A DNA stretch of 64,000 nucleotides. Source: an uncultured Nitrososphaerota archaeon (GTDB taxonomy: Archaea > Thermoproteota > Nitrososphaeria > Nitrososphaerales > Gagatemarchaeaceae). Position 1 is the first letter of the stretch. Each line of letters begins with the position of its first letter. A model generated the notes under the pieces. The model saw nothing but the letters and a program-made list of their open reading frames with translations. It ran no database searches and was not told the origin of the DNA. The stretch covers positions 480,001-544,000 of the forward strand of contig CAWISW010000002.1 of NCBI GenBank assembly GCA_963838925.1, given 5' to 3'. Position numbers and translations under genes: made by a program. Shown here piece by piece: positions 1-64,000 of the stretch.

Positions 1-26
1 CCTGACGGGGCTGCGACTGGTGCGTC

Positions 27-305
27 TCAGAACTTGTTGTGTCGCTCTGACTTTGCTCTGACGTTCACTATCCCGTAATGTACGGAACAGCTGATGCAGT
101 AATAGCGAACGGTTATGGGAGCCGCAATGTAAGCGCCGGCCGCCCTGAGCTCCCGAGCGAGCAGGGGTTCGACCATGCTGAGCCGCGTCGTCACCTTCTT
201 GGCCTTGTCCCTCGGGACGTGCGCGCCGCAGTTGCTGCATGAAATGAAGCCGGAGCTGCCCTTTCCGCCCTTCGATCTTCCCCGGCTCTTTCTCTTCTTT
301 GTCAT
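27..305 (-). CDS. rps26e: 30S ribosomal protein S26e
   Basis: MTKKRKSRGRSKG...CSNCG..VPRDKAKK...YCISCSVH, the eS26 zinc-finger pattern; start moved to ATG 305. Confidence 0.95.
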   Translation of the reverse strand: MTKKRKSRGRSKGGKGSSGFISCSNCGAHVPRDKAKKVTTRLSMVEPLLARELRAAGAYIAAPITVRYYCISCSVHYGIVNVRAKSERHNKF

Positions 306-421
306 CCTGAATACCGAGAAAGGCGCCGCCAAGGCCTGTTTAAAAGCTTGGGGCGCGCCGACTGGGTCGTAAGACCCCAGCAAGTCTTAAGACGCTTCCA
401 AAGTGGAGAGGGGGAACAGGG

Positions 422-1321
422 TTGAACGTCCTCGTCGCCGGCTTCATCACCATCGACAGGATCGAGCTCAACATGCGGCAGATCACCTCCATAGGCGGCC
501 CTCCCTGCTACGCGGGCCTCCTGTGCTCCAGGTTCGGGTTCGACGTCACCCCTCTCACGAAGATAGGCCCGGACTTCCCCGACGAGCAGATAGTCTGGCT
601 GGCGCGCAACGGGCTCCAGCTCCGCGCGATCGACAGGAGCAGCACGAAGAAGACCACCCGCTTCAAGCTGGTGAACAAGGGCGAGGAGAGGTCGCTCTAC
701 CTGGTCGAGAGGTGCGAGGACCTCAGCGTCGAGCAGGTCCCGGACAAGCAGTTCAACGCCTCCCTGATCAGCCCCCTCGCCCACGAGGTCTCCACCCAGG
801 TGTTCGAGGAGGTGCGGAAGCGGTCCGACTTTTGCTTCCTCGACCCGCAGGGTTTCGTCAGGATGTTCGACGCCTCTGGCCGCGTAGTGATAGACAGCTG
901 GAACGACGAGAGGGTCCTCGGCAACGTGGACGCGCTGAAGATGGACCTCGAGGAGGCGAACGCGCTCACGGGGACTTCCGACGGGAAGGCCGCCCTCACC
1001 AAGCTCTCGAAGAAGGTCCGCAAGGCGGTCGTGACCAGGGGCAGCGAGCCTGCGCTCGTCCTCGACGGGAACAAGATCTCCCAGGTCGAGGTCCCCAAGG
1101 TCAAGGTGGTGGACAGCACCGGCGCGGGGGACATCTTCGCGGGTGCGCTGATCAGCTGCTTCCTGCGCTCGAGGGACTTTCTGTGGTCTTGCTGCTTCGG
1201 GATAGCCGCGTCGTCGCTCTCCCTGACCTCCGTCGCCCTGACCAAGATCGAGCTCCCCCGGAGCGTGGACGCACAGGCGAGGAAGCTCTACGCGTCCGCG
1301 ACCACGGTCCAGACCGTCTGA
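422..1321 (+). CDS. PfkB/ribokinase-family carbohydrate kinase
   Basis: N-terminal GG motif and C-terminal DSTGAGD PfkB signature. Confidence 0.9.
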   Translation: MNVLVAGFITIDRIELNMRQITSIGGPPCYAGLLCSRFGFDVTPLTKIGPDFPDEQIVWLARNGLQLRAIDRSSTKKTTRFKLVNKGEERSLYLVERCEDLSVEQVPDKQFNASLISPLAHEVSTQVFEEVRKRSDFCFLDPQGFVRMFDASGRVVIDSWNDERVLGNVDALKMDLEEANALTGTSDGKAALTKLSKKVRKAVVTRGSEPALVLDGNKISQVEVPKVKVVDSTGAGDIFAGALISCFLRSRDFLWSCCFGIAASSLSLTSVALTKIELPRSVDAQARKLYASATTVQTV

Positions 1322-1323
1322 GC

Positions 1324-2757
1324 TCAGTACGCTTTCGCTAGGTACGCGAGCTCTATGCCCTTCGACCCGCACCAAGTGCAGGACTGGGCGTGCTTCTCCT
1401 CGACGTCGACCCTCCTCCCGCGGACCTCGTACCCTCCGGTCAGCGCCTTGATCTCACTGGCGCACTCGTCCCTCCCGCAGAACGTGAACCTGATGAACCC
1501 GCCCTCGCCCCCGGCCTTCGCCAGCAGCGCCTCCCTCGAGGGGGCGTCGTGGATGTTGGAGTTGAGCCATGCCCACGCCCTCCTTGAGAGCTCGGAGAGG
1601 ATCTCCTGCTCGAGGGCGGCCAGCCTTGCCACGAGGGCGTCCTCCGGGACGCTCTCCCTCTTCCTGAGGTCCCTGCGCGTGACGGTGAGGACCTTGCTCT
1701 CGGCCTCCCTCGGGCCTATCTCGACCCTCACAGGAGTGCCGAGCATCTCCCAACGGTAGAACTTCTCGCCCGCGGTTTCCGAGCCGTCGTCGACCTCGAC
1801 CCTGTAGCCCGCCTTCTCGAGCTTGCCCTCGAGGGCGCGCGCGTAGTCCACCAGTGACGGCTCGTTCCGGATTGGGATAACAACAACCTGCGTCATTGCC
1901 GCCTTGAAGGGCAGCACGAGCCCGTACTCGTCGCCGTGGACTGAGATGACCAGCGCCGCGATCCTCGAGACCCCCGGGCCGAAGCACGTGGACTCGGGCA
2001 CGACCTTCTGCCCCTCGGCCGAGAGGAAGGAGACCCCGAAGGGGGCGGTGAACCTCTTCCCCAGCAGGTGCGTGGTCGCCGACTGGAGGACCTGCTTGTC
2101 CGGCAGGATCACGTCGTACGCCAGGCTCCGCTCAGCGCCGGGGAACCTGTCGAAGGGCTCCCTCTCGATGGGCAGGAACGGGAGGGCGAACTCCTCGAAC
2201 GTCTTTCGGGTTATCTCCATGTCCTCCTTGAGCTGGGCCTCGGCCTCCTCCTTCTTCGCGAAGACGTCGTGCGACTCCACCCAGAGGAACTCCCTTCCCC
2301 TGAACAGGGGGCGCGTGGCCTTGGTCTCGTGGCGGTATACGGCGCAGGACTGGAAGGCCTTGAGCGGGAGGTCCCTGTAGCTCCTTATCCACAGGGCGTA
2401 CATCGGGTATATCGCGGTCTCGGAGGTCGGCCTGATGAACAGCCTCTCCTCGAGCTCCTCGCCACCAGCCTTCTCGACGGAGAAGACCTGGTTCTCGAAG
2501 CCCTTGACGTGCTCCTTCTCCACGAGGAGGTTCTTGTAGGGTATCAAGAGCGGGAAGAGCATCGCCCTGTGCCCGCTCGCTATCAGGTGCCTCTCGAGCG
2601 TCTCGTAGATCTCCCTGATGACGTGCATGAGGTTTGGCCGAAAGACCACGAACCCCTTCACGCCGTAGCGCACGTCCGCCAGCTCTGCCTTCTCCGAGAC
2701 GAGGTCGTACCACTCGCCGAACTGCTTGAGCTTGTCAGGGAGGGGTGCCTTCGCCAA
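1324..2757 (-). CDS. proS: Proline--tRNA ligase, archaeal/eukaryotic type
   Basis: RPTSET, YRHETKATRPLFRGREFLW, anticodon-binding domain and C-terminal AKAY. TTG 2757 preferred as start because a TATA-like element lies about 30 nt upstream. Confidence 0.95.
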   Translation of the reverse strand: MAKAPLPDKLKQFGEWYDLVSEKAELADVRYGVKGFVVFRPNLMHVIREIYETLERHLIASGHRAMLFPLLIPYKNLLVEKEHVKGFENQVFSVEKAGGEELEERLFIRPTSETAIYPMYALWIRSYRDLPLKAFQSCAVYRHETKATRPLFRGREFLWVESHDVFAKKEEAEAQLKEDMEITRKTFEEFALPFLPIEREPFDRFPGAERSLAYDVILPDKQVLQSATTHLLGKRFTAPFGVSFLSAEGQKVVPESTCFGPGVSRIAALVISVHGDEYGLVLPFKAAMTQVVVIPIRNEPSLVDYARALEGKLEKAGYRVEVDDGSETAGEKFYRWEMLGTPVRVEIGPREAESKVLTVTRRDLRKRESVPEDALVARLAALEQEILSELSRRAWAWLNSNIHDAPSREALLAKAGGEGGFIRFTFCGRDECASEIKALTGGYEVRGRRVDVEEKHAQSCTWCGSKGIELAYLAKAY

Positions 2758-2816
2758 CGATTTCCGTGCGCCCGCGCCTCCTACGAGATTTAAGGCTTCG
2801 GCGCGCCGAGGGCCCC

Positions 2817-3437
2817 TCAAAGGCCGGCGAGGCTGGTGACGATGACCGTCGCCCCCAACACAGTGAACACGGCGATCGACAGGAACTTGATCCTCTTGGG
2901 AGAAAGGAGCCTCCCCAGCCTATTCCCGAGGGCGGTCTCCACCGCGACGGCCGCAATCAGCCCCACGACGGCCCCGAAGAATACGGCGAAGACGTCCTGG
3001 AACCTCGCGAGGAAGACGATCGTCAGGACCTCCGTGGCGTCCCCTGCCAGGTCCAGCGCGATGAGGGTGAGCACCGCAGGGACAAATATCGACCACGCGC
3101 TGGTCCCGCGCCTGCTGAGGAGCCTCTCCTCCCTCTCCTCAGCCCCGCGTTCCTCGTTGGCGAACCTGTAGTACTCCCAGGCTGCGTATGCGAGCATGAT
3201 CGCGCCGCCCGCGAGCTTGACGGCGACCACGGGGACGAACGCGATGAGCACCGACCCCAACAGGACGATTATGGCCGTCGTTATCGTGAAGGCGACAGAG
3301 CCTGCCGCGAAGACGAGCGACGCCTTCGTCTTCGTCGCCAGGGCCAGCAGGAAGAGCGCGTCCTTGTCGGTCAGCTCGGCCACGAAGATGGTCCCCATCG
3401 TGGTGAGAAGCGCCGTGAGAAGCATGGCGTCCGCCAA
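2817..3437 (-). CDS. UPF0016/TMEM165/GDT1-family Ca2+/Mn2+ transporter
   Basis: Two E/D-x-G/T-D-K/A motifs (AELTDK, DLAGDAT) in a polytopic membrane protein. Confidence 0.85.
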   Translation of the reverse strand: MADAMLLTALLTTMGTIFVAELTDKDALFLLALATKTKASLVFAAGSVAFTITTAIIVLLGSVLIAFVPVVAVKLAGGAIMLAYAAWEYYRFANEERGAEEREERLLSRRGTSAWSIFVPAVLTLIALDLAGDATEVLTIVFLARFQDVFAVFFGAVVGLIAAVAVETALGNRLGRLLSPKRIKFLSIAVFTVLGATVIVTSLAGL

Positions 3438-3570
3438 TCACTCCGCCCCCCCGGACGACGAGAGACCCAATCCGACCGACACCTCGCCCGGCCTTCGCGT
3501 AAAGGCTTTCCCGCCCGTACGCGAGGAAGAGTGATATCTGCCCCCTGCGGTGGCATGACGAGATACCCAC

Positions 3571-4443
3571 GTGGGAAAGCTAACGATAGGCTTCCAGGGG
3601 GAGCACGGCGCCTACAGCGAGGAGGCGATCTTCAAGCAGTTCGGGAGGGACGTCAAGACCGTCCCGACCCCGAGCATCCACGAGGTCTTCAACCTGGTGG
3701 AGGCGGGGGCCGTGGACCTGGGGGTCGTCCCGGTCGAGAACTCCGTGGAGGGCAGCATCAACGAGACCTACGACATGCTCGTCTCGTCGAACCTGAGCGT
3801 CGTCGGCGAGGTCGTCCTTCGCGTCGTCCACTGCCTAATCGCCCTTCCCGCCGCAAAGCTCGGCGGAATCAAGGTGGTGTACTCTCATCCCCAGGCACTC
3901 GCCCAGTGCAGGAACTTCGTGACGTCGATGGGGGTCGACCCCATCGTGACATACGACACCGCGGGCAGCGTGAAGATGATCAAGGAGAAGCGCCTCGAGG
4001 GCGCCGCGGCCATCGCCGGGGAGAGGGCCGCGGAGATCTACGGGCTCAAGGTGCTCAAGAAGGGGATAGAGGACTACTCCACGAACTCCACAAGGTTCCT
4101 GATAGTCTCGAGGGACTCGACCGAGCGCGGCCGGGCGCGCGGTCCGGGTGCGCGCAGGGCGGGCATAAGCTCGGGAAGCAAGACCTCGCTCATCTTCGCC
4201 GTCCCGCACACCCCGGGGTCGCTCTACAACGCCCTGGAGGTGTTCGCCAGGGAGAAGATCAACCTCACCAAGATCGAGTCGAGGCCGACGAAGGAGCGCC
4301 CGTGGGAGTACTACTTCTTCCTGGACTTTCAGGGGCACAGGGAGGACCGCAAGGTCGTCAAGGTGCTCACGGAGCTGGCCGCGAAGACCGCCTTCATGAA
4401 GGTCCTTGGCTCGTACCCTCGGTCCAAGGCTGATGGCTCCTGA
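3571..4443 (+). CDS. pheA: Prephenate dehydratase with ACT domain
   Basis: GAYSE, PVENS, SHPQALAQC, TRF and NLTKIESRP motifs. Confidence 0.95.
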   Translation: MGKLTIGFQGEHGAYSEEAIFKQFGRDVKTVPTPSIHEVFNLVEAGAVDLGVVPVENSVEGSINETYDMLVSSNLSVVGEVVLRVVHCLIALPAAKLGGIKVVYSHPQALAQCRNFVTSMGVDPIVTYDTAGSVKMIKEKRLEGAAAIAGERAAEIYGLKVLKKGIEDYSTNSTRFLIVSRDSTERGRARGPGARRAGISSGSKTSLIFAVPHTPGSLYNALEVFAREKINLTKIESRPTKERPWEYYFFLDFQGHREDRKVVKVLTELAAKTAFMKVLGSYPRSKADGS

Positions 4444-5039
4444 TGTCCGCCGGCGCGACCCCCCTCGGCGACTCCCTCTCCCTGGTCTCGGAGGAGGTCA
4501 AAGTGTGCTCGAGGTGCCCCCTCCACTCCACGCGGACCAACGCGGTCCCCGGCGAGGGCCCGCAGGACGCCTCGGTCGTGATAATCGGGGAGGGGCCCGG
4601 ACGGAACGAGGACGCCCAGGGGAGGCCTTTCGTCGGGGCGGCGGGGAAGCAGCTCGACGGCCTGCTCAAGGAGGCCGGGCTGAGCAGGGGCGACGTCTAC
4701 ATAACCAACGTCGTGAAGTGCCGACCTCCCGAGAACCGGCGCCCCACGGTCGCGGAGGCCGACGCGTGTCGCCCCTACCTCGAGAGGCAGCTCGAGCTGC
4801 TTAGCCCGAAGGTCGTCGTCCTCCTCGGGGACAGCGCCTTGAAGCGCTTCCTGCCAGAGGAGACGCTGGGGGCTTGCCACGGGCGCGTCTTCAGGAGGGA
4901 GCGCTACGCGGTCTTCCCGACCTACCATCCTGCCGCCATGATCTACAACAGGTCCCTTGAGACCGTGACAAGGGAGGACTTTCGGGAGCTCGGGAGGTTC
5001 TTGGCGTCGGCAAAAGCCGGAGCCGTGAAGGCGGACTAG
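4443..5039 (+). CDS. udg: Family-4 uracil-DNA glycosylase (4Fe-4S)
   Basis: CxxC, GEGPG, PFVG.AG, NVVKCRPP and HPAA motifs. Confidence 0.92.
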   Translation: MSAGATPLGDSLSLVSEEVKVCSRCPLHSTRTNAVPGEGPQDASVVIIGEGPGRNEDAQGRPFVGAAGKQLDGLLKEAGLSRGDVYITNVVKCRPPENRRPTVAEADACRPYLERQLELLSPKVVVLLGDSALKRFLPEETLGACHGRVFRRERYAVFPTYHPAAMIYNRSLETVTREDFRELGRFLASAKAGAVKAD

Positions 5040-5635
5040 TCCTTCTTGGGGCGAACCAGGATGTAGGCAGCGACTAAGAGGAGTGTCAGCCCGACTCCCA
5101 GCCCGGCGGCCGTGTTGTGCTTGCCCAGCTCGTACAGCGAGACCGGCGAGACTATCAGCAGCGCGATCACCAAGGCGTTCCTCAGGTTCGCGCCCTGCAC
5201 CTTGAACGAGGGCAGTATCAGGAAGCTGAGGAAGACGAGGAGCGCTGGGAACACGAGGGGATATCTCCCGTCCAGCAGGTTGTAGACCATCGTGCTGGGG
5301 TTAAAGTCCGCGGAGTAGAGCGCCGCTATCACGGACAGAATCGTAGACGCCGCGGCTATCGCCTGCAGCCGGCCGCTTAGCTTGTTCAGGGCCGCCTTCC
5401 GGTCTTCTGGGGGTTCGGCGTTGAAGTCGAGCACAGCCGCAAACGCGACTGCGGCGAACCCTATCAGGAAGACCAGGGGGTTCTGGGAGACCTCGACGTA
5501 CACCAGCTGGGGCAGGATGGCCGAGAACCCGGCCCCCGACCAGAGGTAGAGGGCGTAAACGAAGTTGAGTATGAACGGTGCCACGTAGAGGAGGAGAGCG
5601 ACGTCCCCGTACTTCCCATACTCTGTCCTGCTCAA
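5036..5635 (-). CDS. Hypothetical polytopic membrane protein
   Basis: About six hydrophobic segments; codon usage typical of the window. Confidence 0.7.
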   Translation of the reverse strand: MSRTEYGKYGDVALLLYVAPFILNFVYALYLWSGAGFSAILPQLVYVEVSQNPLVFLIGFAAVAFAAVLDFNAEPPEDRKAALNKLSGRLQAIAAASTILSVIAALYSADFNPSTMVYNLLDGRYPLVFPALLVFLSFLILPSFKVQGANLRNALVIALLIVSPVSLYELGKHNTAAGLGVGLTLLLVAAYILVRPKKD

Positions 5636-5694
5636 GGATATCCCCGCGCGCCCAAGGCCGGGTTAAAACTCTTCTCTTGCCGGCGAGTCGCCAT

Positions 5695-6462
5695 CTAGCC
5701 CATCTTCCTCCCGAAGACCAGGTAAGCCGTGTGAGCCACCATGAACATCGAGGGCCTGGTCATGCCCGTCCTCGCCTCGATGTTGCGCGCGATCAGCTCC
5801 AAGGTCTCCGTCGCCACGAAGCCCTCGTCGTGGAGGGTCTGTACGAGCTTCTCGCACTGGTTCATCGTCGGGCAGATCGCGGCCAACATGGCAGAGGGGG
5901 CCAGCGCCTCCTTGACGGGCTTGACGAGCTCCCATGGGTCGCCCATGTCGATCAGCGCCGCGTCGAGGTCCCTCTCCTCGACCCCGAGCTTGGCGTCCTG
6001 GGTCTTCAGCGTGACGTTCTCGGCCAGCCCGAACCTCTCGAGGTTCCTCTTCGCCCCCGCCTGGAACTCCCCGTTGATGTCGTAGCTGAACACCCGCCCC
6101 CCGGGCGCCACGGAGTACGCCATGGCAGCGGTCGCGGCCCCGCTCCCTGTCCCCGCCTCGAAGACCCTGCTCCCGGAGTGTATCCCGCACTTTATGATTA
6201 TCATGCCGATGTCCTTGGGGTAGATGACCTGCGTCCTCCTCGAGAACTTCATGACGATGTCCTCAAGGGTGGGCTTTAGTATCATCAGCTCGTCGTTCAG
6301 GGTCGTCATCACCTTGGTGCCGTAGTCCTGGCCCACCAGTGCCTTGAGGTCGAGGATGCCCAGGTGGGTGTGGAGCTTCGGCGTCTCGGATGCCCTGACC
6401 AGCCACTTCCTCCTCCTGTCCCTGTAGACGAGGATGAAGGAGTCGGCCGTGATCTTTTCCAT
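5695..6462 (-). CDS. trmI: tRNA (adenine-57/58-N1)-methyltransferase
   Basis: TQVIYPKD, EAGTGSG, D(M)GDPW and RP..MVAHT motifs of the TrmI/Gcd14 family. Confidence 0.92.
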   Translation of the reverse strand: MEKITADSFILVYRDRRRKWLVRASETPKLHTHLGILDLKALVGQDYGTKVMTTLNDELMILKPTLEDIVMKFSRRTQVIYPKDIGMIIIKCGIHSGSRVFEAGTGSGAATAAMAYSVAPGGRVFSYDINGEFQAGAKRNLERFGLAENVTLKTQDAKLGVEERDLDAALIDMGDPWELVKPVKEALAPSAMLAAICPTMNQCEKLVQTLHDEGFVATETLELIARNIEARTGMTRPSMFMVAHTAYLVFGRKMG

Positions 6463-6541
6463 GCTGACTGTCCGCGGCCCGTCGCCGAGCGTTTTTAGTC
6501 CTTTACTTTTTCCGTGCAGCTCTCACGGTGGCGCTCGAAGC

Positions 6542-7771
6542 TCACCTGTTGCGCCGCCAGCCGTGCTGGTTGCGCGCGCCCCAAGTCCTCTGCCCGTTGC
6601 CGCCGGGTCGCCTTCCTCCGCCGCCGTGGCTCGACGAGCCCGGCACGAACGTGTGCATCTTGTCCTCCGGCCTCATGGGAGCTATCGGCGCCTTTGTCAT
6701 CTTGAGGATGCGCCCGAAGTCGCCCGACTCTTCCTGCGAGACGAACGAGAAGGCCTTGCCCTGTCTCCCGGCGCGGGCCGTCCTGCCCACCCTGTGGAAG
6801 TAGATGAGGGGGTCGACGGGGACGTCGTAGTTCACTACCATCGCGACCTGCGAGACGTCTATCCCCCTGCTGGCGATGTCCGTCGCGACGAGGATGTCGG
6901 CGTGTCCCTTCCTGAAGGCGTTCATGTAGTGGTCCCTCTGGTTCTGGCTGAGGTTGCCGTGCAGCGGCACGACCTCGTACCCCTTGTGCTGGAGGTCCAT
7001 CGCGAGGCGGTCCGCCCCGCGCTTTGTCCTCCTGAAGACTATCGCGCTGGTAGGCCGCTCCCTGTCGAGAAGGTCGGTCAGGAAGGCGAGCTTCTGGTCG
7101 TGCTTGACTATCGCGAAGTACTGGTCGAGCGTGTCCACGGAGGGCTCGTCCGAGTCCACCATGATCCTCTCAGGGTCGTTCATGTACTTCCTGGAGAGCT
7201 CCGTTATCTTCTGGGGCATCGTCGCCGAGAAGATGCACACCTGCTTCTTCCCGGGGATGCGGCCGAGGATGTAGTCGACGTCGTCGATGAAGCCCATGTC
7301 CAGCATGGTGTCGGCCTCGTCGAGGACCACGAACTTGACCGAGCTCAGGTCGAGCGACCCTCGCTTGATGTGGTCGATCACCCTTCCAGTCGTCCCGATG
7401 ACGACGTGGACTCCGTGTCTCAGCTCCGCCCGCTGGCCGCCAATCGCCTGGCCGCCGTAGAGGGTGACGCCCCGGATGCCGGTGAACGCGCCGATCTTCC
7501 CCATCTCCTCCGTTATCTGGACCGCGAGCTCCCTCGTCGGCGCGAGGACGAGCGCCTGGACCTTGAGGCTCTTCACGTCGACCGACTGCAAGAGGGGCAG
7601 GGAGAAGGCCACGGTCTTGCCGGAGCCCGTCTTGGCCTGCCCTATCACGTCCTTGCCCTTCAGCAGGGGGCCGATGGCCCGCACCTGAATGGGGGAGGGT
7701 GTCTTGAAACCCATCTTTTCGACGCCTTTCAGCAGCGAGGAGTCGAGCTGCATTTCTTGGAAACTACTCAT
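6542..7771 (-). CDS. DEAD-box RNA helicase
   Basis: Q motif, AKTGSGKT, PTRELA, DEAD, SAT, HRVGRTAR and a Gly/Arg-rich tail. Confidence 0.95.
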   Translation of the reverse strand: MSSFQEMQLDSSLLKGVEKMGFKTPSPIQVRAIGPLLKGKDVIGQAKTGSGKTVAFSLPLLQSVDVKSLKVQALVLAPTRELAVQITEEMGKIGAFTGIRGVTLYGGQAIGGQRAELRHGVHVVIGTTGRVIDHIKRGSLDLSSVKFVVLDEADTMLDMGFIDDVDYILGRIPGKKQVCIFSATMPQKITELSRKYMNDPERIMVDSDEPSVDTLDQYFAIVKHDQKLAFLTDLLDRERPTSAIVFRRTKRGADRLAMDLQHKGYEVVPLHGNLSQNQRDHYMNAFRKGHADILVATDIASRGIDVSQVAMVVNYDVPVDPLIYFHRVGRTARAGRQGKAFSFVSQEESGDFGRILKMTKAPIAPMRPEDKMHTFVPGSSSHGGGGRRPGGNGQRTWGARNQHGWRRNR

Positions 7772-8031
7772 TTTGTTTTTTCTTCTACAGGGATATCCTT
7801 GTAAGAAAATCAGAAACTAGAAAGCTCCGAATCGTCGAACCGAGAGATGCCTGCGAGAGAAGAACCTGCAGACCACGTATTTAACCCCTTGTGCTCGTAG
7901 GCTCATGCGACCTGGCTCGACGCGGGCCTAGAGATTGCAGGTGGCGTAGGCCCCGCGCGTTCTCCTGAGAGGAGCGAAAGGTTTCCGCGCTAACGTTTAT
8001 ATTGGTTCACGCCCCAAATTTGGACACTGGC

Positions 8032-8319
8032 ATGAGCAGCGGCACTGAGGAAGGGGGCCAGGGCACGGGAGGAAACTCCCAGTCTCGGGCGCGGTTTCCA
8101 GGCCCGCTTTTCTCCAAGGAAAAGCCGGTGAAGGTCGGCGAGGAGCTAGACGTCTTGGTTTCCGAGGTGAGCAGGCGGGGCGACGGAGTGGCCAGGATCC
8201 AGGGGTTCGTCATCTTCATACCAAACACGAAGCAGGGGATGCAGGCGAAGATACGCATCAAGGAGATACGGCCGAGCTTCGCGACTGCAGAGCTCATCGA
8301 GAGCGGTCCCCCGGCCTAG
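8032..8319 (+). CDS. Single-TRAM-domain RNA chaperone (archaeal cold-shock type)
   Basis: KPVKVGEE.DV....SRRGDGVARIQGFVIF; TATA (tttatat) at 7996-8002 supports ATG 8032. Confidence 0.88.
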   Translation: MSSGTEEGGQGTGGNSQSRARFPGPLFSKEKPVKVGEELDVLVSEVSRRGDGVARIQGFVIFIPNTKQGMQAKIRIKEIRPSFATAELIESGPPA

Positions 8320-8328
8320 GCGAAGGGC

Positions 8329-8901
8329 CTAAGCCCGCCACCAGTCGAACCCGAGGAAGTCTACCTTTCGAGACTCTTCGTTCACTACCGCGACAATGAA
8401 CTGCTTTCTCACGGTGGTGGCAAGCCTCCCCGACCTCACCATCCCGGTCGCCGTGACCTGGGAGTCGTCCTTCTCCACCTGGACGAGGTAGGGGGCGTGG
8501 TCTATCCCCGGCCCGTGCTCGTAGACCGCGAAGTCCGAGCCGAACTTTATCCCCGGCCCCACCACGAACCCCGACTCGCGGAGGAGGCTGTAGACCAGGT
8601 ACTGCTCCCTGAAGTTGGGGTACCCCGCCGCGCAGAGGGCCTCCACCTCCTTCGCTGAGAGGAGCTCCCCTGCCTCGCTCTCGACCTTGAGCTTCTTCTT
8701 CTGGACGAGGTAGTAGCTCTCCATCAGGTCGAGTATCAGGGGGGCGTCGAAGTCAAAGTCCTTGGGCTTCGGGATGCCCAGGGGCTTGCCGTAGTACGAG
8801 TCCTTGAACAGGCGGCGGGACGCCTCGATGTCCCAAACCACTATCCTGTTCTCGAAGAGCCTGCCGGTGGCGACCTTGGCAGTGTGGGGCATGCGAGTCA
8901 T
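8329..8901 (-). CDS. endA: tRNA-splicing endonuclease catalytic subunit
   Basis: KFGSDFAVY..GPGIDHAPY and VRK carry the Tyr/His/Lys triad. Confidence 0.92.
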   Translation of the reverse strand: MTRMPHTAKVATGRLFENRIVVWDIEASRRLFKDSYYGKPLGIPKPKDFDFDAPLILDLMESYYLVQKKKLKVESEAGELLSAKEVEALCAAGYPNFREQYLVYSLLRESGFVVGPGIKFGSDFAVYEHGPGIDHAPYLVQVEKDDSQVTATGMVRSGRLATTVRKQFIVAVVNEESRKVDFLGFDWWRA

Positions 8902-8952
8902 CGGGCCTCTCGAGGGTATATCTGCGTGTCCCAGGAGCTCCGTCGGCAGGCG

Positions 8953-9606
8953 CTAGACGCCCAGGGCGACGATGGTCGTCGCGTCCGCGGCCGTCAGGGC
9001 GGCGTCGGCGGTGTCCTCTATCGCCTGCGCAAAGTCCCTCATCGTGATGAGGTCCCTGTAGCCGTGGACCGACTTTATCAGCTCCGTGATGAGCTCGCGG
9101 TGCTTCGTGTCTATCTCGCTCTCGAGCTTCTGGACCTGGGCCGCCATCTCGATGGACTGGTCGGGGTTGATCGACAGGGCCCTTACGCAGTCGTTCTGCT
9201 TTGAGATGGCCTCGATCAGCGTGTTGAGGAGCTCGTTGTAGGGGTCCTTGTACTTCTTCAGCTTGATGACGCTCCTCCTGACCTGGGAGAGCTTGAAAGC
9301 GGTCCCGTTGAGGTGCCCCACGACGCTCTCGATGGCGAACGCCACCCTGAGCAGGTCCTCCTTGTTCATGAGGAGCGTCCCGACCTGCGAGAGCTCCCTG
9401 ATGAGCGACCTTCGCAGCGTGACCACGTCCTCCTCCGCCTTTTTTATCCTCTCAAGGCAGGACTTTAGGGTGCCCTTGTCGTTCGAGAGGACTGCCTGGT
9501 ACTCCTCCCTGAGCACACGGCCCGCGTCGGTAACCCTCCTGACTTCGTCTTCGAGGACCAAGAGGGTTCGTCTCCGGGCCTGAAGGTCTGCCTCTGAGCC
9601 TGACAG
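8953..9606 (-). CDS. DUF47/PhoU-like helical protein (putative phosphate transport regulator)
   Basis: Duplicated E-E/S-x-x-x and D-x-x-D helical motifs. The frame stays open past TTG 9561 to CTG 9606/ATA 9609 behind a GGGGAG SD-like element; start uncertain. Confidence 0.75.
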   Translation of the reverse strand: MSGSEADLQARRRTLLVLEDEVRRVTDAGRVLREEYQAVLSNDKGTLKSCLERIKKAEEDVVTLRRSLIRELSQVGTLLMNKEDLLRVAFAIESVVGHLNGTAFKLSQVRRSVIKLKKYKDPYNELLNTLIEAISKQNDCVRALSINPDQSIEMAAQVQKLESEIDTKHRELITELIKSVHGYRDLITMRDFAQAIEDTADAALTAADATTIVALGV

Positions 9607-9743
9607 TATAAACTCCCCGCTCAGGCTATGAATGTTGAGAATATAAAAGAGGGGACTTTGCGCATCAGACGACTCCGCGCGGGCAGGAGCGCCTCGGACT
9701 CAGCCTTTTATCGTGGGACCGGGCTTTGAGCCTGTGAACAAGG

Positions 9744-11048
9744 ATGCGCCAAGTCAGCGACAAGACGACTGCCCGGCGCACGCTGCTCGTCGCGCTCGCG
9801 CTGGGGGTGGGCTGCCTTCTCGTGGCCTCGTCTGCCTCCAAGGCGAGCGCCGCGCCCCCCCAGGGGACAACGATAGTCGTCGACTTTAGCGTCCCGGTCG
9901 ACCCCGGCTCTTCGAGCCTGATGTCCTCTGCCCTTGCCCAGGCAAGGTCTTCCGGCGCACCAGCGATAGTGATTCAGATGAACACGCCCGGAGGCCTCCT
10001 GAGCGACATGACCGATATCATCTCGGCCATCGAGCAGGCCAACCAATCGGGGATTCCCACCTACACCTACGTTCCCCCTGACGCCCTGGCGGCCTCCGCC
10101 GGGAGCTACATCGCGATGGCGAGCAACGGGATACTGATGGGTCCCGGGTCAGAGATAGGCCCCTCGACGCCGATAGTCGAGGGGGGCACCGCGCTCGACC
10201 AGAACCACACTGAGGGAGCGATGCTCTCGCTCATGGCCAGCCTGGCGGAGAAGTGGGGGAGGAACGCCACGGCGGCCCAGGCGATGGTGCTCTCGGACGT
10301 CGCTTACTCTGCGGCGGACGCCTACAGGTTCCACCTGACCCAGGGGAACGCGACGACCCTCCAGGGAGCCCTCTCGCAGTTCGGGCTCGGCCCTGGCTAC
10401 ACGGTCGTCCAGGAGGGAGTCTACGACCACCTCCTCAGCGCCCTCAGCGACCCCAACCTCACCGGAATCCTGATCTTCCTCGGGGCCCTCGCCATCGTGC
10501 TCGATCTGTGGCACCCGACCTTTGTCCTCTCGATCGCCGGGGCGATAGCGCTTGTCGCGGGCTTGGTAGGCGCAGAAGTGGTAGGCTCCTCGGTCCTGGG
10601 TCTCGTCGTCATACTGACGGGCGTCGGTCTGATGCTCCTCGAGCTGAGGCTCGGGCACGGGTTCGCCATGATAGGGGGCGCCGTGGTCGGCGGGCTTGGC
10701 GTCTACCTCCTCTTCCAAGGGGTCCAGTACTCGTCCTCGACCCTGGCCGACTATACCCAAGTGGAGGCGGTCGTCGTGGGGGCCGTCGGAGTGCTGGGCG
10801 GCCTGTACATCCGGTGGATAGTGGGGCCGTTGAGAAACAGGCGCAACTTGACCGGTTCGGAGTCGCTCATAGGGAAGCGCGGGGTCGCGGTCTCGCCGTC
10901 GGAGGTCAGGGTCGAGGGCATAATCTGGCGCGCCAGGATCGACTCGGGCGAGCTCAAGAAGGGGGAACGAGTAGAGGTGAGGTCTGTCGAAGAATTGGTC
11001 CTCCGCGTCGCCAAAGTCGAAGAGAATCGCGCCCTCGACGCGCAGTAG
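9744..11048 (+). CDS. NfeD-family membrane-bound serine protease (ClpP-like + TM + OB fold)
   Basis: Signal peptide, NTPGG, AASAGSYI, TM bundle and C-terminal VRVEG..WRA domain; paired with the SPFH gene. Confidence 0.88.
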   Translation: MRQVSDKTTARRTLLVALALGVGCLLVASSASKASAAPPQGTTIVVDFSVPVDPGSSSLMSSALAQARSSGAPAIVIQMNTPGGLLSDMTDIISAIEQANQSGIPTYTYVPPDALAASAGSYIAMASNGILMGPGSEIGPSTPIVEGGTALDQNHTEGAMLSLMASLAEKWGRNATAAQAMVLSDVAYSAADAYRFHLTQGNATTLQGALSQFGLGPGYTVVQEGVYDHLLSALSDPNLTGILIFLGALAIVLDLWHPTFVLSIAGAIALVAGLVGAEVVGSSVLGLVVILTGVGLMLLELRLGHGFAMIGGAVVGGLGVYLLFQGVQYSSSTLADYTQVEAVVVGAVGVLGGLYIRWIVGPLRNRRNLTGSESLIGKRGVAVSPSEVRVEGIIWRARIDSGELKKGERVEVRSVEELVLRVAKVEENRALDAQ

Positions 11049-11122
11049 CCTGCCCGACCCAGGCCACCGCCGAGAGAAGGCCTATATGGGGCGGCGGCCT
11101 ATTCGCCCCTAGATGGTGTGAT

Positions 11123-11959
11123 TTGGTGGACGTCGCTTCTCTAGCTGTCGAGGCACTCGCGGTCCTTATCGTCCTGGCGATTCTCCTGAGCGGGGTACGA
11201 GTGCTGCGCGAATGGGAGAGGGCGCCTATCCTTAGCCTCGGCAGGTACAAAGGCCTGAAGGGACCCGGAATAATATACGTAGTGCCGTTCATCAACAGGA
11301 TTCCCTTCACGATCTCGACGCGTCTGCAGACTGTCTCTTTCAAGACCGAGCAGACCTTCACAAAGGACAACGTCCCCGTCGTGGTCGACTCGGTGATGTA
11401 CTACCAGCCCGCGGACCTTCAAAAGGTCGTCCTCGGAGCGGAGAACTACATCATGGCGACCCAGCTCGCAGCCCAGACCACGCTCAGGGAGGTCATCGGG
11501 CAGGTGAGCTTCGACGACCTGCTCACCGAGCGCGAGAAGATAGGGGCCAAGGCAAGGGAGGTTATAGACAGCAAGACGGAGTCGTGGGGCATCAAGGTCA
11601 CCGCCGTCGAGATCAGGGACGTCGGCATCCCCTCGGCGCTCCAGGACGCCATGTCCAGGAACGCGCAGGCGGAGAGGGAGAGGAGGGCGAGGGTGACGCT
11701 CGCGCTCGCGGAGTTCGAGGCGGCGCAGAAGATGGTCGACGCGGCGAACCTCTATGCGAACAACGACAGGGCGTTCCAGTTGAGGTGGATGAACATCATC
11801 TACGAGCTGGGGCTGCAGGGAAAGAACACAATACTGCTCATCCCTTCCAACATCCCGGTCGCGGGGACTGTCGCAGGCCAGACGTTCCCTCCCGTCGGCG
11901 TGATGGGCATCCAAGAGCTGGCGAAACGGGCCCAGGGCACTTCGACCGAAGAAAAGTGA
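11123..11959 (+). CDS. SPFH/band-7 stomatin-like protein
   Basis: TM, then REWER, TKDNV.V.VD, AQTTLR.VIG, WGIKVTAVEIRDV and AERERRA. Start is TTG 11123 or GTG 11126, not 10253. Confidence 0.9.
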   Translation: MVDVASLAVEALAVLIVLAILLSGVRVLREWERAPILSLGRYKGLKGPGIIYVVPFINRIPFTISTRLQTVSFKTEQTFTKDNVPVVVDSVMYYQPADLQKVVLGAENYIMATQLAAQTTLREVIGQVSFDDLLTEREKIGAKAREVIDSKTESWGIKVTAVEIRDVGIPSALQDAMSRNAQAERERRARVTLALAEFEAAQKMVDAANLYANNDRAFQLRWMNIIYELGLQGKNTILLIPSNIPVAGTVAGQTFPPVGVMGIQELAKRAQGTSTEEK

Positions 11960-11971
11960 CGAAGGCTCCCC

Positions 11972-13741
11972 TCAGGCCTTCGACTGCACGCGCTTCTGCA
12001 TAGAGTACATCTCGACAAGCTCCTTCACGGTGGTGGCGTCCTCAGGCCCCTTCTCGTCGCGCACCTTGCCCGTGAACTTGGGGAATCTCAGAGCCAGGCC
12101 GCTGCCCGGCCTCAGCTCGTTCATCGCCGCCGGGTGGATTGGGGAGAGCGTCAGCTCCGAGGCGATGGTCTCTATCACCACCTTCGGGCGGTACCAGATG
12201 TCGGGGACGAGGCCCGATTCCACGCCAGGAGGCTTCACGTGGCTCTCGTACTGGGACAAGAGCTTCGGGAACCTCTCGAGGTCGGCGTCGCTGAACCCGG
12301 TGCCTATCTTGGTCACGGTAGGGAAGGTCTTCCTCTTGCTGTCGTAGGCCGCGAGGAGGTATGCGCCATACACCCCAACCCTCCTCCCCCTCCCGTGGAA
12401 CGCCCCCACTATCACGAGGTCTATGGTGTCGGTGAGCTCGCTGCTGTACTCGCGCTTTAGCTTGATCCACCCGAACTCCCTCGCGCCGGCGCGGTAGATG
12501 CCGTCGGGCTTCTTCGCCATTATCCCTTCGCAGCCCTCGGAGATGGCGAGCTCCATGAACTGCTCCATCTCCTCGGCGGTCTCGACCATCTTCGAGGGGA
12601 CGGGGCGCGTGAACTCTGTCACCTCGACCACCCTCTCGAGCTGCGCGCGCCGCTTGAGGTAGGGCTGCCCGGTGATGTCCTTCCCGTCGACGTTGAGCGC
12701 GTCGAAGAAGTTCACCGCGACCGGGTACTGCTTCATCATCTCCTCGATGCCGTGCTTCCTCCGCCTGTGCATCAGCTCTTGGAACGGAAGGTACTCGCCC
12801 GTATCCGCGTTGATCGCCACCACCTCGCCCTCGAGGACCGCTCGCTTGGACTTCACGCAGCTCTTGACGTAGCGCACCACGTCTGGATAGTTCGAGGTGA
12901 TCCTCTCGAGGCGCCTCGAGAAGAGCTCGACCTTATCGCCGTCCTTGTGCATCTGCAACCTCTCTCCGTCGAGCTTGTACTCCGCAGCGATGGGCTTCCC
13001 GATCTGGTCGAGGATGGCCTGGGCTGACTTCAACCGCTCGGCGAGCATGGGCCTTATCGGCTTCCCCACCTCGAGGTGGATCTTCTCGACGCCTGCGAGA
13101 CCCTCCTCGGCCGCGACCCCGATCACGAAGCCGAGGTCGGAGGTCACGTTGTAGGCTCGCTCGAGCAGCTTCCGGTGGGCCTTGTCGCCGAGGAGGCCGA
13201 CGGCCGCGCCGTCCAGGATGGTATAGTCAGCGACCCCCAGGCGGAGGACGCCCATGGCGGTCCTTAGGATGTACTTCGCCTCGACGGGCGTCGCATCGTT
13301 GAGCAGGCTCACAAGCTCCCTGAGCTTGGACTCTATCGACCCTCCCCCGCTCGTCTTGGCTATCGAGAGCAGCGAATCGTAGACGTGTCTGAGGGTCAGG
13401 GGCTCCGACACCAGCGAGCCCTGCCTCTCCCGTCCCGCCCCTCCCTTCAGGAGGGCCTGCGCGGCGCTCCCGATGTCGCCCGCCCTGATGTAGGCGTCCT
13501 TCACCTCTAGGGCGGTCCTCCCGGACGCGGTGGCCAGCGCCCTAAGCGCCAACTTCTCGGCTATCCCGAGCTCAACGCCCTCGTAGTCGGGACGGAGCTT
13601 GCCCTGCATGAGGTAAGCCAGGATGGGGAGGTCTGTCTTTGGCGTAGCCTTGAAGAGGGACGAGAGTATCTCGGTCATCTCGAGCCTTCCGCTCGTGGCC
13701 TCGAGCCTCTCGAAGTATTCGGCGACGAGGGAGTACTTCAA
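11972..13741 (-). CDS. lig: ATP-dependent DNA ligase
   Basis: EYKLDGER, EGIMAK, WIKLK and LRFP motifs. Confidence 0.96.
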   Translation of the reverse strand: MKYSLVAEYFERLEATSGRLEMTEILSSLFKATPKTDLPILAYLMQGKLRPDYEGVELGIAEKLALRALATASGRTALEVKDAYIRAGDIGSAAQALLKGGAGRERQGSLVSEPLTLRHVYDSLLSIAKTSGGGSIESKLRELVSLLNDATPVEAKYILRTAMGVLRLGVADYTILDGAAVGLLGDKAHRKLLERAYNVTSDLGFVIGVAAEEGLAGVEKIHLEVGKPIRPMLAERLKSAQAILDQIGKPIAAEYKLDGERLQMHKDGDKVELFSRRLERITSNYPDVVRYVKSCVKSKRAVLEGEVVAINADTGEYLPFQELMHRRRKHGIEEMMKQYPVAVNFFDALNVDGKDITGQPYLKRRAQLERVVEVTEFTRPVPSKMVETAEEMEQFMELAISEGCEGIMAKKPDGIYRAGAREFGWIKLKREYSSELTDTIDLVIVGAFHGRGRRVGVYGAYLLAAYDSKRKTFPTVTKIGTGFSDADLERFPKLLSQYESHVKPPGVESGLVPDIWYRPKVVIETIASELTLSPIHPAAMNELRPGSGLALRFPKFTGKVRDEKGPEDATTVKELVEMYSMQKRVQSKA

Positions 13742-13788
13742 GCCGACCGTTTCGTCTTTGGAAACCTGCCGATATAACCTGTATCAGG

Positions 13789-14802
13789 TCACGCCGCAAG
13801 CAGCGCGTCCTTGAACGACGAGGGAGAGGGGATGCTCAGGCCCGCAGCTCGTAGCTGGCCTATGACGGAGTCGCCTGAGAGCTGGGCTGGATACGAGTAT
13901 TCTCCCTCGACGCGACGCATGGTGGAGGCGTCCAGGCCCGACAGGGCTGCGTATGGTGCCGCGTACGACCCCCTGTCCCTCCTGAGCGCCTCCATCGCCG
14001 CGCCGTGCCTCCTCGAGAGCTTGGAGAGGAGCCGCTCGCCGAGGTGCGTCCCAGCCGCTGTCGCGCAGCACACGTGATCAGGAAGGTCCGAGTAGCGCAT
14101 GACCCTCTTGGCTCCGCGCGACTCGAGCATCGTGGCATATGGCTCCCAAATCGAGCACACGTCTGCGGCCCCGGACATCAGCGCCCTCTCAATCTCCTCG
14201 GGGCTGCTGGCGTAGGTGAGCGACCCGATCTCGCGTATCGAGTGGTGGTTCTCGGCCGACCGCATCAGCACCTCCATCGTCGACATCTTGGTGCAGATCG
14301 CACTCGTCCCGTCTCGGCGTGTCGGCCTGCTCTTCGGGCTTTCGAGGACGCTGGAACCTCCGGCACCAGCCGGCCCGATTATCTTGAACGGCGCCTCGAG
14401 CGAGTGCAGCATGAAGAGGGTGACCAGAGGCGCTATGCCGACGTCTATGCGAAGGAGGGAGAGGTCCCGCGCGACGCTCACACCGTTGTCGTAGACCCTG
14501 AATTCTAGCTCAATCCCATCATCCCTGAGCATCCTCCTCAGGGGGACTAGGAAGGGGTACTCGGCTGCGCGGGTGAATCCGAGCCGCAGGGCGCTGCCAT
14601 TTGGCCCCGCGCGGCCGGCGACGTAGGCCACCTTCAGGTTCCGCCCCTCCCTCGACCTCATGACCAGCTTCCTCCCCTCGAGGCTCGAGAGGACCTCCGA
14701 CATCGTCGCACGAGAGAACCCCGTCGCCCTCATGAGCTCCGACTGGTACGCCTCCCCGTTCTCGCGGAGGATCCTGAGCGTCTCCGCTTCGGCGCGTCCC
14801 AT
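13789..14802 (-). CDS. Transcriptional regulator: N-terminal winged HTH fused to an NMT1/THI5/TauA-like solute-binding fold
   Basis: YQSELMRATGFSRATMSEVLSSLE HTH, then LRLGFTRAAEYP...IWEPY...HVCC; no signal peptide. Confidence 0.75.
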   Translation of the reverse strand: MGRAEAETLRILRENGEAYQSELMRATGFSRATMSEVLSSLEGRKLVMRSREGRNLKVAYVAGRAGPNGSALRLGFTRAAEYPFLVPLRRMLRDDGIELEFRVYDNGVSVARDLSLLRIDVGIAPLVTLFMLHSLEAPFKIIGPAGAGGSSVLESPKSRPTRRDGTSAICTKMSTMEVLMRSAENHHSIREIGSLTYASSPEEIERALMSGAADVCSIWEPYATMLESRGAKRVMRYSDLPDHVCCATAAGTHLGERLLSKLSRRHGAAMEALRRDRGSYAAPYAALSGLDASTMRRVEGEYSYPAQLSGDSVIGQLRAAGLSIPSPSSFKDALLAA

Positions 14803-14823
14803 GGCACGGTGTCACCTCCAAGA

Positions 14824-14852
14824 TTTAATAAGATATCCGAACATGTGTTCGG
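14824..14852 (+). promoter_or_regulatory. TATA box plus palindromic operator CCGAACA-tg-TGTTCGG
   Basis: tttaataa at 14824-14831, then a 7-2-7 inverted repeat at 14837-14852, between divergent regulator and permease genes. Confidence 0.6.
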
Positions 14853-14921
14853 TTGTGGACTGTCGTTCGCACCCCATCGTAGGCGCGCTGCCAGACAGCC
14901 TCTACAGGCTTTGACGTTAGT

Positions 14922-16217
14922 TTGGAGCAGCTAGGGATAGAGCACGTCGACGAGGAGAAGAGGCACGGCCGCCCCTTCAACGCCTTCACCTTGTGGTTCG
15001 GCGCGAACCTCACGATAGCCGACTTCGCCCTCGGCTCCTTGTTCTTCGGGCTCCCCTTCTCGAGCATAATCATTGCGATAGTCGTCGGGAACGTCCTGGG
15101 CGGCCTCCTGCTCGGGCTGATGGCCTCCATGGGCCCCAAGTTCGGGTATCCCCAGATGATGATCTCCCGGGCGGTGATGGGCCGGCTGGGCAACGTCCCT
15201 TTCGCCCTCGCGAACTGGGTGAGCACCGTGGGCTGGTTCACCGTCAACATCATACTCGGAGGGTACGCGCTCAACCTCGCGTTCGGGCTCCCGTTCTACG
15301 CAGCAGCGGGCGTGATGGTAGTCGTGGACGTGGTGCTCGCTACCTACGGGCACGACATCATCCACACCTTCGAGAAGGTCATGTCCGTCGTGCTCGCCGT
15401 GATGTTCGGAGGGATGACCGTCTTCGCCTACTTCAAGATGGGTGCGAACTTCTCAGCCTACCAGTCGACGGCCTCCTTCAACCTCTACTTCTGGGCGCTC
15501 GTGGTCGCCGTCGTCTTCTCGTACCTCATGAGCTGGTCGCCCTACGCCGCCGACTACTCGCGGTACCTCCCGAAATCCTCGTCCAAGTGGAAGGTCGTGG
15601 CCTTCACCATGGCAGGCGGGGCGATCGCGAGCGCGTGGGCCGAGGTCGCGGGCTTCTTCGTCTACGTCGCCGCGAACAACACCCACCTCAACATGATCTC
15701 GGCCCTCTCCTCAGTCTCAGGGAGCTACTCGGTGTTCACGCTCATGGCGATAGTCCTCGGCGCGATCGCGGCGGACGCGCTCAACCTCTACACGAACTCG
15801 CTCTCGGCGCTGGTGCTCTACAAGAAGGCGGGCAGGGTGCAGACCGTCTTCCTGGCGGGGGTGGTGGGCTTCGTCCTGGCTCTCCTTGGCTCCTCCAACT
15901 TCGGGACGTTCTACCAGAACTTCCTGCTCACGCTCGACTATTGGATCACGCCCTGGATTGGGGTGGTCCTCGGCGCGTTCTTCGTGAAGAAGGTGACGTC
16001 GGGTGTCGAGAGCGCGCCCCCGTTCCTCAAGACCGGCCTCGGCGCGTACCTCGTGGGCTTGGCGATATCGGTCCCCTTCATGAACCTAACCTCCTACGGC
16101 CTGAACTACGTCGGGCCGGTCGCGAACCTCATCGGCGGGGCGGACGTGAGCTACTTCGTGGCCGCGCTCGCCGCCTTCCTCGCCTACGCGCTCATCGCGC
16201 GGCGGCAGAAGACTTAA
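14922..16217 (+). CDS. NCS1-family purine-cytosine permease (CodB/CytX-like)
   Basis: WFGAN, GYPQM..SR, GWFTVN, SWSPYAADYSRY and about 12 TM segments. Confidence 0.9.
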   Translation: MEQLGIEHVDEEKRHGRPFNAFTLWFGANLTIADFALGSLFFGLPFSSIIIAIVVGNVLGGLLLGLMASMGPKFGYPQMMISRAVMGRLGNVPFALANWVSTVGWFTVNIILGGYALNLAFGLPFYAAAGVMVVVDVVLATYGHDIIHTFEKVMSVVLAVMFGGMTVFAYFKMGANFSAYQSTASFNLYFWALVVAVVFSYLMSWSPYAADYSRYLPKSSSKWKVVAFTMAGGAIASAWAEVAGFFVYVAANNTHLNMISALSSVSGSYSVFTLMAIVLGAIAADALNLYTNSLSALVLYKKAGRVQTVFLAGVVGFVLALLGSSNFGTFYQNFLLTLDYWITPWIGVVLGAFFVKKVTSGVESAPPFLKTGLGAYLVGLAISVPFMNLTSYGLNYVGPVANLIGGADVSYFVAALAAFLAYALIARRQKT

Positions 16218-16254
16218 TTCCCCCGGGCCGTCGCGAGGACTCCAGTGAACTGAG

Positions 16255-16614
16255 ATGGGCGGCACAAAGAAGAAGTCCTTGGCATCGATGGAAAAGTCGC
16301 AAGACGATAACGCTAACTCCGCGGCGGGAGGAGGGGACCAGCCCGGAAAGAAGAAGACAGAGAAGACGAAAGTGGTCGGCGAGCGGAAGCGCGTCGACGT
16401 CCTGATGCCCAGGGCGAACGACCAAGAGCTGATGAAGACCTTGGGATCACTGAAGGCAATCACGATCTACGCGGCCGCGCGGTCCCTCTCGGTCAACGCG
16501 TCCGTAGCCAGGTCAGTCCTGGCGTCGCTCGAGCAGAAGGGCATGGTGAAGCGCGTGGGAGGCTACAGCGGCCACTACATCTGGGCGCCTGCTTCCTTGA
16601 CCGTGGCGGCGTAG
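16255..16614 (+). CDS. rps25e: 30S ribosomal protein S25e
   Basis: MGGTKKK N-terminus and K.IT.Y..AR...VN.SVA..VL..L winged-helix core. Confidence 0.88.
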   Translation: MGGTKKKSLASMEKSQDDNANSAAGGGDQPGKKKTEKTKVVGERKRVDVLMPRANDQELMKTLGSLKAITIYAAARSLSVNASVARSVLASLEQKGMVKRVGGYSGHYIWAPASLTVAA

Positions 16615-16973
16615 ATCTGCATCACGTCTCCGGCTGCCACCTTCTGAAGCAGCTCGATTCCTTCTTCCACCTTCCCCACCGGGTTTAGGGGCCGCTGGCT
16701 CTTCGCGTTCGCCAGGAAGATGCAGATGGAGCCGTTCGCCGCGAGGAACGCAACGTCTCCTTTCGAGAACTCGAGCCTCTGTTTCTCCACTCCGATCTTG
16801 ATCGGGGTCAGGAGCGTGATCATGGCGCCCGGGTAGGTCATCGCCCTGGCCGAGACCGGGAAGGAGTCGAGGAGCGCGGTCACGGTCACGGGAGCCAGGT
16901 GGCGGTAGAAGCCCAGCGTGAACTCGCCCTTGCCTCTAACGGAGGCCTTGCACTCGACCTTGGAGACCGACAA
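16575..16973 (-). CDS. Cyclophilin-like fold protein
   Basis: RHLAPVTV...GDVAFL..NGSICIF...PLNPVGKV pattern. Confidence 0.7.
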   Translation of the reverse strand: MSVSKVECKASVRGKGEFTLGFYRHLAPVTVTALLDSFPVSARAMTYPGAMITLLTPIKIGVEKQRLEFSKGDVAFLAANGSICIFLANAKSQRPLNPVGKVEEGIELLQKVAAGDVMQIYAATVKEAGAQM

Positions 16974-17166
16974 CTTTCGTTCGAGCCTTGGTGGTCGGAG
17001 GTCAGTATTTATGCCATGATTGCCATCGGGCCGCCCGGCGCGAGAGAGGCCGACCTAGTGCCGGTCCCCTCGGGGGCGATGGAAAGGGGGAGAAAACGAG
17101 GCGCTAACGAACAAGCACAACACTTATACCGCCTCCCAAAAAGGCCTCTCACCTTCTGGGTTTTTT

Positions 17167-17463
17167 TTGGTAACAATCGCAGCTTCTAAAGACAAACGAA
17201 AAGCGAAACGAGCCGCAGAAGAGGGTTTCGTAATCACAATCGGCCCAGACAAGCTCACAAGGTTCGAGAAGGCAAGAATAATCGGAGCACGCTCGCTCCA
17301 GCTCGCGATGGGCGCGCCTTCCTTCGTCCCCATCGACGAGAGCATCAGGGACTCCATCGCCCTGGCGATGATGGAGCTAGCGAGCGACGCTCTCCCCATC
17401 TCGATCAGGCGCTCCCTGCCCGACGGCCACTCTCAAGACATCCCGATCAAGTACCTCCTCTAG
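17167..17463 (+). CDS. rpoK: DNA-directed RNA polymerase subunit K (Rpo6)
   Basis: LTRFEKARIIGARSLQLAMGAP...LPISIRR signature. Confidence 0.95.
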   Translation: MVTIAASKDKRKAKRAAEEGFVITIGPDKLTRFEKARIIGARSLQLAMGAPSFVPIDESIRDSIALAMMELASDALPISIRRSLPDGHSQDIPIKYLL

Positions 17464-17570
17464 GCCGGTGGGCCATCCGACTGCGGTCACAATAGAACCA
17501 ATAGAACCTATACCAAATGACGAATTCTTCGGTATGCATAAATAGCCTGAGCCGGGCAGAGGCGGCACCC

Positions 17571-17933
17571 ATGTCAGCCAAAGCAAGCACTAAGAGACAA
17601 CCCAGGTCCAAAGACGAGGAGAGGACAGAATCTCCTTCCGAAGAAGCCCCCGCAATGATGGGGCCATCTAACCACATCTACGTAGGAAAGAAGCCGGTGA
17701 TGAGCTACGCAATGTCGGCGCTCATCCAGCTCTCGCAGGCAGGAGAGTGCAACATCAAGGCAAGGGGCTTAGCCATCAGCCGAGCAGTCGATGTGGCCGA
17801 GATCGTCACTAGGAGACTAGGGAACGGCACGTTCACCGTCAAGAACGTGAACATCAGCACAGAGCAAGTGAAGAGCACCGAGACCGGCGAGATGCGAAAC
17901 GTCTCGTCGATCGAGATCCTAGTAGGAAAGTAG
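17571..17933 (+). CDS. albA: Alba chromatin/RNA-binding protein with N-terminal extension
   Basis: IYVGKKPVMSY, IKARG.AISRAVDVAE, VSSIEI; TATA-like cataaata at 17537-17544 supports ATG 17571. Confidence 0.9.
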   Translation: MSAKASTKRQPRSKDEERTESPSEEAPAMMGPSNHIYVGKKPVMSYAMSALIQLSQAGECNIKARGLAISRAVDVAEIVTRRLGNGTFTVKNVNISTEQVKSTETGEMRNVSSIEILVGK

Positions 17934-18110
17934 GACTCCTTTCGGACTCGACATCTCTGGCAACCCAAGCGACAATCACATCTGGCAAGGATAGCCGCAA
18001 CGCCTAGCGGAGCATGTGCCTTGAGATTCGGCGCTCGGGCCTGGCTCTTGCCCGCATGGGCTTCGTAGCTCCGTCGTCGCTAAATCCATCCGAGAGCTGA
18101 CTGTGACGGC

Positions 18111-18804
18111 ATGCTGAAGGGAAAGACCTTCGTCTTGGTACCCGGCGCGTGGCTAGGGGGCGTGGGCTTGGCGGCGGGTAGTCCCGCTCCTCGAGCGCGG
18201 AGGGTCCGCGGTGTACCCCCTGACGCTCACCGGAATGGGCGACAGGGTCCATCTGGCGACGCCACAGGTGGGCATCGAAACGGCGATGCAGGACGTAATG
18301 AACGCCATCGTCTACGAGGGGCTCGAGGACGTGGTCCTCGTGGGGCACAGCTTCGCGAGCAAAGTCGTCGCCGGCGTAGCTGACAGGATGCCAGAGCGAA
18401 TAGGGACGCCGCTCTTTCTGGACGCCTTCAGGCCCGCTCGTGTGCTCACGGCACAGGGGGACTTCAGCGCAGAGAGTTGGCCTCTGCTCCCAGACGGGTG
18501 GATAATTCCACTCACCGAAGACCTTCTTGGAAACTTCGGGAGAGATGTCCAAGGCGCGGATCGAGAATAGATGCTATCGAAAATCACGCCCTGGCTCATG
18601 AGATACGCGGGAAACACGGTGACGCTCTCAGAGAAATGGGATTCAGTGAGGAAGGCATACATCTTCTGCACCGCCAGCGGTGACGATGTGGAGAAGATCC
18701 TGAAGGAAAAACTGGACGGCGAGCACAGGGTCCTCGAGTCGGGCCACTGGCCGATGATCACTAGGCCAGATGAGCTGACGCAGACGATGCTGGAGCTCGC
18801 GTGA
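18111..18804 (+). pseudogene. Alpha/beta hydrolase (esterase) pseudogene
   Basis: FVLVPGAWLG, then a frameshift at the G-run 18156-18160 to WAWRRV..YPLTLTG..VGHSF; in-frame TAG at 18568-18570; continues to SGHWPM. Confidence 0.8.
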
Positions 18805-18998
18805 CGCGCTTCTCTCTCCGACCGCGCAACAACCGAACTTCAAAGAAGACATTTCGCGCGAAAAGATTTTGCGAATCGCACGCGGCAGTTTTTTCTTTCT
18901 AGATTCACAATTCTTTTTCCGGAAAAAAATTCGACCGGGAATTTTTTTTGGGAATATGTTTTTAAGTTAATTGTTGGAGGGATTGTGCAACAAGAAAA

Positions 18999-20339
18999 TT
19001 GCCTGAAAATCGGGCGCAACCGGTGCCGCGACTGCGGAATGCGGCGCCCAAATTCTCTGACCAAGAATTATTTCATCTGGCTGAGAAGTTTGGAACACCA
19101 TACTTCCTCATAGACGAGACGGCACTACGAAAGTCTGTCAACGAGCTGGAGCAAGCGTATCAAAAGTTCAAGGGCCCCTTCCGCGTCGCCTACTCGATAA
19201 AGGCGAACTACAACCCGGGCGTCATCAGGACTTTCGTCTCTGAGGGAATAATGTTCGACCTCACCGCGAGTAACGAGATCTACTTCCTGCTAAAGTGCGG
19301 AGGATCACCAGAGAACGTGATCTACACGAGCATAACGGAGACGAAGGACGAATACGAGCAGGTGATGAAGCTCGGAGTGCGCAAGATCGTCGTCTCAAGC
19401 TACAACGGGCTGGTCAACCTGATCGAGGCGAAGACAAGGGTCGAAGGCGACGTTGAAGTCCTCATCAGGGTCAACCCCGAGGTCTCCGTAAAGGCCGAGC
19501 TGAGGTTCTCGATAAAGCACGGCAAGTTCGGCGTGCCGCTCGACTCTGCGAACGAGGACAGCGCCATCTCCCTCCTCAAGAAGGTCCTTGACACGCCGGG
19601 AATGAGCTTCGAGGGGTTCCACTTCCACCTAGGAAGCCAGATCGAGGACCCTTCGTGCTTCGCGGTCGCCCTCGAGAAGCTCGAGAGCTTCATACTCGGC
19701 GCAAGGCGAGAGCTGGGCGACTTTCCGGTGCGGACGTTAGACATCGGAGGAGGCCTTCCGGCGCCTTATGGGAAGGTCGTGCCGAGCGCCTCCGACTTTT
19801 CGGCCCAGATCTTGGAGAGGCTCAACAGCGTGATCGAGAGCCTAGGCAAGAAGTTCACGCTCATCGTCGAGAGCGGCAGGTTCCTCTCGGCGGAGTCGAC
19901 GATCATGGTGTCTCGCGTCGTCAACGTGAAGAAGTTCGACGAGACGAGGTACGTCTACCTGGACGCTGGCTACCACAACCTTCTGGACTCCGCGCTGCTA
20001 AAGCACGAGTACCCCGTCGAGGTCGTCCCCGGCGGGACCCCTACCCCTCGCAAGACGATCCTTTCGGGCAGGCTGTGCGACGCGTTGGACATCTTCCCGA
20101 CCTCCACAAGGTCGAAGCTCGGGGGCGCGGAGCCAGGCAAGCTCGTGGTGTTCAGAGACGTCGGGGCGTACTCGTTCGTGCTTGGCTCGCAGTTCCACTG
20201 CCAGCCGAAGCCCTACATCCTCATGCGCACCGCGCAGGGCAACCACGTCGTCGTCCGGAAGGGCCAGGACCTGTCCGAACTGTTCAGCGAGGAAGGAGGC
20301 GACCTCCCGACGACAGGCATCTCCAGCGCGCGCCGCTGA
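18999..20339 (+). CDS. lysA: Diaminopimelate decarboxylase (PLP fold III)
   Basis: YSIKAN, KFG, HFHLGSQ, DIGGG, ESGR, G.LCD..D and VGAY motifs. Confidence 0.85.
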   Translation: MPENRAQPVPRLRNAAPKFSDQELFHLAEKFGTPYFLIDETALRKSVNELEQAYQKFKGPFRVAYSIKANYNPGVIRTFVSEGIMFDLTASNEIYFLLKCGGSPENVIYTSITETKDEYEQVMKLGVRKIVVSSYNGLVNLIEAKTRVEGDVEVLIRVNPEVSVKAELRFSIKHGKFGVPLDSANEDSAISLLKKVLDTPGMSFEGFHFHLGSQIEDPSCFAVALEKLESFILGARRELGDFPVRTLDIGGGLPAPYGKVVPSASDFSAQILERLNSVIESLGKKFTLIVESGRFLSAESTIMVSRVVNVKKFDETRYVYLDAGYHNLLDSALLKHEYPVEVVPGGTPTPRKTILSGRLCDALDIFPTSTRSKLGGAEPGKLVVFRDVGAYSFVLGSQFHCQPKPYILMRTAQGNHVVVRKGQDLSELFSEEGGDLPTTGISSARR

Positions 20340-20374
20340 CACGGCATCTTCCGCCAGCCTGCTCGGGTCACTGG

Positions 20375-21619
20375 CTAGCTTGAAGAAAGGACCTTCTTCA
20401 GGACCGACCTGCCGCTCAGAGTCCCCAACGACCCTCTCTTCGCGTCCTTCTCGGTGAACCTGCATGACCTCTTGTCCCCCTCGGCCTTCTTCCCCGTTAT
20501 CAGCAACGGCACCGGGTCAGCCGAGTGCATCTTGAGGATGCAAGGCGTGGCGTGGTCGCAGGAGACGGCCAGCGTCGCGGCGTCAGAGAGCGTCTCGCTG
20601 ACCGGGGCAAAGAACTCAGAGTCGATGGTCTCTATGTTCGCCCTCTTCCCCGTCGCGTCGCCGTCGTGCCCGAACTCGTCGGGCCCCTTGATGTGCGCGT
20701 AGACCACCGTGCCTGCCTTCATCTCGCGCTCGAACAGCCTGGCCTTCCCCGAGAGGTCGGCGGGGTCGTCCACCTTCACCATCTTCATCTTCAGCAGTAT
20801 CGCGATCCCAACCTCCGCGGGCATCTCGACGAGAGCGACCCCCTTGTATTGGTGCTTCTCCTCAAAGGTCGGTAGCTTGGGTATGAACGAGCCAGAGTCC
20901 CTGAAAAGTAGCATGTTCGCCGCCTTCTTCCCCGCCCTCTTCCTCTCCCGGTTCACCTTCGCCTCGTCGAGCACCTTCATCGCCTGGGTCGCGAACGAGT
21001 TGACCAGCTCGGCAGCCCGCTTGGAGGCGGCGGTGCTCTCGAGGGGCTTGCACGTCTGTATCGCCTCGACCTCCTTCGCTTGCGTCGCCGCACCGAACCC
21101 CTTCATGCGCACGTATCCGGGGTCGGTGTTGGAGATCTCGGCGGAGAGCGGCTTGTGCGCCCTTATGACGAGAACCGCCCTGTGTCCGATCGTGCTCCTG
21201 AAATCGAACTCCGCGTCCGCGAGCTTCACCTTCTTCAGCTCCTCCTGGAGCGTCTTGGCGTCGTCGGCGGTCATGTCCCTGCCGGCGCGCCTGTCGATGA
21301 TCTTCCCGTCCGCCCTCGTGGCGAAGTTCGCCCTTATCGCAAGGTCACCGTCTTTGACGTCTATCCCTGCGCCTATCGACTCGACCACCCCGCGCCCCGG
21401 ATAGCCCTTCTCGAAAGAATAGCCCAGCATGTTGAAGACGGCGATGTCGGACTCCGGCGATATGCCTCTCCCCACGGTGATCACCCTCCCCATCTTCGCC
21501 TTTCGCGCGATCCTGTCGAGGTTGGGAGTGCTCGCCACCTCGAGAGGGGTCGAGTAGTTCATGGACGGGACTGGCCTGTCGCTGCAGCCGTCGAGGAGTA
21601 TGTAGCCGACCTTCTTCAC
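20375..21619 (-). CDS. apgM: 2,3-BPG-independent phosphoglycerate mutase (archaeal ApgM)
   Basis: LLDG.SD, TPLEVA.TPNLD, ESDIA, YPGRG, D..GHDG and DHATP motifs. Confidence 0.92.
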   Translation of the reverse strand: MKKVGYILLDGCSDRPVPSMNYSTPLEVASTPNLDRIARKAKMGRVITVGRGISPESDIAVFNMLGYSFEKGYPGRGVVESIGAGIDVKDGDLAIRANFATRADGKIIDRRAGRDMTADDAKTLQEELKKVKLADAEFDFRSTIGHRAVLVIRAHKPLSAEISNTDPGYVRMKGFGAATQAKEVEAIQTCKPLESTAASKRAAELVNSFATQAMKVLDEAKVNRERKRAGKKAANMLLFRDSGSFIPKLPTFEEKHQYKGVALVEMPAEVGIAILLKMKMVKVDDPADLSGKARLFEREMKAGTVVYAHIKGPDEFGHDGDATGKRANIETIDSEFFAPVSETLSDAATLAVSCDHATPCILKMHSADPVPLLITGKKAEGDKRSCRFTEKDAKRGSLGTLSGRSVLKKVLSSS

Positions 21620-21877
21620 TTGAAGTGCGCACCCTTCGGGTTTCTTCCGGTCAAAGAACTTCGCTTGCCTTTCGCGGCGCATTTATCCCGGATATAACCT
21701 TGCGTCGCTGTCGCTGGTTTTCAAGCTGCGCGACACTGCCCTGATGCTCTCGAACGGACTGATAAGCGGGCGCTAGTCCTCTGATCGCCCGTCAAGAGGC
21801 TTTGACGCCAAAACGGAATCTCGGGATTTCTAGTGCGGAGAAGTAATATATCGTTTCGAACTAGACACGTGGCATAT

Positions 21878-22915
21878 ATGGTGGAGATCAGGAAAGACTA
21901 CTTTACAGACAAGATTTCAATCGTGACGTCCGACAGAGGTCCTCGCTCGCAGTTCAAGTCCTCCTCCGACCATGGCGCCAAGTGCCCCTTCTGCCCCGGC
22001 AACGAGGAGATGACCCCCCAGGCAGACCTCGTGGTCGTGAAGATGGGGGACACGCTCGTGAAGCAGACCGACTCCGAGGGCGACCCCGTCCGAGGGTGGA
22101 TCGTCCGCGTCTTCCCCGACAAGTTCCCGATAGTCACCCCCAACTCCGCCCCCTCGTACGGGGAGGCGCCCCACTACAGCGAGCCGGCGGTCGGCTACCA
22201 CTACATCCTGGTCGCTACGCCCAAGCACGACCTCACCTTCCCGAAGCTGGACATCGACCAGTGGACGAACGTCCTCGCCACCCTCCAGGACAAGACCCGT
22301 TGGCTGTACGCCCAGCGAGGCGTGGGCTACGTGGCCATCTTCATCAACCAGGGCAAGGTGGCCGGCGCGCTCATCGACCACCCCCACATCCAGCTGGTCA
22401 CGATACCCAGGCTCCCGCCGGTCGTTGAGTCCGAGGCGGTGACGGTCCAGGGCTCGCTCAACGAGCTGGGCATATGCCCCATGTGCCAGGTCGTGGCCTC
22501 CGAGACGGGAGGGCCGAGGCAGATCCTCTCGACGGAGTACTTCATCGCGTTCGCCCCCTGGGCGTCCGCCCACTCCCACGAGTTCTGGATTTACCCGAAG
22601 CGCCACCAGACGAGCATGCTGAAGCTCTCGCAGAAGGAGCTGATGGACCTCGCGCTGATCCTCCGCGCCACCTTGGGCGGCATGTCGAAGGTCCTCGGGG
22701 ACTGCGCCTTCAACCTGGTCGTCCACAACTCGTCGGAGAAGAAGACGACGAAGCAGATTCACTGGCACCTGGAGGTGTACCCGCGGGTCTCAAACTGGTC
22801 CGGCCTCGAGCTCGGGTCTGGCGTCTTCGTCAGCGAGGTGTCGCCGGAGGCCGCCGCGGAGCAGCTGGGCGCCGCGAGCAGGCGCGAGCTTGCCCACCTC
22901 GTGGGCATCACCTAG
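21878..22915 (+). CDS. galT: Galactose-1-phosphate uridylyltransferase (GalT/HIT family)
   Basis: CPFCPGNE, HPH.Q catalytic motif, CPMC and HWHLE. Confidence 0.85.
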   Translation: MVEIRKDYFTDKISIVTSDRGPRSQFKSSSDHGAKCPFCPGNEEMTPQADLVVVKMGDTLVKQTDSEGDPVRGWIVRVFPDKFPIVTPNSAPSYGEAPHYSEPAVGYHYILVATPKHDLTFPKLDIDQWTNVLATLQDKTRWLYAQRGVGYVAIFINQGKVAGALIDHPHIQLVTIPRLPPVVESEAVTVQGSLNELGICPMCQVVASETGGPRQILSTEYFIAFAPWASAHSHEFWIYPKRHQTSMLKLSQKELMDLALILRATLGGMSKVLGDCAFNLVVHNSSEKKTTKQIHWHLEVYPRVSNWSGLELGSGVFVSEVSPEAAAEQLGAASRRELAHLVGIT

Positions 22916-22924
22916 GCGGACGCC

Positions 22925-23973
22925 CTACGGGCCGGCTACCGTGGCCTTCAGCCTCTCGATCAGCTTGATGCTCGAAGGGTCGACGCCGCGGATTATCGCG
23001 GCATAATACGTCGCGAAGTCGACCTGGTAGTCGAGGGTGACCAGCTGCGCGAGGTTGCCCTTCCCCTTCCCCCATATCTCGAGGCTCCTTATCCCCTTCA
23101 TCCCGAGTATGTCGATGAACGAGTCGAGCCTCACCCTCTCATACTTCGGTTCGGCTGTGTGGCGGAGGATTATCGGCACCATCTTCTTCTCGGGAGTCTC
23201 CCACGACTCGACCTCGTTGTGGAAGAGCTCGGCCCGGAGTCCCAGGCGGCGTTCATCTTCGCGTTCTCGTTGAGGCACGTCTTGAAGCGCTCCGCCACGG
23301 CCTTGGTCACCGACGACCCGTAGATCTTGGGGAGGACGCCTGACGGCGCCACGAGCTGCGCAAGCTGCTTCGCAGGGTTCTGGGACGTGGGGGAGCTCGC
23401 GGCGTACGAGGGGGCGACCTTCTTCATGCAGTCGATGGCCTCCTTGACCTCTCGCCACTTCTTCTCACCCACCAGCCCCGCGCTCTTCAGCGCGGCGATT
23501 GCGGCGAAGAGCACGTGCGGCAGCGAGTATCTGGGCGCCATCTCGATGGGTATCGTGACGTGGGGCACCTTGAGCTCCATCGCGAGCTGCTGCAGCTTCC
23601 CTCCTGAAGAGATCGCCACCATCGTCGCCTTCTTGGCGGCGAGCCTCCTCATGAGGAGTATTGTCTCCTCTGTGCTGCCAGAGGTGCTGCAGACGAGGAC
23701 GAACGCCCTTGAGAGGTTCACCTTGGGAAGGTATCCCTTGAAGACGCTCACCTCGACCCCTCCCGAGGCCAGGAACCAGTCTGCGATTATGTCCCCCGCG
23801 GAGGCGGAGCCTCCGTTGGCCACGTAGATCACGCGGTCGAAGTGGCGCGACCCGACGTCGACCGAGAGCGAGGACTCCTGCTCCGCAAAGCGGGGCCAGG
23901 CCTCGAACACTCGGTAGATGTTCCTCGGGTCAGCGCGAGCGATTGCTTGCGGAGAGAGTGGGTCCTGTGGCAT
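22925..23973 (-). pseudogene. Bifunctional phosphoglucose/phosphomannose isomerase (SIS), frameshifted
   Basis: GGS, STSG.TEET, SSGG.L, PR and NENAK in one frame; ELFHNEVE and the C-terminal IxxLK in another. One base is missing near 23231 (real lesion or sequence error). Confidence 0.8.
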
Positions 23974-24080
23974 CGTGTAATGGCACTTGTGATTTCCTGG
24001 ATTTGCGCGCTATTGGCCTTTATCACGCGTTTTAAACGCAGCGCCGGCGTCGTCGCGCAGGTCGTGCGAGAGGAAGCGCG

Positions 24081-24818
24081 TCAGGGTATCTTCCCGTAGC
24101 GCTCGGTGTACGCCTTGTCGGCCTCTCTGTGCGCCTGAACGTCCCCGATGTCGGTGAACTCGCCCTTCACCTTCAGCCCGAATATGGCCCTGTCGTCCTT
24201 CGTGGCGCTCTTGAAGGCCTCCTTCATCCCGTAGACCTGGCCGCGAGGGATGTAGCTCAGGAACTTCTTGTCGACGACGTAGCACCCGACGTTGATGTCG
24301 TTGGTGATGACGGGCTTCTCCTTCCATTTCGAGATTCGCCCTTCGGGCAGGGTCGATATCACCCCGTACTTCATCCTGGTCTCGTGCCTCATCAGGGCCA
24401 TCGTGACGAAGGCGCTCTTCTTCCTGTGGAACGCCAGGAGCTTCCTCAGGTCAAAGCCGAGAATCGCGTCGCCGTAGAGGCAGATGAACGTCTCCGGGAG
24501 CAGCTTCTCCGCGGACTTTAGCTGGCCGGCGTGCCCCATCGGCCTGTCCGACCGGGCGTACTCGATGCTCACCCCAAAGTCAGCGCCGTCCCCGAAGTAC
24601 TGCTCTATCATCCTGCCGAGGTACCCTGTCGCGACGACGACGTCTGTGACGTCGTTCGCCTTGAGCCAGTCTATGATGTGCTCCAGTATCGGCTTGGGCC
24701 CGACCGGCAGCATGGGCTTGGGCAAGAAGAGCGTGTAAGGCCTGAGCCGGGTGCCGAGCCCGCCCGCTAGGACGACCGCCTTGATGGGGGCCTTACGCTT
24801 GCGGCTGCTGTCTGACAG
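24081..24818 (-). CDS. Sugar-phosphate nucleotidyltransferase (mannose-1-P guanylyltransferase-like)
   Basis: KAVVLAGGLGTRLRPYT..PKPM lies upstream of the track start and needs CTG 24818 or ATC 24785; also YGD and DIGD motifs. Confidence 0.88.
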   Translation of the reverse strand: MSDSSRKRKAPIKAVVLAGGLGTRLRPYTLFLPKPMLPVGPKPILEHIIDWLKANDVTDVVVATGYLGRMIEQYFGDGADFGVSIEYARSDRPMGHAGQLKSAEKLLPETFICLYGDAILGFDLRKLLAFHRKKSAFVTMALMRHETRMKYGVISTLPEGRISKWKEKPVITNDINVGCYVVDKKFLSYIPRGQVYGMKEAFKSATKDDRAIFGLKVKGEFTDIGDVQAHREADKAYTERYGKIP

Positions 24819-25527
24819 GGGGAATCACTTGAGACCTGTAGGTCGATATAGCGTCCCTATATGCTTCAACCCCGGGCTCGAGAGCCGCCGCGTCGATGCT
24901 GATCCCGCGCAGGCCCGACCTCATGACGCTGCGGACGTCCTTGACGCCCATCTTCTTCTGGGTCCTCATCAGCAGGGGCTTCGAGGACAGGCTCGCGAGG
25001 ACGCCGAGGGTGGCGAGGTCGAGGGCGCTGAAGATGTGGTTCTTCCCCTGAGGCGCGACTATCGCCGCTTCGAGGGCTGTGACCCCGTCGATCTCGGAGA
25101 TGCCCTTCACCTGCTCGAGCATGTAACCTGGCCCTATCGACACGAGCTTCTCGACCCGGCTGTCCTCCAGGACGAAGGGGGGCATGTGGTGAGCGTACAT
25201 GTTCACAAAGCTGAACGGCTTGGAGACGATCCTCTCCCAGTTCTCCTCTATCAGCGGCCTCGAGTCCCCGATGGATATCCCGACGGGGACGCTGGTCGTG
25301 CTGAGGATGGAGTCTATCGAGTCCTCCATCAGGTCGAAGCTCCCGAAGAGGCCCGGCAGCGAAGTGTCCGTCTTGTCTATGCCTATCGTTATCGCGTCCG
25401 CCCCCGCTTGGGCTGCTATGGAGGCGTACTCGGTGTTGTTCTGCGGCAGGTTGGCGATAAGCGCCACAGCACCCGCTCCGGAAACCAGGCTAGCAAGTGG
25501 TCTCGGCTGATGCTCGAGGCTTTCCAT
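24793..25527 (-). CDS. Hypothetical protein, probable TIM-barrel fold
   Basis: Alternating beta/alpha pattern with AAQAGADAITI, PVGI, PLLM and GLRGISI; overlaps the next gene. Confidence 0.65.
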   Translation of the reverse strand: MESLEHQPRPLASLVSGAGAVALIANLPQNNTEYASIAAQAGADAITIGIDKTDTSLPGLFGSFDLMEDSIDSILSTTSVPVGISIGDSRPLIEENWERIVSKPFSFVNMYAHHMPPFVLEDSRVEKLVSIGPGYMLEQVKGISEIDGVTALEAAIVAPQGKNHIFSALDLATLGVLASLSSKPLLMRTQKKMGVKDVRSVMRSGLRGISIDAAALEPGVEAYRDAISTYRSQVIPPVRQQPQA

Positions 25528-25636
25528 TGCGTCTTGAGGCTATCAAGAGCGCCGGGACCTTAGAAGAGGCGGGCTCAACAATTGTTGATGCAGCGATGCG
25601 ACGCTTCTTTACAAAAGAGAGTGGGGACGAAGGCCT

Positions 25637-26530
25637 TCAGAAGAGCCAGATGTTGATGACGATGACTATGAAGATGACCGTGAGGTAGGGGCTGGAGAGC
25701 TTGAAGAGGGTCCAGGCGGTCTTCGTCGTCCTGTCTATCGCGAGCTTGATGCTGTAGCCGAGGATCACTGCCCCCAGCGCCGCCGCAGAGACGATGTAGA
25801 ACGGGCTGGCTGCGTCGGGTACGAAGAGGATCGCCAGGGAGAAGACGACCAGGAGCGAGCTGGTGATGGCGATGCACACTGTGGCAACCCTCTCGCTAAC
25901 GATGACCGGCAGCATGGGTATCTTGGCGGCCTTGTACTCCTCCCTCTCCTTGATCGCGAGGCTCCAGATGTGGGTCGGGATCCAGACTATCACGAGGGCA
26001 GACATGAACAGCGCCAGCGGAGTGATAGCGTCAGCTATCGCCGTGTAGCCGACGAGGACGGGCATGCCCCCGGAGATGCCTCCGAGTATTATGTTCAGCC
26101 AGCTCCTGCGCTTGAGCCACAGCGAGTAGACCCCGACGTTGTCGACGAGCCCGAAGAGCATGCAGGCGGCGGCGAGCCAGTTGAAGTAGAGGCACATGAC
26201 CACGGAAAGGACCGACGTGACCATCCCGAAGATGAGCGCGTTGCGGGGCGAGACCCTGCCGGAAGGGATCGGGCGGTTGTGCGTCCGCTTCAGCATGCTG
26301 TCGATGTCGCGGTCGTGGTAGTTCGTGAGCACCTCCGCGCCGATCGACCCGAGCAGGATGGCGACGAACCCCACCGCCAGCGACACCAGAAGCGACTCCG
26401 TCGAAGGGGCTGGGTGCACCTCCTTGTAGGCCACCAGCATCCCAGCGATGCCGGTGAAGACGAGCAGCATTATGATCTTGGGCTTGGAGAGCTCCCAGTA
26501 GAGCTTCACCAGGTCCACTACGGAGCTCAT
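25637..26530 (-). CDS. cyoE: Protoheme IX farnesyltransferase (heme O synthase)
   Basis: KPKI, N..DRDID..LKRT..RPIPSG, LKRR, W.P.H.W.LA and IPMLPV. Confidence 0.93.
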   Translation of the reverse strand: MSSVVDLVKLYWELSKPKIIMLLVFTGIAGMLVAYKEVHPAPSTESLLVSLAVGFVAILLGSIGAEVLTNYHDRDIDSMLKRTHNRPIPSGRVSPRNALIFGMVTSVLSVVMCLYFNWLAAACMLFGLVDNVGVYSLWLKRRSWLNIILGGISGGMPVLVGYTAIADAITPLALFMSALVIVWIPTHIWSLAIKEREEYKAAKIPMLPVIVSERVATVCIAITSSLLVVFSLAILFVPDAASPFYIVSAAALGAVILGYSIKLAIDRTTKTAWTLFKLSSPYLTVIFIVIVINIWLF

Positions 26531-26570
26531 CAAAATCGCTGCCTTCTGGGCGGCGTGATAAGTCTTCTGT

Positions 26571-29012
26571 CTAGCTCCGAGCCCGTCGGCGACCGCGAGC
26601 CACCAAGACGGCAGCGCCCGCGACGACGACCACCCCGACGGCGGCCAAGGTGTAGGCGACCTCCGGCGACAGCCCTCCCACCCCGCTCGACGTCGACGAG
26701 GTCGGCCCGCCAGTCGTCTCTATCCCGATCGAGATCACCTCGCCTGGGATTACCTCCGCGTGCCCCAGCGGCCCGTGGAGACCCTTCTCGCCAAGGACGG
26801 GGTGGTTGCTCCCGCCGTAGGTGAGCAGGATGTGCATCACCCCGTTCGCGTCAGGAGCCATGCTCATGGGGGCGAGAAGGGGCACCCCCAGGTCGATGGT
26901 GCGGAGGACCTTCCCCGTGTCCGAGGACTGGAAGACGAGCTCTCCGTCCGGCCACTGGGATACGACCATCCCGCCCGTGACGATGATGCCTCCCCTGTAG
27001 TAGATCGGCCTGGTGTAGCTCCAGAGGACGCTGCCGTTCACGGGGTCTATCTTCAGGATGGTGGCGTTGGTCTGCATCTGGCCAGAGAAGTAGAGGTTCG
27101 TCCCGAAGACTATCCCCGAGGAGCCCTTGTAGTCGACGTCCCCGATGTAGTCTCGCTCCATCGGCCCGTCCATGACGACCACGTAGAAGTATCTACCGTC
27201 GAACGCGTTCTCGGACTCCATCATGTAGGGCGCCTCGATGAACCCCGCCTTCCCGGTCGCGCCTATCGCAGGGCAGACCGTGGTGTTGGCTATCGCGGTG
27301 CACGACTGGACCCTCCCGACCCCCGCCAGGGCCTCGCACTCCGCGTTCGTCCCCACCGGGCAGTCGAACTGGGTCATCTCGGTGAGGTTCAGCGGGTCGA
27401 GCCCCTCGCTCGCCCTGTATGGGGCCCCCGTGACGTAGCCGTGCGGCCTGGGTATCTGGCCCGCGGCGTACTCCGACCAGAGCCTGTCCCACGCGGCGCC
27501 GAAGTCGCAGCTCTCGACGTTGGACGGCACGCACTCGAACGGCGCCGACGCGCTCGAAGAGGGGTCGCTGTAGTCGGGCATGGTGGTGTCCAGGATCCAC
27601 TTCGGTTGGCCGGTGATGGCGTCCATGCCGTAGACGACACCGCTCTTGCAAGCCTTCAGGACCATCTTCTCCCCTTCAACGGTCGCGAATATCGTGTTCA
27701 GGTTGCAGTCCTCGTCGTTCAGGTCTCGCGCGATGCTCTTGTCCGCCCAGACTATCTTGCCGTCGGTCAGGTTCAGGCCGACGATCGAGTTCGCGAGGAG
27801 GTTGGGGCCTGGACGCAGCGACCCGTTCCAGTCCGGGCCCGGCTCAGAGGTGCCGAGGAAGGCCATCCCGTCCTGGTCGTCGAGCGCATACTGCCCCCAC
27901 GAGTTGCTCATGCCCGTGCTGGGGGCGATGTCGGTGCCGTTCCAGCGGCTCGAAAGGGCCGGGTCCTGCCAGTCGTCCTGTACTATGCTCGCAGGAAGCG
28001 CCGCGCACGGCACCCCGGCCACCCAGACGCTGGCGGTCTGGCAGAGGTCGACGGACCAGTTCCGCTCGCTGCCGTCGATGGGGGGCATGAAGAAGGTCCG
28101 CCACAGCAGGGTGCTGCCCGCCGAGCACGCGCCCCCCTGCTCTGTGGTGCACGCCCCCCCTTGGGCAGCGCAGCCGTCGCCGCTCACGATGTTGGCCGGG
28201 TCGAGGGCCGCTGAAAGGCTGCACCCCTCGACGAAGAACCTCCCGCCGCCCGTGCCCTCCGCGGAACCTCCCACGTAGTAGAGGATCTCGTTGTACTTCA
28301 CGTCGACCTGGATCGCGCTGTCCCCGAAGGAGTAGTACTGCCCCCACCCGCCGTACGGGCTCAGGTCTCCCGGTATGTCGTTGCAGAGCCCCGTCAAGTT
28401 GGCGCGGAGCACGCCGGTCGAGGCGTCCCACCCCTGGAGCTGGCACCCGAAGCCGTTCACCCAGATCACGCCGTCCACCAGGTTCGCGCTGTGGAGGTGG
28501 CCGGGGGGCCCGGAGGGAGCCCAGGGAAGCTTCTGGTAGGAAGCCCAGTCCATCGCGGCCTGACCAGGGAGGGACGGCATGACCTCGGCGCCTGTGGCGA
28601 GGTTGAACGCGAACACGCTCAGCCCGTTCGTTACCACGAAGCCGGTGCCATCCGCGGAGAGCACCGGGGCCATCGTGCCCTCGAGGCTGGTGGAGTACGG
28701 CAGGCCAGGGAAGCGGCTCTGCAGCGAGGGGGTGACGGACATGACGCTGGGGATGGGGAATATGTACTGCACGCCCAGGCTGCCCACGGAGGCCGCGTTG
28801 ATCTGAGTCTGGGGCGAGTAGTCCCACCCTTGCTCGCCCGTGGAGCCTGGTCCTGTGTACTCCGTCCAATCGAGCGAGGAGTAGTTGGAGCCCGTCGTGC
28901 TCGTGGCGGCTGAGAGGGGCTCCACGGCGGCGACGATGGGGGGCAATCCTGACGCTGAGGCAGGAGAGGCGTGCATCAAAGCGGTGGAGGCCAATAGGAG
29001 CCAAACGAGCAC
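26571..29012 (-). CDS. Secreted, C-terminally anchored PQQ-dependent dehydrogenase-like beta-propeller
   Basis: Signal peptide; YSPQTQIN, RPGPNL.ANSIVGLN.TDGK.VW, DLNDED and repeated A.D..TG..LW motifs; C-terminal TM followed by RRRARS. Confidence 0.75.
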   Translation of the reverse strand: MLVWLLLASTALMHASPASASGLPPIVAAVEPLSAATSTTGSNYSSLDWTEYTGPGSTGEQGWDYSPQTQINAASVGSLGVQYIFPIPSVMSVTPSLQSRFPGLPYSTSLEGTMAPVLSADGTGFVVTNGLSVFAFNLATGAEVMPSLPGQAAMDWASYQKLPWAPSGPPGHLHSANLVDGVIWVNGFGCQLQGWDASTGVLRANLTGLCNDIPGDLSPYGGWGQYYSFGDSAIQVDVKYNEILYYVGGSAEGTGGGRFFVEGCSLSAALDPANIVSGDGCAAQGGACTTEQGGACSAGSTLLWRTFFMPPIDGSERNWSVDLCQTASVWVAGVPCAALPASIVQDDWQDPALSSRWNGTDIAPSTGMSNSWGQYALDDQDGMAFLGTSEPGPDWNGSLRPGPNLLANSIVGLNLTDGKIVWADKSIARDLNDEDCNLNTIFATVEGEKMVLKACKSGVVYGMDAITGQPKWILDTTMPDYSDPSSSASAPFECVPSNVESCDFGAAWDRLWSEYAAGQIPRPHGYVTGAPYRASEGLDPLNLTEMTQFDCPVGTNAECEALAGVGRVQSCTAIANTTVCPAIGATGKAGFIEAPYMMESENAFDGRYFYVVVMDGPMERDYIGDVDYKGSSGIVFGTNLYFSGQMQTNATILKIDPVNGSVLWSYTRPIYYRGGIIVTGGMVVSQWPDGELVFQSSDTGKVLRTIDLGVPLLAPMSMAPDANGVMHILLTYGGSNHPVLGEKGLHGPLGHAEVIPGEVISIGIETTGGPTSSTSSGVGGLSPEVAYTLAAVGVVVVAGAAVLVARGRRRARS

Positions 29013-29146
29013 CGAGGGGGTGCCAAACGACCGAAGGCTAGGAGAGTTCGTTTCTTCCCCTGACCGTTCTCGCCCGCCCTCGGCTTAAGAACCTGTCTTG
29101 ACCGTGGAACGGCTCTCCAAGGGGGTTGCGATAGACCCCTTTTTCG

Positions 29147-29194
29147 GGTTCTGTTCAATCAACGGCTCTCGTTCTCCGTGTTAAGTCTCGGCTC
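29147..29194 (+). repeat. Terminal inverted repeat at the transposase 3' end
   Basis: 39 of 48 positions match the reverse complement of 31082-31129; the outer 12 bp are perfect. Confidence 0.9.
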
Positions 29195-30310
29195 TTTTGC
29201 CGCGTTCTGGATGATGGTAAGCCACTTGTTCTCGCCTTCGACCGTTATCCCGCAAGCCTCGGCGGGAGTCTTTCCCTCAAGGCCCTCGTGCGGTCTGATG
29301 AAGTTGTGGAAGATTTGATACCCCTTCAAGGCGGGAGAGTCCACATTCTTCAGGCCCCTCATCACCTTCTCTCGGTCTCGGAACTCTCCGTTTAGCCTCT
29401 CCATCTTGTTGTTGTTTCGGTCTCCCTTTAGCGTGATGTGCCGGATGTGCTGAGTCCTCGGATACTTCTGAGTCCAGAACTCTTTCGTGTATGCGTCTTG
29501 GTAATTCTTCGCGCCATCGGTGATGAAGGTCAGAGGCTTCTTTCCGGCGACCTCCTTGCTGACGCTCAGTAGCCTCCGAGCGTCGTGGATGTATTTGGTG
29601 TCCGCGACCTCTTGGGCTATCCAGAAGCGGGTCTCGTCGTCCATCATCGCGTAGAGATACTTCATGTTGCCCTTCACCTTCAAGTAGAGTTCGTCGGCCC
29701 GCCATGTGTCGGAGACGTTGGGTGTGAACTCGCTAAGATACCTCTCCATGAGCTTGACATACTTGCCTATCCAATTGTAGACCGTCACATGGGAAACCGT
29801 CACGCCTTGGAGTAGAAGGAACTTCTGGACGTTCCGAAGGCTCTCACCCGTGAAGTAGAGTTGCATCGCGGAGGTTATCGCTTGCGGGGAGGCCGCCATG
29901 CGCTCGAAGCCGAGATTCTTGACGAACCATTTGCCGCACTGATTGCACTCGTATCTCTGGATGGTGGAGTTCTTGTTCTTCCGGACTCCGTGCTTGATGA
30001 TGTCCTCTGAGCCGCACTCAAGGCAACTCTGGAAGTCCAGAGGCACGACCCGCTTCGAGTTCTCTATCCGTCGCCTAAGCTCTAACGAGAGTTCGACCGC
30101 GAAGATGTGCTTGCACTTGATTACGCGAGTGAGCGCGTCAGGGCAAGAGCAGAACCAACCCGACTCAGTTGAGACGACTTGGTATTCGCCGTTGCCCGAT
30201 TGGCTCTTGACTCTGTATTCGGTCGCGTCGAGCCTTCGGACGTTGCTCTCCACCTCTGCGATTGCTTGGCCTCTCACTTTTCGCGCCTCAAGTTCTTGGA
30301 AGGTAGCCAT
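29159..30310 (-). CDS. IS6-family DDE transposase with N-terminal SWIM finger and zinc ribbon
   Basis: CSCPD...CKH (SWIM), CLEC..CNQC, WRADELY, ITDG, NNKMERLN and HNFIRPH. Confidence 0.92.
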   Translation of the reverse strand: MATFQELEARKVRGQAIAEVESNVRRLDATEYRVKSQSGNGEYQVVSTESGWFCSCPDALTRVIKCKHIFAVELSLELRRRIENSKRVVPLDFQSCLECGSEDIIKHGVRKNKNSTIQRYECNQCGKWFVKNLGFERMAASPQAITSAMQLYFTGESLRNVQKFLLLQGVTVSHVTVYNWIGKYVKLMERYLSEFTPNVSDTWRADELYLKVKGNMKYLYAMMDDETRFWIAQEVADTKYIHDARRLLSVSKEVAGKKPLTFITDGAKNYQDAYTKEFWTQKYPRTQHIRHITLKGDRNNNKMERLNGEFRDREKVMRGLKNVDSPALKGYQIFHNFIRPHEGLEGKTPAEACGITVEGENKWLTIIQNAAKEPRLNTENESR

Positions 30311-30371
30311 CTATCTTTCGCTATCAATAGGTAGCAATCAATAGTCTTATAAAGATATCTAACGCTACCTA

Positions 30372-30515
30372 ATGATGGACATGCAGAAACGCTACATGCT
30401 GACCATGACCGAAGAGATGGAAAAGAAGCTAGAGGTGGAGCGAAAGAAGAGGCTCTTAGATTCGATACCGGAGACCGTGCGAATGATATTGAGCGAGTAT
30501 CTATCAAAGGGTTAG
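30372..30515 (+). CDS. Small ribbon-helix-helix (CopG-like) DNA-binding protein, not in the ORF track
   Basis: MMDMQKRYMLTMTEEMEKKLEVERKKRLLDSIPETVRMILSEYLSKG: alternating strand then two helices; divergent from the transposase. Confidence 0.7.
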   Translation: MMDMQKRYMLTMTEEMEKKLEVERKKRLLDSIPETVRMILSEYLSKG

Positions 30516-30526
30516 ACCCGAGCCGA

Positions 30527-30946
30527 TTGCCCTTGACGAAAAGAAGAGCAGAAACCAGCACCTTTTGGGGTTTAGCGGTTCCGTTGATTGGGTTGGTTCT
30601 GCTCGGAGTATACTTCCCGAGCGTGTGGGGATTTTCCTTCTCTTTCCTTGTCTCATTCGCCGTCGCCGATGTAATCATGTATTACTCTCTGGAGAAAGGA
30701 ACGGGGGCAAAATGGGCGCATGGCGCACGTTCAGAAATCCGCATTTGGATTGTCTTGTTTGTAATAGTGGTGGCTTCTCTCGCAGGGGCGAAGATAGGAG
30801 AGTTTGTAACCGGTCTCAATGCTGTTCAGAACTATTGGTTGATTGTCGGTGAGGCATTCCTGACGGTCGTGACTCTCTATGTCTACCTTGCTTGGAGATA
30901 TAACGACTCATCCCCATCAGAGAACCAAATACCGCAACAATCGTAA
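30527..30946 (+). CDS. IS passenger: hypothetical membrane protein (about 4 TM)
   Basis: Four hydrophobic segments; starts 11 nt after the RHH stop. Confidence 0.65.
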   Translation: MPLTKRRAETSTFWGLAVPLIGLVLLGVYFPSVWGFSFSFLVSFAVADVIMYYSLEKGTGAKWAHGARSEIRIWIVLFVIVVASLAGAKIGEFVTGLNAVQNYWLIVGEAFLTVVTLYVYLAWRYNDSSPSENQIPQQS

Positions 30947-31067
30947 GCTCGAAGTTCAGGTTCAGGGCCTTCGCAATAAGGAGAAATGCAATCTCGCCGA
31001 GTCCGACCTTCGCCATGCGAAGGTATTCTCTGACCTCCTCTTCGGTCATCCCCCCTTGCCTCACCAT
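30816..31067 (-). CDS. IS passenger: possible small membrane protein
   Basis: Two short hydrophobic stretches and GGTGAGG upstream of the second ATG; overlaps the 3' end of the convergent gene. Confidence 0.35.
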   Translation of the reverse strand: MVRQGGMTEEEVREYLRMAKVGLGEIAFLLIAKALNLNFELTIVAVFGSLMGMSRYISKQGRHRESRPSGMPHRQSTNSSEQH

Positions 31068-31081
31068 TTCAGCGTTCCCGC

Positions 31082-31129
31082 GAGCCGAGGCTTAACAGTC
31101 AGAACGCGAGCCGCCCGTTGAACAGAACC
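31082..31129 (-). repeat. Terminal inverted repeat at the passenger end
   Basis: Reverse complement reads GGTTCTGTTCAAcgggCGGCTCgCGTTCTgacTGTTAAGcCTCGGCTC, matching the other end. Confidence 0.9.
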
Positions 31130-31173
31130 CTTTTTCGCAAAGCGTAAATAGCGCCGACCGGAGGAACATCACA

Positions 31174-31455
31174 ATGGACCCGCTTGAGCTTGTCATCATA
31201 GGCATAATCATAGTGGTCGTAGTGGTAATGGGGCCCAAGAGGATCCCGGAGCTGGCAAGGGCCTTGGGATCCGCCAAGAAGGAGTTCAACGCGGGCGCCC
31301 AGGCGACTCCAGCGGCCGGCACGAGCGCATCCGTGGGCTCTCCGATGGGGGGAGACGACCTGATGGTGGCCGCTCAGAGGCTCGGCATCTCGACGGAAGG
31401 CAAGACCAGGGAGCAGATATCTGCCGAGATCGTCCGCAAGACCGCGGGCGCCTAG
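31174..31455 (+). CDS. tatA: Twin-arginine translocase TatA
   Basis: TM + GPKRIPELARALG.AKKEF; C-terminal A..LGI.TEGKTREQI domain. Confidence 0.92.
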   Translation: MDPLELVIIGIIIVVVVVMGPKRIPELARALGSAKKEFNAGAQATPAAGTSASVGSPMGGDDLMVAAQRLGISTEGKTREQISAEIVRKTAGA

Positions 31456-31646
31456 AGCGACGAGACCTTCCCGTGTCAGTGCCTGGCAACATTTCTCCTA
31501 GCGGGGCTTAGGCAGGCGCTCGCGTCAATCATTTAAATCGAGAACGTTCCCAGGTCGCAAGCAGTTGAGAGCCACCTTGGGCGACGCCTCCTGGTTCCTT
31601 CGCTCGCTCGCCTCTGGCTCTCTCGCCCCGGGTCAGGTGTAGAAGC

Positions 31647-32504
31647 CTGAGCTCAGAGTCCCTCAACATAATGGAGCACCTCGACGAGCTGAAGCACAGG
31701 ATGAAGGTGGCCTTCCTGAGCTACGTGGTGATCCTCGCGATCTTCCTCCTGGCCCCGGCAAACCCCGCGAAGGCGATAACCTTCACGGGCACCTACGAGC
31801 CGTTCGTCGCATTCTTCCTCGCGAGGGTGAAGCTGGACCTGCTTCCGGCGGGCTGGACGCTGATCGCCGGCCCCCTGACGGCGCCCCTCGAGGTCTACCT
31901 CGTGGCGTCGGTGGTCCTCGCGGCCGTCTTCAACAGCCCCATATTCGCGTACGAGGTGATGAGGTTCATCACCCCCGCGCTGACGGACAGGGAGAAGGGG
32001 CTCCTCTACCCCTTCGTCACCGCGTCGACCGCGCTCTTCGTGGTCGGGGTGCTGTTCGGCTACTTCCTCCTGGCGAAGTTCCTCTTCATCGCCCTGGAGC
32101 CGTTCTACCAGACCGCTCAGGCGCAGCCCCTGATCAACGTCACGGACTTCTACTCCATCGTCTTCCTCACTGTGGGGATGAGCGGGTTCGCCTTCACGAC
32201 CCCCGTCTACGTCTTCATCCTGATACGCTTCAGGATCCTGAGCCCGCAGACCTTCCGCCACAACAGGGTGATCATCTGGGTTGTAGTCTACATCGCCACA
32301 GCAATCATAACGCCCGACGGCGGGCCCATCCTCGACATCATCCTCTTCGTCCCCATAATCGTGATGCTCGAGCTCGCCGTGTGGCTGGGGGCGCGCTCGA
32401 TCAGGAACCTCGATACCGCTCCCCCCGAGCCCAAGTGCAAGTACTGCGGGACGAAGCTGGGCGGGGCGACCTTCTGCCCGAGCTGCGGACGTGCCGCGGC
32501 TTGA
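31647..32504 (+). CDS. tatC: Twin-arginine translocase TatC with C-terminal zinc ribbon
   Basis: EHLDELK.R, FITPALT..E and ITPDG; tail CKYC..CPSCG. Start is CTG 31647 (SD GGTG) or ATG 31671. Confidence 0.9.
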   Translation: MSSESLNIMEHLDELKHRMKVAFLSYVVILAIFLLAPANPAKAITFTGTYEPFVAFFLARVKLDLLPAGWTLIAGPLTAPLEVYLVASVVLAAVFNSPIFAYEVMRFITPALTDREKGLLYPFVTASTALFVVGVLFGYFLLAKFLFIALEPFYQTAQAQPLINVTDFYSIVFLTVGMSGFAFTTPVYVFILIRFRILSPQTFRHNRVIIWVVVYIATAIITPDGGPILDIILFVPIIVMLELAVWLGARSIRNLDTAPPEPKCKYCGTKLGGATFCPSCGRAAA

Positions 32505-32555
32505 CGCGCGCAGAATGGCTTATACGGGACCGCCCACCGTCGCCTGCTGGGCAAG

Positions 32556-33059
32556 ATGGCTGACATCCCGTCACGCGAGAACGAGGAGAAGCTGAACTCC
32601 GCCGAGGGCTTCGACCAGATATTCGAGCTGGTCAAGAAGTCGGTAGACCGGGTTCTCGGGATACACCGCGCGGGGCTGACCTTGGTCCTTGGAGACATAC
32701 CAAACAACGTAGGCGCCTACCACCAGATGGGGTCGAACGCGATCGTCATGAACAGGAACCTGATGAAGATCGTCTGGCGGTCTACTGAATCCAGGGAGCG
32801 AAGAAACGCCTACACCTTCATGATCCTGCTGCACGAGTACCTGCACACCTTGGGATTCGAGGACGACGCCCAAGTCAGGGACCTCTCCAGGAGGATCACC
32901 GACGCCTACGTAGGCAAGGGGCACATCGCCGGAGAGATGGCCGTGAGCTCGCTCGACAAGTTCTTTCCCGAGATCAGCCAGTATGCGATGTTCCGGGACA
33001 GCGGAGACTTTGAGACGATCCGGAAGTTCGACACCTCAAGCACTTCCTACATCGCCTAG
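32556..33059 (+). CDS. Hypothetical protein with HExxH zincin motif
   Basis: ILLHEYLHTLG preceded by GAY..GSNAIVMN. Confidence 0.7.
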   Translation: MADIPSRENEEKLNSAEGFDQIFELVKKSVDRVLGIHRAGLTLVLGDIPNNVGAYHQMGSNAIVMNRNLMKIVWRSTESRERRNAYTFMILLHEYLHTLGFEDDAQVRDLSRRITDAYVGKGHIAGEMAVSSLDKFFPEISQYAMFRDSGDFETIRKFDTSSTSYIA

Positions 33060-33116
33060 AAACCACAGGAACCCCTATATCCCCAGCCCGAGCGCGCTCG
33101 CCTCAGGTAAACCGTC

Positions 33117-34769
33117 GTGCGCGGCCTGCGAATCCTGGCGGCCTTCGCCGTCCTGCTGGCGACGTACCTCCTAGGCTCGGCCTTCATCGGGACGTCGGCC
33201 GTGATGTACGTCCCATGGTACGCGCTTCTCTCCCTTGGGAGGATAGCGATCGTATACTTCATCGCCCTGGGAGTGGGGCTCGGCTTTGGGATCCTCGCGG
33301 CCACGAACAAGCACGCCGAGAGGGTGCTCGTGCCCTTGTTCGACATCGGGCAGAGCGTCCCGATACTCGGGTACTTCCCGGTCGTACTGACGTTCCTGAT
33401 CCTCGTCTTCCCGCACGGGGTCGGGAACGAGCTCGGGGCCGACTTCTTGCTATTCACCGCCATGGAGTGGGACATCTTCTTCGGGGTCGTCGGCGCGGTC
33501 AAGAACATCCCGAGCTCGGTGGAGGAGGCGGCCCGCGGGTACGGCTTCACGGGCACCAACAACCTGAGATATGTCGTGCTTCCCGCGGTGCTGCCTGCCC
33601 TATTGTCGGCCTCGACGCTGGCCTGGAACGACGGATGGACGTTCGACGTAGCCTCCGAGTTCGTCCGGTTCGCCAACAGCGCGGGAAGCCTCACTACATA
33701 CCAAGTGGCGGGTCTCGGCTCCTACATCGAGCTCGCGACCAACCAGGGGCACGTCGCGGTGTCATGGTACGGCGTGCTCGTGATGGGCGAGATAATCTTC
33801 ATTTCGAACCAGCTGATCTGGCACGCGCTTCAGAACAGGGTGGCTACGCACAAGCCGGTGCTGGCGAGCTTCATAAGGCCCGACCTCCAGTCTCCTTTGC
33901 GCCTCCGGAGGCGCTTCAGGCGGCTCGTGGGGCTGCGCATGAGGCAGGTTGCGCAGACGGTCCGCGTCAGTGAGCAGTTCAGCACCAGGATCCTCGCCGT
34001 CTTCTTCGCGGCCGTGCTCCTGGTGGTCGGGTTCTTGGTCTACGCCCACCTGCCGATAGGAGCGCTCCAAGGGTTTGTGGCCTCCCTGACCAGGAGCGGG
34101 GGGCAGCTGCACAACGTCCCGCTCTACTCGCTCTTCACCGTTGGCAGGCTGTTCGCAGCTTACATCACCTGCGTCGGCATCTCCCTGCTATGCGCAGTGC
34201 TGGCCGTGACCAAGAAGAACTTCACCCGCTACTTCTACCCGCTCTACGACCTCGGAAGGTCCGTCCCGTACCTGGCGGTCTTTCTCCCGCTCTTCGTCAC
34301 GCTTCACGGGTCTCTTCCCGCGGGGGTTAGCCAGGAGATCGCTTCGTTCACGCTCCTGTTGCTGGCGATGGTCTGGTACCTCCTCTTCAACGTCGTGACC
34401 GCGGCGCGTGCCCTCCCGGCAGAGCTGACCGAGGTCTCTGCGGTCTTCGGGCTCAAGGGATGGAAGAGGGTGACCAACATCATCCTTCCGGCGGTGCTGC
34501 CCGCGTTTATCACCGGGTCGCTCCTGGCGTGGGGGGGAGGGTGGAACGTGGTGATATACTCCGAATACGTCCAGCTCGGTACGCAGAGCGCGCCGTTCGT
34601 CGTCCCGGGCCTGGGATACCTCCTCGACAACGCGGCGTACGTGCTCGGTGACATCCCGCTGGTGATCTTCTTCCTCTTCATAATGTCTGGGATAGTGATC
34701 CTCCTGGAGCGGCTCGTCTGGAGGCGTCTCCTGAGGCGCGTGGAGAGGTTCGGAGTGGAGTTCAATTGA
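33117..34769 (+). CDS. NitT/TauT-type ABC transporter, duplicated permease
   Basis: Two permease halves, each with SVP.L and an EAA-like loop (EEAARGYG, EVSAVFG) followed by LPAVLPA. Confidence 0.88.
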   Translation: MRGLRILAAFAVLLATYLLGSAFIGTSAVMYVPWYALLSLGRIAIVYFIALGVGLGFGILAATNKHAERVLVPLFDIGQSVPILGYFPVVLTFLILVFPHGVGNELGADFLLFTAMEWDIFFGVVGAVKNIPSSVEEAARGYGFTGTNNLRYVVLPAVLPALLSASTLAWNDGWTFDVASEFVRFANSAGSLTTYQVAGLGSYIELATNQGHVAVSWYGVLVMGEIIFISNQLIWHALQNRVATHKPVLASFIRPDLQSPLRLRRRFRRLVGLRMRQVAQTVRVSEQFSTRILAVFFAAVLLVVGFLVYAHLPIGALQGFVASLTRSGGQLHNVPLYSLFTVGRLFAAYITCVGISLLCAVLAVTKKNFTRYFYPLYDLGRSVPYLAVFLPLFVTLHGSLPAGVSQEIASFTLLLLAMVWYLLFNVVTAARALPAELTEVSAVFGLKGWKRVTNIILPAVLPAFITGSLLAWGGGWNVVIYSEYVQLGTQSAPFVVPGLGYLLDNAAYVLGDIPLVIFFLFIMSGIVILLERLVWRRLLRRVERFGVEFN

Positions 34770-35548
34770 GCACGACCCCGATACTCAGCGTCAAGAACAT
34801 CGTCAAGATCTTTAGGAACGGCTCGGAGGTCAAGGCCATCGACGACGTCAGCTTCGACGTCAACTACGACGAGTTCATCTGCATAATAGGGCCCTCGGGC
34901 TGCGGGAAGTCGACCCTCCTGAGGATAATCGCAGGCCTCGAGACGGCGGACTCCGGCCAGGTGCTCTTCCGCGGCGAGCCCATAACGAAGCCTTCGCCGA
35001 AGGTCACCATGGTGTTCCAAACCTTCGGCCTCCTCCCGTGGAAGACCGCCATGGAGAACGTCGAGCTGCCGATGGAGGTGGTGGGGATAGAGAAGGTCGC
35101 GGCGAGGGCGGCCGCGGAGCGATACCTCAGGATGGTCGGTCTAGGCTCGTTCGAGAACGCCTATCCGCACGACCTCTCGGGAGGCATGCGCCAGCGCGTC
35201 GGCGTCGCGAGGGCTCTGGCGCTTGGGCCGGAGGTCCTCCTCCTGGACGAGCCCTTCTCCGCCCTCGACGAGCTCACCGCCAAGTCCCTCCGCGTGCTGC
35301 TCCTCCAGATATGGAGCGACTCGTCGCTGCCCACGAACAACTTCGTCATGGTCACCCACAACGTGGAGGAGGCGGTAATGATGGCGGACAGGATAATCGT
35401 GATGTCTCCCAGGCCGGGGAGGGTCGTAGGGGAGCTGAAGGTCCCTCTGCCGCGTCCCAGGTTCGAGCACCTCCGCGACCCGCTCTTCTTCCAAACCGTG
35501 GACAAGCTAATGGGCATGCTCTCGGGAACGACCGAAGAGCAGATGTGA
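34766..35548 (+). CDS. NitT/TauT-type ABC transporter ATP-binding protein
   Basis: GPSGCGKS, LSGGMRQR, DEPFSALD and VTH. Confidence 0.93.
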   Translation: MSTTPILSVKNIVKIFRNGSEVKAIDDVSFDVNYDEFICIIGPSGCGKSTLLRIIAGLETADSGQVLFRGEPITKPSPKVTMVFQTFGLLPWKTAMENVELPMEVVGIEKVAARAAAERYLRMVGLGSFENAYPHDLSGGMRQRVGVARALALGPEVLLLDEPFSALDELTAKSLRVLLLQIWSDSSLPTNNFVMVTHNVEEAVMMADRIIVMSPRPGRVVGELKVPLPRPRFEHLRDPLFFQTVDKLMGMLSGTTEEQM

Positions 35549-35558
35549 TCGCGGCGGC

Positions 35559-36233
35559 TCAGTGCCGAGGCGTGCGTTCCCTTCGCTCCTTCCTCAGGGT
35601 CCGCGCGAGGAAGGTGAGGGTGCTGCCTCGCTTGTGGTACTTGAAGAGCCTGTGGACGTCGCTGGGCCTGTCGACGTCGAACCCCACGCCCCTGGAGTAG
35701 TACACGGCCACGCGCAGCCTGCGGGAGGTCGCGCTCGCGAAGTGCTTGCGGAAGCTGTCGTCGTCGTAGTGAAGGGGGAGCCCGACACCGCGTGTGAGGA
35801 GCAGCATGTTGGTCCCGTCGAACGTCTCCGAAGGCGAGATCACCACCTGCGCCCCCTCGCGGGCCAGCATGGGACCTGCCTTCAGGTCCTCGACGGAGAG
35901 CAGGGGTAAGTCTGCCGGGATGATCAGCTGCCTGTCGAACGATGCGGTCTCCTCGAGCCCGCGGTTGACGGCCGAGTTCACGCCCGCGTCCCCGGGCTCG
36001 GCGACCGAGTTCGCGCCGAACCGTTTCACGAACTCCAGCACGTCTTCGTCCGAGGATACGACGAACGCGTGGCCTATCATCCTGGCCTTGATCAGGGTCT
36101 GCAGCGTGTCCTCGAGCATCGCGACCTGCAGCTGCCTTCGCTGCTTCGAGTCGAGGAGCGAGGAGAGGCGCCCCTTGGGGTTCTCGCCCTTCACGGGGAT
36201 GACCACCGCGGTTGAGCGGTTTGGGCCCGTCAA
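35559..36233 (-). CDS. cofC: 2-phospho-L-lactate/PEP guanylyltransferase (F420 synthesis)
   Basis: IPVK...K.RLS, AMLEDTL, ADLPL, GTN.L and DVD.PSD; in the cof operon. Confidence 0.9.
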   Translation of the reverse strand: MTGPNRSTAVVIPVKGENPKGRLSSLLDSKQRRQLQVAMLEDTLQTLIKARMIGHAFVVSSDEDVLEFVKRFGANSVAEPGDAGVNSAVNRGLEETASFDRQLIIPADLPLLSVEDLKAGPMLAREGAQVVISPSETFDGTNMLLLTRGVGLPLHYDDDSFRKHFASATSRRLRVAVYYSRGVGFDVDRPSDVHRLFKYHKRGSTLTFLARTLRKERRERTPRH

Positions 36234-36243
36234 CGGACGCTGC

Positions 36244-37191
36244 TCACGCCTCCATAGCGACCTTCGCCAACCTCACCTCGTCCTCCCGAGTCCTCATTAA
36301 CGTTGAGGTGAAACGGCAAGAGACCCCTAGCCTTTCTATAGAACTTTGCTGCGCGCGGTCGCTCTCGTCCAGCACGAGCACGTCCACGAGCCCCTTGTAG
36401 AGCCTCGCGACGCCCTCGGACGTAGGTCTGAGGTTCTTCGCCGCCATGAGGCGCGCGGCGGGTCCGGAGAACGCCCCCTCGCCCAGCATGGGGGATACCG
36501 CGACCCTCCTCGCCCCGCTATCGGCCAAGGCGTCCCTCAGCCCGGGTATCGACAAGGTCGGCATCACGCTCGTGATGGGGTTCGCGGGGGAGATGATGAC
36601 GCGGTTGGCGGATCTCAGGGAGTCGAGGACCTGCGCGGTCGCTCGCGCCTCCCCCGCGCCTACGTAGCGCACGTCCTTCGGGGTCAGCAGCCCCTTCTCC
36701 TTGACCCAGAACTCTTGGAGGTGCATCTCCCCCCTTTCCGCCGTGACGATTCGGGTCTCGACGTGGCTGTCAGTCGCCGGAAGGACCGTCCAGCGTCTCA
36801 CGCCCAGACCCCGAGCGATGGCGGAGGTCGCCTCCGTGAGGGTCTTGCCCTCCCTCAAGAGCGCCGTCCTGAGCACGTCGGTGGCCATGTCCCTGTCGCC
36901 GATGTTGAACCAGGTGTCTGGGCTACCTAGCGTCTTCAGCTGGCCCAGGGCTTGGAAGGTGTCCCCCGCGATCCCCCACCCTCTCCTCGCGTCCACTATG
37001 CCTGCGAGCGCGTAGGTGACGGTGTCGATGTCGGGACAGACGTAGAGCCCGTGGAACCAGGCGTTGTCCCCGACGTTGGCGACGACTGTGAAGGAGGCGT
37101 GGGCTTGCAGACCCCGGAGGAACTTTGCCGAGCCGGTGCCTCCCGAAAGGGCGACGACGATGTCGGTGCGCCTAGGCGTGCTCTTGCTCAC
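36244..37191 (-). CDS. cofD: 2-phospho-L-lactate transferase (F420 synthesis)
   Basis: LSGGTG.AKF, NVGD, CPDIDTV.Y, GDRD.A, HLQEFWV, P.NP.TS and SGPA; GTG start overlaps the cofE stop. Confidence 0.93.
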   Translation of the reverse strand: MSKSTPRRTDIVVALSGGTGSAKFLRGLQAHASFTVVANVGDNAWFHGLYVCPDIDTVTYALAGIVDARRGWGIAGDTFQALGQLKTLGSPDTWFNIGDRDMATDVLRTALLREGKTLTEATSAIARGLGVRRWTVLPATDSHVETRIVTAERGEMHLQEFWVKEKGLLTPKDVRYVGAGEARATAQVLDSLRSANRVIISPANPITSVMPTLSIPGLRDALADSGARRVAVSPMLGEGAFSGPAARLMAAKNLRPTSEGVARLYKGLVDVLVLDESDRAQQSSIERLGVSCRFTSTLMRTREDEVRLAKVAMEA

Positions 37192-37946
37192 CTGAAGAGG
37201 TCCGTGCTCCGCTTGCGCACTATGCTCTTGACTCCGGACTCGGCCCGACTGTACTCCACGCCCCTGACCACCGCGACGGGAACGAGGGAGAGCTTCCTCA
37301 TGACGAGCTCCGCCGCGGCCGCGACCTCGTCCACGACCGCCGGCTGCGTCACCCTGAGGACGTAGCCGAACGGGTCCTTCCTCCCCGCGAGCGACTGGGT
37401 CGGTGCGATCCCTGAGCAGCCGATCGCCAAGTCGATCTGACCCTCCCGCCACGGCCTGCCGAAGGTGTCCGTGATGACGACCGCGAGCCTCTTCTTGGTC
37501 GCCCTCTCCAGCCCCAGCCTGATCCTCTTGGCGCTCGCGTCCGGGTCGAGCGGAAGCAGGGCGACATAGCCGCTCTCCACGTTCGACATGTCGATGCCAG
37601 AGTTGGCGCAGACGAAACCGTGCTTGGTCTCTGTTATCAGCACGCCGTGCCCCTTCCTCACCACCCTCCTAGACTCGCGGAGGACGAGCTCGATGACCCG
37701 GGGGTCTTTTCCGAGCTCCCGGGCGAGCTCCGCGGCCCTCTCACCCGGCTTCACTCCTCTCAGCTTGACCAGCCTCCCCTCGCTCTTGGAGACCACCTTC
37801 TGCGTGACGACGACGATGTCGCCCGCGGCGAGTTCGAAGGAGTTGGCGCGCAGCGCCGCGACGACCAGCGAGCTCAGCTCGTCACCCTCCTGTATGCGCT
37901 TGATCCCCGTGACGGGCACGACCAAGACGTTCGAGGGACTGCGCAA
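37188..37946 (-). CDS. cofE: Coenzyme F420-0:L-glutamate ligase
   Basis: QKVVSKSEG, CANSGID.SN, DTFGRPWR.GQ and DE.AAAA. Confidence 0.93.
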   Translation of the reverse strand: MRSPSNVLVVPVTGIKRIQEGDELSSLVVAALRANSFELAAGDIVVVTQKVVSKSEGRLVKLRGVKPGERAAELARELGKDPRVIELVLRESRRVVRKGHGVLITETKHGFVCANSGIDMSNVESGYVALLPLDPDASAKRIRLGLERATKKRLAVVITDTFGRPWREGQIDLAIGCSGIAPTQSLAGRKDPFGYVLRVTQPAVVDEVAAAAELVMRKLSLVPVAVVRGVEYSRAESGVKSIVRKRSTDLFR

Positions 37947-38051
37947 GACGCCTACGGACGCCTGCCAGAAATAGCCCTGCTTATGAAATGTCTCGCATCG
38001 AAATAACTATGGTTATAAGGGTGGGAAGGCTCGGACGGAAGAGGATTCTCT

Positions 38052-40187
38052 ATGGTCAGCAGCGAACAGGTCCTCGAAGCGTTGCGACGAGTAAAGGACC
38101 CCGAGCTCCAGAGGGACGTCGTCTCGCTCGGCATGATAGAGGAGCTCAAGGTCGACGGGGGGGCCGTGTCGTTCACTCTCAACCTCACCACGCCCGCCTG
38201 CCCTCTGCGCGCGGAGCTGGAGGCGGACGTCAAGGCCGCCCTGAGGGCGCTGCCGGGCGTCAAGGACGTGAAGATGAAGACGAGCGCGCACATCCCGGCC
38301 ACTCGCCTCCCAGACCAGGGCGAGGTGATGAAGGGCGTGAAGAACGTCATCGCGGTCGCCAGCGGCAAGGGTGGGGTGGGGAAGACCACCGTCGCGGTCA
38401 ACCTGGCAGTGAGCTTGGCGGCGGCGGGGGCCAGGGTAGGGCTTCTCGACGCCGACATCTACGGGCCCACTGTCCCAGTGATGATGGGCGTGCGGGAGCG
38501 GCCTGGTGCGGTCGGGAACATGATGGTGCCTCCCGCCGCGCACGGGGTGAAGGTGATCTCCCTGGGGTTCTTCTACAAGGACGACACCCCCCTCGTCTGG
38601 CGGGGTCCGATGGTCGCCGGGGCGGTCAAGCAGCTCCTCACTCAGGTGGAGTGGGGCGACCTCGACTACCTCATCGTCGACCTGCCACCTGGGTGCATGC
38701 CTGCCGGCACGTTCGTAATGACCGCCAATAATGCTCCCAAACCTATTGAGAAAATCAAAGTCGGCGACTTCGTCTTCAGCTATGATGGCAACAAACTCGT
38801 CCCGAGACGGGTTCTTGGTGTAGTCCCTCAAGGCAAACAGAAAGTGTTCAAGGTCAAAACACCGAACAGGACTGTGATTGCGAGCGCAAATCATCCCTTT
38901 CTGAAGTATCACCCCAGAGGCAGGCACTATTGGCGTCGGTTGGACCAGCTGAAAACCGGAGACAGAATCATGGTGACGAATTGCATAAGGGGGGGCGTGC
39001 CTCTCAGGCTGCCAGCTTTGGCACACAAGTCAGAGCGCATCTCAATTCCAAGCGTCACGACAAGCGATTTCATGCGAGTGGCGGGCCATTTTCTGGGAGA
39101 CGGATTCGTCAAGAAAGTCAAAGCTCGTAAGAGTCCCGCCGAGCTGAGGATTCGTGAGCCGAAAGGCAGCAAATTCCATGCAAAATACGACTCGCTCTAC
39201 AAGAAGATCTTCGGAGTCAAGACATTCCTCGATAACGACGGACAAAAACTTGCAATATCCTCCGGTGCTATGGCGGAACTCTTCATCGCCTTGGACTTGG
39301 CCCACAGCGCGAGGACGAAGGATGTTCCCGATTGGGTATTCTCGCTGCCACTGGACCAAAGGGTGTCTTTCATTATGGGCTACGCAGAAGCCGATGCGCA
39401 TATCAGACATCGCGAAGGTCAGAAAATGCTGGACGACTCCACCGGGATGAGTAGGTTGGTCTCGATTGTACAAGACACGGTCTCAGTTGGAAGCACCAAT
39501 GAGAATCTGGTCAGACGTCTACACGAGCTTTGTCTGATGAGCGGCCTGCGAGCGAACAACGTCAGGTCGAGAGCAAGAAAGGGAAACCTGTTGAAGTCCG
39601 GACGGTTTATCGGTCCAAGCGTAGAATTTGGGTTTGAGTTTTCTCTTAAGCCTGACACCACCGAGTTCAAGATTGCGAGAATAACCGGAATCCACCCAGC
39701 CGGAGAGGTTGATACATACGACCTGCAGGTCGACGAACACCAAAACTTTGTGGCTAACAGCATCTTAGTCCACAACACCGGGGACGCCTCGCTCACACTT
39801 GCTCAGACCGTGCCGCTAGGAGGTGTCGTGATAGTCACGACCCCGCAGGAGGCCTCCCTCAACATCGCGACAAAGTCACTGGCGATGTTTAGGAAGCTCA
39901 ACGTCCCGATACTGGGGATCGTCGAGAACATGAGCTACTTCACTTGCCCGCGCTGCGGCGAGAAGACCTACATCTTCTCCGAGGGAGGCGGCAAGAGGGC
40001 GGCGAAGGCCCTCGACGCGCAGTTCCTGGGCGAGATACCGATCTACCCGCTGATCAGGGAGCAGTCCGACGCGGGGACGCCTGTGTCCGCGTCAGCGCCC
40101 GATTCGCCTGAGAGCGCCGCGTTCAAGGACATCGCCTTCAAGGTCGCGGGAATGGTCAGCATAGTCGCCTACGAGAACTCGCAGTAG
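38052..40187 (+). CDS. apbC: Mrp/ApbC (Nbp35) Fe-S cluster carrier ATPase with N-terminal DUF59 domain, intein-containing precursor
   Basis: DPEL..TTPACP, GKGGVGKT, DADIYGP, WRGPM, DLPPG[intein]TGD, TTPQ and ENMS..CPRC; spliced product 350 aa. Confidence 0.93.
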   Translation: MVSSEQVLEALRRVKDPELQRDVVSLGMIEELKVDGGAVSFTLNLTTPACPLRAELEADVKAALRALPGVKDVKMKTSAHIPATRLPDQGEVMKGVKNVIAVASGKGGVGKTTVAVNLAVSLAAAGARVGLLDADIYGPTVPVMMGVRERPGAVGNMMVPPAAHGVKVISLGFFYKDDTPLVWRGPMVAGAVKQLLTQVEWGDLDYLIVDLPPGCMPAGTFVMTANNAPKPIEKIKVGDFVFSYDGNKLVPRRVLGVVPQGKQKVFKVKTPNRTVIASANHPFLKYHPRGRHYWRRLDQLKTGDRIMVTNCIRGGVPLRLPALAHKSERISIPSVTTSDFMRVAGHFLGDGFVKKVKARKSPAELRIREPKGSKFHAKYDSLYKKIFGVKTFLDNDGQKLAISSGAMAELFIALDLAHSARTKDVPDWVFSLPLDQRVSFIMGYAEADAHIRHREGQKMLDDSTGMSRLVSIVQDTVSVGSTNENLVRRLHELCLMSGLRANNVRSRARKGNLLKSGRFIGPSVEFGFEFSLKPDTTEFKIARITGIHPAGEVDTYDLQVDEHQNFVANSILVHNTGDASLTLAQTVPLGGVVIVTTPQEASLNIATKSLAMFRKLNVPILGIVENMSYFTCPRCGEKTYIFSEGGGKRAAKALDAQFLGEIPIYPLIREQSDAGTPVSASAPDSPESAAFKDIAFKVAGMVSIVAYENSQ
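38694..39776 (+). mobile_element. Intein (361 aa) with LAGLIDADG-type endonuclease region
   Basis: Starts CMPAGT, block B ASANHPF, VAGHFLGDG and FIMGYAEADA motifs, ends YDLQV...NFVAN.ILVHN with Thr+1; more AT-rich than the exteins. Confidence 0.93.
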
Positions 40188-40190
40188 AGC

Positions 40191-40292
40191 TTGGCAGAAG
40201 AACTCTTGAATCGGGACGCGAAGAAGAAGAAAGGGAAGAGGAAGAAGCGCCCTCCGTACCGTAAGTCGTGGTCGCCTCCCAGCAGAAAGTGA
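40191..40292 (+). CDS. Putative 33-aa highly basic small protein, not in the ORF track
   Basis: TTG 3 nt after the apbC stop: MAEELLNRDAKKKKGKRKKRPPYRKSWSPPSRK; fills the gap to moaB. Confidence 0.5.
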   Translation: MAEELLNRDAKKKKGKRKKRPPYRKSWSPPSRK

Positions 40293-40299
40293 ACGTCGC

Positions 40300-40833
40300 T
40301 CATCTTCCTCTCGCGAGGTGGAGCACGTGGGGAACTTCCGGCAGGAACAGCTCCAGCGCTGTCCTAACGGCGTCGGGAGAGCCTGGGAGGCAGACGATGA
40401 GCTTGCCCTTCGCGACCCCAGCGGTCGCGCGGGAGAGGGCAGCTGCAGGCCCGATCTTCTTGTAGCTCACGGCCCTGAAGAGCTCCCCGAATCCATCTAT
40501 CTCTTTCTCGAAGAAAGGCCTCACGGCTTCGATCGTGACGTCCGTCGTCGAGACTCCTGTCCCCCCCGTGAGGACGAGCACGTCCAAGCCTCTCCTTCGT
40601 AGGGCGAGGGAGACGGTGCTCCTCAGGAGCTCGGCGTCGTCGGGAACGAGCTCCCTCCTCTGGACGACTCCCTTGGCTTGCTCGATGATGGCCTGGGCGA
40701 GGTCGCCCGATTCGTCGCCCGGAGCCATCGCCCCCTTCGCGCGAGCCTTGAATCGGCTCGTGCTGACCGTTACGACCTGGTAGCGGAGGCGGCCCTTCGG
40801 CGCCTCGTCCCTGTGCGCCTCAGGAGCGCCCGT
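40300..40833 (-). CDS. moaB: MoaB/Mog molybdopterin adenylyltransferase
   Basis: HRDEAPK, TVSTSR, D.SG, TGGTG...DVT.EA, GFGELFR, SRA.AG and LPGSP; the N-terminus needs ACG 40833. Confidence 0.9.
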   Translation of the reverse strand, partial: TGAPEAHRDEAPKGRLRYQVVTVSTSRFKARAKGAMAPGDESGDLAQAIIEQAKGVVQRRELVPDDAELLRSTVSLALRRRGLDVLVLTGGTGVSTTDVTIEAVRPFFEKEIDGFGELFRAVSYKKIGPAAALSRATAGVAKGKLIVCLPGSPDAVRTALELFLPEVPHVLHLARGR

Positions 40834-41269
40834 TTCCCTTCACCTTCTCCAAGACTCTGATCCCTTCGATCCTTGCGGTCGGGTACTGGCCCCGACCGTC
40901 CTTCTCGTAGGCCTTCACCACGTCCCAGATGTTCAGGAGCGCGATGCTCACCCCGGTGAGCGCCTCCATCTCGACCCCGGTCTTCTCGTGTGCGGAGACG
41001 GTGACCGTCGCCTCTATCGAGTCGCCCTGCAATGTCTCTACGACTTCAATGTTCTCGACTTTGAGGGGATGGCAGAGGGCTAGCATCTCAGGCGTCTTCT
41101 TGACCGCCAGCATCGCCATGGTCTTTGAGATGGCCAACGGGTCGCCCTTCTCGAGTCTTCCTTGCTTGATCAGCCTCAGAGTCTTGGGGCTGAGGACGAG
41201 CCTGCCTGTGGCCGTGGCCTGCCTGAAGACCACCGGCTTGTGGGAGATGTCCGCCTGCCTGACGCTCAT
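40820..41269 (-). CDS. moaC: Cyclic pyranopterin monophosphate synthase MoaC
   Basis: DISHK..R.A.A, KGD, LCHP, TGVEMEAL and WD.VKAYEK; start at ATG 41269. Confidence 0.93.
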   Translation of the reverse strand: MSVRQADISHKPVVFRQATATGRLVLSPKTLRLIKQGRLEKGDPLAISKTMAMLAVKKTPEMLALCHPLKVENIEVVETLQGDSIEATVTVSAHEKTGVEMEALTGVSIALLNIWDVVKAYEKDGRGQYPTARIEGIRVLEKVKGNGRS

Positions 41270-41342
41270 GAGATGGAGGGCCAGGCGCTCGTTCCGGAAT
41301 TTAGGCTTTCTTTCCCTGACCGAGGGGCGCCGCCAGACCGGC

Positions 41343-41660
41343 TCAGAACTTCTTGGCGTCGAAGCCGCTCTTCTCGAACTTCGTCGGGCTACGCCCCGGC
41401 TCCGGCTTCCTCTGACGCCGCTTTTCCGAGTCTGAGGCCTTGTCCGCATCGGCGCCTGACTTCGTGGCGTGACAAGCGGGGCAGAGAGCTCGGAAGTTCG
41501 AGGTGGGCGACGCCCCCCTGTTCGGTGCCGCCGCCGTCTGCTCGAAGTGAGGCGGGGCCCTCCCCACTGGCTCGAGGTCGGTCTGGCACTTGTCGCACTT
41601 GAAGGCCTGCCGTCTGAGGATCTCTGTCTTCCGGGACGAGGTCAGAGAAGATGTCTGCAT
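41343..41660 (-). CDS. HNH-like zinc-binding protein, probably catalytically degenerate
   Basis: ILRRQAFKCDKC...SNFRALCPACH.TK; the expected DH is replaced by EQ. Confidence 0.6.
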   Translation of the reverse strand: MQTSSLTSSRKTEILRRQAFKCDKCQTDLEPVGRAPPHFEQTAAAPNRGASPTSNFRALCPACHATKSGADADKASDSEKRRQRKPEPGRSPTKFEKSGFDAKKF

Positions 41661-41786
41661 GGGCCAGACGGGACCGCCACTCCTGATAAGCCATGTGGTC
41701 TTGCGAAGGCGGCCCGGGGGCAAGCGAACGGGAAGAATCTCTTTAAAGCTGAGAGAAGGGTTGTGTGTGGGATTCCGTTATCAAGA

Positions 41787-42206
41787 ATGCCTGATGGCAA
41801 CGAAATTAGGGGCAACACGCTTAAGGTGTACATGCACCTGTTGAAGCACGGCCCCTCCGAGCTCAGAGACGTGCAGCGGGAGATTGGCCTTTCGACCCCC
41901 TCGCTCGCCTCGTACCATCTGGGAAAGCTCGTCGAAGCTGGCTATGTGAAGCAGGACGAACTGGGCAGGTATGTCGTGACGGGGGAGGCGTTGGGAGAGG
42001 TCCTGGCCGGCTACTCGAAGATAGGCGTGGCGATCGTTCCGCAGCTCTTCTTCTTCGCCCTGCTCTTCACAATCCTCACGGCGTTCTTCTCGATTGAAGT
42101 CATCCTCTACGCGAACTTCACCCTCTTCTTGGTCGCCGTCTCCTTCGCGATGGTAGTCATCCTTTGGTTCGAGACGGTCCGACTCTGGAGGAAGCTGGTT
42201 TCCTAG
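41787..42206 (+). CDS. Membrane-anchored winged-HTH transcriptional regulator
   Basis: GNTLKVY.HLLK.GP..LRDVQREIGLSTPSLASYHL.KL, then two C-terminal TM helices. Confidence 0.78.
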   Translation: MPDGNEIRGNTLKVYMHLLKHGPSELRDVQREIGLSTPSLASYHLGKLVEAGYVKQDELGRYVVTGEALGEVLAGYSKIGVAIVPQLFFFALLFTILTAFFSIEVILYANFTLFLVAVSFAMVVILWFETVRLWRKLVS

Positions 42207-42397
42207 TGCCTGGCTTGATATTGGATTTATTGCAATAAACGTGTGAAGTCTCCAGAAGATTTTTAATTTTCAACGCTCTTGAAAGCCCCTTCAGCGGCGT
42301 AGCATAATCAATCCTACTTGCCGTTCTGTGCCTTGATGTTCCGCATCAGAACGGCAGCGAACACGGCGGGCAGCCCCCTGGGCGAGGTGCGCAAGAA

Positions 42398-42739
42398 ATG
42401 ATCGAACAAGAGCTGACTTCGGACTTTGGCGAGACGCCGCCTCTCCGCAGGTTGCGCCCGAGGAGGTCCGCCCTGGAGCTTAGGATGGACATATTGACAG
42501 TCGTGAGAGACGGTGCCCAAGGGCCCACCCAGATCATGTTCAAGGCGAATCTTTCTTGGAAGCTCTTGACGCAGCACCTAAGGGAGCTTGTAGACAACGG
42601 CATTCTCTCCGAGCACAGCATCAAGAACAGGTTCTTCTACAGGCTGACGGACAAGGGGATAAGCATCCTGAGATCGTATGTCCATGTCGCGGACCAGTTC
42701 AACATGGTCGACCGCTACGGGATGCACTCTGACCTGTAG
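42398..42739 (+). CDS. Archaeal winged-helix transcriptional regulator
   Basis: RRS.LE..MDIL....GPTQIMFKANLSW..L..HL...YRLTDKG pattern. Confidence 0.8.
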   Translation: MIEQELTSDFGETPPLRRLRPRRSALELRMDILTVVRDGAQGPTQIMFKANLSWKLLTQHLRELVDNGILSEHSIKNRFFYRLTDKGISILRSYVHVADQFNMVDRYGMHSDL

Positions 42740-42912
42740 AGTCGGGAAGAAGATGACTCCGCCATCCTCCGATGTCGGCTCTGGCCTCGCCGATGCTATT
42801 TCTTACAGCTGCAGGCGCTTCGGCCTCGAAGAATCTCAGCTTTCAAATGCTTTCAACCGCCTTGAAAGTACCCTCACCGGAGTAACTTAATCAACCCCGG
42901 CGGTCGTTGTGA

Positions 42913-44547
42913 ATGCGAAGCAAGGTGGCGGCGAAGGAAACGGCGAGTTACGGCCTTGCGGCCGTAGCGATAGCGGCGCTCATCATAGCCGGGTCTGTCA
43001 TATCCATGACCCTCGCCGCGCCGACGTCCCAGTCAATTCAGACTTCTTCCCAGTTCTCATCGGCCCAACAGCCGCCCCAGACATCCTCCACCCAGGCGAC
43101 GACCCAGAACAGCTCTAAACTCGTCACGACCGTCCAGCTCGAAAGGCCGGGCTCTGGAGCGTCAAATCAGTCGAGCACGACCCAAGGCCTAGGCGAAAGC
43201 GGGATCCTCAGCGTCTATCTCACCGATGCGCCTGCGTCGGGCGCGAACCTCAAGTACCTCTTGGTCAACGTCACCAGCCTGGCGGCCGCGTATCAAGGCA
43301 ACGGCACCTTGGACGCTTCGTCCTCCACGGCGAGCGCGTCCTCGACTGGAACCCAAGCCCTTAGCGTCTACATCCTCACCGTCCCATCGACGGTCGGCAT
43401 GAATGTCAACCTGACCAGCCTTCAAGGCCAGTCCCTCCCCCTCGGCGGCGCCGAGTTGCCTGCCGGAAGCATCAGTTCGGTTGTCGTCGACGTCAGCGGC
43501 GCGAAGGCCTTCTACACTGACGGCTCGACGGATCAGATCCCGGTGGTGGCGAATGGGGAATTGCCCGTCCCCATCCAATTTGGCCTGCAGCCGAACGGCT
43601 CCACGGACCTTACGCTCGACCTCAGTCCCAGCATGGCAAGCATCAACGAGGGCGTTGTCTTGACACCTGTGATCCACGCCATCGCCGTGGAGAATGGACT
43701 TAACGGTGCGACCACGGTTACGGTCACAACCACTGAAAGCCTGCCTCCGAGCACGTCCACTGTGACCTCGACTCAGACAGTGACGGCTCCAACCGTGACG
43801 ACGACAGTCGCATCGCCGACGACGACGACTCAGACGGTGACGGGTCCTGTTGAGACTACCACCGTCACCTCGCCCACGACGGTGACGACCACGACTGGCA
43901 TCGTCGTAACTTACGTCTCACCGACGACAACGACTCAGACAGTCACCTCCACGACTACGCTTCCACCCAGTACCACGACGGTGACCTCAACTACCACTCA
44001 GACTCCCTCTACCGCCACGACTTCGACCACTACTCAGACTGCGACCACAACGACAACCTCCGGCAGCGCCACCACCTCGACCACAACTCAGTCTTCACCT
44101 ACCACGACGACCTCAACCGCCACAAAGACTTCGACCACCACAGTTACATCAACCACGACTCAAACTCCCCCCACTACCACGACCTCCACATCTACTGCGT
44201 CAACCACCTCGCCCCCAACTACCACCACGACGTCCACCGCCACGGCGACATCAACGGCGACTCATACCACCACGACGACCGTGACATCAACCGCCACCAC
44301 GACGGAGACTTCGACTGCCACTCAGACCTCCACGGTCACAGTGACAAGGACCAGCACCACGACAGTCACGACGACCAGGACTACCCGCAGCGGCGCTGCC
44401 GTCCCAGTGGGAGCTAGCACCGAACCGCCATCAGCTGGTGCCTATGCCCCGGCATGGGCGTCCCCCACCCTTGCTCTAGGAGCGCTCTTGGTAACCGGCG
44501 CCACCGTCCTGGCGCTACCAAGATTCCGCCGAAGCTCAGGCGGATAG
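42913..44547 (+). CDS. Cell-surface protein with DUF4382-like domain, long Thr/Ser-rich stalk and C-terminal TM
   Basis: N-terminal hydrophobic helix, LSVYLTDAP motif, LTLDL...LTPVI, about 210 aa of Thr-rich sequence, then TM + RFRR. Confidence 0.78.
   Translation: MRSKVAAKETASYGLAAVAIAALIIAGSVISMTLAAPTSQSIQTSSQFSSAQQPPQTSSTQATTQNSSKLVTTVQLERPGSGASNQSSTTQGLGESGILSVYLTDAPASGANLKYLLVNVTSLAAAYQGNGTLDASSSTASASSTGTQALSVYILTVPSTVGMNVNLTSLQGQSLPLGGAELPAGSISSVVVDVSGAKAFYTDGSTDQIPVVANGELPVPIQFGLQPNGSTDLTLDLSPSMASINEGVVLTPVIHAIAVENGLNGATTVTVTTTESLPPSTSTVTSTQTVTAPTVTTTVASPTTTTQTVTGPVETTTVTSPTTVTTTTGIVVTYVSPTTTTQTVTSTTTLPPSTTTVTSTTTQTPSTATTSTTTQTATTTTTSGSATTSTTTQSSPTTTTSTATKTSTTTVTSTTTQTPPTTTTSTSTASTTSPPTTTTTSTATATSTATHTTTTTVTSTATTTETSTATQTSTVTVTRTSTTTVTTTRTTRSGAAVPVGASTEPPSAGAYAPAWASPTLALGALLVTGATVLALPRFRRSSGG
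43740..44390 (+). repeat. Low-complexity Thr/Ser codon repeat (coding)
   Basis: Degenerate ACN-rich units such as TTTTQTVT and STTTVTSTTTQTP. Confidence 0.8.
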
Positions 44548-44593
44548 GTGTCAGACCCGCTGCATCGATGACGCCCCTTCTGCCAACTGCGGC

Positions 44594-46006
44594 TTACTGC
44601 TTCGCCCGAATCTTTTGCGCTAGGAGCTTCGCAACCACCCCCGGCTGGGCCCTTGGCTCATCCTCGAGGACCTGGCCGACGAGGTAGCTGAACGCCTTCT
44701 TGTCGTTCCGGGCCTCGTCCAGGGCTCCTGGCCTCGCCAGTAGCACGCCCTCGATGACAGCTCCGATGGCCTTCTCGTCGACCACCGCAGAGAGGTTCTT
44801 CTGTTGGACGACCTCGCCGACGCGCTTCCCCGTGCGGAGGGCCTCGCGCAGGGCCTCCTTGGCCTGGGCACGCGTTATGGAGTTCGAGGCAACCTTGCGC
44901 ACGAGCGCCACGAAGTCTTGGGGGGAGATGGCGCGCTCCCCGGCCACTGCGCCCCCCTCGAGCTCCCCGACGATGAGGCCAGCCATCTCTTGATACGCGC
45001 TATCGAGCTTCGCGCACTCCTCGAAGAACGAGGAGAGGTCGTTACGGGCCGCCAGCTCCCTCGCCAGCTGGGGCGAGAGGCCGAAGTCCTTCACATACCT
45101 CGCGGCCTTCGCGCCCGCCACCTCGGGCATCCCTTTCCGCACGGCCGCGACGGCGCTTGCGCCAAGGACGATCGGGCCGAGGTCGGGCTCAGGGAAGTAC
45201 CGGTAGTCCTGCTCCTCCTCTTTGGAGCGGAGGGCGATAGTGATGCTCCTGCGCTCGTCCCAGTGCCTGGTCTCGCTCGTCGCGTTCCCAGAGAAGGTCC
45301 TCTGCCTGAGTATCTCGTAGTTGAGGGCCTTCTCCACCTCCTTGAACGACGAGATGTTCTTCACCTCGACCCTCGCCCCTCCCGCCAGCGAGATGTTCGC
45401 GTCGCACCTCATCGCCCCGTCCAGCTCACCGTTCGAGACCCCGAGCGACTCGATCGTGGACCGCAGCTTCTCGAGGAACATCTTCGCCTCCCTTGCGTCC
45501 TCGAAGTCTGGCTCGGTGACTATCTCCACGAGGGCGATGCCCGCCCTGTTGTAGTCCACAAGGCTGTGGCTCGACTTGTCTATGGTCCCCTCGTATGTCA
45601 GCTTCCCGGGGTCCTCCTCAAGCTGGATCCTCGTGATCCGCACCCTCTTCCCCTCGACGTCGACGGACCCGGAGGAGGCTATCGCTACGCCACCCGCCTT
45701 GTCGTACTGGCTTATCTGGAAGCCCTTCGGAAGGTCGGGGTAGAAGTAGTTCTTCCTGTAGAAGAGCGAGCGGCTCGCCACCTTGCAGTTCAGGGCGAGG
45801 GCTACCATCGTGGCATATTCCACCGCCTTCGCGTTCAGGACGGGGAGCGTCCCCGGGAGCCCGAAGCAGACCGGGCATATCTTCTCGTTGGGCTCGCTCT
45901 CGCGGTAGTCCGAGGAGCAGGAGCAGAAGAGCTTCGTCTTCAGGGCGGTGAGCTGGCAGTGGACCTCGAGCCCGATCTTCACCTTGAGCCTCGACCCGGC
46001 CTGCAC
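44594..46006 (-). CDS. gatB: Asp/Glu-tRNA amidotransferase subunit B
   Basis: IGLEVH, RKNYFYPD, EEDPGK, DYNRAG and YRYFPEPD; start at GTG 46006. Confidence 0.95.
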   Translation of the reverse strand: MQAGSRLKVKIGLEVHCQLTALKTKLFCSCSSDYRESEPNEKICPVCFGLPGTLPVLNAKAVEYATMVALALNCKVASRSLFYRKNYFYPDLPKGFQISQYDKAGGVAIASSGSVDVEGKRVRITRIQLEEDPGKLTYEGTIDKSSHSLVDYNRAGIALVEIVTEPDFEDAREAKMFLEKLRSTIESLGVSNGELDGAMRCDANISLAGGARVEVKNISSFKEVEKALNYEILRQRTFSGNATSETRHWDERRSITIALRSKEEEQDYRYFPEPDLGPIVLGASAVAAVRKGMPEVAGAKAARYVKDFGLSPQLARELAARNDLSSFFEECAKLDSAYQEMAGLIVGELEGGAVAGERAISPQDFVALVRKVASNSITRAQAKEALREALRTGKRVGEVVQQKNLSAVVDEKAIGAVIEGVLLARPGALDEARNDKKAFSYLVGQVLEDEPRAQPGVVAKLLAQKIRAKQ

Positions 46007-46007
46007 G

Positions 46008-47492
46008 CTACGCGGCCTCCGCCAGTGGCGGGCTCCTGAAGCCCACCTCGCTCCCAAAGATGCCAGCCACCCTAAGAAGGACGTCCTCCCTGAACTTGGG
46101 GCTGATCAGCTGCATTCCCACTGGGAGGCGGTCTGCCAGACCGCATGGGATGCTGATGGCCGGCAAGCCGGTGAGATTGGCAGCGACGGTGTTGATGTCT
46201 ATGAGGTAGTCCTCCAACGGCGTGACCTTCTCGCCGACCTTGGGGGGAAGCACCGGCATCGTCGGCCCGAGGAGCACGTCGAACTTCTTGAACGCGCGGG
46301 CGAATTCGTGTGCGAGGAGCGCCCTGACCCTCTGCGCCCGCACGTAGTACGCCTCGTAGTAGCCGGCCGATAGCACGAACGTCCCCAGGAGGATCCTGCG
46401 CTTCACCTCCTCGCCGAAGCCCTCGCTCCGCGTCTTGGCGAAAGCTGCGTTCCAATCAGCGGTTCCCGTCTCAGACGAGAACCCGTACCGGACCCCGTCG
46501 TATCTCGAGAGGTTCGAGCTCGCCTCTGCCATCGCGATGATATAGTAAACGGCAAGCGAGTAGGGGAGCGAATCCACGGAGATCTCTCCGACATCCGCCC
46601 CTAGCGTCTCAAGCTGCGAGCACCCGTCCATCACCTTGGCCTTGACCTTCGGATCGATGCCCTCGGCGAAGAACTCCTTGATCCTGCCCACCTTGAGGCC
46701 CCTCAGGTCGTCGAACCTGGCTGGCTCAAACGGCTCCCGTGCGGACGTCGCGTCCTCCGGGTCGTGCCCGGCTATCGCTCCGAAGAGGAGAGAAGCGCTC
46801 TCAGCGTCGCGTCCCATGGTGCCTATTTGCTCCAAGCTGTTGGCGTAGGGGATCAATCCGTACCTGCTGACCCTACCGTAGGTCGGCTTGAGCCCCACCA
46901 CCGAGCAGAAGCTTGCCGGGCACCTCACCGAGCCCCCGGTGTCGGAGCCGAGGGCGACGGAGGCCATCCCGGCGGCCACCGCAGCCGCGCTCCCGCCAGA
47001 CGACCCTCCGGGGACCCGCGCGACGTCCCAAGGGTTGAACGTGGGCCCGTAAGCAGAGCTCTGGGTCGTGTTCCCCATCGCGAACTCATCCATGTTCGCC
47101 TTCCCCAGGATGATCCCGTCCTCGAGCTCGATCCTTTGGATTACGGTGGCATCGTATGGCGGGTTGAACCCCTTGAGGATCTTCGAGCCGCAAGTGGCTT
47201 GGAGCGACCTCACGCATATGTTGTCCTTGACGGCGACCCCCAGGCCAGCCAGCCTTCCCAGCTTCTCGCCCTTCTTCGCCCGGCGGTCCAGTTCCTTGGC
47301 CTTGGCGAGGGCTCCCTCGCGGTTGAGCTGCAGGTACGCGTGGACCTTCGGCTCGAGCCTGTCTATCCTTTGGAATATTGACTCGATGTACTCCTCTGCA
47401 CGAAGCTCCCCATTGCCCACCATGGAGGGAACGAGGTGAGAGCTGACAGCGCGGCGCGACTTCGTCTCAGAACACCCTCGGCGCCCTGACAT
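46008..47492 (-). CDS. gatA: Asp/Glu-tRNA amidotransferase subunit A
   Basis: KDN, NMDEFAMG, GGSSGGS, SDTGGSVR and RYDG.RYG; start uncertain. Confidence 0.95.
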   Translation of the reverse strand: MSGRRGCSETKSRRAVSSHLVPSMVGNGELRAEEYIESIFQRIDRLEPKVHAYLQLNREGALAKAKELDRRAKKGEKLGRLAGLGVAVKDNICVRSLQATCGSKILKGFNPPYDATVIQRIELEDGIILGKANMDEFAMGNTTQSSAYGPTFNPWDVARVPGGSSGGSAAAVAAGMASVALGSDTGGSVRCPASFCSVVGLKPTYGRVSRYGLIPYANSLEQIGTMGRDAESASLLFGAIAGHDPEDATSAREPFEPARFDDLRGLKVGRIKEFFAEGIDPKVKAKVMDGCSQLETLGADVGEISVDSLPYSLAVYYIIAMAEASSNLSRYDGVRYGFSSETGTADWNAAFAKTRSEGFGEEVKRRILLGTFVLSAGYYEAYYVRAQRVRALLAHEFARAFKKFDVLLGPTMPVLPPKVGEKVTPLEDYLIDINTVAANLTGLPAISIPCGLADRLPVGMQLISPKFREDVLLRVAGIFGSEVGFRSPPLAEAA

Positions 47493-47775
47493 ACCTCCCC
47501 TTCCTCTGCGGGGTGCCCTCTAGGACTGCGTCGGCGGTCGAGGGCCGCACGACGTCTTCCCTCATCCCTCCACCCTCGGACGCCTCCGAGCCGGGCGCGA
47601 CCTTTGACAGGTCGACCCTGTCTAGGGCCGCGAAGTAATCGAGGATCGACGAGAGCTCACCCCGCAGGCGCTCCGCCTCCTTCGGTCCCAGGGAAAGTCG
47701 CGACAGGTCGGCAAGGCGTTCGACCTGGCTGAGGTCCACGGATGGGTTCCTGGGCGCCTTTGGCTTGCGAGACAA
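47467..47775 (-). CDS. gatC: Asp/Glu-tRNA amidotransferase subunit C
   Basis: LA.LSRL....E.....L..ILDY...L, MRED and Y.RAPRV; directly upstream of gatA. Confidence 0.88.
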   Translation of the reverse strand: MSRKPKAPRNPSVDLSQVERLADLSRLSLGPKEAERLRGELSSILDYFAALDRVDLSKVAPGSEASEGGGMREDVVRPSTADAVLEGTPQRKGRYVRAPRVF

Positions 47776-47814
47776 GTCCGAGCCTCTCTCAGCTTTAGGG
47801 AATAAAACATTGCT

Positions 47815-48417
47815 ATGGGCAACCAAGGTCCATCCGGCGAACGAGTGGCGTTAGGGCCGAACCTTGATAAGGCGAGGAGGCCTCGAACCGTCTGGCGGTT
47901 AGAGAGATTCACCTCGGAGCCAGTAGACTCTGTGAAGGAGCGAATCTTGGCGGTCTGGCCCGAAGCCAACATCCACTGGGGGTTCAACTGGGGGCGGTCG
48001 CAGAAGCTGACGGAAGGGCGGATCTTCTTCACGGACACCAGGATGGTGATGGTCGGCCTGGTGAGCATAGTCAGCCCCGGCTTCGTGGGCGTCACCCTGG
48101 CTGTCCAGGCCGCCGAGCTGGAGCGCAAGCGGCAGAACGAGGAGATGCGGACTGCGAGCCTCGACAGCCTGCTCAAATCTGACGCCAAGAACCTGCAGAT
48201 CGGCTACGACCAGGTCTCCGAGATAAGCTACGACGGGAAGCACCTCAGAATCAAGTTCGGCGGCTCGGCGGTGAGGGTGCAACCCGTCAAGGCTGGGGGG
48301 CTGCTCGCCTATGCCCATCCCGACGCCGTTGCAGACCCAAAGCTGCTGATGAGGCAGACGGTCGAGGCCATGAGCGCCGTGCCGGCTCTGGCGGGCAAGG
48401 TCGTATCGAGGCGATAG
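47815..48417 (+). CDS. Hypothetical protein, possible PH-like fold
   Basis: GRIFFTDTRMV...NLQIGYDQVSEI pattern; the true start may be further downstream. Confidence 0.5.
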   Translation: MGNQGPSGERVALGPNLDKARRPRTVWRLERFTSEPVDSVKERILAVWPEANIHWGFNWGRSQKLTEGRIFFTDTRMVMVGLVSIVSPGFVGVTLAVQAAELERKRQNEEMRTASLDSLLKSDAKNLQIGYDQVSEISYDGKHLRIKFGGSAVRVQPVKAGGLLAYAHPDAVADPKLLMRQTVEAMSAVPALAGKVVSRR

Positions 48418-48511
48418 AGCCGCTTCCATGTGTCCACTTGGCGCCATCAAGGCTCCAGGGGGCAAAGGCCTCGGCGGGTCTTCCTACAGGCGCAGCAATC
48501 GAAGGCCTCCC

Positions 48512-49306
48512 CTAGTCCCCGCGCGGGGGTTCCGTCTCCGGCCGGCTGCTGAGGACCGCCGTGAAGAACGCTCCCCCGTAGAGAATGGTTATTGTCCTGT
48601 AGAGCCAGCTTATCGGGTCGCCAGGGTGCCTGATGAACACGTACGTCACGATGCTCGTCACCACAAGGAGCATCCCGACCACGTACCAGTAGAGTATGTC
48701 GGACCGCGTCGCGAGGTAGTTCCTCCCCAGCACGGCGCACGCGAGCGCGAAGAGGGCCGCGGCGCAGATGAGCACGTCGACCGAGAGGGACGTCGGCTGA
48801 GACGACGCAAAGAACGGGGGTATCCAGCGCTCCGCCGCTCCTAGCGAAACCAACGCCGCGACCAGGGCCAGCGCCCCATACGCGGCGACCAACCATGACC
48901 TTCTCTGGCCAGGAGCGACGACCACGTCGCGCTGGGTGAGCAACGCGCCGGTCGCCTGGAAGACCGCCCCGAAGAAGATGCCGAAGAGGTTCAGGACGAT
49001 GTAATAGAACGCGATGTCTTGGTCGCTCGTCCCGACCCACGTCGATAGCGTGGCAAGGCAAAGCGCCAGGATCCCGCACCCCATGATCTGGATGCTGAGG
49101 TGGCCGTCCCTCAGGAAGGCCTTCGACGAGATGTATGCGACCACCAGCCCGGCGGGCAGCAGGAAGATCGTGTTGAGCCACGCGTAGGCGAAGGGAGGGT
49201 TGAAGTAGGAAGTTGGCGAGAGCGGAGCTTGGGGAACCGCCGCGTTGAGGAGAACGAGGAGGGCCAGGACGGCCTGGATGCCGATGAGCGGCACAAGCTT
49301 GTTCAT
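48512..49306 (-). CDS. Stand-alone 7-TM membrane sensor-like protein (MASE3-like)
   Basis: About seven TM helices; LNTIF...VAYISSKAFLR.G.....MGCG resembles sensor domains normally fused to His kinases; no cytoplasmic output domain. Confidence 0.55.
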   Translation of the reverse strand: MNKLVPLIGIQAVLALLVLLNAAVPQAPLSPTSYFNPPFAYAWLNTIFLLPAGLVVAYISSKAFLRDGHLSIQIMGCGILALCLATLSTWVGTSDQDIAFYYIVLNLFGIFFGAVFQATGALLTQRDVVVAPGQRRSWLVAAYGALALVAALVSLGAAERWIPPFFASSQPTSLSVDVLICAAALFALACAVLGRNYLATRSDILYWYVVGMLLVVTSIVTYVFIRHPGDPISWLYRTITILYGGAFFTAVLSSRPETEPPRGD

Positions 49307-49435
49307 CTTCTCGACTCTGCGTTCTCTTCCTCTCGCCTAGGCCTTGGAGCGGCGCTTAGGCGTGCGAGGGGTTGGTCGAGCCTCTCCCCGCCCGTCTGGT
49401 TCCTGCATCGGTCCTTGTCTTCGAGGCGTCCGACG

Positions 49436-50248
49436 TCATGCCTCATGCGACCTCTTCCCTTTCCCCCCGGTCAGGGCGTCCGAGAACTTGCCGGCTGCTA
49501 AGTCTACCCTGGCGGTCCTTCTCGCCGAGCCTGTCATTATCCCTTCGTACTCGGAGAACGACGCCCCGAGCTTGAGCCCGCTAGATGTTATCTGGTACTC
49601 CCTGAGCCCGTTGTCGTAATCGCTTCCCCTCATCTTCATGATGGCCAGCGCCCTCCTCATCGACGACTGGATCTCGACGGGCTTCATCATGACGATCGAG
49701 TCCACCAAGAAACTCGTGCCAGTCTCGGTTATCGCGCCGACGGCCCCCATGAGCTGGGGCGCCTCGACGAGGAGAAGGGAGCTCAACCTCTTCGTCTTGA
49801 GATACATTATCAGTCGGTATGTCTCCTTGCGAAGCTCCTTCTCGTCGTCGACGTACATTGACATGTGGCTGATCGAGTCGATGACTATCCTGCGCGGATG
49901 GACTTCAGCGATGAACGAGTCGAGCAGGTTCTCGCCTCCGTCCCCGGAGGCCAGCACGATGTCGGGCGAGGTGCAGACCATTCTGAGCTTGTCCTGCTCC
50001 TCCAGAGCCCTGACGTCCCAGCCGAAGGTCATCGCGTCCCTGTATAGCTGGTCGGGCAGCTGCTCGAAGGTTACGTAGATTCCGTTCTCGCCGTACTTGG
50101 TCGCGCCGTTCACAAGGTACTGGAGGCCGAGGGTGGTCTTTCCTGAGCCAGCGGTCCCAGCCACCATTACCGCATCCCGCTCAAGGAACCCGCCCGAGAG
50201 CATCTCGTCGAACTCCGGTATCCCGGTCTTGACCCTGGCGTTGGCCAT
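49436..50248 (-). CDS. Single-domain KaiC-like (RecA-superfamily) ATPase
   Basis: TGIPEFDEML.GG, GTAGSGKT, TFEQ, IVIDS, RALAIMKMRGS and a KaiC-like tail YEGIMTGS. Confidence 0.88.
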   Translation of the reverse strand: MANARVKTGIPEFDEMLSGGFLERDAVMVAGTAGSGKTTLGLQYLVNGATKYGENGIYVTFEQLPDQLYRDAMTFGWDVRALEEQDKLRMVCTSPDIVLASGDGGENLLDSFIAEVHPRRIVIDSISHMSMYVDDEKELRKETYRLIMYLKTKRLSSLLLVEAPQLMGAVGAITETGTSFLVDSIVMMKPVEIQSSMRRALAIMKMRGSDYDNGLREYQITSSGLKLGASFSEYEGIMTGSARRTARVDLAAGKFSDALTGGKGKRSHEA

Positions 50249-50254
50249 ATCTTC

Positions 50255-50551
50255 TCACGACTTTAGTCCGGAGAAGTGCCTCTCGAGGGAGGCCTGGATC
50301 TCGCGGTCCCGCGAACGGTTCAACTGGATCACCTCGGTCTTCGACCTCCCGACGTTTCTTCTCGTCAGGAGGCCCAGCTCGACGAAGTCCCTCACGTCCG
50401 GTGCGACCTCGGCGCCCGACCTCCCTATCCTGACCGCGACCCCCGTCATGGTGTCGACGAGGCCTGGATTGCGATGGAAGAGCGTGAGCAGGTCTGTCTT
50501 GACCTCGGACGAAAGCAACCGCTGGATGAGGACCTCGCTCTCGGAGCTCAT
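50255..50551 (-). CDS. Small winged-helix protein
   Basis: DLLTLFHRNP..VDTM.GVAVRIGRS..EV..DVRDFVELGLL; overlaps the upstream gene stop. Confidence 0.65.
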   Translation of the reverse strand: MSSESEVLIQRLLSSEVKTDLLTLFHRNPGLVDTMTGVAVRIGRSGAEVAPDVRDFVELGLLTRRNVGRSKTEVIQLNRSRDREIQASLERHFSGLKS

Positions 50552-50886
50552 CTTGCGAACACCTGGTGCTGCACCTGCCTCCCCCCGAACACCTGCCTCG
50601 CCTTTCTGACGCTCTCTTCGAACGAGCTTTGCTCATTGGAGCGGGCCGGCAAGAGTCCCATCTTGTCCCACAGCCGCTTCACTATCGCCACCTCGACGAT
50701 TGGGCTACCGGCGAGAAGGACCGCGCGCAGGTTCCTGCCAAACTCGTCCGGCTTTTCGGCAGACTGGGGAAACTTGAGGTGGAAGAGGAGTGCCCTTCCG
50801 GGGTTCTCTCCCACGATGCCCTGGATGGTCTCCTGTATCGATTCCTTGAACACCTCAAGGAAGCGTCGCTCATCGTCATTGGGCAT
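50548..50886 (-). CDS. Small helical protein, DUF3227/NitrOD5-like
   Basis: I.ETI..IVGE....ALLFHL....KPDEF...L.......IVE..IVKRL pattern; family assignment from memory only. Confidence 0.55.
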   Translation of the reverse strand: MPNDDERRFLEVFKESIQETIQGIVGENPGRALLFHLKFPQSAEKPDEFGRNLRAVLLAGSPIVEVAIVKRLWDKMGLLPARSNEQSSFEESVRKARQVFGGRQVQHQVFAR

Positions 50887-51202
50887 TGGGTGTCACCGGA
50901 AGTTGCAGGGTCGTCAAAGCGGCATCTGGGGACGTGCGAGGGGCGGTCGCCGCGGAAAGCGGATTCCGACGTCCCTCCTGTCTCGCCGCAGTTCCCACTG
51001 AAGGCAACACAGGCATCAACATCATCGGAGAAATTCGCAATTTCGGCAACCGATATTTAGATATTATGAATCTAAGGACCACCCCACGTCCAGTTAATGC
51101 AAGATGTGTGCTAGCCCTTGGACATGAGGCTGGCACGATGACCAGAGCGCCGTCAAACGGCGAGAACGTGGCCTGAGGGCTCGCACTCACGCGCAATCCG
51201 GC

Positions 51203-51673
51203 TTAGGGCGTTATGTCCCGCGAGCCCGGTGGTGCGTTCCGCAGTGCGTCCTTGCCAGACGCGCCCTGGTTGCGCTCTGCCTTCCCGACGATTCCAAGGA
51301 TCGAGAACACCGAGGTCACGACGTAGTCGATGTCTGCCGAGCGGGTGACTCTAAGCCCAAAGACCATCCTGAGCTCTGGGACTGTGAAGATCGCCACCTG
51401 CGAAGTCTCGAACTTGACCGTCACGGACTGGAGCCTACCAAACAGGGGTTCGTACTGGGAGACAGCCCCCTTGACGACGGTGAGGATCATCGAGGCCTTT
51501 TTGACGAAATCCTCGGAAAGCTCCCTCTTCTCCGGTATCTCTCCCTTCACGGCGAGCGCAAGCTTGTTTCCCTTCTCGTCCGTAGCGACTACGCCAAGGA
51601 TCGATGGGTCGGAGATCAGGATCTTGTTGACCATGTCGATGGGGGCTTGAGGTTCGTCCCCGCCCGCTCGCAT
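51203..51673 (-). CDS. Roadblock/LC7-like (profilin fold) protein
   Basis: IL..DPSILGVVATDEKG...FG.LQSVTVKFE; TATA-like ttaaata about 25 nt upstream of ATG 51673. Confidence 0.6.
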   Translation of the reverse strand: MRAGGDEPQAPIDMVNKILISDPSILGVVATDEKGNKLALAVKGEIPEKRELSEDFVKKASMILTVVKGAVSQYEPLFGRLQSVTVKFETSQVAIFTVPELRMVFGLRVTRSADIDYVVTSVFSILGIVGKAERNQGASGKDALRNAPPGSRDITP

Positions 51674-51737
51674 GTGCGCGTCAGCTGCGGGCAGCGTATT
51701 TAAGATGAAAGGGAGGTGCGATGAGCAGGGCCCGCGG

Positions 51738-53063
51738 CTACGGCACGAGGCGCAGCTTGTCTCTTGGAAAGAGGGCGACCTCCCTGATGTTCTCTTCGCC
51801 CACAAGGACCATCGTCAGCCTCTCCATCCCGAGGCCGAACCCGGCGTGGGGAGGCATCCCGTAGTCGAAGACCTTCAGGTGGTGCTCGAAGGCCTGCGGC
51901 TTTAGCTTCTGCTCCTTGAGCCTCTTCACCAGGAGGCTCTTGGAGCTCACCCTCGAGCCGCCGGAGGCCAGCTCGAGAGGGCCGTGCATTAGGTCGAAGG
52001 ACTCGCTGACCTTGGGCTCGGAGTCCTTGGGCTTGATGTAGAACGGCTTTGTCTGCGTCGGCCAGTCGTCGATGAAGTAGAACGAGGGGTGCTCATTACC
52101 GAGCCTCTCGGTGGTCGGGCCGGTGAGGTCCTCGCCCCAGGTCACGTCCTCCCCCTGTTTTGAAAGCCGTTCGACCACGTCGGTGTAGTGCAGGCGCTCG
52201 AACCTCTCCGGGACGGCGAGGGATTGCCTCCCGAGCTTCTCCAGCTCCTTGGAGCAGTCGTCCTTTACCGAGGCGACGACGTGCTTGACCAGGGCTTCGA
52301 GGGTGTCCATCACGTCGTTGTAGTCGACGAAGGCCTCCTCGATGTCTATCGACGTGATCTCGCTCAGGTGCCTCTGAGTCCTCGACTCCTCCGCCCGGAA
52401 GACCGGCCCTATCTCGTAGACCTTCTCGAAGGGGAGGACGAGCTCCTCCTTGTAGAGCTGGGGGCTCTGGGCGAGGAACGAGGGCCGGTTGTAGTAGAGG
52501 ACCGAGAAGAGCGACGCCCCGCCCTCCGTCGCGGTGGAGATGAGCTTGGGGGTCCTGACCTCGAGATAGCCCCTCCCCGCCAGGAACTCCCTCACGGACG
52601 AGAGCATCTCGCGCTGTATCTTGAAGGTCGCCTGCGCCTTGTCCCTCCTAAGGTCCACGGCGCGTATGTCCAGCCTCTTGTCCAGGGACGGGGTCTCCCC
52701 GCCATAGACGCTGAAGGACGGGACCTCGGTGGCGATGCTGAGGACCTTGACCTCCTCGGGGACGACCTCTGCGCCGTTTGGCGCCCTGGGCATGGCCTTG
52801 ACGAGGCCCCTGACCGCGATGCTGCTGTGGGGCTTGAGCGCATCCACCCTGGTCAGGGTTTCCTTGCTGGCCTTGCCCTTGTTCACGGTGACCTGGACGT
52901 TGCCGTCCCGGTCGGTCAGCATGATGAAGACGATCCCGCCCTGGGTCCTTATGCTGCTGACCCATCCGAAGACGGTGACCTTCTTGCCGTCGAGGGCGGG
53001 GGTGATCTGGATGGAATAGTGCGTCCTCCTCCAACCGCCCAGGCCCTCTTCGATCTTGGTCAT
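51738..53063 (-). CDS. aspS: Aspartate--tRNA(Asp/Asn) ligase, probably non-discriminating
   Basis: RTHY, RLD.R..DLR, LAQSPQLYK, FRAE, GMPPHAGFGLG.ERL and LFPRD; RAPNG loop and nearby gatCAB suggest ND type. Confidence 0.95.
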   Translation of the reverse strand: MTKIEEGLGGWRRTHYSIQITPALDGKKVTVFGWVSSIRTQGGIVFIMLTDRDGNVQVTVNKGKASKETLTRVDALKPHSSIAVRGLVKAMPRAPNGAEVVPEEVKVLSIATEVPSFSVYGGETPSLDKRLDIRAVDLRRDKAQATFKIQREMLSSVREFLAGRGYLEVRTPKLISTATEGGASLFSVLYYNRPSFLAQSPQLYKEELVLPFEKVYEIGPVFRAEESRTQRHLSEITSIDIEEAFVDYNDVMDTLEALVKHVVASVKDDCSKELEKLGRQSLAVPERFERLHYTDVVERLSKQGEDVTWGEDLTGPTTERLGNEHPSFYFIDDWPTQTKPFYIKPKDSEPKVSESFDLMHGPLELASGGSRVSSKSLLVKRLKEQKLKPQAFEHHLKVFDYGMPPHAGFGLGMERLTMVLVGEENIREVALFPRDKLRLVP

Positions 53064-53168
53064 GACGACATCGCTTGGTGCACGACCGCGAACTGCAAAT
53101 CTATAAAACTCTTCGAATCTCGAAGAAACCTTAAGAGCGCCTCGGCGGCTTTTTCGGCTTGAAACCCT

Positions 53169-54209
53169 TTGGATTTTCAGTCGCAACTCCCTGAGGAGAG
53201 GAGCGCGCTGCGAGAGGGAACGCTCTCGGACTCCTTCGGGAGGATCGCAAGCAAGCTGCGCGTCTCCGTGACCGACAGGTGCAACTTCCGGTGCGACTTC
53301 TGCATGCCCGACAAGCCCGTCTGGCTGGAGCAAGGCGAGGTGCTGACCTTCGAGGAGATCACCCGGGTCACCGCGATACTCGCGACCATGGGGGTCGAGA
53401 AGGTGCGGGTGAGCGGCGGCGAGCCGCTGGTGAGAAAGGACGTCGAGCGCCTCGTCGGGATGCTGGCGAAGGTGCGGGGCATCAGGAGCGTCGCCATGAC
53501 GACCAACGGCGCCCTCCTGAAGGAGAAGGCCTCCGACCTCAAGGCCAACGGGCTGAAGGGGGTCACCGTCAGCTTGCACAGCCTCAGGCCTGAGCTATAC
53601 GACCAGATCACCGGGACAAAGGACATGTTCTGGAGGGTGATGGAGGGGATAGAAGAGGCGGAGAGGGCGGGGCTGAGCCCTGTGAAGATCAACTGCGTGG
53701 TGACGCGCGGCTGCAACGAGGGCGAGATACTGGAGTTCGCCAAGATGGCGCACGACGGCGGCCGGTCGGTGAGGTTCATCGAGTACATGCCGTTCGACGG
53801 GACCAAGTTCTGGGACACCGCGATGGTGGTGCCCGGCAGCGAGATAGTCAAGGCGATCTCTGAGAGGTACCCGCTCGAGCCCCTTAGGAGCGAGCACGGC
53901 TCGACCTCGAGCAACTACCGGTTCAAGGATGGGTCGAAGGGCGGCATCGGCACGATCACGTCGATGTCCAAGCCCTTCTGCGGGGACTGCGACAGGATCC
54001 GCCTGAAGGCGAACGGGAACCTGGTGCCCTGCCTATTCAGCGTGGCGGAGTACGACCTCAAGCACCTTCTGCGAGGAGGGGCGACCGACGAAGAGGTCGA
54101 GGGCGCGATACGCAAGTCGTTCTCGCAAAAGTTCGAGGGGGTAGCGAGCCTCATGGAGAACAAGGTCGAGGTCAGGCACGTGAGGCCGATGTACACGATC
54201 GGTGGTTGA
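53169..54209 (+). CDS. moaA: GTP 3',8-cyclase (radical SAM)
   Basis: LRVSVTDRCNFRCDFC, GGEP, RFIEYMP, FCGDC.R.R...C and C-terminal IGG. Confidence 0.95.
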   Translation: MDFQSQLPEERSALREGTLSDSFGRIASKLRVSVTDRCNFRCDFCMPDKPVWLEQGEVLTFEEITRVTAILATMGVEKVRVSGGEPLVRKDVERLVGMLAKVRGIRSVAMTTNGALLKEKASDLKANGLKGVTVSLHSLRPELYDQITGTKDMFWRVMEGIEEAERAGLSPVKINCVVTRGCNEGEILEFAKMAHDGGRSVRFIEYMPFDGTKFWDTAMVVPGSEIVKAISERYPLEPLRSEHGSTSSNYRFKDGSKGGIGTITSMSKPFCGDCDRIRLKANGNLVPCLFSVAEYDLKHLLRGGATDEEVEGAIRKSFSQKFEGVASLMENKVEVRHVRPMYTIGG

Positions 54210-54220
54210 GGGGGAGCCCG

Positions 54221-54472
54221 GTGCCCGTCCGCGTCAAGGTGCTCTACTTCGGCCAGGCGAGGGACGTGGCCGGAACGTCGACGGAAGACGTCTCGCTGCC
54301 GGGAGGCTCCTCCGTGGGCGACCTGCTCAAGCGCGCCACGAAGGCGCACCAGCGGCTGAAGAGGCTCCTCGGAGTCTTGCGGATCGCGGTGAACGAGGAG
54401 CTTGTGGGCGAGGCGCACCTCCTGTCGGACGGAGACGTGGTCGCCTTCCTTCCGCCGGTCGCAGGTGGTTGA
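54221..54472 (+). CDS. moaD: MoaD/ThiS (SAMP-like) sulfur carrier
   Basis: VKVLYFG..R, AVN and C-terminal PPVAGG. Confidence 0.92.
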   Translation: MPVRVKVLYFGQARDVAGTSTEDVSLPGGSSVGDLLKRATKAHQRLKRLLGVLRIAVNEELVGEAHLLSDGDVVAFLPPVAGG

Positions 54473-54970
54473 TTGGCTCGCGGGGCGGGTCCGAGGCTGA
54501 CGAAGGACAGGATCGACGCCTCGGAGGTGCTGAAGGCGGTGGAGGACCCCGGCGCCGGCGCGGCCGTGCTCTTCCTCGGCGTGGTGAGGGACAACAGCGA
54601 GGCGGGCCGCGTCGACATGATCGAGTACGAGGCGTACGAGCCGATGGCCGAGAAGAGCCTCGCCAAGGCCGAGGAGGATGTGAGGCGCAGATGGCCGGCG
54701 ACCAAGGCCGTCAAGATCGTCCACAGGCTGGGCAGACTCTCCGTCGGCGACGTTAGCGTCGCGATCGCTGTGGCCTCGCCCCATCGCGCCGAAGCCTTCG
54801 AGGCCTGCCGGCAGGCCATTGACACGATAAAGCACGAAGCCCCGATCTGGAAGCGGGAGAAGCTCGTCGGCGGGACGGAGGTCTGGGTCGAGGGCGTCCC
54901 CATCGGGTCTAGACGGACGGGTTCGTCTCAAAGCGGGAGGCGCGGACGCACGCGAATCAACCTAAAATAA
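54473..54970 (+). CDS. moaE: Molybdopterin synthase catalytic subunit
   Basis: F.G.VR, YEAY..MA, HRLG, HRAEAF and PIWKRE. Confidence 0.93.
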   Translation: MARGAGPRLTKDRIDASEVLKAVEDPGAGAAVLFLGVVRDNSEAGRVDMIEYEAYEPMAEKSLAKAEEDVRRRWPATKAVKIVHRLGRLSVGDVSVAIAVASPHRAEAFEACRQAIDTIKHEAPIWKREKLVGGTEVWVEGVPIGSRRTGSSQSGRRGRTRINLK

Positions 54971-54998
54971 CGCGGCGCGGGTGCGCAAGGCGATACCG

Positions 54999-55274
54999 AT
55001 GTCAGTCTGTCCATATTGCGGGAAGGAGAACAACCAGCCTGATGCGGCCTACTGCCTCTACTGCGGGTCGAGCCTGCGGGGGCAGCAGGCGCGGCAGCCT
55101 TTGGCGATGAGCCCAGGCCCGACGTCCGGCCAGGGTTACTCGACCTCGGGCGGCATCCCGGGAGCGACCCCTGAGGCTTCGGAGCGGTACGAGAGGGCGC
55201 TCGCGAGGGTCGAGCAGCTGGCGAACATCGTAGTCATCCTCGCGGTCGCGACGCTCGTCCTGGTCCTCATCTGA
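54999..55274 (+). CDS. Zinc-ribbon protein with C-terminal TM
   Basis: CPYCG...A.YCLYCG, a low-complexity linker and a C-terminal hydrophobic helix. Confidence 0.72.
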   Translation: MSVCPYCGKENNQPDAAYCLYCGSSLRGQQARQPLAMSPGPTSGQGYSTSGGIPGATPEASERYERALARVEQLANIVVILAVATLVLVLI

Positions 55275-55298
55275 CCCGATGGAAGAGCGGTGGGAGAC

Positions 55299-55421
55299 AT
55301 GGACAACCAGAGCGAGCGCGCGATAAGGCGGCTTGAGCGCCTGAGGATGCTTCTCACTGGCGCAGCGGTGGTCCTCGTGATCGCGATAGTCCTCCTCCTG
55401 CTCCTGGACTTCGGGCCTTAG
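55299..55421 (+). CDS. 40-aa single-TM protein, not in the ORF track
   Basis: MDNQSERAIRRLERLRMLLTGAAVVLVIAIVLLLLLDFGP with SD-like GGTGGGAG; fills the gap before moeA. Confidence 0.6.
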   Translation: MDNQSERAIRRLERLRMLLTGAAVVLVIAIVLLLLLDFGP

Positions 55422-55429
55422 CGCGCTCT

Positions 55430-56722
55430 TTGTTCAGGGAGCTCCCCAGATTGCCTTCCACTTTCGACTATACCCCTCTCGGCGACGCGCTGGCTCTGCT
55501 CGCGCGAGCGCTGCCTCCGAAGGCCCGCGGCGAGAAGGCGAACGTCAGGGAGGCCTACGGCAGGATACTGGCGGCAGACGTGGTCGCCCGGGAGGACTCG
55601 CCTCGGCGGGACGTCTCACACTTCGACGGGTTCGCGGTGGTCTCGGCCGACACGATGGGCGCAACCCGCTCTTCTCCTGTCACCCTGCGCTTGAAGGGGG
55701 GAGCCGACCGGATCGGCACGGCCCCCAAGGCGAGCGTGGGCAGGGGGCAAGCCGCCAGGGTCCTGACCGGGGGCTATCTCCCCAGTGGGGCAGATGCCGT
55801 TGCTGCCGTTGAGGACGTGTCGTTGAGGGGAAGCCGAGTCGTCGTCAGGGCGCGCGTGAAGCCCAGAGAGCACGTCTACCCGGCGGGCTCCGACGTAAGG
55901 AAGGGCGAGCGCGTCCTGGTCGCCGGAAGGACCCTCGTGGGGCAGGACCTGGTGCTCCTCGCCTCCCTCCACATCGAGAAGGTACTCGCATACAGGAAGC
56001 CCAGTGTCGCCATACTTCCCACTGGCTCGGAGCTGACGACGGACATAGGGGACCGAAGCAGCGGCAAGGTCGTCGAGTCGCACAGCCTCCTGCTGGAGCA
56101 CCTCGTGGAGGAGGCGGGGGGCACGGCCACGACGCTGCCCGTCGTGGTCGACGAGAAGCGCGCCCTCTCCGCGGCCGTGAGGGCCGCCCTGAGAGGCCAC
56201 GACATCCTGTTCACGCTCGCGGGCTCCTCGGTGGGCGAGCCCGACCTCGTCGAGTCGACCTTGCGCGGCTTCGGGAGGTCCACTACGGCGCTCGTCCACG
56301 GCATCAGGGTCAACAGGGGCAGGGTGATGGGGTTCGCGGTGGTCTCGGGCAAGCCTGTGGTCATCCTCCCCGGGCCGATACAGGGCGCGCTCAACGCGTT
56401 CATCGTCCTCGGCTACCCGCTCATCAGGTACCATCTCGGGATGGGCTGGGAGCGCCCGCCCGCGGTGCCGGCGACCGTGGGGGAAGACTGGGACCCGACC
56501 GGCAAGTTCAAGGACTTCGACCAGGTGGTCTACCTGCGCCTCACGAAAGACCCCGCCACGACCGGCGGGCTGCTGGCGACCCCGTCCGGGGCGGAGACGG
56601 AGAAGGTCAGCTTCTTGGTCTCGAAGAACGCCTACGCGCTCCTCCCTGGGGACGACCCTAGGCTGACGAAGGGCGAGCGCATAGAGGCCCGGCTCCTCCC
56701 CGGCTTCTCAAGGCTCGAGTAG
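55430..56722 (+). CDS. moeA: Molybdopterin molybdotransferase MoeA
   Basis: GRILA, S.FDGFAV, TG..LP.GADAV, PTGSEL, SSVG..D and LPG. Confidence 0.9.
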   Translation: MFRELPRLPSTFDYTPLGDALALLARALPPKARGEKANVREAYGRILAADVVAREDSPRRDVSHFDGFAVVSADTMGATRSSPVTLRLKGGADRIGTAPKASVGRGQAARVLTGGYLPSGADAVAAVEDVSLRGSRVVVRARVKPREHVYPAGSDVRKGERVLVAGRTLVGQDLVLLASLHIEKVLAYRKPSVAILPTGSELTTDIGDRSSGKVVESHSLLLEHLVEEAGGTATTLPVVVDEKRALSAAVRAALRGHDILFTLAGSSVGEPDLVESTLRGFGRSTTALVHGIRVNRGRVMGFAVVSGKPVVILPGPIQGALNAFIVLGYPLIRYHLGMGWERPPAVPATVGEDWDPTGKFKDFDQVVYLRLTKDPATTGGLLATPSGAETEKVSFLVSKNAYALLPGDDPRLTKGERIEARLLPGFSRLE

Positions 56723-57361
56723 CCGCCGGGCCTCCTCTAGGTCTTCGCGGGTGTCTACGTCCGAAAGCGCCCCCTTCTTGGTAGCCTTGACCACGGTGAG
56801 CGAGCCGGCGTGCCTGCTGATCACCGACCTGGCCCCCTCGTCTCCTCGCAAACTCTCAAGCTCGTCGAAATAGTCCCTCGAGAACAGCACCGGCGGGGCT
56901 ACGAGGCGGCCGTACCCCGCAGCCACTATCTTGCCCTTTGACGACCCCGAGTCGAAGCGCCGTATCATCCGCGTCAACAGCGACCTACTCACGAAGGGCT
57001 GGTCTGCGAGTAGAAGCATCGCGCCCTCGGCATCCGGGGCCAGCGACGATATCCCCGCTCTGATCGAGCTTGCCAGCCCGGTCCGGTAGTCCTCGTTGAG
57101 CACGAACCTGACGCCCGGCAGGCCGTGAAGGGCTTTCTCGACGGCGCCAGCGCGGTGCCCTAGGACCACCACCGTCTCCCCGACCAAGGCGCGTGGGACT
57201 GCGCCGAGGACCATCCCGACCAGCGTGCCAGGCCCCAGCCTCGCCAGCTGCTTGGTCCCGCGGAAGCGGGTCGACCTCCCGGCGGCGAGGACGACGACCG
57301 AAGGCCCCCGCCTGTGGGAGACGGCTTCCCTTGCCACCTGCGTCCCGGTCCTAGCCCTCAT
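56708..57361 (-). CDS. MocA-like molybdenum cofactor cytidylyltransferase (NTP_transf_3)
   Basis: LAAG.STRF..K.LA, G.ASSI.AG, LADQP, PP.LF, GD.GAR and DVDT.ED. Confidence 0.82.
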   Translation of the reverse strand: MRARTGTQVAREAVSHRRGPSVVVLAAGRSTRFRGTKQLARLGPGTLVGMVLGAVPRALVGETVVVLGHRAGAVEKALHGLPGVRFVLNEDYRTGLASSIRAGISSLAPDAEGAMLLLADQPFVSRSLLTRMIRRFDSGSSKGKIVAAGYGRLVAPPVLFSRDYFDELESLRGDEGARSVISRHAGSLTVVKATKKGALSDVDTREDLEEARRLLEP

Positions 57362-57428
57362 CCTTTCGCCGATGAGCAAAGGGAGCAATAATATATCTGC
57401 CCGTTTGGGGCTGAGGAGAATCCAGACA

Positions 57429-57626
57429 ATGCCGCTCCAAATCCGGTCGAAGGACGAAGCAGAGACCCTGATCGAACAGGCGACCGAGGTCAGGGTGGTG
57501 AAGGGCAAGGGCGACAGCGTCAAGCTGAAGCTCAGGACGCCAAAGGCGCTCTACACCTTCGTCACGACCGCTGACGAGGCCGCCGCGATGACAAAGGGCC
57601 TGAAGACCCCGATCATCGACTTTTAA
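57429..57626 (+). CDS. rpl38e: 50S ribosomal protein L38e-like
   Basis: MPLQI.SK.E......A.EVRV.K....VKLKLRT.K.LYT matches the eL38 K.K.R..r.LYT core. Confidence 0.75.
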   Translation: MPLQIRSKDEAETLIEQATEVRVVKGKGDSVKLKLRTPKALYTFVTTADEAAAMTKGLKTPIIDF

Positions 57627-58525
57627 AGGACGTAGAACGCGACGAGCACGGCCACCCCGAGGAACATGGGGATGGGCAGGCCTGGCAGCAGCCTCGCCTT
57701 TCCCAGCAGGTAGAGGGTCATCACCACCCCGACATCAACAGCGACCAGCGCCAAGAACGCGGGCCCGAAGCCGAACTGGTAGTAGCCGAGAGCGGGCATC
57801 ATCGCGTAGAAGACCGTGTCGCCCGTCCCGATGGAAAAGTCCCCTACCTTGGACGATATCGCGGCCAGGGACTCTGCCGGAAGGGTGGTGATGAGCGTCT
57901 TGAGGGGCCCCCTGAAAACGGTGTAGATGTCGTAGAGCGAGAAGGCAACGGGGAGCAGGAGCGCGGTGAGGATCGGGATGGTGGACGCGAAGTAGCTTCC
58001 TACCTCCGCGGAGAGGAGGCCGGTGAGCACCAGGCCAAACTGCGACGGGATGCGCCGAAGGGTGACAAGCGTCAGAAGGACGAGCGCAGCCGCTGCGAAG
58101 GCCAGAGAGAGGTAGAGGGAGGTGTTTGCGTCGAGATAGTTCGAGGTCACGTCTATCGACGCAAGGAGGGTGAGGAGGAAGAGGGCCAGCCCGGTGCCGA
58201 TGTAGATTATCGCCATGAAGACCTTGGCCTGCCTCTTCCGCGCCAGCCACACCGCGGCGAGCGTCGTCGCGAAGACGAAGACGACGAGTATCGCGACGTT
58301 GGTTATCGAGCCGCCGGACGAGGTTCCCGCGGGCGCGTAGGTGTACCCGCTCGCCTGCACGACCGGGGCGTTGACCTTCGTGATCAGCAGAGCGAAGAGC
58401 TGTATGACGATGATGAAGGCGACCGTCTTTGCTGTGCCTACCGAGCTCGGCGGCTGCTCTTCAGCGTCTCCGTTCCTTGGGGGCTGGGGGATCGCGCCTG
58501 GCTGAGCCGGCACTCCTTCGGGCAA
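57623..58525 (-). CDS. Presenilin/SPP-family (A22) intramembrane aspartyl protease
   Basis: YD motif (SLYDIY), GxGD (GTGD) and PAL-like LPGLP; about nine TM segments. Confidence 0.85.
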   Translation of the reverse strand: MPEGVPAQPGAIPQPPRNGDAEEQPPSSVGTAKTVAFIIVIQLFALLITKVNAPVVQASGYTYAPAGTSSGGSITNVAILVVFVFATTLAAVWLARKRQAKVFMAIIYIGTGLALFLLTLLASIDVTSNYLDANTSLYLSLAFAAAALVLLTLVTLRRIPSQFGLVLTGLLSAEVGSYFASTIPILTALLLPVAFSLYDIYTVFRGPLKTLITTLPAESLAAISSKVGDFSIGTGDTVFYAMMPALGYYQFGFGPAFLALVAVDVGVVMTLYLLGKARLLPGLPIPMFLGVAVLVAFYVL

Positions 58526-58538
58526 CTGTGCTCACCCG

Positions 58539-59795
58539 TCACACGTCGTGGACTTCTCCGACGCGGGGAGCGAGCGCCTCCACTCCGAGCTCGGTGTGCA
58601 GCTCCTCCGCGAGCTTGAGGCAGCTCTCCTCTTCGCCGTGGACCGTCATGAACCTCGGGGACCCCTTTATCGCCCTGAGGTCGCCGTGGAGCTCGGCCTT
58701 GCCGCTGTGAGACGAGAAGTCGAACCTCCTCACCTCTGCCCTCACCTTGACGGGCTTGCCGGCTATCAGCGTCAGGCCCTTGTCGATCAGCGTCCGACCC
58801 GGGGTGCCGGGAACCTGGAAGCTGCAGATCGCAATGCCGTTCTTCTCGCCCATGGCCAACCGCTCGTTGTAGAAGACGGAGGTCCCTCCGACGAGCATGC
58901 CTGCGGGGGCGATTATGACGCCAGGCTTCTTGATGAAGTTCCTCCTCTGGTTCCAACCCGAAATGCGCTCCACGTGCTCCAGAGTGCGCCTGAACTCGGC
59001 TGGGTCCCGGAGCGTCTCCTGGTTGCGGATGAGAACCTCGTTGACCTTGAGCGCCATGCCGTCCATGGCGATGGGGTGCTTGAAGCCGTGCTTGTGTAGA
59101 GTCATGGCGAGTTCCTGGGCCCTCCCCACCGAGAACGCCGGGGCGAGAAGCACTCCTCCCCTCTCCACTATCGAGTTGGCGTAGTCCGTGAAGTCCCTCT
59201 CCACCTGGACCCTCGCGGGGTGGTCGGCCGTGGCGTACGTGCTCTCGGTTATCACTAGGTTCGCCTCCCCGAGCTCCCTGGACGACGAATTGAGCAGGTT
59301 GGTCTCGGACCCGTTTATGTCGCCCGTGTAAATCAGGCGCCTGTTGCCTGCCTCGACCGCTATGACGCAGGAGCCGGGAATGTGTCCCGCGTCATAGAAC
59401 GTGACAGTGAAGTCCTTGATCTGGAATGACTCCTTGTATGGATGGTTGACCGTCGAGCGGTTCATGGCCATGAGGTCGATGAACTCGAACGGCAGGTAGG
59501 GCCCTGAGATCTTTATGAAGTCCTCGATGAGCATGTTAGAAAGTTCGGCGGTCGTCGGGGTGCAGTGGAGCTTGACGTTCCCACCCAAGAAGAAGACGGG
59601 CGTGGCGCCGGAGTGGTCGAGGTGCGCATGGCTCAGGATGAGGCCGTCCACCGTCTTCGGCTGGACGTGCATCGGGAATCCGGGCTCCCTCGTGGTGAGG
59701 GCGCCGTAGTCTAGAATTATGTTGGAGTCGCCGTGAGAGACCAGAAACGCCGATCGGCCCACTTGTCTCGCGGCGCCTAAGACCTTTACTTGCAT
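58539..59795 (-). CDS. Beta-CASP metallo-beta-lactamase ribonuclease (aCPSF2-like)
   Basis: GA..QVGRS, HAHLDH, AGHIPG, YTGD, ESTY, GRAQE, FSSH and VHGE. Confidence 0.9.
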   Translation of the reverse strand: MQVKVLGAARQVGRSAFLVSHGDSNIILDYGALTTREPGFPMHVQPKTVDGLILSHAHLDHSGATPVFFLGGNVKLHCTPTTAELSNMLIEDFIKISGPYLPFEFIDLMAMNRSTVNHPYKESFQIKDFTVTFYDAGHIPGSCVIAVEAGNRRLIYTGDINGSETNLLNSSSRELGEANLVITESTYATADHPARVQVERDFTDYANSIVERGGVLLAPAFSVGRAQELAMTLHKHGFKHPIAMDGMALKVNEVLIRNQETLRDPAEFRRTLEHVERISGWNQRRNFIKKPGVIIAPAGMLVGGTSVFYNERLAMGEKNGIAICSFQVPGTPGRTLIDKGLTLIAGKPVKVRAEVRRFDFSSHSGKAELHGDLRAIKGSPRFMTVHGEEESCLKLAEELHTELGVEALAPRVGEVHDV

Positions 59796-59945
59796 GCGTT
59801 GAATCCGTCTGAGCTTTTCGGCCCGTTGCTCCCTCTTTAAGGGTTTGGATGGCGAGAGGTGGAGTTTGGCGGTTCGCGCAAGGGCCCTGAATTCTCACGG
59901 ACGGCCGCCATAGGCTTAAGTGTCAATTTCGGGGGCGACTCGTTG

Positions 59946-60389
59946 ATGTCAGACGATCAGTTGGCTGCGGCGAAGGTCGAGGAGATAGACAGGCTGATCG
60001 CCGACCTTCAAAAGCGGAGGAGCGAGCTTCTGGGAGGCGTCGTCGTCGCGGGGCCCGTCCCGGCAGCAGCGCCGCGGACGGAGGCCGTCGCGCCAGAGGC
60101 GCCGGCGAAGGTCGAGAGGCCGCCGATGACCGTCCCCAAGAGGCGGGAGCCGGCCAAGCCGAAGAACGCGCTCGAGGGGGCGCTGGACGCGCTGCCATGG
60201 AAGAGCTTCAAGAAGAAGGAGGGCGAGTGGGCTTTCCTCAGGGACAGGGAGGGGAGGCTGATAGACGAGCTCCAGTCCGAGAAGGAGTTCGTCGACAGGG
60301 TGAGGAAGGAGGGCGAGCTGGTCGTCGGGAAGTACCGTTACCAGGTCTCCGAGGACAAGTTCCTGAACAGGTACTACGCGGCCACCTAG
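59946..60389 (+). CDS. Hypothetical protein (coiled coil, Pro/Ala linker, compact C-terminal domain)
   Basis: Typical codon usage; LPWK...GEWAF...YRYQVSEDKFL domain. Confidence 0.65.
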   Translation: MSDDQLAAAKVEEIDRLIADLQKRRSELLGGVVVAGPVPAAAPRTEAVAPEAPAKVERPPMTVPKRREPAKPKNALEGALDALPWKSFKKKEGEWAFLRDREGRLIDELQSEKEFVDRVRKEGELVVGKYRYQVSEDKFLNRYYAAT

Positions 60390-60417
60390 GGGTCCAGCCG
60401 CAAGGAAGGCAGGAGAG

Positions 60418-60666
60418 CTAGCTGATCCCTATCTCGGGAAAGTGCGCCTTCGCGAGGCCCAGCTGGACCTGCAGAGTCCTTATCCTCTCGGCGTACTTCA
60501 GCATGTTCGGCGTGTCGGCCTGAGCTTTCGCGATCTTGTAGGCCCTCCAGGCCTTCTTCAGGGCAGCCCAGCTCTGTCCCACGCTGTAGGGCACCCGGCC
60601 CTCGACCGCCTCTGGTTCTTGGGTCCCCGGTCGGCCGAGCGACTGTCCTGGGGCCGTCTCGATCAC
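60418..60666 (-). CDS. Small hypothetical helical protein
   Basis: SVGQSWAALKKAWRAYKIAK...YAERIRTLQ..LG; start overlaps the upstream stop. Confidence 0.65.
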   Translation of the reverse strand: MIETAPGQSLGRPGTQEPEAVEGRVPYSVGQSWAALKKAWRAYKIAKAQADTPNMLKYAERIRTLQVQLGLAKAHFPEIGIS

Positions 60667-61853
60667 CCGACGACGTCCGCTTCGACGTCGGCGCCCGAGC
60701 CATCGGCCTCGTATTCCGGAGTGCTCCGCTCCTTCGCCAGCTGGTCGGGCCCCTCGCCACCCTCAGCGACCGGGACCGCTTTCTTGAACCATGCCATGGG
60801 ACGTCCCTGGTCGATCGTGACCGCCGTCAGCCTATATCCCGCGCCCTCGACCCGCGTAATCAGCGCCCTGCTTATCTGGTTCTTGCTGGGTTCGATGCTG
60901 AGGATGTCGTCGAGGATCACCCCGATGGTGTACAACGGCTCCACCTTCCACCTGAACGCCTTGAGCACCTTCGATATTCGCGCCGCCTCCTTCTTGTTGC
61001 CCTCTCCTCCCTGGATGTACCACGACTTGGAGACGAGGAGATGGGCGTCCTCGTCGTCGGGGCTCGCCAATGGGCTCGACTGCGCCTCCGCATGCGCGGG
61101 AGCAGGTTGCACCGCCGCCGGCGCGTCCCTCCGCTCGAGGTCGAGCTGCTGCTCCTGAGCGCTCTCCTGGGGCGAGCATCCGAGCTGGACCTCGGCGAGC
61201 TTGTCCGCGACCGTGGCTTGCGCTGAGGGAGTGGTAGAGGGCTCGACGGACGTCTCTGCAGACTCGGCCCTGCTGGGGAGGGAGGACGAAGCTCCGCTCG
61301 CGCCGGCCATCGCGGAATCTTCCAGGCGCTCAAGCCCCTGATCGCTCTCGGGTTCTGGCGCGGCGGCCCCCGCGGAGAAGCCCAGAAAGTCTCTGGCGTC
61401 CTCGTCGTACTCGATTGCGGCGGGCTCCCAGAAGTACCGCGCGCCGTCGAGGTCGTCGTCCGCATACTCGCAGCTGGCGAGCAGCTGCCTGACCCTCGTG
61501 CGGTTGTCGAAGCGCAGCGTGGTGACGAAGGCCTCTTCCATGTCGTCCTTGAGCCCGCGGACCCGGAACACGGGGTCACGCAGGGCGGGAAAGTTCGCCA
61601 TGTCGACCATCACCTTGGAGAGCTTCGTGCCCGTCTGTCCGTCCGGGGGCGTCTCCTGCCTTAGGGCGGCTTTGACCTCTTGGGGCCCCGAGGTCGTCCC
61701 CCCTTCGCCGCCTACTAGGACGTCGTGTCCACGGTGGCTTGCCCTGAAATGCTCCACGCTGAGATTCGAGTAAAACGACTCCGACACGCCACAGGAGTTG
61801 CACTTCACGGGGATCTTCTGCAGCGCGCTGTACTCGCCGCGGTCAGGCTGCAT
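60663..61853 (-). CDS. Hypothetical multidomain protein with N-terminal Cys/His zinc site
   Basis: CNSC...H...H.GH, a globular region, an acidic/Ala-Pro linker and a second globular region; ATG overlaps the RHH stop (TGATG). Confidence 0.65.
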   Translation of the reverse strand: MQPDRGEYSALQKIPVKCNSCGVSESFYSNLSVEHFRASHRGHDVLVGGEGGTTSGPQEVKAALRQETPPDGQTGTKLSKVMVDMANFPALRDPVFRVRGLKDDMEEAFVTTLRFDNRTRVRQLLASCEYADDDLDGARYFWEPAAIEYDEDARDFLGFSAGAAAPEPESDQGLERLEDSAMAGASGASSSLPSRAESAETSVEPSTTPSAQATVADKLAEVQLGCSPQESAQEQQLDLERRDAPAAVQPAPAHAEAQSSPLASPDDEDAHLLVSKSWYIQGGEGNKKEAARISKVLKAFRWKVEPLYTIGVILDDILSIEPSKNQISRALITRVEGAGYRLTAVTIDQGRPMAWFKKAVPVAEGGEGPDQLAKERSTPEYEADGSGADVEADVVG

Positions 61854-62026
61854 CAACGGGCGGCGACCTCCTCTTCGGGCGGCGCGAGCGGAAGCCCTCC
61901 CGCGATCAGCTCGCTCGCCGAGTCGCTGACGCTAAGCCGGCTCCTTGTCCTCTTGCTCTTGGCGGCGACGTAGTCTATCAGCCGGTTGTACACAGAGTCC
62001 TCCAATGACACGGTGATCTTCCTCAT
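61853..62026 (-). CDS. Ribbon-helix-helix protein, not in the ORF track
   Basis: MRKITVSLEDSVYNRLIDY...SVSDSASELI, the classic RHH strand-helix-helix pattern; 57 aa. Confidence 0.72.
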   Translation of the reverse strand: MRKITVSLEDSVYNRLIDYVAAKSKRTRSRLSVSDSASELIAGGLPLAPPEEEVAAR

Positions 62027-62224
62027 AGCCGCCAGTGCGATAGTAGGACGAGCATATCAACGGATTTGGCGCTCTCCAGATTTCAAAGGGAGTCCCGTTG
62101 ATTCTTCAAACAATCTGCGCGACTCGGCGCCGAGCACACGGTCGGACGTCCCGGCAATGGGACCCGCGGGCGCGCGAGTCAAACTTTAAGGACTGCATCT
62201 TGAGGAGCCGAAATAATCGCTCAA

Positions 62225-62980
62225 ATGTCGTCCCCACCGCCCCCGCCTTACTCCTCTATCCGGATACTGCCTGAGGTCATCGGGCGCGGAAAGATCGAGG
62301 CCCGCGCGCTCATCGCGGGCTTCCACGGCATAGGCGCCACCGGCTACTGGACGGTGAAGTTCCTCATCCAGGAGCTGAAGGCGAGGCGCGTCTGCTACAT
62401 CGACTCCGAGTTCGCTCCCGCGGTCTCGTCGACCGTCAAGAACGAGATATCGACGCCCTACGAGCTCTACGGCGTGGGCGACTTGCTCTTCCTCAAGGCC
62501 GAGGTTCCCCCGTTGAGGGAGAACGAGACGAGGTTCTTCAGGGAGCTCAGCCAGTGGATAATGAGCTCCGGGATACAGGAGGTCACGCTGATCGGGGGCC
62601 TCGACGAGTCGCTCCGCTCCGACGACACAAAGTACAGGCTCGTGCTCACGGACGCGATGAAGGCCGGTGAGCACGGGCGGGGGCTCGAGGCGGAGCCGAT
62701 CCTCGAGGAGGGGAGGATGATCGTGGGCCCGGTCGCCGTCATGCTGAACGCGTTCCAGATGCGGGGATACCCGGCCGCCGCGATCCTCTCCTACTCGAAC
62801 ACGGAGCGCATAGACCCGAGGGCGGCAGCAGCGGCAGTCGACTTCGTCGCCAGGAGGTACGCGCTCCAGGTGAACACGGAGCCGCTCATCAAGGGCGCCG
62901 AGGAGCTCGAGAAGGAGCTGGTGGGGCTGGCGCAGAAGGACAAGGACAAGGGCGGGCCTTCCGGCGCGATATACTCCTAG
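62225..62980 (+). CDS. Proteasome assembly chaperone PAC2-family protein
   Basis: GFHGIG.TG, IGGL, I.GP.A.ML and DPRAAA. Confidence 0.85.
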   Translation: MSSPPPPPYSSIRILPEVIGRGKIEARALIAGFHGIGATGYWTVKFLIQELKARRVCYIDSEFAPAVSSTVKNEISTPYELYGVGDLLFLKAEVPPLRENETRFFRELSQWIMSSGIQEVTLIGGLDESLRSDDTKYRLVLTDAMKAGEHGRGLEAEPILEEGRMIVGPVAVMLNAFQMRGYPAAAILSYSNTERIDPRAAAAAVDFVARRYALQVNTEPLIKGAEELEKELVGLAQKDKDKGGPSGAIYS

Positions 62981-63004
62981 GAAGAAGATACCTTCGCACA
63001 GGAG

Positions 63005-64000
63005 CTAGGCGCCGCGAGAGCGGAAGGCCTTGTCCTTCTCAGCCCCGCCGACCAAGACCTTCGCGTATCCCATCGCCTTGAGCTTCTTGACGCCCGCCTT
63101 GACCGAGGCCTCCGGGGCCGCCCTGTCGGAGATGGTCTGGGCGAACGGGAAGACGAACTCGAGCTCCGCGGGGTAGGGCCCGAGCAAGGGGTTGATCCTG
63201 AAGATGTCTGCCTCCTCGAGATGGGGGATCCTCCTCAGCTTGCCCGAGGTCTTCGTCAAGGGAGGCGCCGCCGAGCTGGGAGCCAGGACCGCCGTCCTCC
63301 GGGCCCTCCGTCCCGTCCCCCTTACCATCAGCTTGTCGAGATGTCTTCTTGCGAGCGCGAGCTCCGGCCGGAGCGTGTCCTCCTCGCTCCTCACCATCAG
63401 CCCCCTGAGCTTGAGAAGGCGCGTAGGCTTGACCAGCCAGTCGGCGTGGTCCCGGATGAGCGCCCTGAAGGCGGCGGCGGAGTTGGTGTGCGCCATCGCG
63501 CGCTCCTCCACGAGGTCCCAGAGCCTGCCCTCGTAGATGGCCTCCTTGCACCTCAGGACGTCCGCGCGGAGCACGTGGAGGTTGTGGAGGGCGACCTTCC
63601 GCACCCGGTCCTCCCTCGGCGTCGCGCGGAGGCCGTTCAGGCTGGTCCCGTTGCAGACCGGGCAGCTGCAAGGGAGGTAGGTCATGCGGTCGAGCTGCAG
63701 CGTCCCCCTCTCCGTCATGTACCGCTCCTTCTTCGCGTAGAGCATGTAGCTCGCGGAGTCGAACGTGTCGCACCCCAGCGCGATCGACATGGGGAGTGTG
63801 AGCGGGTGCCCGGCCCCGAAGAGGTGGAGCGGCATCGAGTAGGGCATGCTCTGCCTAGCGTTGACTATCATCTCGACGAGCGGCGTGAACAGGTAGCCCT
63901 CCATGAGCTCCACGGGGCTGCCCAAGGCGAGGACCTGGAACCCGGCCCTGACCAGGCCTTTGGCGGACGTCCTCACGAGGTCGCCGAAGGTGCCGCCCTG
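63005..64000 (-). CDS. tgtA: Archaeosine tRNA-guanine(15) transglycosylase, 5' end outside the window
   Basis: PLHLFGAGHP, GCDTFDSASY, CSCPVC, HNL and EGRLW.LVE.R..AH. Confidence 0.9.
   Translation of the reverse strand, partial: QGGTFGDLVRTSAKGLVRAGFQVLALGSPVELMEGYLFTPLVEMIVNARQSMPYSMPLHLFGAGHPLTLPMSIALGCDTFDSASYMLYAKKERYMTERGTLQLDRMTYLPCSCPVCNGTSLNGLRATPREDRVRKVALHNLHVLRADVLRCKEAIYEGRLWDLVEERAMAHTNSAAAFRALIRDHADWLVKPTRLLKLRGLMVRSEEDTLRPELALARRHLDKLMVRGTGRRARRTAVLAPSSAAPPLTKTSGKLRRIPHLEEADIFRINPLLGPYPAELEFVFPFAQTISDRAAPEASVKAGVKKLKAMGYAKVLVGGAEKDKAFRSRGA

Follow-up and report, generated by a model that had tools for sequence, protein, structure and literature searches.

An element of 1,983 bp (29147-31129) lies within the archaeal chromosome represented by the window, that is, the whole 64-kb stretch of DNA that was analysed, and comprises a transposase gene, a divergently oriented gene for a small ribbon-helix-helix (RHH) protein and a gene for a membrane protein. 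The octamer CTTTTTCG, read directly from the sequence, occurs identically at 29139..29146 and 31130..31137, and its copies abut the element ends, which run as GGTTCTGTTCAA... from 29147 and as the reverse complement of this sequence up to 31129. The exact boundaries that a sequence-only reading of the locus had proposed, with an 8-bp duplication on both sides of GG-ended inverted repeats, are therefore confirmed. Eight bp is the duplication length given for the IS6 family in the available portion of a 2021 review, and the GGTTCTG found at both ends supplies the GG start and the G at position 7 of IS6 ends, as described, together with 8-bp duplications, for IS26, IS257 and IS6100 in the portions of the literature consulted.

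A repeat search recovered the two ends as 49-nt arms (29146-29194 and 31082-31130; 82% complementary), by far the longest of the 116 inverted pairs listed in 2.7 kb. By our own count, 39 of 48 positions are identical and 9 differ between the 48-nt imperfect terminal inverted repeats. The repeat at the transposase end (29147..29194), supported by the repeat search, end comparison and self-blast, starts with GGTTCTG, contains an outer motif (TGTTCAA..CGGCTC, ~29152-29168) and an inner motif (TGTTAAG..CGGCTC, ~29179-29194), and overlaps the transposase gene over its final 11 codons and stop codon. The cargo end (31082..31129) has its inner motif at ~31082-31097 and its outer motif at ~31108-31124. 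Across the whole 64-kb window, perfect matches to the terminal 12-mer are confined to the two element ends, and neither the 12-mer scan nor self-blast found a second copy of the element in the window.

The G+C content is 0.47-0.55 within the element and 0.62-0.70 in its flanks, a value lower by ~0.1-0.15, and the step falls at the element boundaries. This contrast is compatible with a rather recent arrival, in line with the recent insertion suggested earlier. The element sits in the 170-bp divergent spacer that separates tatA from a PQQ-repeat gene, at a distance of 36 bp from the ATG of tatA, which agrees with the divergent promoter region named in the sequence-only reading; as judged from the sequence of the spacer, the core promoters of both genes were probably left in place. 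Rfam and tRNA scans of the window returned no match.

The transposase and its IS6-family relatives

The transposase gene (29159..30310, minus strand) encodes 383 aa and was characterized with Pfam, NCBIfam, an alignment and a structure model. The protein consists of a SWIM-like module (CxCx9CxH; residues 54-68, nt 30107-30151), a four-Cys zinc ribbon (residues 96-125, nt 29936-30025), a helical DNA-binding region and a DDE core (residues ~201-339, nt 29294-29710), in that order and all on the minus strand. The core matches PF13610 (DDE_Tnp_IS240; E 9.2e-17, 61.9 bits versus a cut-off of 27), and its catalytic residues D206, D265 and E304, together with R311, are invariant in 20 homologous transposases, as befits an IS6/IS240-type DDE transposase; the NCBIfam IS6 model NF033587 scored 124.8 bits, 0.2 below its cut-off of 125. 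The zinc-ribbon cysteines C96, C99, C122 and C125 are likewise invariant in the 20 homologues, and residues 96-130 match an IS1/IS1595-type zinc-binding domain in NCBIfam (28.6 bits versus a cut-off of 28). The Pfam SWIM score (18.2 bits) falls 1.4 under the threshold of 19.6, but the signature C54-x-C56-x9-C66-x-H68 is invariant in 20/20 homologues, the structure model of this part shows strands (24-54) followed by helices (57-85), as in SWIM domains, and PF04434 (SWIM) is already assigned to many relatives in public records. With an open frame and all catalytic and zinc-binding residues invariant, the intact transposase with SWIM and zinc-ribbon extensions read from the sequence alone was upheld. 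The full-length model was mediocre (pLDDT 69.6), and a fold search with it was uninformative, yielding the ISCth4 transposase as best match (E 9.5e-3, TM 0.18) and scattered matches thereafter.

A protein search returned more than 5,738 relatives of the transposase; public records give the close ones no more specific name than "DDE-type integrase/transposase/recombinase" or "putative transposase". Among annotated proteins, the best matches are transposases of clostridial ISCpe7-type IS6 elements (28-29% identity over residues 92/93-363). As described in the accessible parts of the IS6 literature, the ISCpe7 group (clade h / VII) and the ISTet2 group (clade i / VIII) likewise have a DDE_Tnp_IS240 core behind a Cys-rich zinc-finger extension, make 8-bp duplications and have inverted repeats exceeding the 14 bp of IS26, and clade i / VIII has a further N-terminal extension of ~100 aa. 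In contrast with the element, however, both groups are bacterial, measure 1,226-1,761 bp and encode the transposase only, and those parts report no divergent regulator, cargo or two-site ends for them; their match to the window transposase stays below 30% identity and leaves the SWIM part uncovered. The earlier contrast with classical IS6 elements thus holds insofar as the element exceeds a transposase-only IS, but not as regards the zinc-finger extensions, which, according to the same texts, were already known, in clostridial clades of 1.2-1.76 kb.

The classical IS6/IS26 elements are described in these texts as 0.79-0.88 kb long, with one gene for a transposase of 220-250 aa and 14-bp repeats, and as moving cargo only in pseudo-compound transposons with two directly repeated copies, whereas the window element encloses its cargo within one copy. 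At 1,983 bp and with two further supported genes, the element falls outside the range given there for compact, transposase-only IS6 members (0.7-0.9 kb, with a maximum of 1.76 kb for the long clades). The archaeal IS6 entries of the ISH14, ISC774 and ISPfu types share archaeal hosts and an IS6-assigned DDE core with the element, but are listed at ~700-780 bp with transposases of 211-231 aa in the entries available, and the NCBIfam ISC774 model reached only 12.6 bits on the window transposase. The catalytic NNxxE with a basic residue 7 positions on resembles the bacterial IS6 signature as published in the text available, whereas the archaeal IS6 signature E--F---K-R given there does not fit the corresponding window sequence, MERLNGEFRDREK.

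The RHH gene, the divergent spacer and the passenger gene

The gene for the 47-aa RHH protein (30372..30515, plus strand) was identified through positional homologues, an AlphaFold model and Foldseek; translation may instead start at an ATG at 30381, giving 44 aa as in relatives. The protein itself is without a Pfam match. Its model (pLDDT 86) has an extended N-terminus followed by two helices, and DSSP assigned no N-terminal strand on the monomer. The Foldseek list is nonetheless made up almost entirely of RHH proteins, headed by CopG, NikR, ParG, Arc and ORF56 (TMq 0.70-0.78), with weak E-values (from 0.14 upwards) owing to the small size of the query protein, and the best PDB profile matches were AvtR (0.023) and MetJ (0.033). 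Homologues are present at 16 of the 78 related loci described below, divergently upstream of the transposase gene in 15 of the 16, and positional homologues from other subgroups match RHH_6, RHH_1 and CopG_antitoxin in Pfam under the cut-offs. The predicted structure conforms to the strand-helix-helix fold of ~45 residues that defines the RHH superfamily, and model and positional homologues together substantiate the divergent 47-aa RHH gene of the sequence-only reading.

The 61-bp divergent spacer (30311..30371) contains a TATA-like TTTATAAG flanked by the repeats ATTGATAGC, ATTGATTGC and ATTAGGTAGC, and an inverted pair (30323-30335 / 30364-30376) is located at the spacer. ATTRRTWGC matches the 64-kb window at just two places, both within these 61 bp, a weak enrichment for such short repeats, with 16 of 100 shuffles of the whole window reaching two matches. 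RHH-type relatives have the same spacer layout, with repeats around the TATA box. This anatomy suggests a putative bidirectional promoter with operator sites for the RHH protein, and hence an element that may be self-regulated. Scans for sigma-70 promoters and terminators, with models not suited to archaea, gave results at chance level.

The passenger gene (30527..30946, plus strand, TTG start) is co-directional with the RHH gene, begins 12 nt past its stop and encodes a 139-aa protein with 4 hydrophobic segments, corresponding to four predicted membrane helices. It has one full-length relative (136 aa, 69% identity across 134 residues). No family match was obtained in Pfam, NCBIfam, PADLOC or PHROGs, and a protein atlas search was uninformative, returning only unnamed small archaeal membrane-protein clusters (score 0.90). 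The hydrophobic segments and the full-length relative establish it as a real gene inside the repeats, and with such a passenger the element qualifies as a transporter IS (tIS). The 83-aa antisense ORF (30816..31067, minus strand) overlaps this supported gene by 131 nt and had no homologue in tblastn on the 78 loci or in a word-based protein search, and is probably not a gene. Of the "one or two membrane ORFs" proposed previously, the longer is therefore retained and the antisense one is not. Neither ORF gave a tblastn match below E = 1 in the 78 loci.

A family of related elements in archaeal genomes

We collected related loci from archaeal MAGs; at least 607 of 630 candidate contig stretches encode relatives, and the best 78 were analysed. 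GG-ended repeats with a perfect 8-bp duplication were found at 53 of the 78 loci when the duplication was included in the ranking. With repeat identity alone as the ranking, the top pair carried an 8/8 duplication at 49 of the 66 loci having any candidate, and a displaced control, in which the 8-mers were moved 8 bp outward, yielded 0 duplications. The arrangement anticipated from the window, in which relatives of the transposase are enclosed with a small regulator and further genes in GG-ended repeats with 8-bp duplications, thus recurs at 53 of 78 loci. Of the 25 undelimited loci, some are truncated at contig ends and others may have decayed; at four loci (L006, L031, L040 and L047) strong repeats are accompanied by a duplication only off-register or imperfect. 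Early repeat searches, limited either to 250 nt downstream or to cases with GGTTCTG no more than 200 nt from the stop of the transposase gene, gave just 7-10 elements, because most relatives have cargo downstream too.

These counts bear on the trivial explanation that repeats and duplication coincide by chance and that the transposase gene merely lies beside unrelated host genes. Short repeats are indeed common, as the 116 inverted pairs in 2.7 kb attest, but the 49-nt pair is the longest by far and has an exact 8-mer at both ends, a G+C step coincides with the boundaries, and the arrangement is repeated in 53 of 78 relatives versus none in the displaced control. Repeat length, G+C step and family counts together refute this reading, whose probability we regard as negligible.

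The delimited relatives measure 2,125-8,093 bp (median 3,580, n=53), and transposase-only elements are absent (0/53). ORFs in the relatives were called by a greedy rule favouring the longest frame, which is a crude method; on this basis 48 of the 53 contain one or more non-transposase ORFs of at least 100 aa. An organisation larger than that of a transposase-only IS, as the sequence-only reading envisaged, is borne out across all 53, and these elements belong to a large archaeal family, apparently not described before, whose delimited members all have extra genes.

The bipartite end layout, with an outer and an inner motif, is common to the 54 elements compared, and their 108 ends share a GG..G-position-7 consensus of the GGTTCTG type. 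The two copies of this putative transposase-binding motif at each end co-vary from element to element. The ends of Tn7 and Mu each contain multiple binding sites for the transposase. The duplication has a pyrimidine at position 1 in 47/54 elements and a purine at position 8 in 39/54. Imperfect left and right ends are usual in the clade, also where duplications are perfect. The occurrence of the window element as a single copy in 64 kb and the 9 differences between its 48-nt repeats would suit a structurally complete relic that has lost the ability to transpose in this genome. Yet the transposase gene is uninterrupted and retains all residues that are invariant in the family, the duplication is perfect, imperfect ends are common in this clade, and the G+C content has not shifted towards the host value, all of which makes an immobile relic rather unlikely.

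Comparison of close relatives separates a conserved core from variable cargo. The window element and its relative L016 have 1,309 of 1,983 nt in common, but only 199 of 831 nt in the non-transposase part, and L062, L059, L057, L048, L053 and L051 mutually share the transposase and only ~200-300 of their ~1,150-1,550 non-transposase nt; L053, a nested double, is an exception in this comparison. In the closest relatives, conservation is limited to the ends, the RHH gene and the transposase, and ~1 kb of cargo is different, in agreement with the variable cargo slot proposed for the window. DNA methyltransferase or restriction genes are present in 12 of the 53 delimited elements, and in other elements the slot after the small regulator gene precedes whole restriction-modification operons. 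The RHH gene is constant within one subgroup only; clade-wide, the regulator position is held by RHH, AbrB/MazE-type or zinc ribbon proteins; PF04014 (MazE_antitoxin) is the model matched by the AbrB-type proteins. HMM iteration over small upstream ORFs stalled at 15 (RHH) and 21 (AbrB) loci, and the remainder were assigned by eye. Two loci (L008 and L027) originate from Atabeyarchaeia genomes; in the supplement of the Atabeyarchaeia paper, excluding Table S1, "IS6" matches only IS605.

The RHH and membrane genes could alternatively form a self-contained accessory module of two genes, for instance an antitoxin paired with a small membrane toxin, or a system of exclusion or addiction, with the RHH protein having no role in regulating transposition. 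Both RHH and AbrB/MazE are classical antitoxin DNA-binding folds, the two genes run in the same direction with 12 nt between them, and an ORF of at least 80 aa with at least two hydrophobic segments is present in 8/13 delimited RHH-subgroup elements versus 14/41 others, a difference that, with this crude predictor, is not significant. Against such a module, the gene adjoining the RHH gene is not conserved in RHH-bearing relatives, whereas the RHH gene stays beside the transposase gene with a similar spacer, the membrane protein is without a relative in any of the 78 loci, and the same slot elsewhere precedes the restriction-modification operons. PIN, RelE, MazF and HEPN toxin families were found in 0 of 233 ORFs scanned in relatives, Fic/DOC occurs once only, at the far end of L077, and PADLOC gave no match; beside the small gene of the window, Pfam, NCBIfam and PADLOC detected no toxin family of the kind that defines a type II toxin-antitoxin system. 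We consider this module unlikely.

Proposed mechanism and comparison with other transposons

Taken together, these data indicate that the segment is probably an autonomous single-copy unit transposon, or transporter IS, belonging to a large archaeal clade distantly related to the long clostridial IS6 branch. Its mobile core would consist of the two 48-nt ends, in each of which the terminal GGTTCTG is followed by an outer and then an inner transposase-binding motif; the DDE transposase, with its catalytic core behind the SWIM module, zinc ribbon and helical DNA-binding region; and the small RHH protein transcribed divergently from it. The transposase is predicted to bind the paired sites at both ends, to nick the 3' ends next to GG and to join them to a target cut with an 8-bp stagger, which would generate the CTTTTTCG duplication. 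An RHH dimer would most likely sit on the repeats flanking the shared TATA box in the 61-bp spacer, and could thereby repress the transposase gene as well as the RHH operon itself. The four-helix gene is a passenger in the slot where relatives hold quite different genes. The pathway may be replicative, through a cointegrate, or a simple insertion: a duplication around a single copy is no evidence for the latter, because cointegrate formation and resolution, as outlined in the available part of a review, leave a single copy with the same 8-bp duplication in the target, so that both fit.

Our literature search, with ISfinder and TnCentral outside the comparison, found no description of this organisation. 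In the portion of the 2021 review available, the sole IS6-family member with a recorded passenger gene is ISDsp3 of Dehalococcoides, which differs in being bacterial and 1,456 bp long, in having a zinc finger that is not intact and in standing alone in the tree. ISDsp3 is thus an exception among IS6 elements in having cargo, which is the rule in the archaeal clade (53/53 delimited elements). Tn7-like unit transposons resemble the archaeal relatives in carrying restriction-modification or defence-type cargo inside their ends, but the archaeal elements are far smaller and have a single-protein IS6-type transposase and no TnsABC-type machinery. Aloposons were also considered and rejected, since these insert at tRNA genes and contain giant genes.

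A broader interpretation, which we advance only tentatively and hold to be possible but doubtful, is that these elements form a very abundant, previously unrecognised family of archaeal unit transposons (Nitrososphaeria, Bathyarchaeia, Asgard) that is mechanistically unlike IS26, combining two-site ends, an obligatory regulator of interchangeable fold and a built-in cargo slot. Each end would then be recognised via two sites by a transposase equipped with SWIM and zinc-ribbon modules, the RHH, AbrB or zinc ribbon protein would be an obligatory part of the machinery, and the slot would shuttle restriction-modification systems and membrane proteins between archaea.

In the text available of a 2019 survey of thaumarchaeal mobile elements, IS-like transposons are one- or two-gene elements and passenger-carrying transposons were not detected in archaea, and in the accessible parts of the IS6 reviews a single member has a passenger gene and no element exceeds 1.76 kb. 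The 53 delimited archaeal transposons of 2.1-8.1 kb recovered here from the relatives of one window element stand in contrast with both. If the proposed reading is correct, they would provide a simple single-protein vehicle for gene flow, including that of defence genes, among soil and sediment archaea, and a compact system in which to study extra DNA-binding modules and a resident repressor in DDE transposition. The effect on the window itself is small, the element having inserted 36 bp upstream of tatA.

Boundaries and insertion site of the element

The exact boundaries claimed in the sequence-only reading could be read directly from the window: two copies of CTTTTTCG (29139-29146 and 31130-31137) abut GG-ended inverted repeats, the first copy being followed immediately by GGTTCTGTTCAATCAACGGCTC... 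and the second lying directly after ...GAGCCGCCCGTTGAACAGAACC, whose last base is 31129. A repeat search ranked the two arms of the element first in length among the region's inverted pairs, with 49 nt at 82% complementarity. Since the octamer contributes the outermost G/C pair of this match, the element proper spans 29147-31129 (1,983 bp), with 39 of 48 positions identical between its left and right ends. The exact terminal 12-mer occurs at only two sites in the 64-kb window, both of them element ends, and self-blast detected no further copy or fragment of the element there. G+C content is 0.47-0.55 within the element versus 0.62-0.70 in the flanks, and the steps fall at the boundaries. The duplication around a single copy had also been taken to point to possible simple insertion; it is no argument for that route, since a resolved cointegrate has an identical outcome according to the sections consulted of the 2021 IS6 review (PMC7986276).

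The insertion falls between tatA (31174-31455, with tatC next downstream) and a PQQ-repeat beta-propeller gene (26571-29012, minus strand), in their common spacer; the tatA ATG is 36 bp away and the start of the PQQ-repeat gene 126 bp away. The archaeal host window also codes for an ATP-dependent DNA ligase, a class-I-type ProRS, a non-discriminating AspRS, GatA/GatB, CofD and KaiC-like proteins. The duplicated octamer gives a run of five Ts (31129-31137) just beyond the cargo end, which places it between tatA and the passenger gene. T runs can terminate transcription in archaea, and tatA may consequently receive limited read-through from the element. Elsewhere in the window, the C-terminal tail of TatC (31671-32504, plus strand) has a CxxC...CxxC pattern and matches zinc-ribbon models weakly at residues 255-274. 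An intein apparently interrupts a 711-aa Mrp/ApbC-type iron-sulfur carrier ATPase (38052-40187, plus strand): its C-terminal splicing motif falls at residues 555-576, and residues 213-467 give helicase- or RNR-intein-like matches.

Transposase domains

The transposase gene (29159-30310, minus strand) encodes a 383-aa protein that matches Pfam DDE_Tnp_IS240 (E 9.2e-17), scores 124.8 bits against the NCBIfam IS6 model (cut-off 125) and contains an NCBIfam match to an IS1/IS1595-type zinc-binding domain at residues 96-130. An alignment of this protein with 19 relatives of 61-79% identity shows the CxCx9CxH motif (C54, C56, C66, H68), four further cysteines (C96, C99, C122, C125) and residues D206, D265, E304 and R311 to be invariant, in agreement with the intact transposase with SWIM and Zn-ribbon extensions proposed previously. 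The Pfam SWIM score of the window protein is just below threshold (18.2 versus 19.6), and the domain is pre-assigned to many of the relatives. An AlphaFold model (pLDDT 69.6) presents strands at residues 24-54 and helices at 57-85, the pattern expected of SWIM; a fold search with this model returned nothing informative. The best annotated plasmid matches belong to the clostridial ISCpe7 family (28-29% identity, residues 92/93-363). Of the N-terminal extensions, the zinc-finger part is already known in IS6, from clostridial clades, and it is the SWIM module that departs from the IS6 hallmarks.

A clade of cargo-carrying elements related to IS6

Among 8,000 candidates scored, more than 5,738 are relatives of the transposase at E ≤0.001, mostly of 370-395 aa and with a best non-self match of 79% identity. 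On one-genome-per-species contigs, at least 607 of the 630 listed pattern matches encode a transposase relative, and the best 78 of these loci (numbered with the prefix L) come nearly all from Nitrososphaeria, Bathyarchaeia and Asgard MAGs. At each locus we looked for GGTTCTG-like termini, GG-ended and paired across the transposase gene. Pairs that agree at 15 or more of 24 positions were present at 66 of the 78 loci, and ranking by repeat identity alone placed an identical octamer around the top pair in 49 of these 66, compared to 0 matches for control octamers shifted 8 bp outward. With ranking aided by the octamer, 53 elements were delimited among the 78 loci, extending the perfect 8-bp duplication of the window element to its relatives. 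Contig ends truncate some of the 25 undelimited loci, and in four (L006, L031, L040, L047) the repeats are strong but the duplications are imperfect or off-register. The duplicated octamers of the window and the 53 loci present a weak palindromic target preference, Y-K-N4-M-R, with a pyrimidine (C/T) at position 1 in 47/54, T/G at position 2 in 41/54, C/A at position 7 in 34/54 and a purine (G/A) at position 8 in 39/54.

The 53 elements measure 2,125-8,093 bp (median 3,580), with the transposase gene preceded by 364-3,772 bp and followed by at most 3,567 bp; like the window element, 11 of them have a transposase gene that extends into the repeat. None is a transposase-only IS, and 48 carry an additional ORF of at least 100 aa. 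A comparison of 108 ends yields the consensus GGTTCTGTtAAgTcttCGgctgAT and, about 27 nt deeper into the element, a second motif, cTGTtAA...TCGG..AT. Outer and inner copies co-vary between elements in their variable parts (CGGCTC in the window, L003 and L010; CGGCACAT in L004 and L022; CGGGAGAT in L001 and L007; CGTCGGAT in L011, L013 and L014), and each end thus appears to hold two putative binding sites. Within the window element, a perfect 15-nt inverted repeat links the SWIM-coding part of the transposase gene (30147-30161) to the membrane gene (30590-30604), the latter arm containing the terminal heptamer GGTTCTG; the match may be fortuitous, or may mark a transposase-binding site within the element.

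Five of the 78 loci (L013, L017, L028, L061, L076) lie in bacteria-labelled MAGs (Pirellulales, Limnocylindrales, Saccharibacteria, "bacterium" and Gammaproteobacteria), the first four with perfect duplications, and could represent binning errors or cross-domain transfer. Nested or tandem arrangements were also observed, in which repeat-bounded segments hold two family transposase genes (L053:2740-7340, L025:335-5830) or the element contains a DDE_Tnp_1 (IS4/IS5-type) transposase gene (L009:1476-2672).

All-against-all blastn confirmed, among close relatives, that cargo varies while the core is constant: they share the transposase gene and only ~200-300 nt outside it (small gene, spacer and ends), the other ~1 kb being unrelated, and the window shares 199 of its 831 non-transposase nt with locus L016. 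A Pfam scan of 233 ORFs of at least 47 aa from the 53 elements (greedy longest-first calling, leaving out transposase-cluster ORFs and shorter ones) identified N6_Mtase/HSDR_N fusion enzymes in 8 elements, N4/N6 methylases with Tsp45I, BsaWI or Mrr-type nucleases in 3, specificity subunits in 3 and a D12 methylase in 1, as well as NOV_C, ParB_N, NYN, GNAT, Fic/DOC and winged-helix regulators; most of the scanned ORFs had no Pfam family. Three unrelated elements carry proteasome-subunit-like genes (PF00227; L009:2769-3578, L029:5356-6042, L075:1804-2640), an unusual transposon passenger.

The window cargo had been described as one or two membrane ORFs, of which one stands. The 139-aa passenger with four hydrophobic segments (30527-30946, plus strand, 12 nt downstream of the RHH gene) has a single relative among 1.84 billion representatives, an 85-aa fragment, whose 136-aa cluster mate is 69% identical over 134 residues, reaching the C-terminus; these results indicate a real but very rare gene. 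The 83-aa antisense ORF (30816-31067, minus strand) was treated as spurious: 131 nt of it lie within the passenger gene, and no relatives turned up among the 78 loci or in a word-based protein search.

The window element is a real, complete and probably functional transposon that belongs to a large IS6-related clade of archaeal cargo carriers. Its anatomy is well supported; its regulation and transposition pathway are what we infer. It resembles IS6 in its DDE type, GG....G ends and 8-bp duplication, and differs in size, extra genes, SWIM module and two-site ends from what is set out in the excerpts consulted of two IS6 papers (PMC7986276; Harmer and Hall 2019, PMC6807381). There, IS6 members are mostly 0.7-0.9 kb, archaeal entries ~700-780 bp (PMC6807381), clostridial clades with a zinc-finger extension 1,226-1,761 bp (PMC6807381), IS26-type repeats 14 bp, and ISDsp3 the one member with a passenger gene (PMC7986276). 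In the published literature, as distinct from the ISfinder and TnCentral databases, searches yielded no account of this organization; the comparison also drew on excerpts of reports on the thaumarchaeal mobilome (2019, PMC6563490), the aloposon (PMC8813620) and Atabeyarchaeia (PMC11529989).

The putative divergent regulator gene and its spacer

The 47-aa protein encoded divergently from the transposase (30372-30515, plus strand) has no match in Pfam or NCBIfam. Homologues of 44-55 aa are present at 16 of the 78 loci, in the same place and orientation in 15 of the 16; the profile of the resulting 17 sequences has AvtR (E 0.023) and MetJ (0.033) as top solved structures, and the predicted model (pLDDT 86) superposes on CopG, NikR, ParG, AmrZ, Arc and ORF56 (TMq 0.70-0.78). 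The agreement of homologues, profile and model supports, at fold level, the RHH assignment made previously.

Most of the 79 loci (the 78 and the window) have a small divergent gene at 90-150 bp from the transposase gene, on its upstream side. The HMM built on the window-type RHH matches 15/79 and that built on an AbrB/MazE-type protein (PF04014 matches) 21/79, with no growth of either profile on iteration. On visual inspection, many of the other 42 loci encode further RHH-like proteins (a few matching RHH_6, RHH_1, 56B_RHH or DUF7557, all below cut-off), several AbrB-like proteins, six CxxC...CxxC zinc-ribbon proteins and one or two winged-helix-like proteins. RHH constancy hence holds within one subgroup and fails across the clade, where AbrB/MazE-type or zinc-ribbon proteins fill the slot. 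This conservation of position and not of fold argues that a small DNA-binding protein belongs to the transposon's own equipment.

The 61-bp spacer contains a TATA-like TTTATAAG set between ATTAGGTAGC and the pair ATTGATTGC and ATTGATAGC, this pair being the sole ATTRRTWGC matches in the 64-kb window. We infer a putative bidirectional promoter with candidate RHH operators, and the spacers of RHH-type relatives are built alike, with their own repeat sequences.
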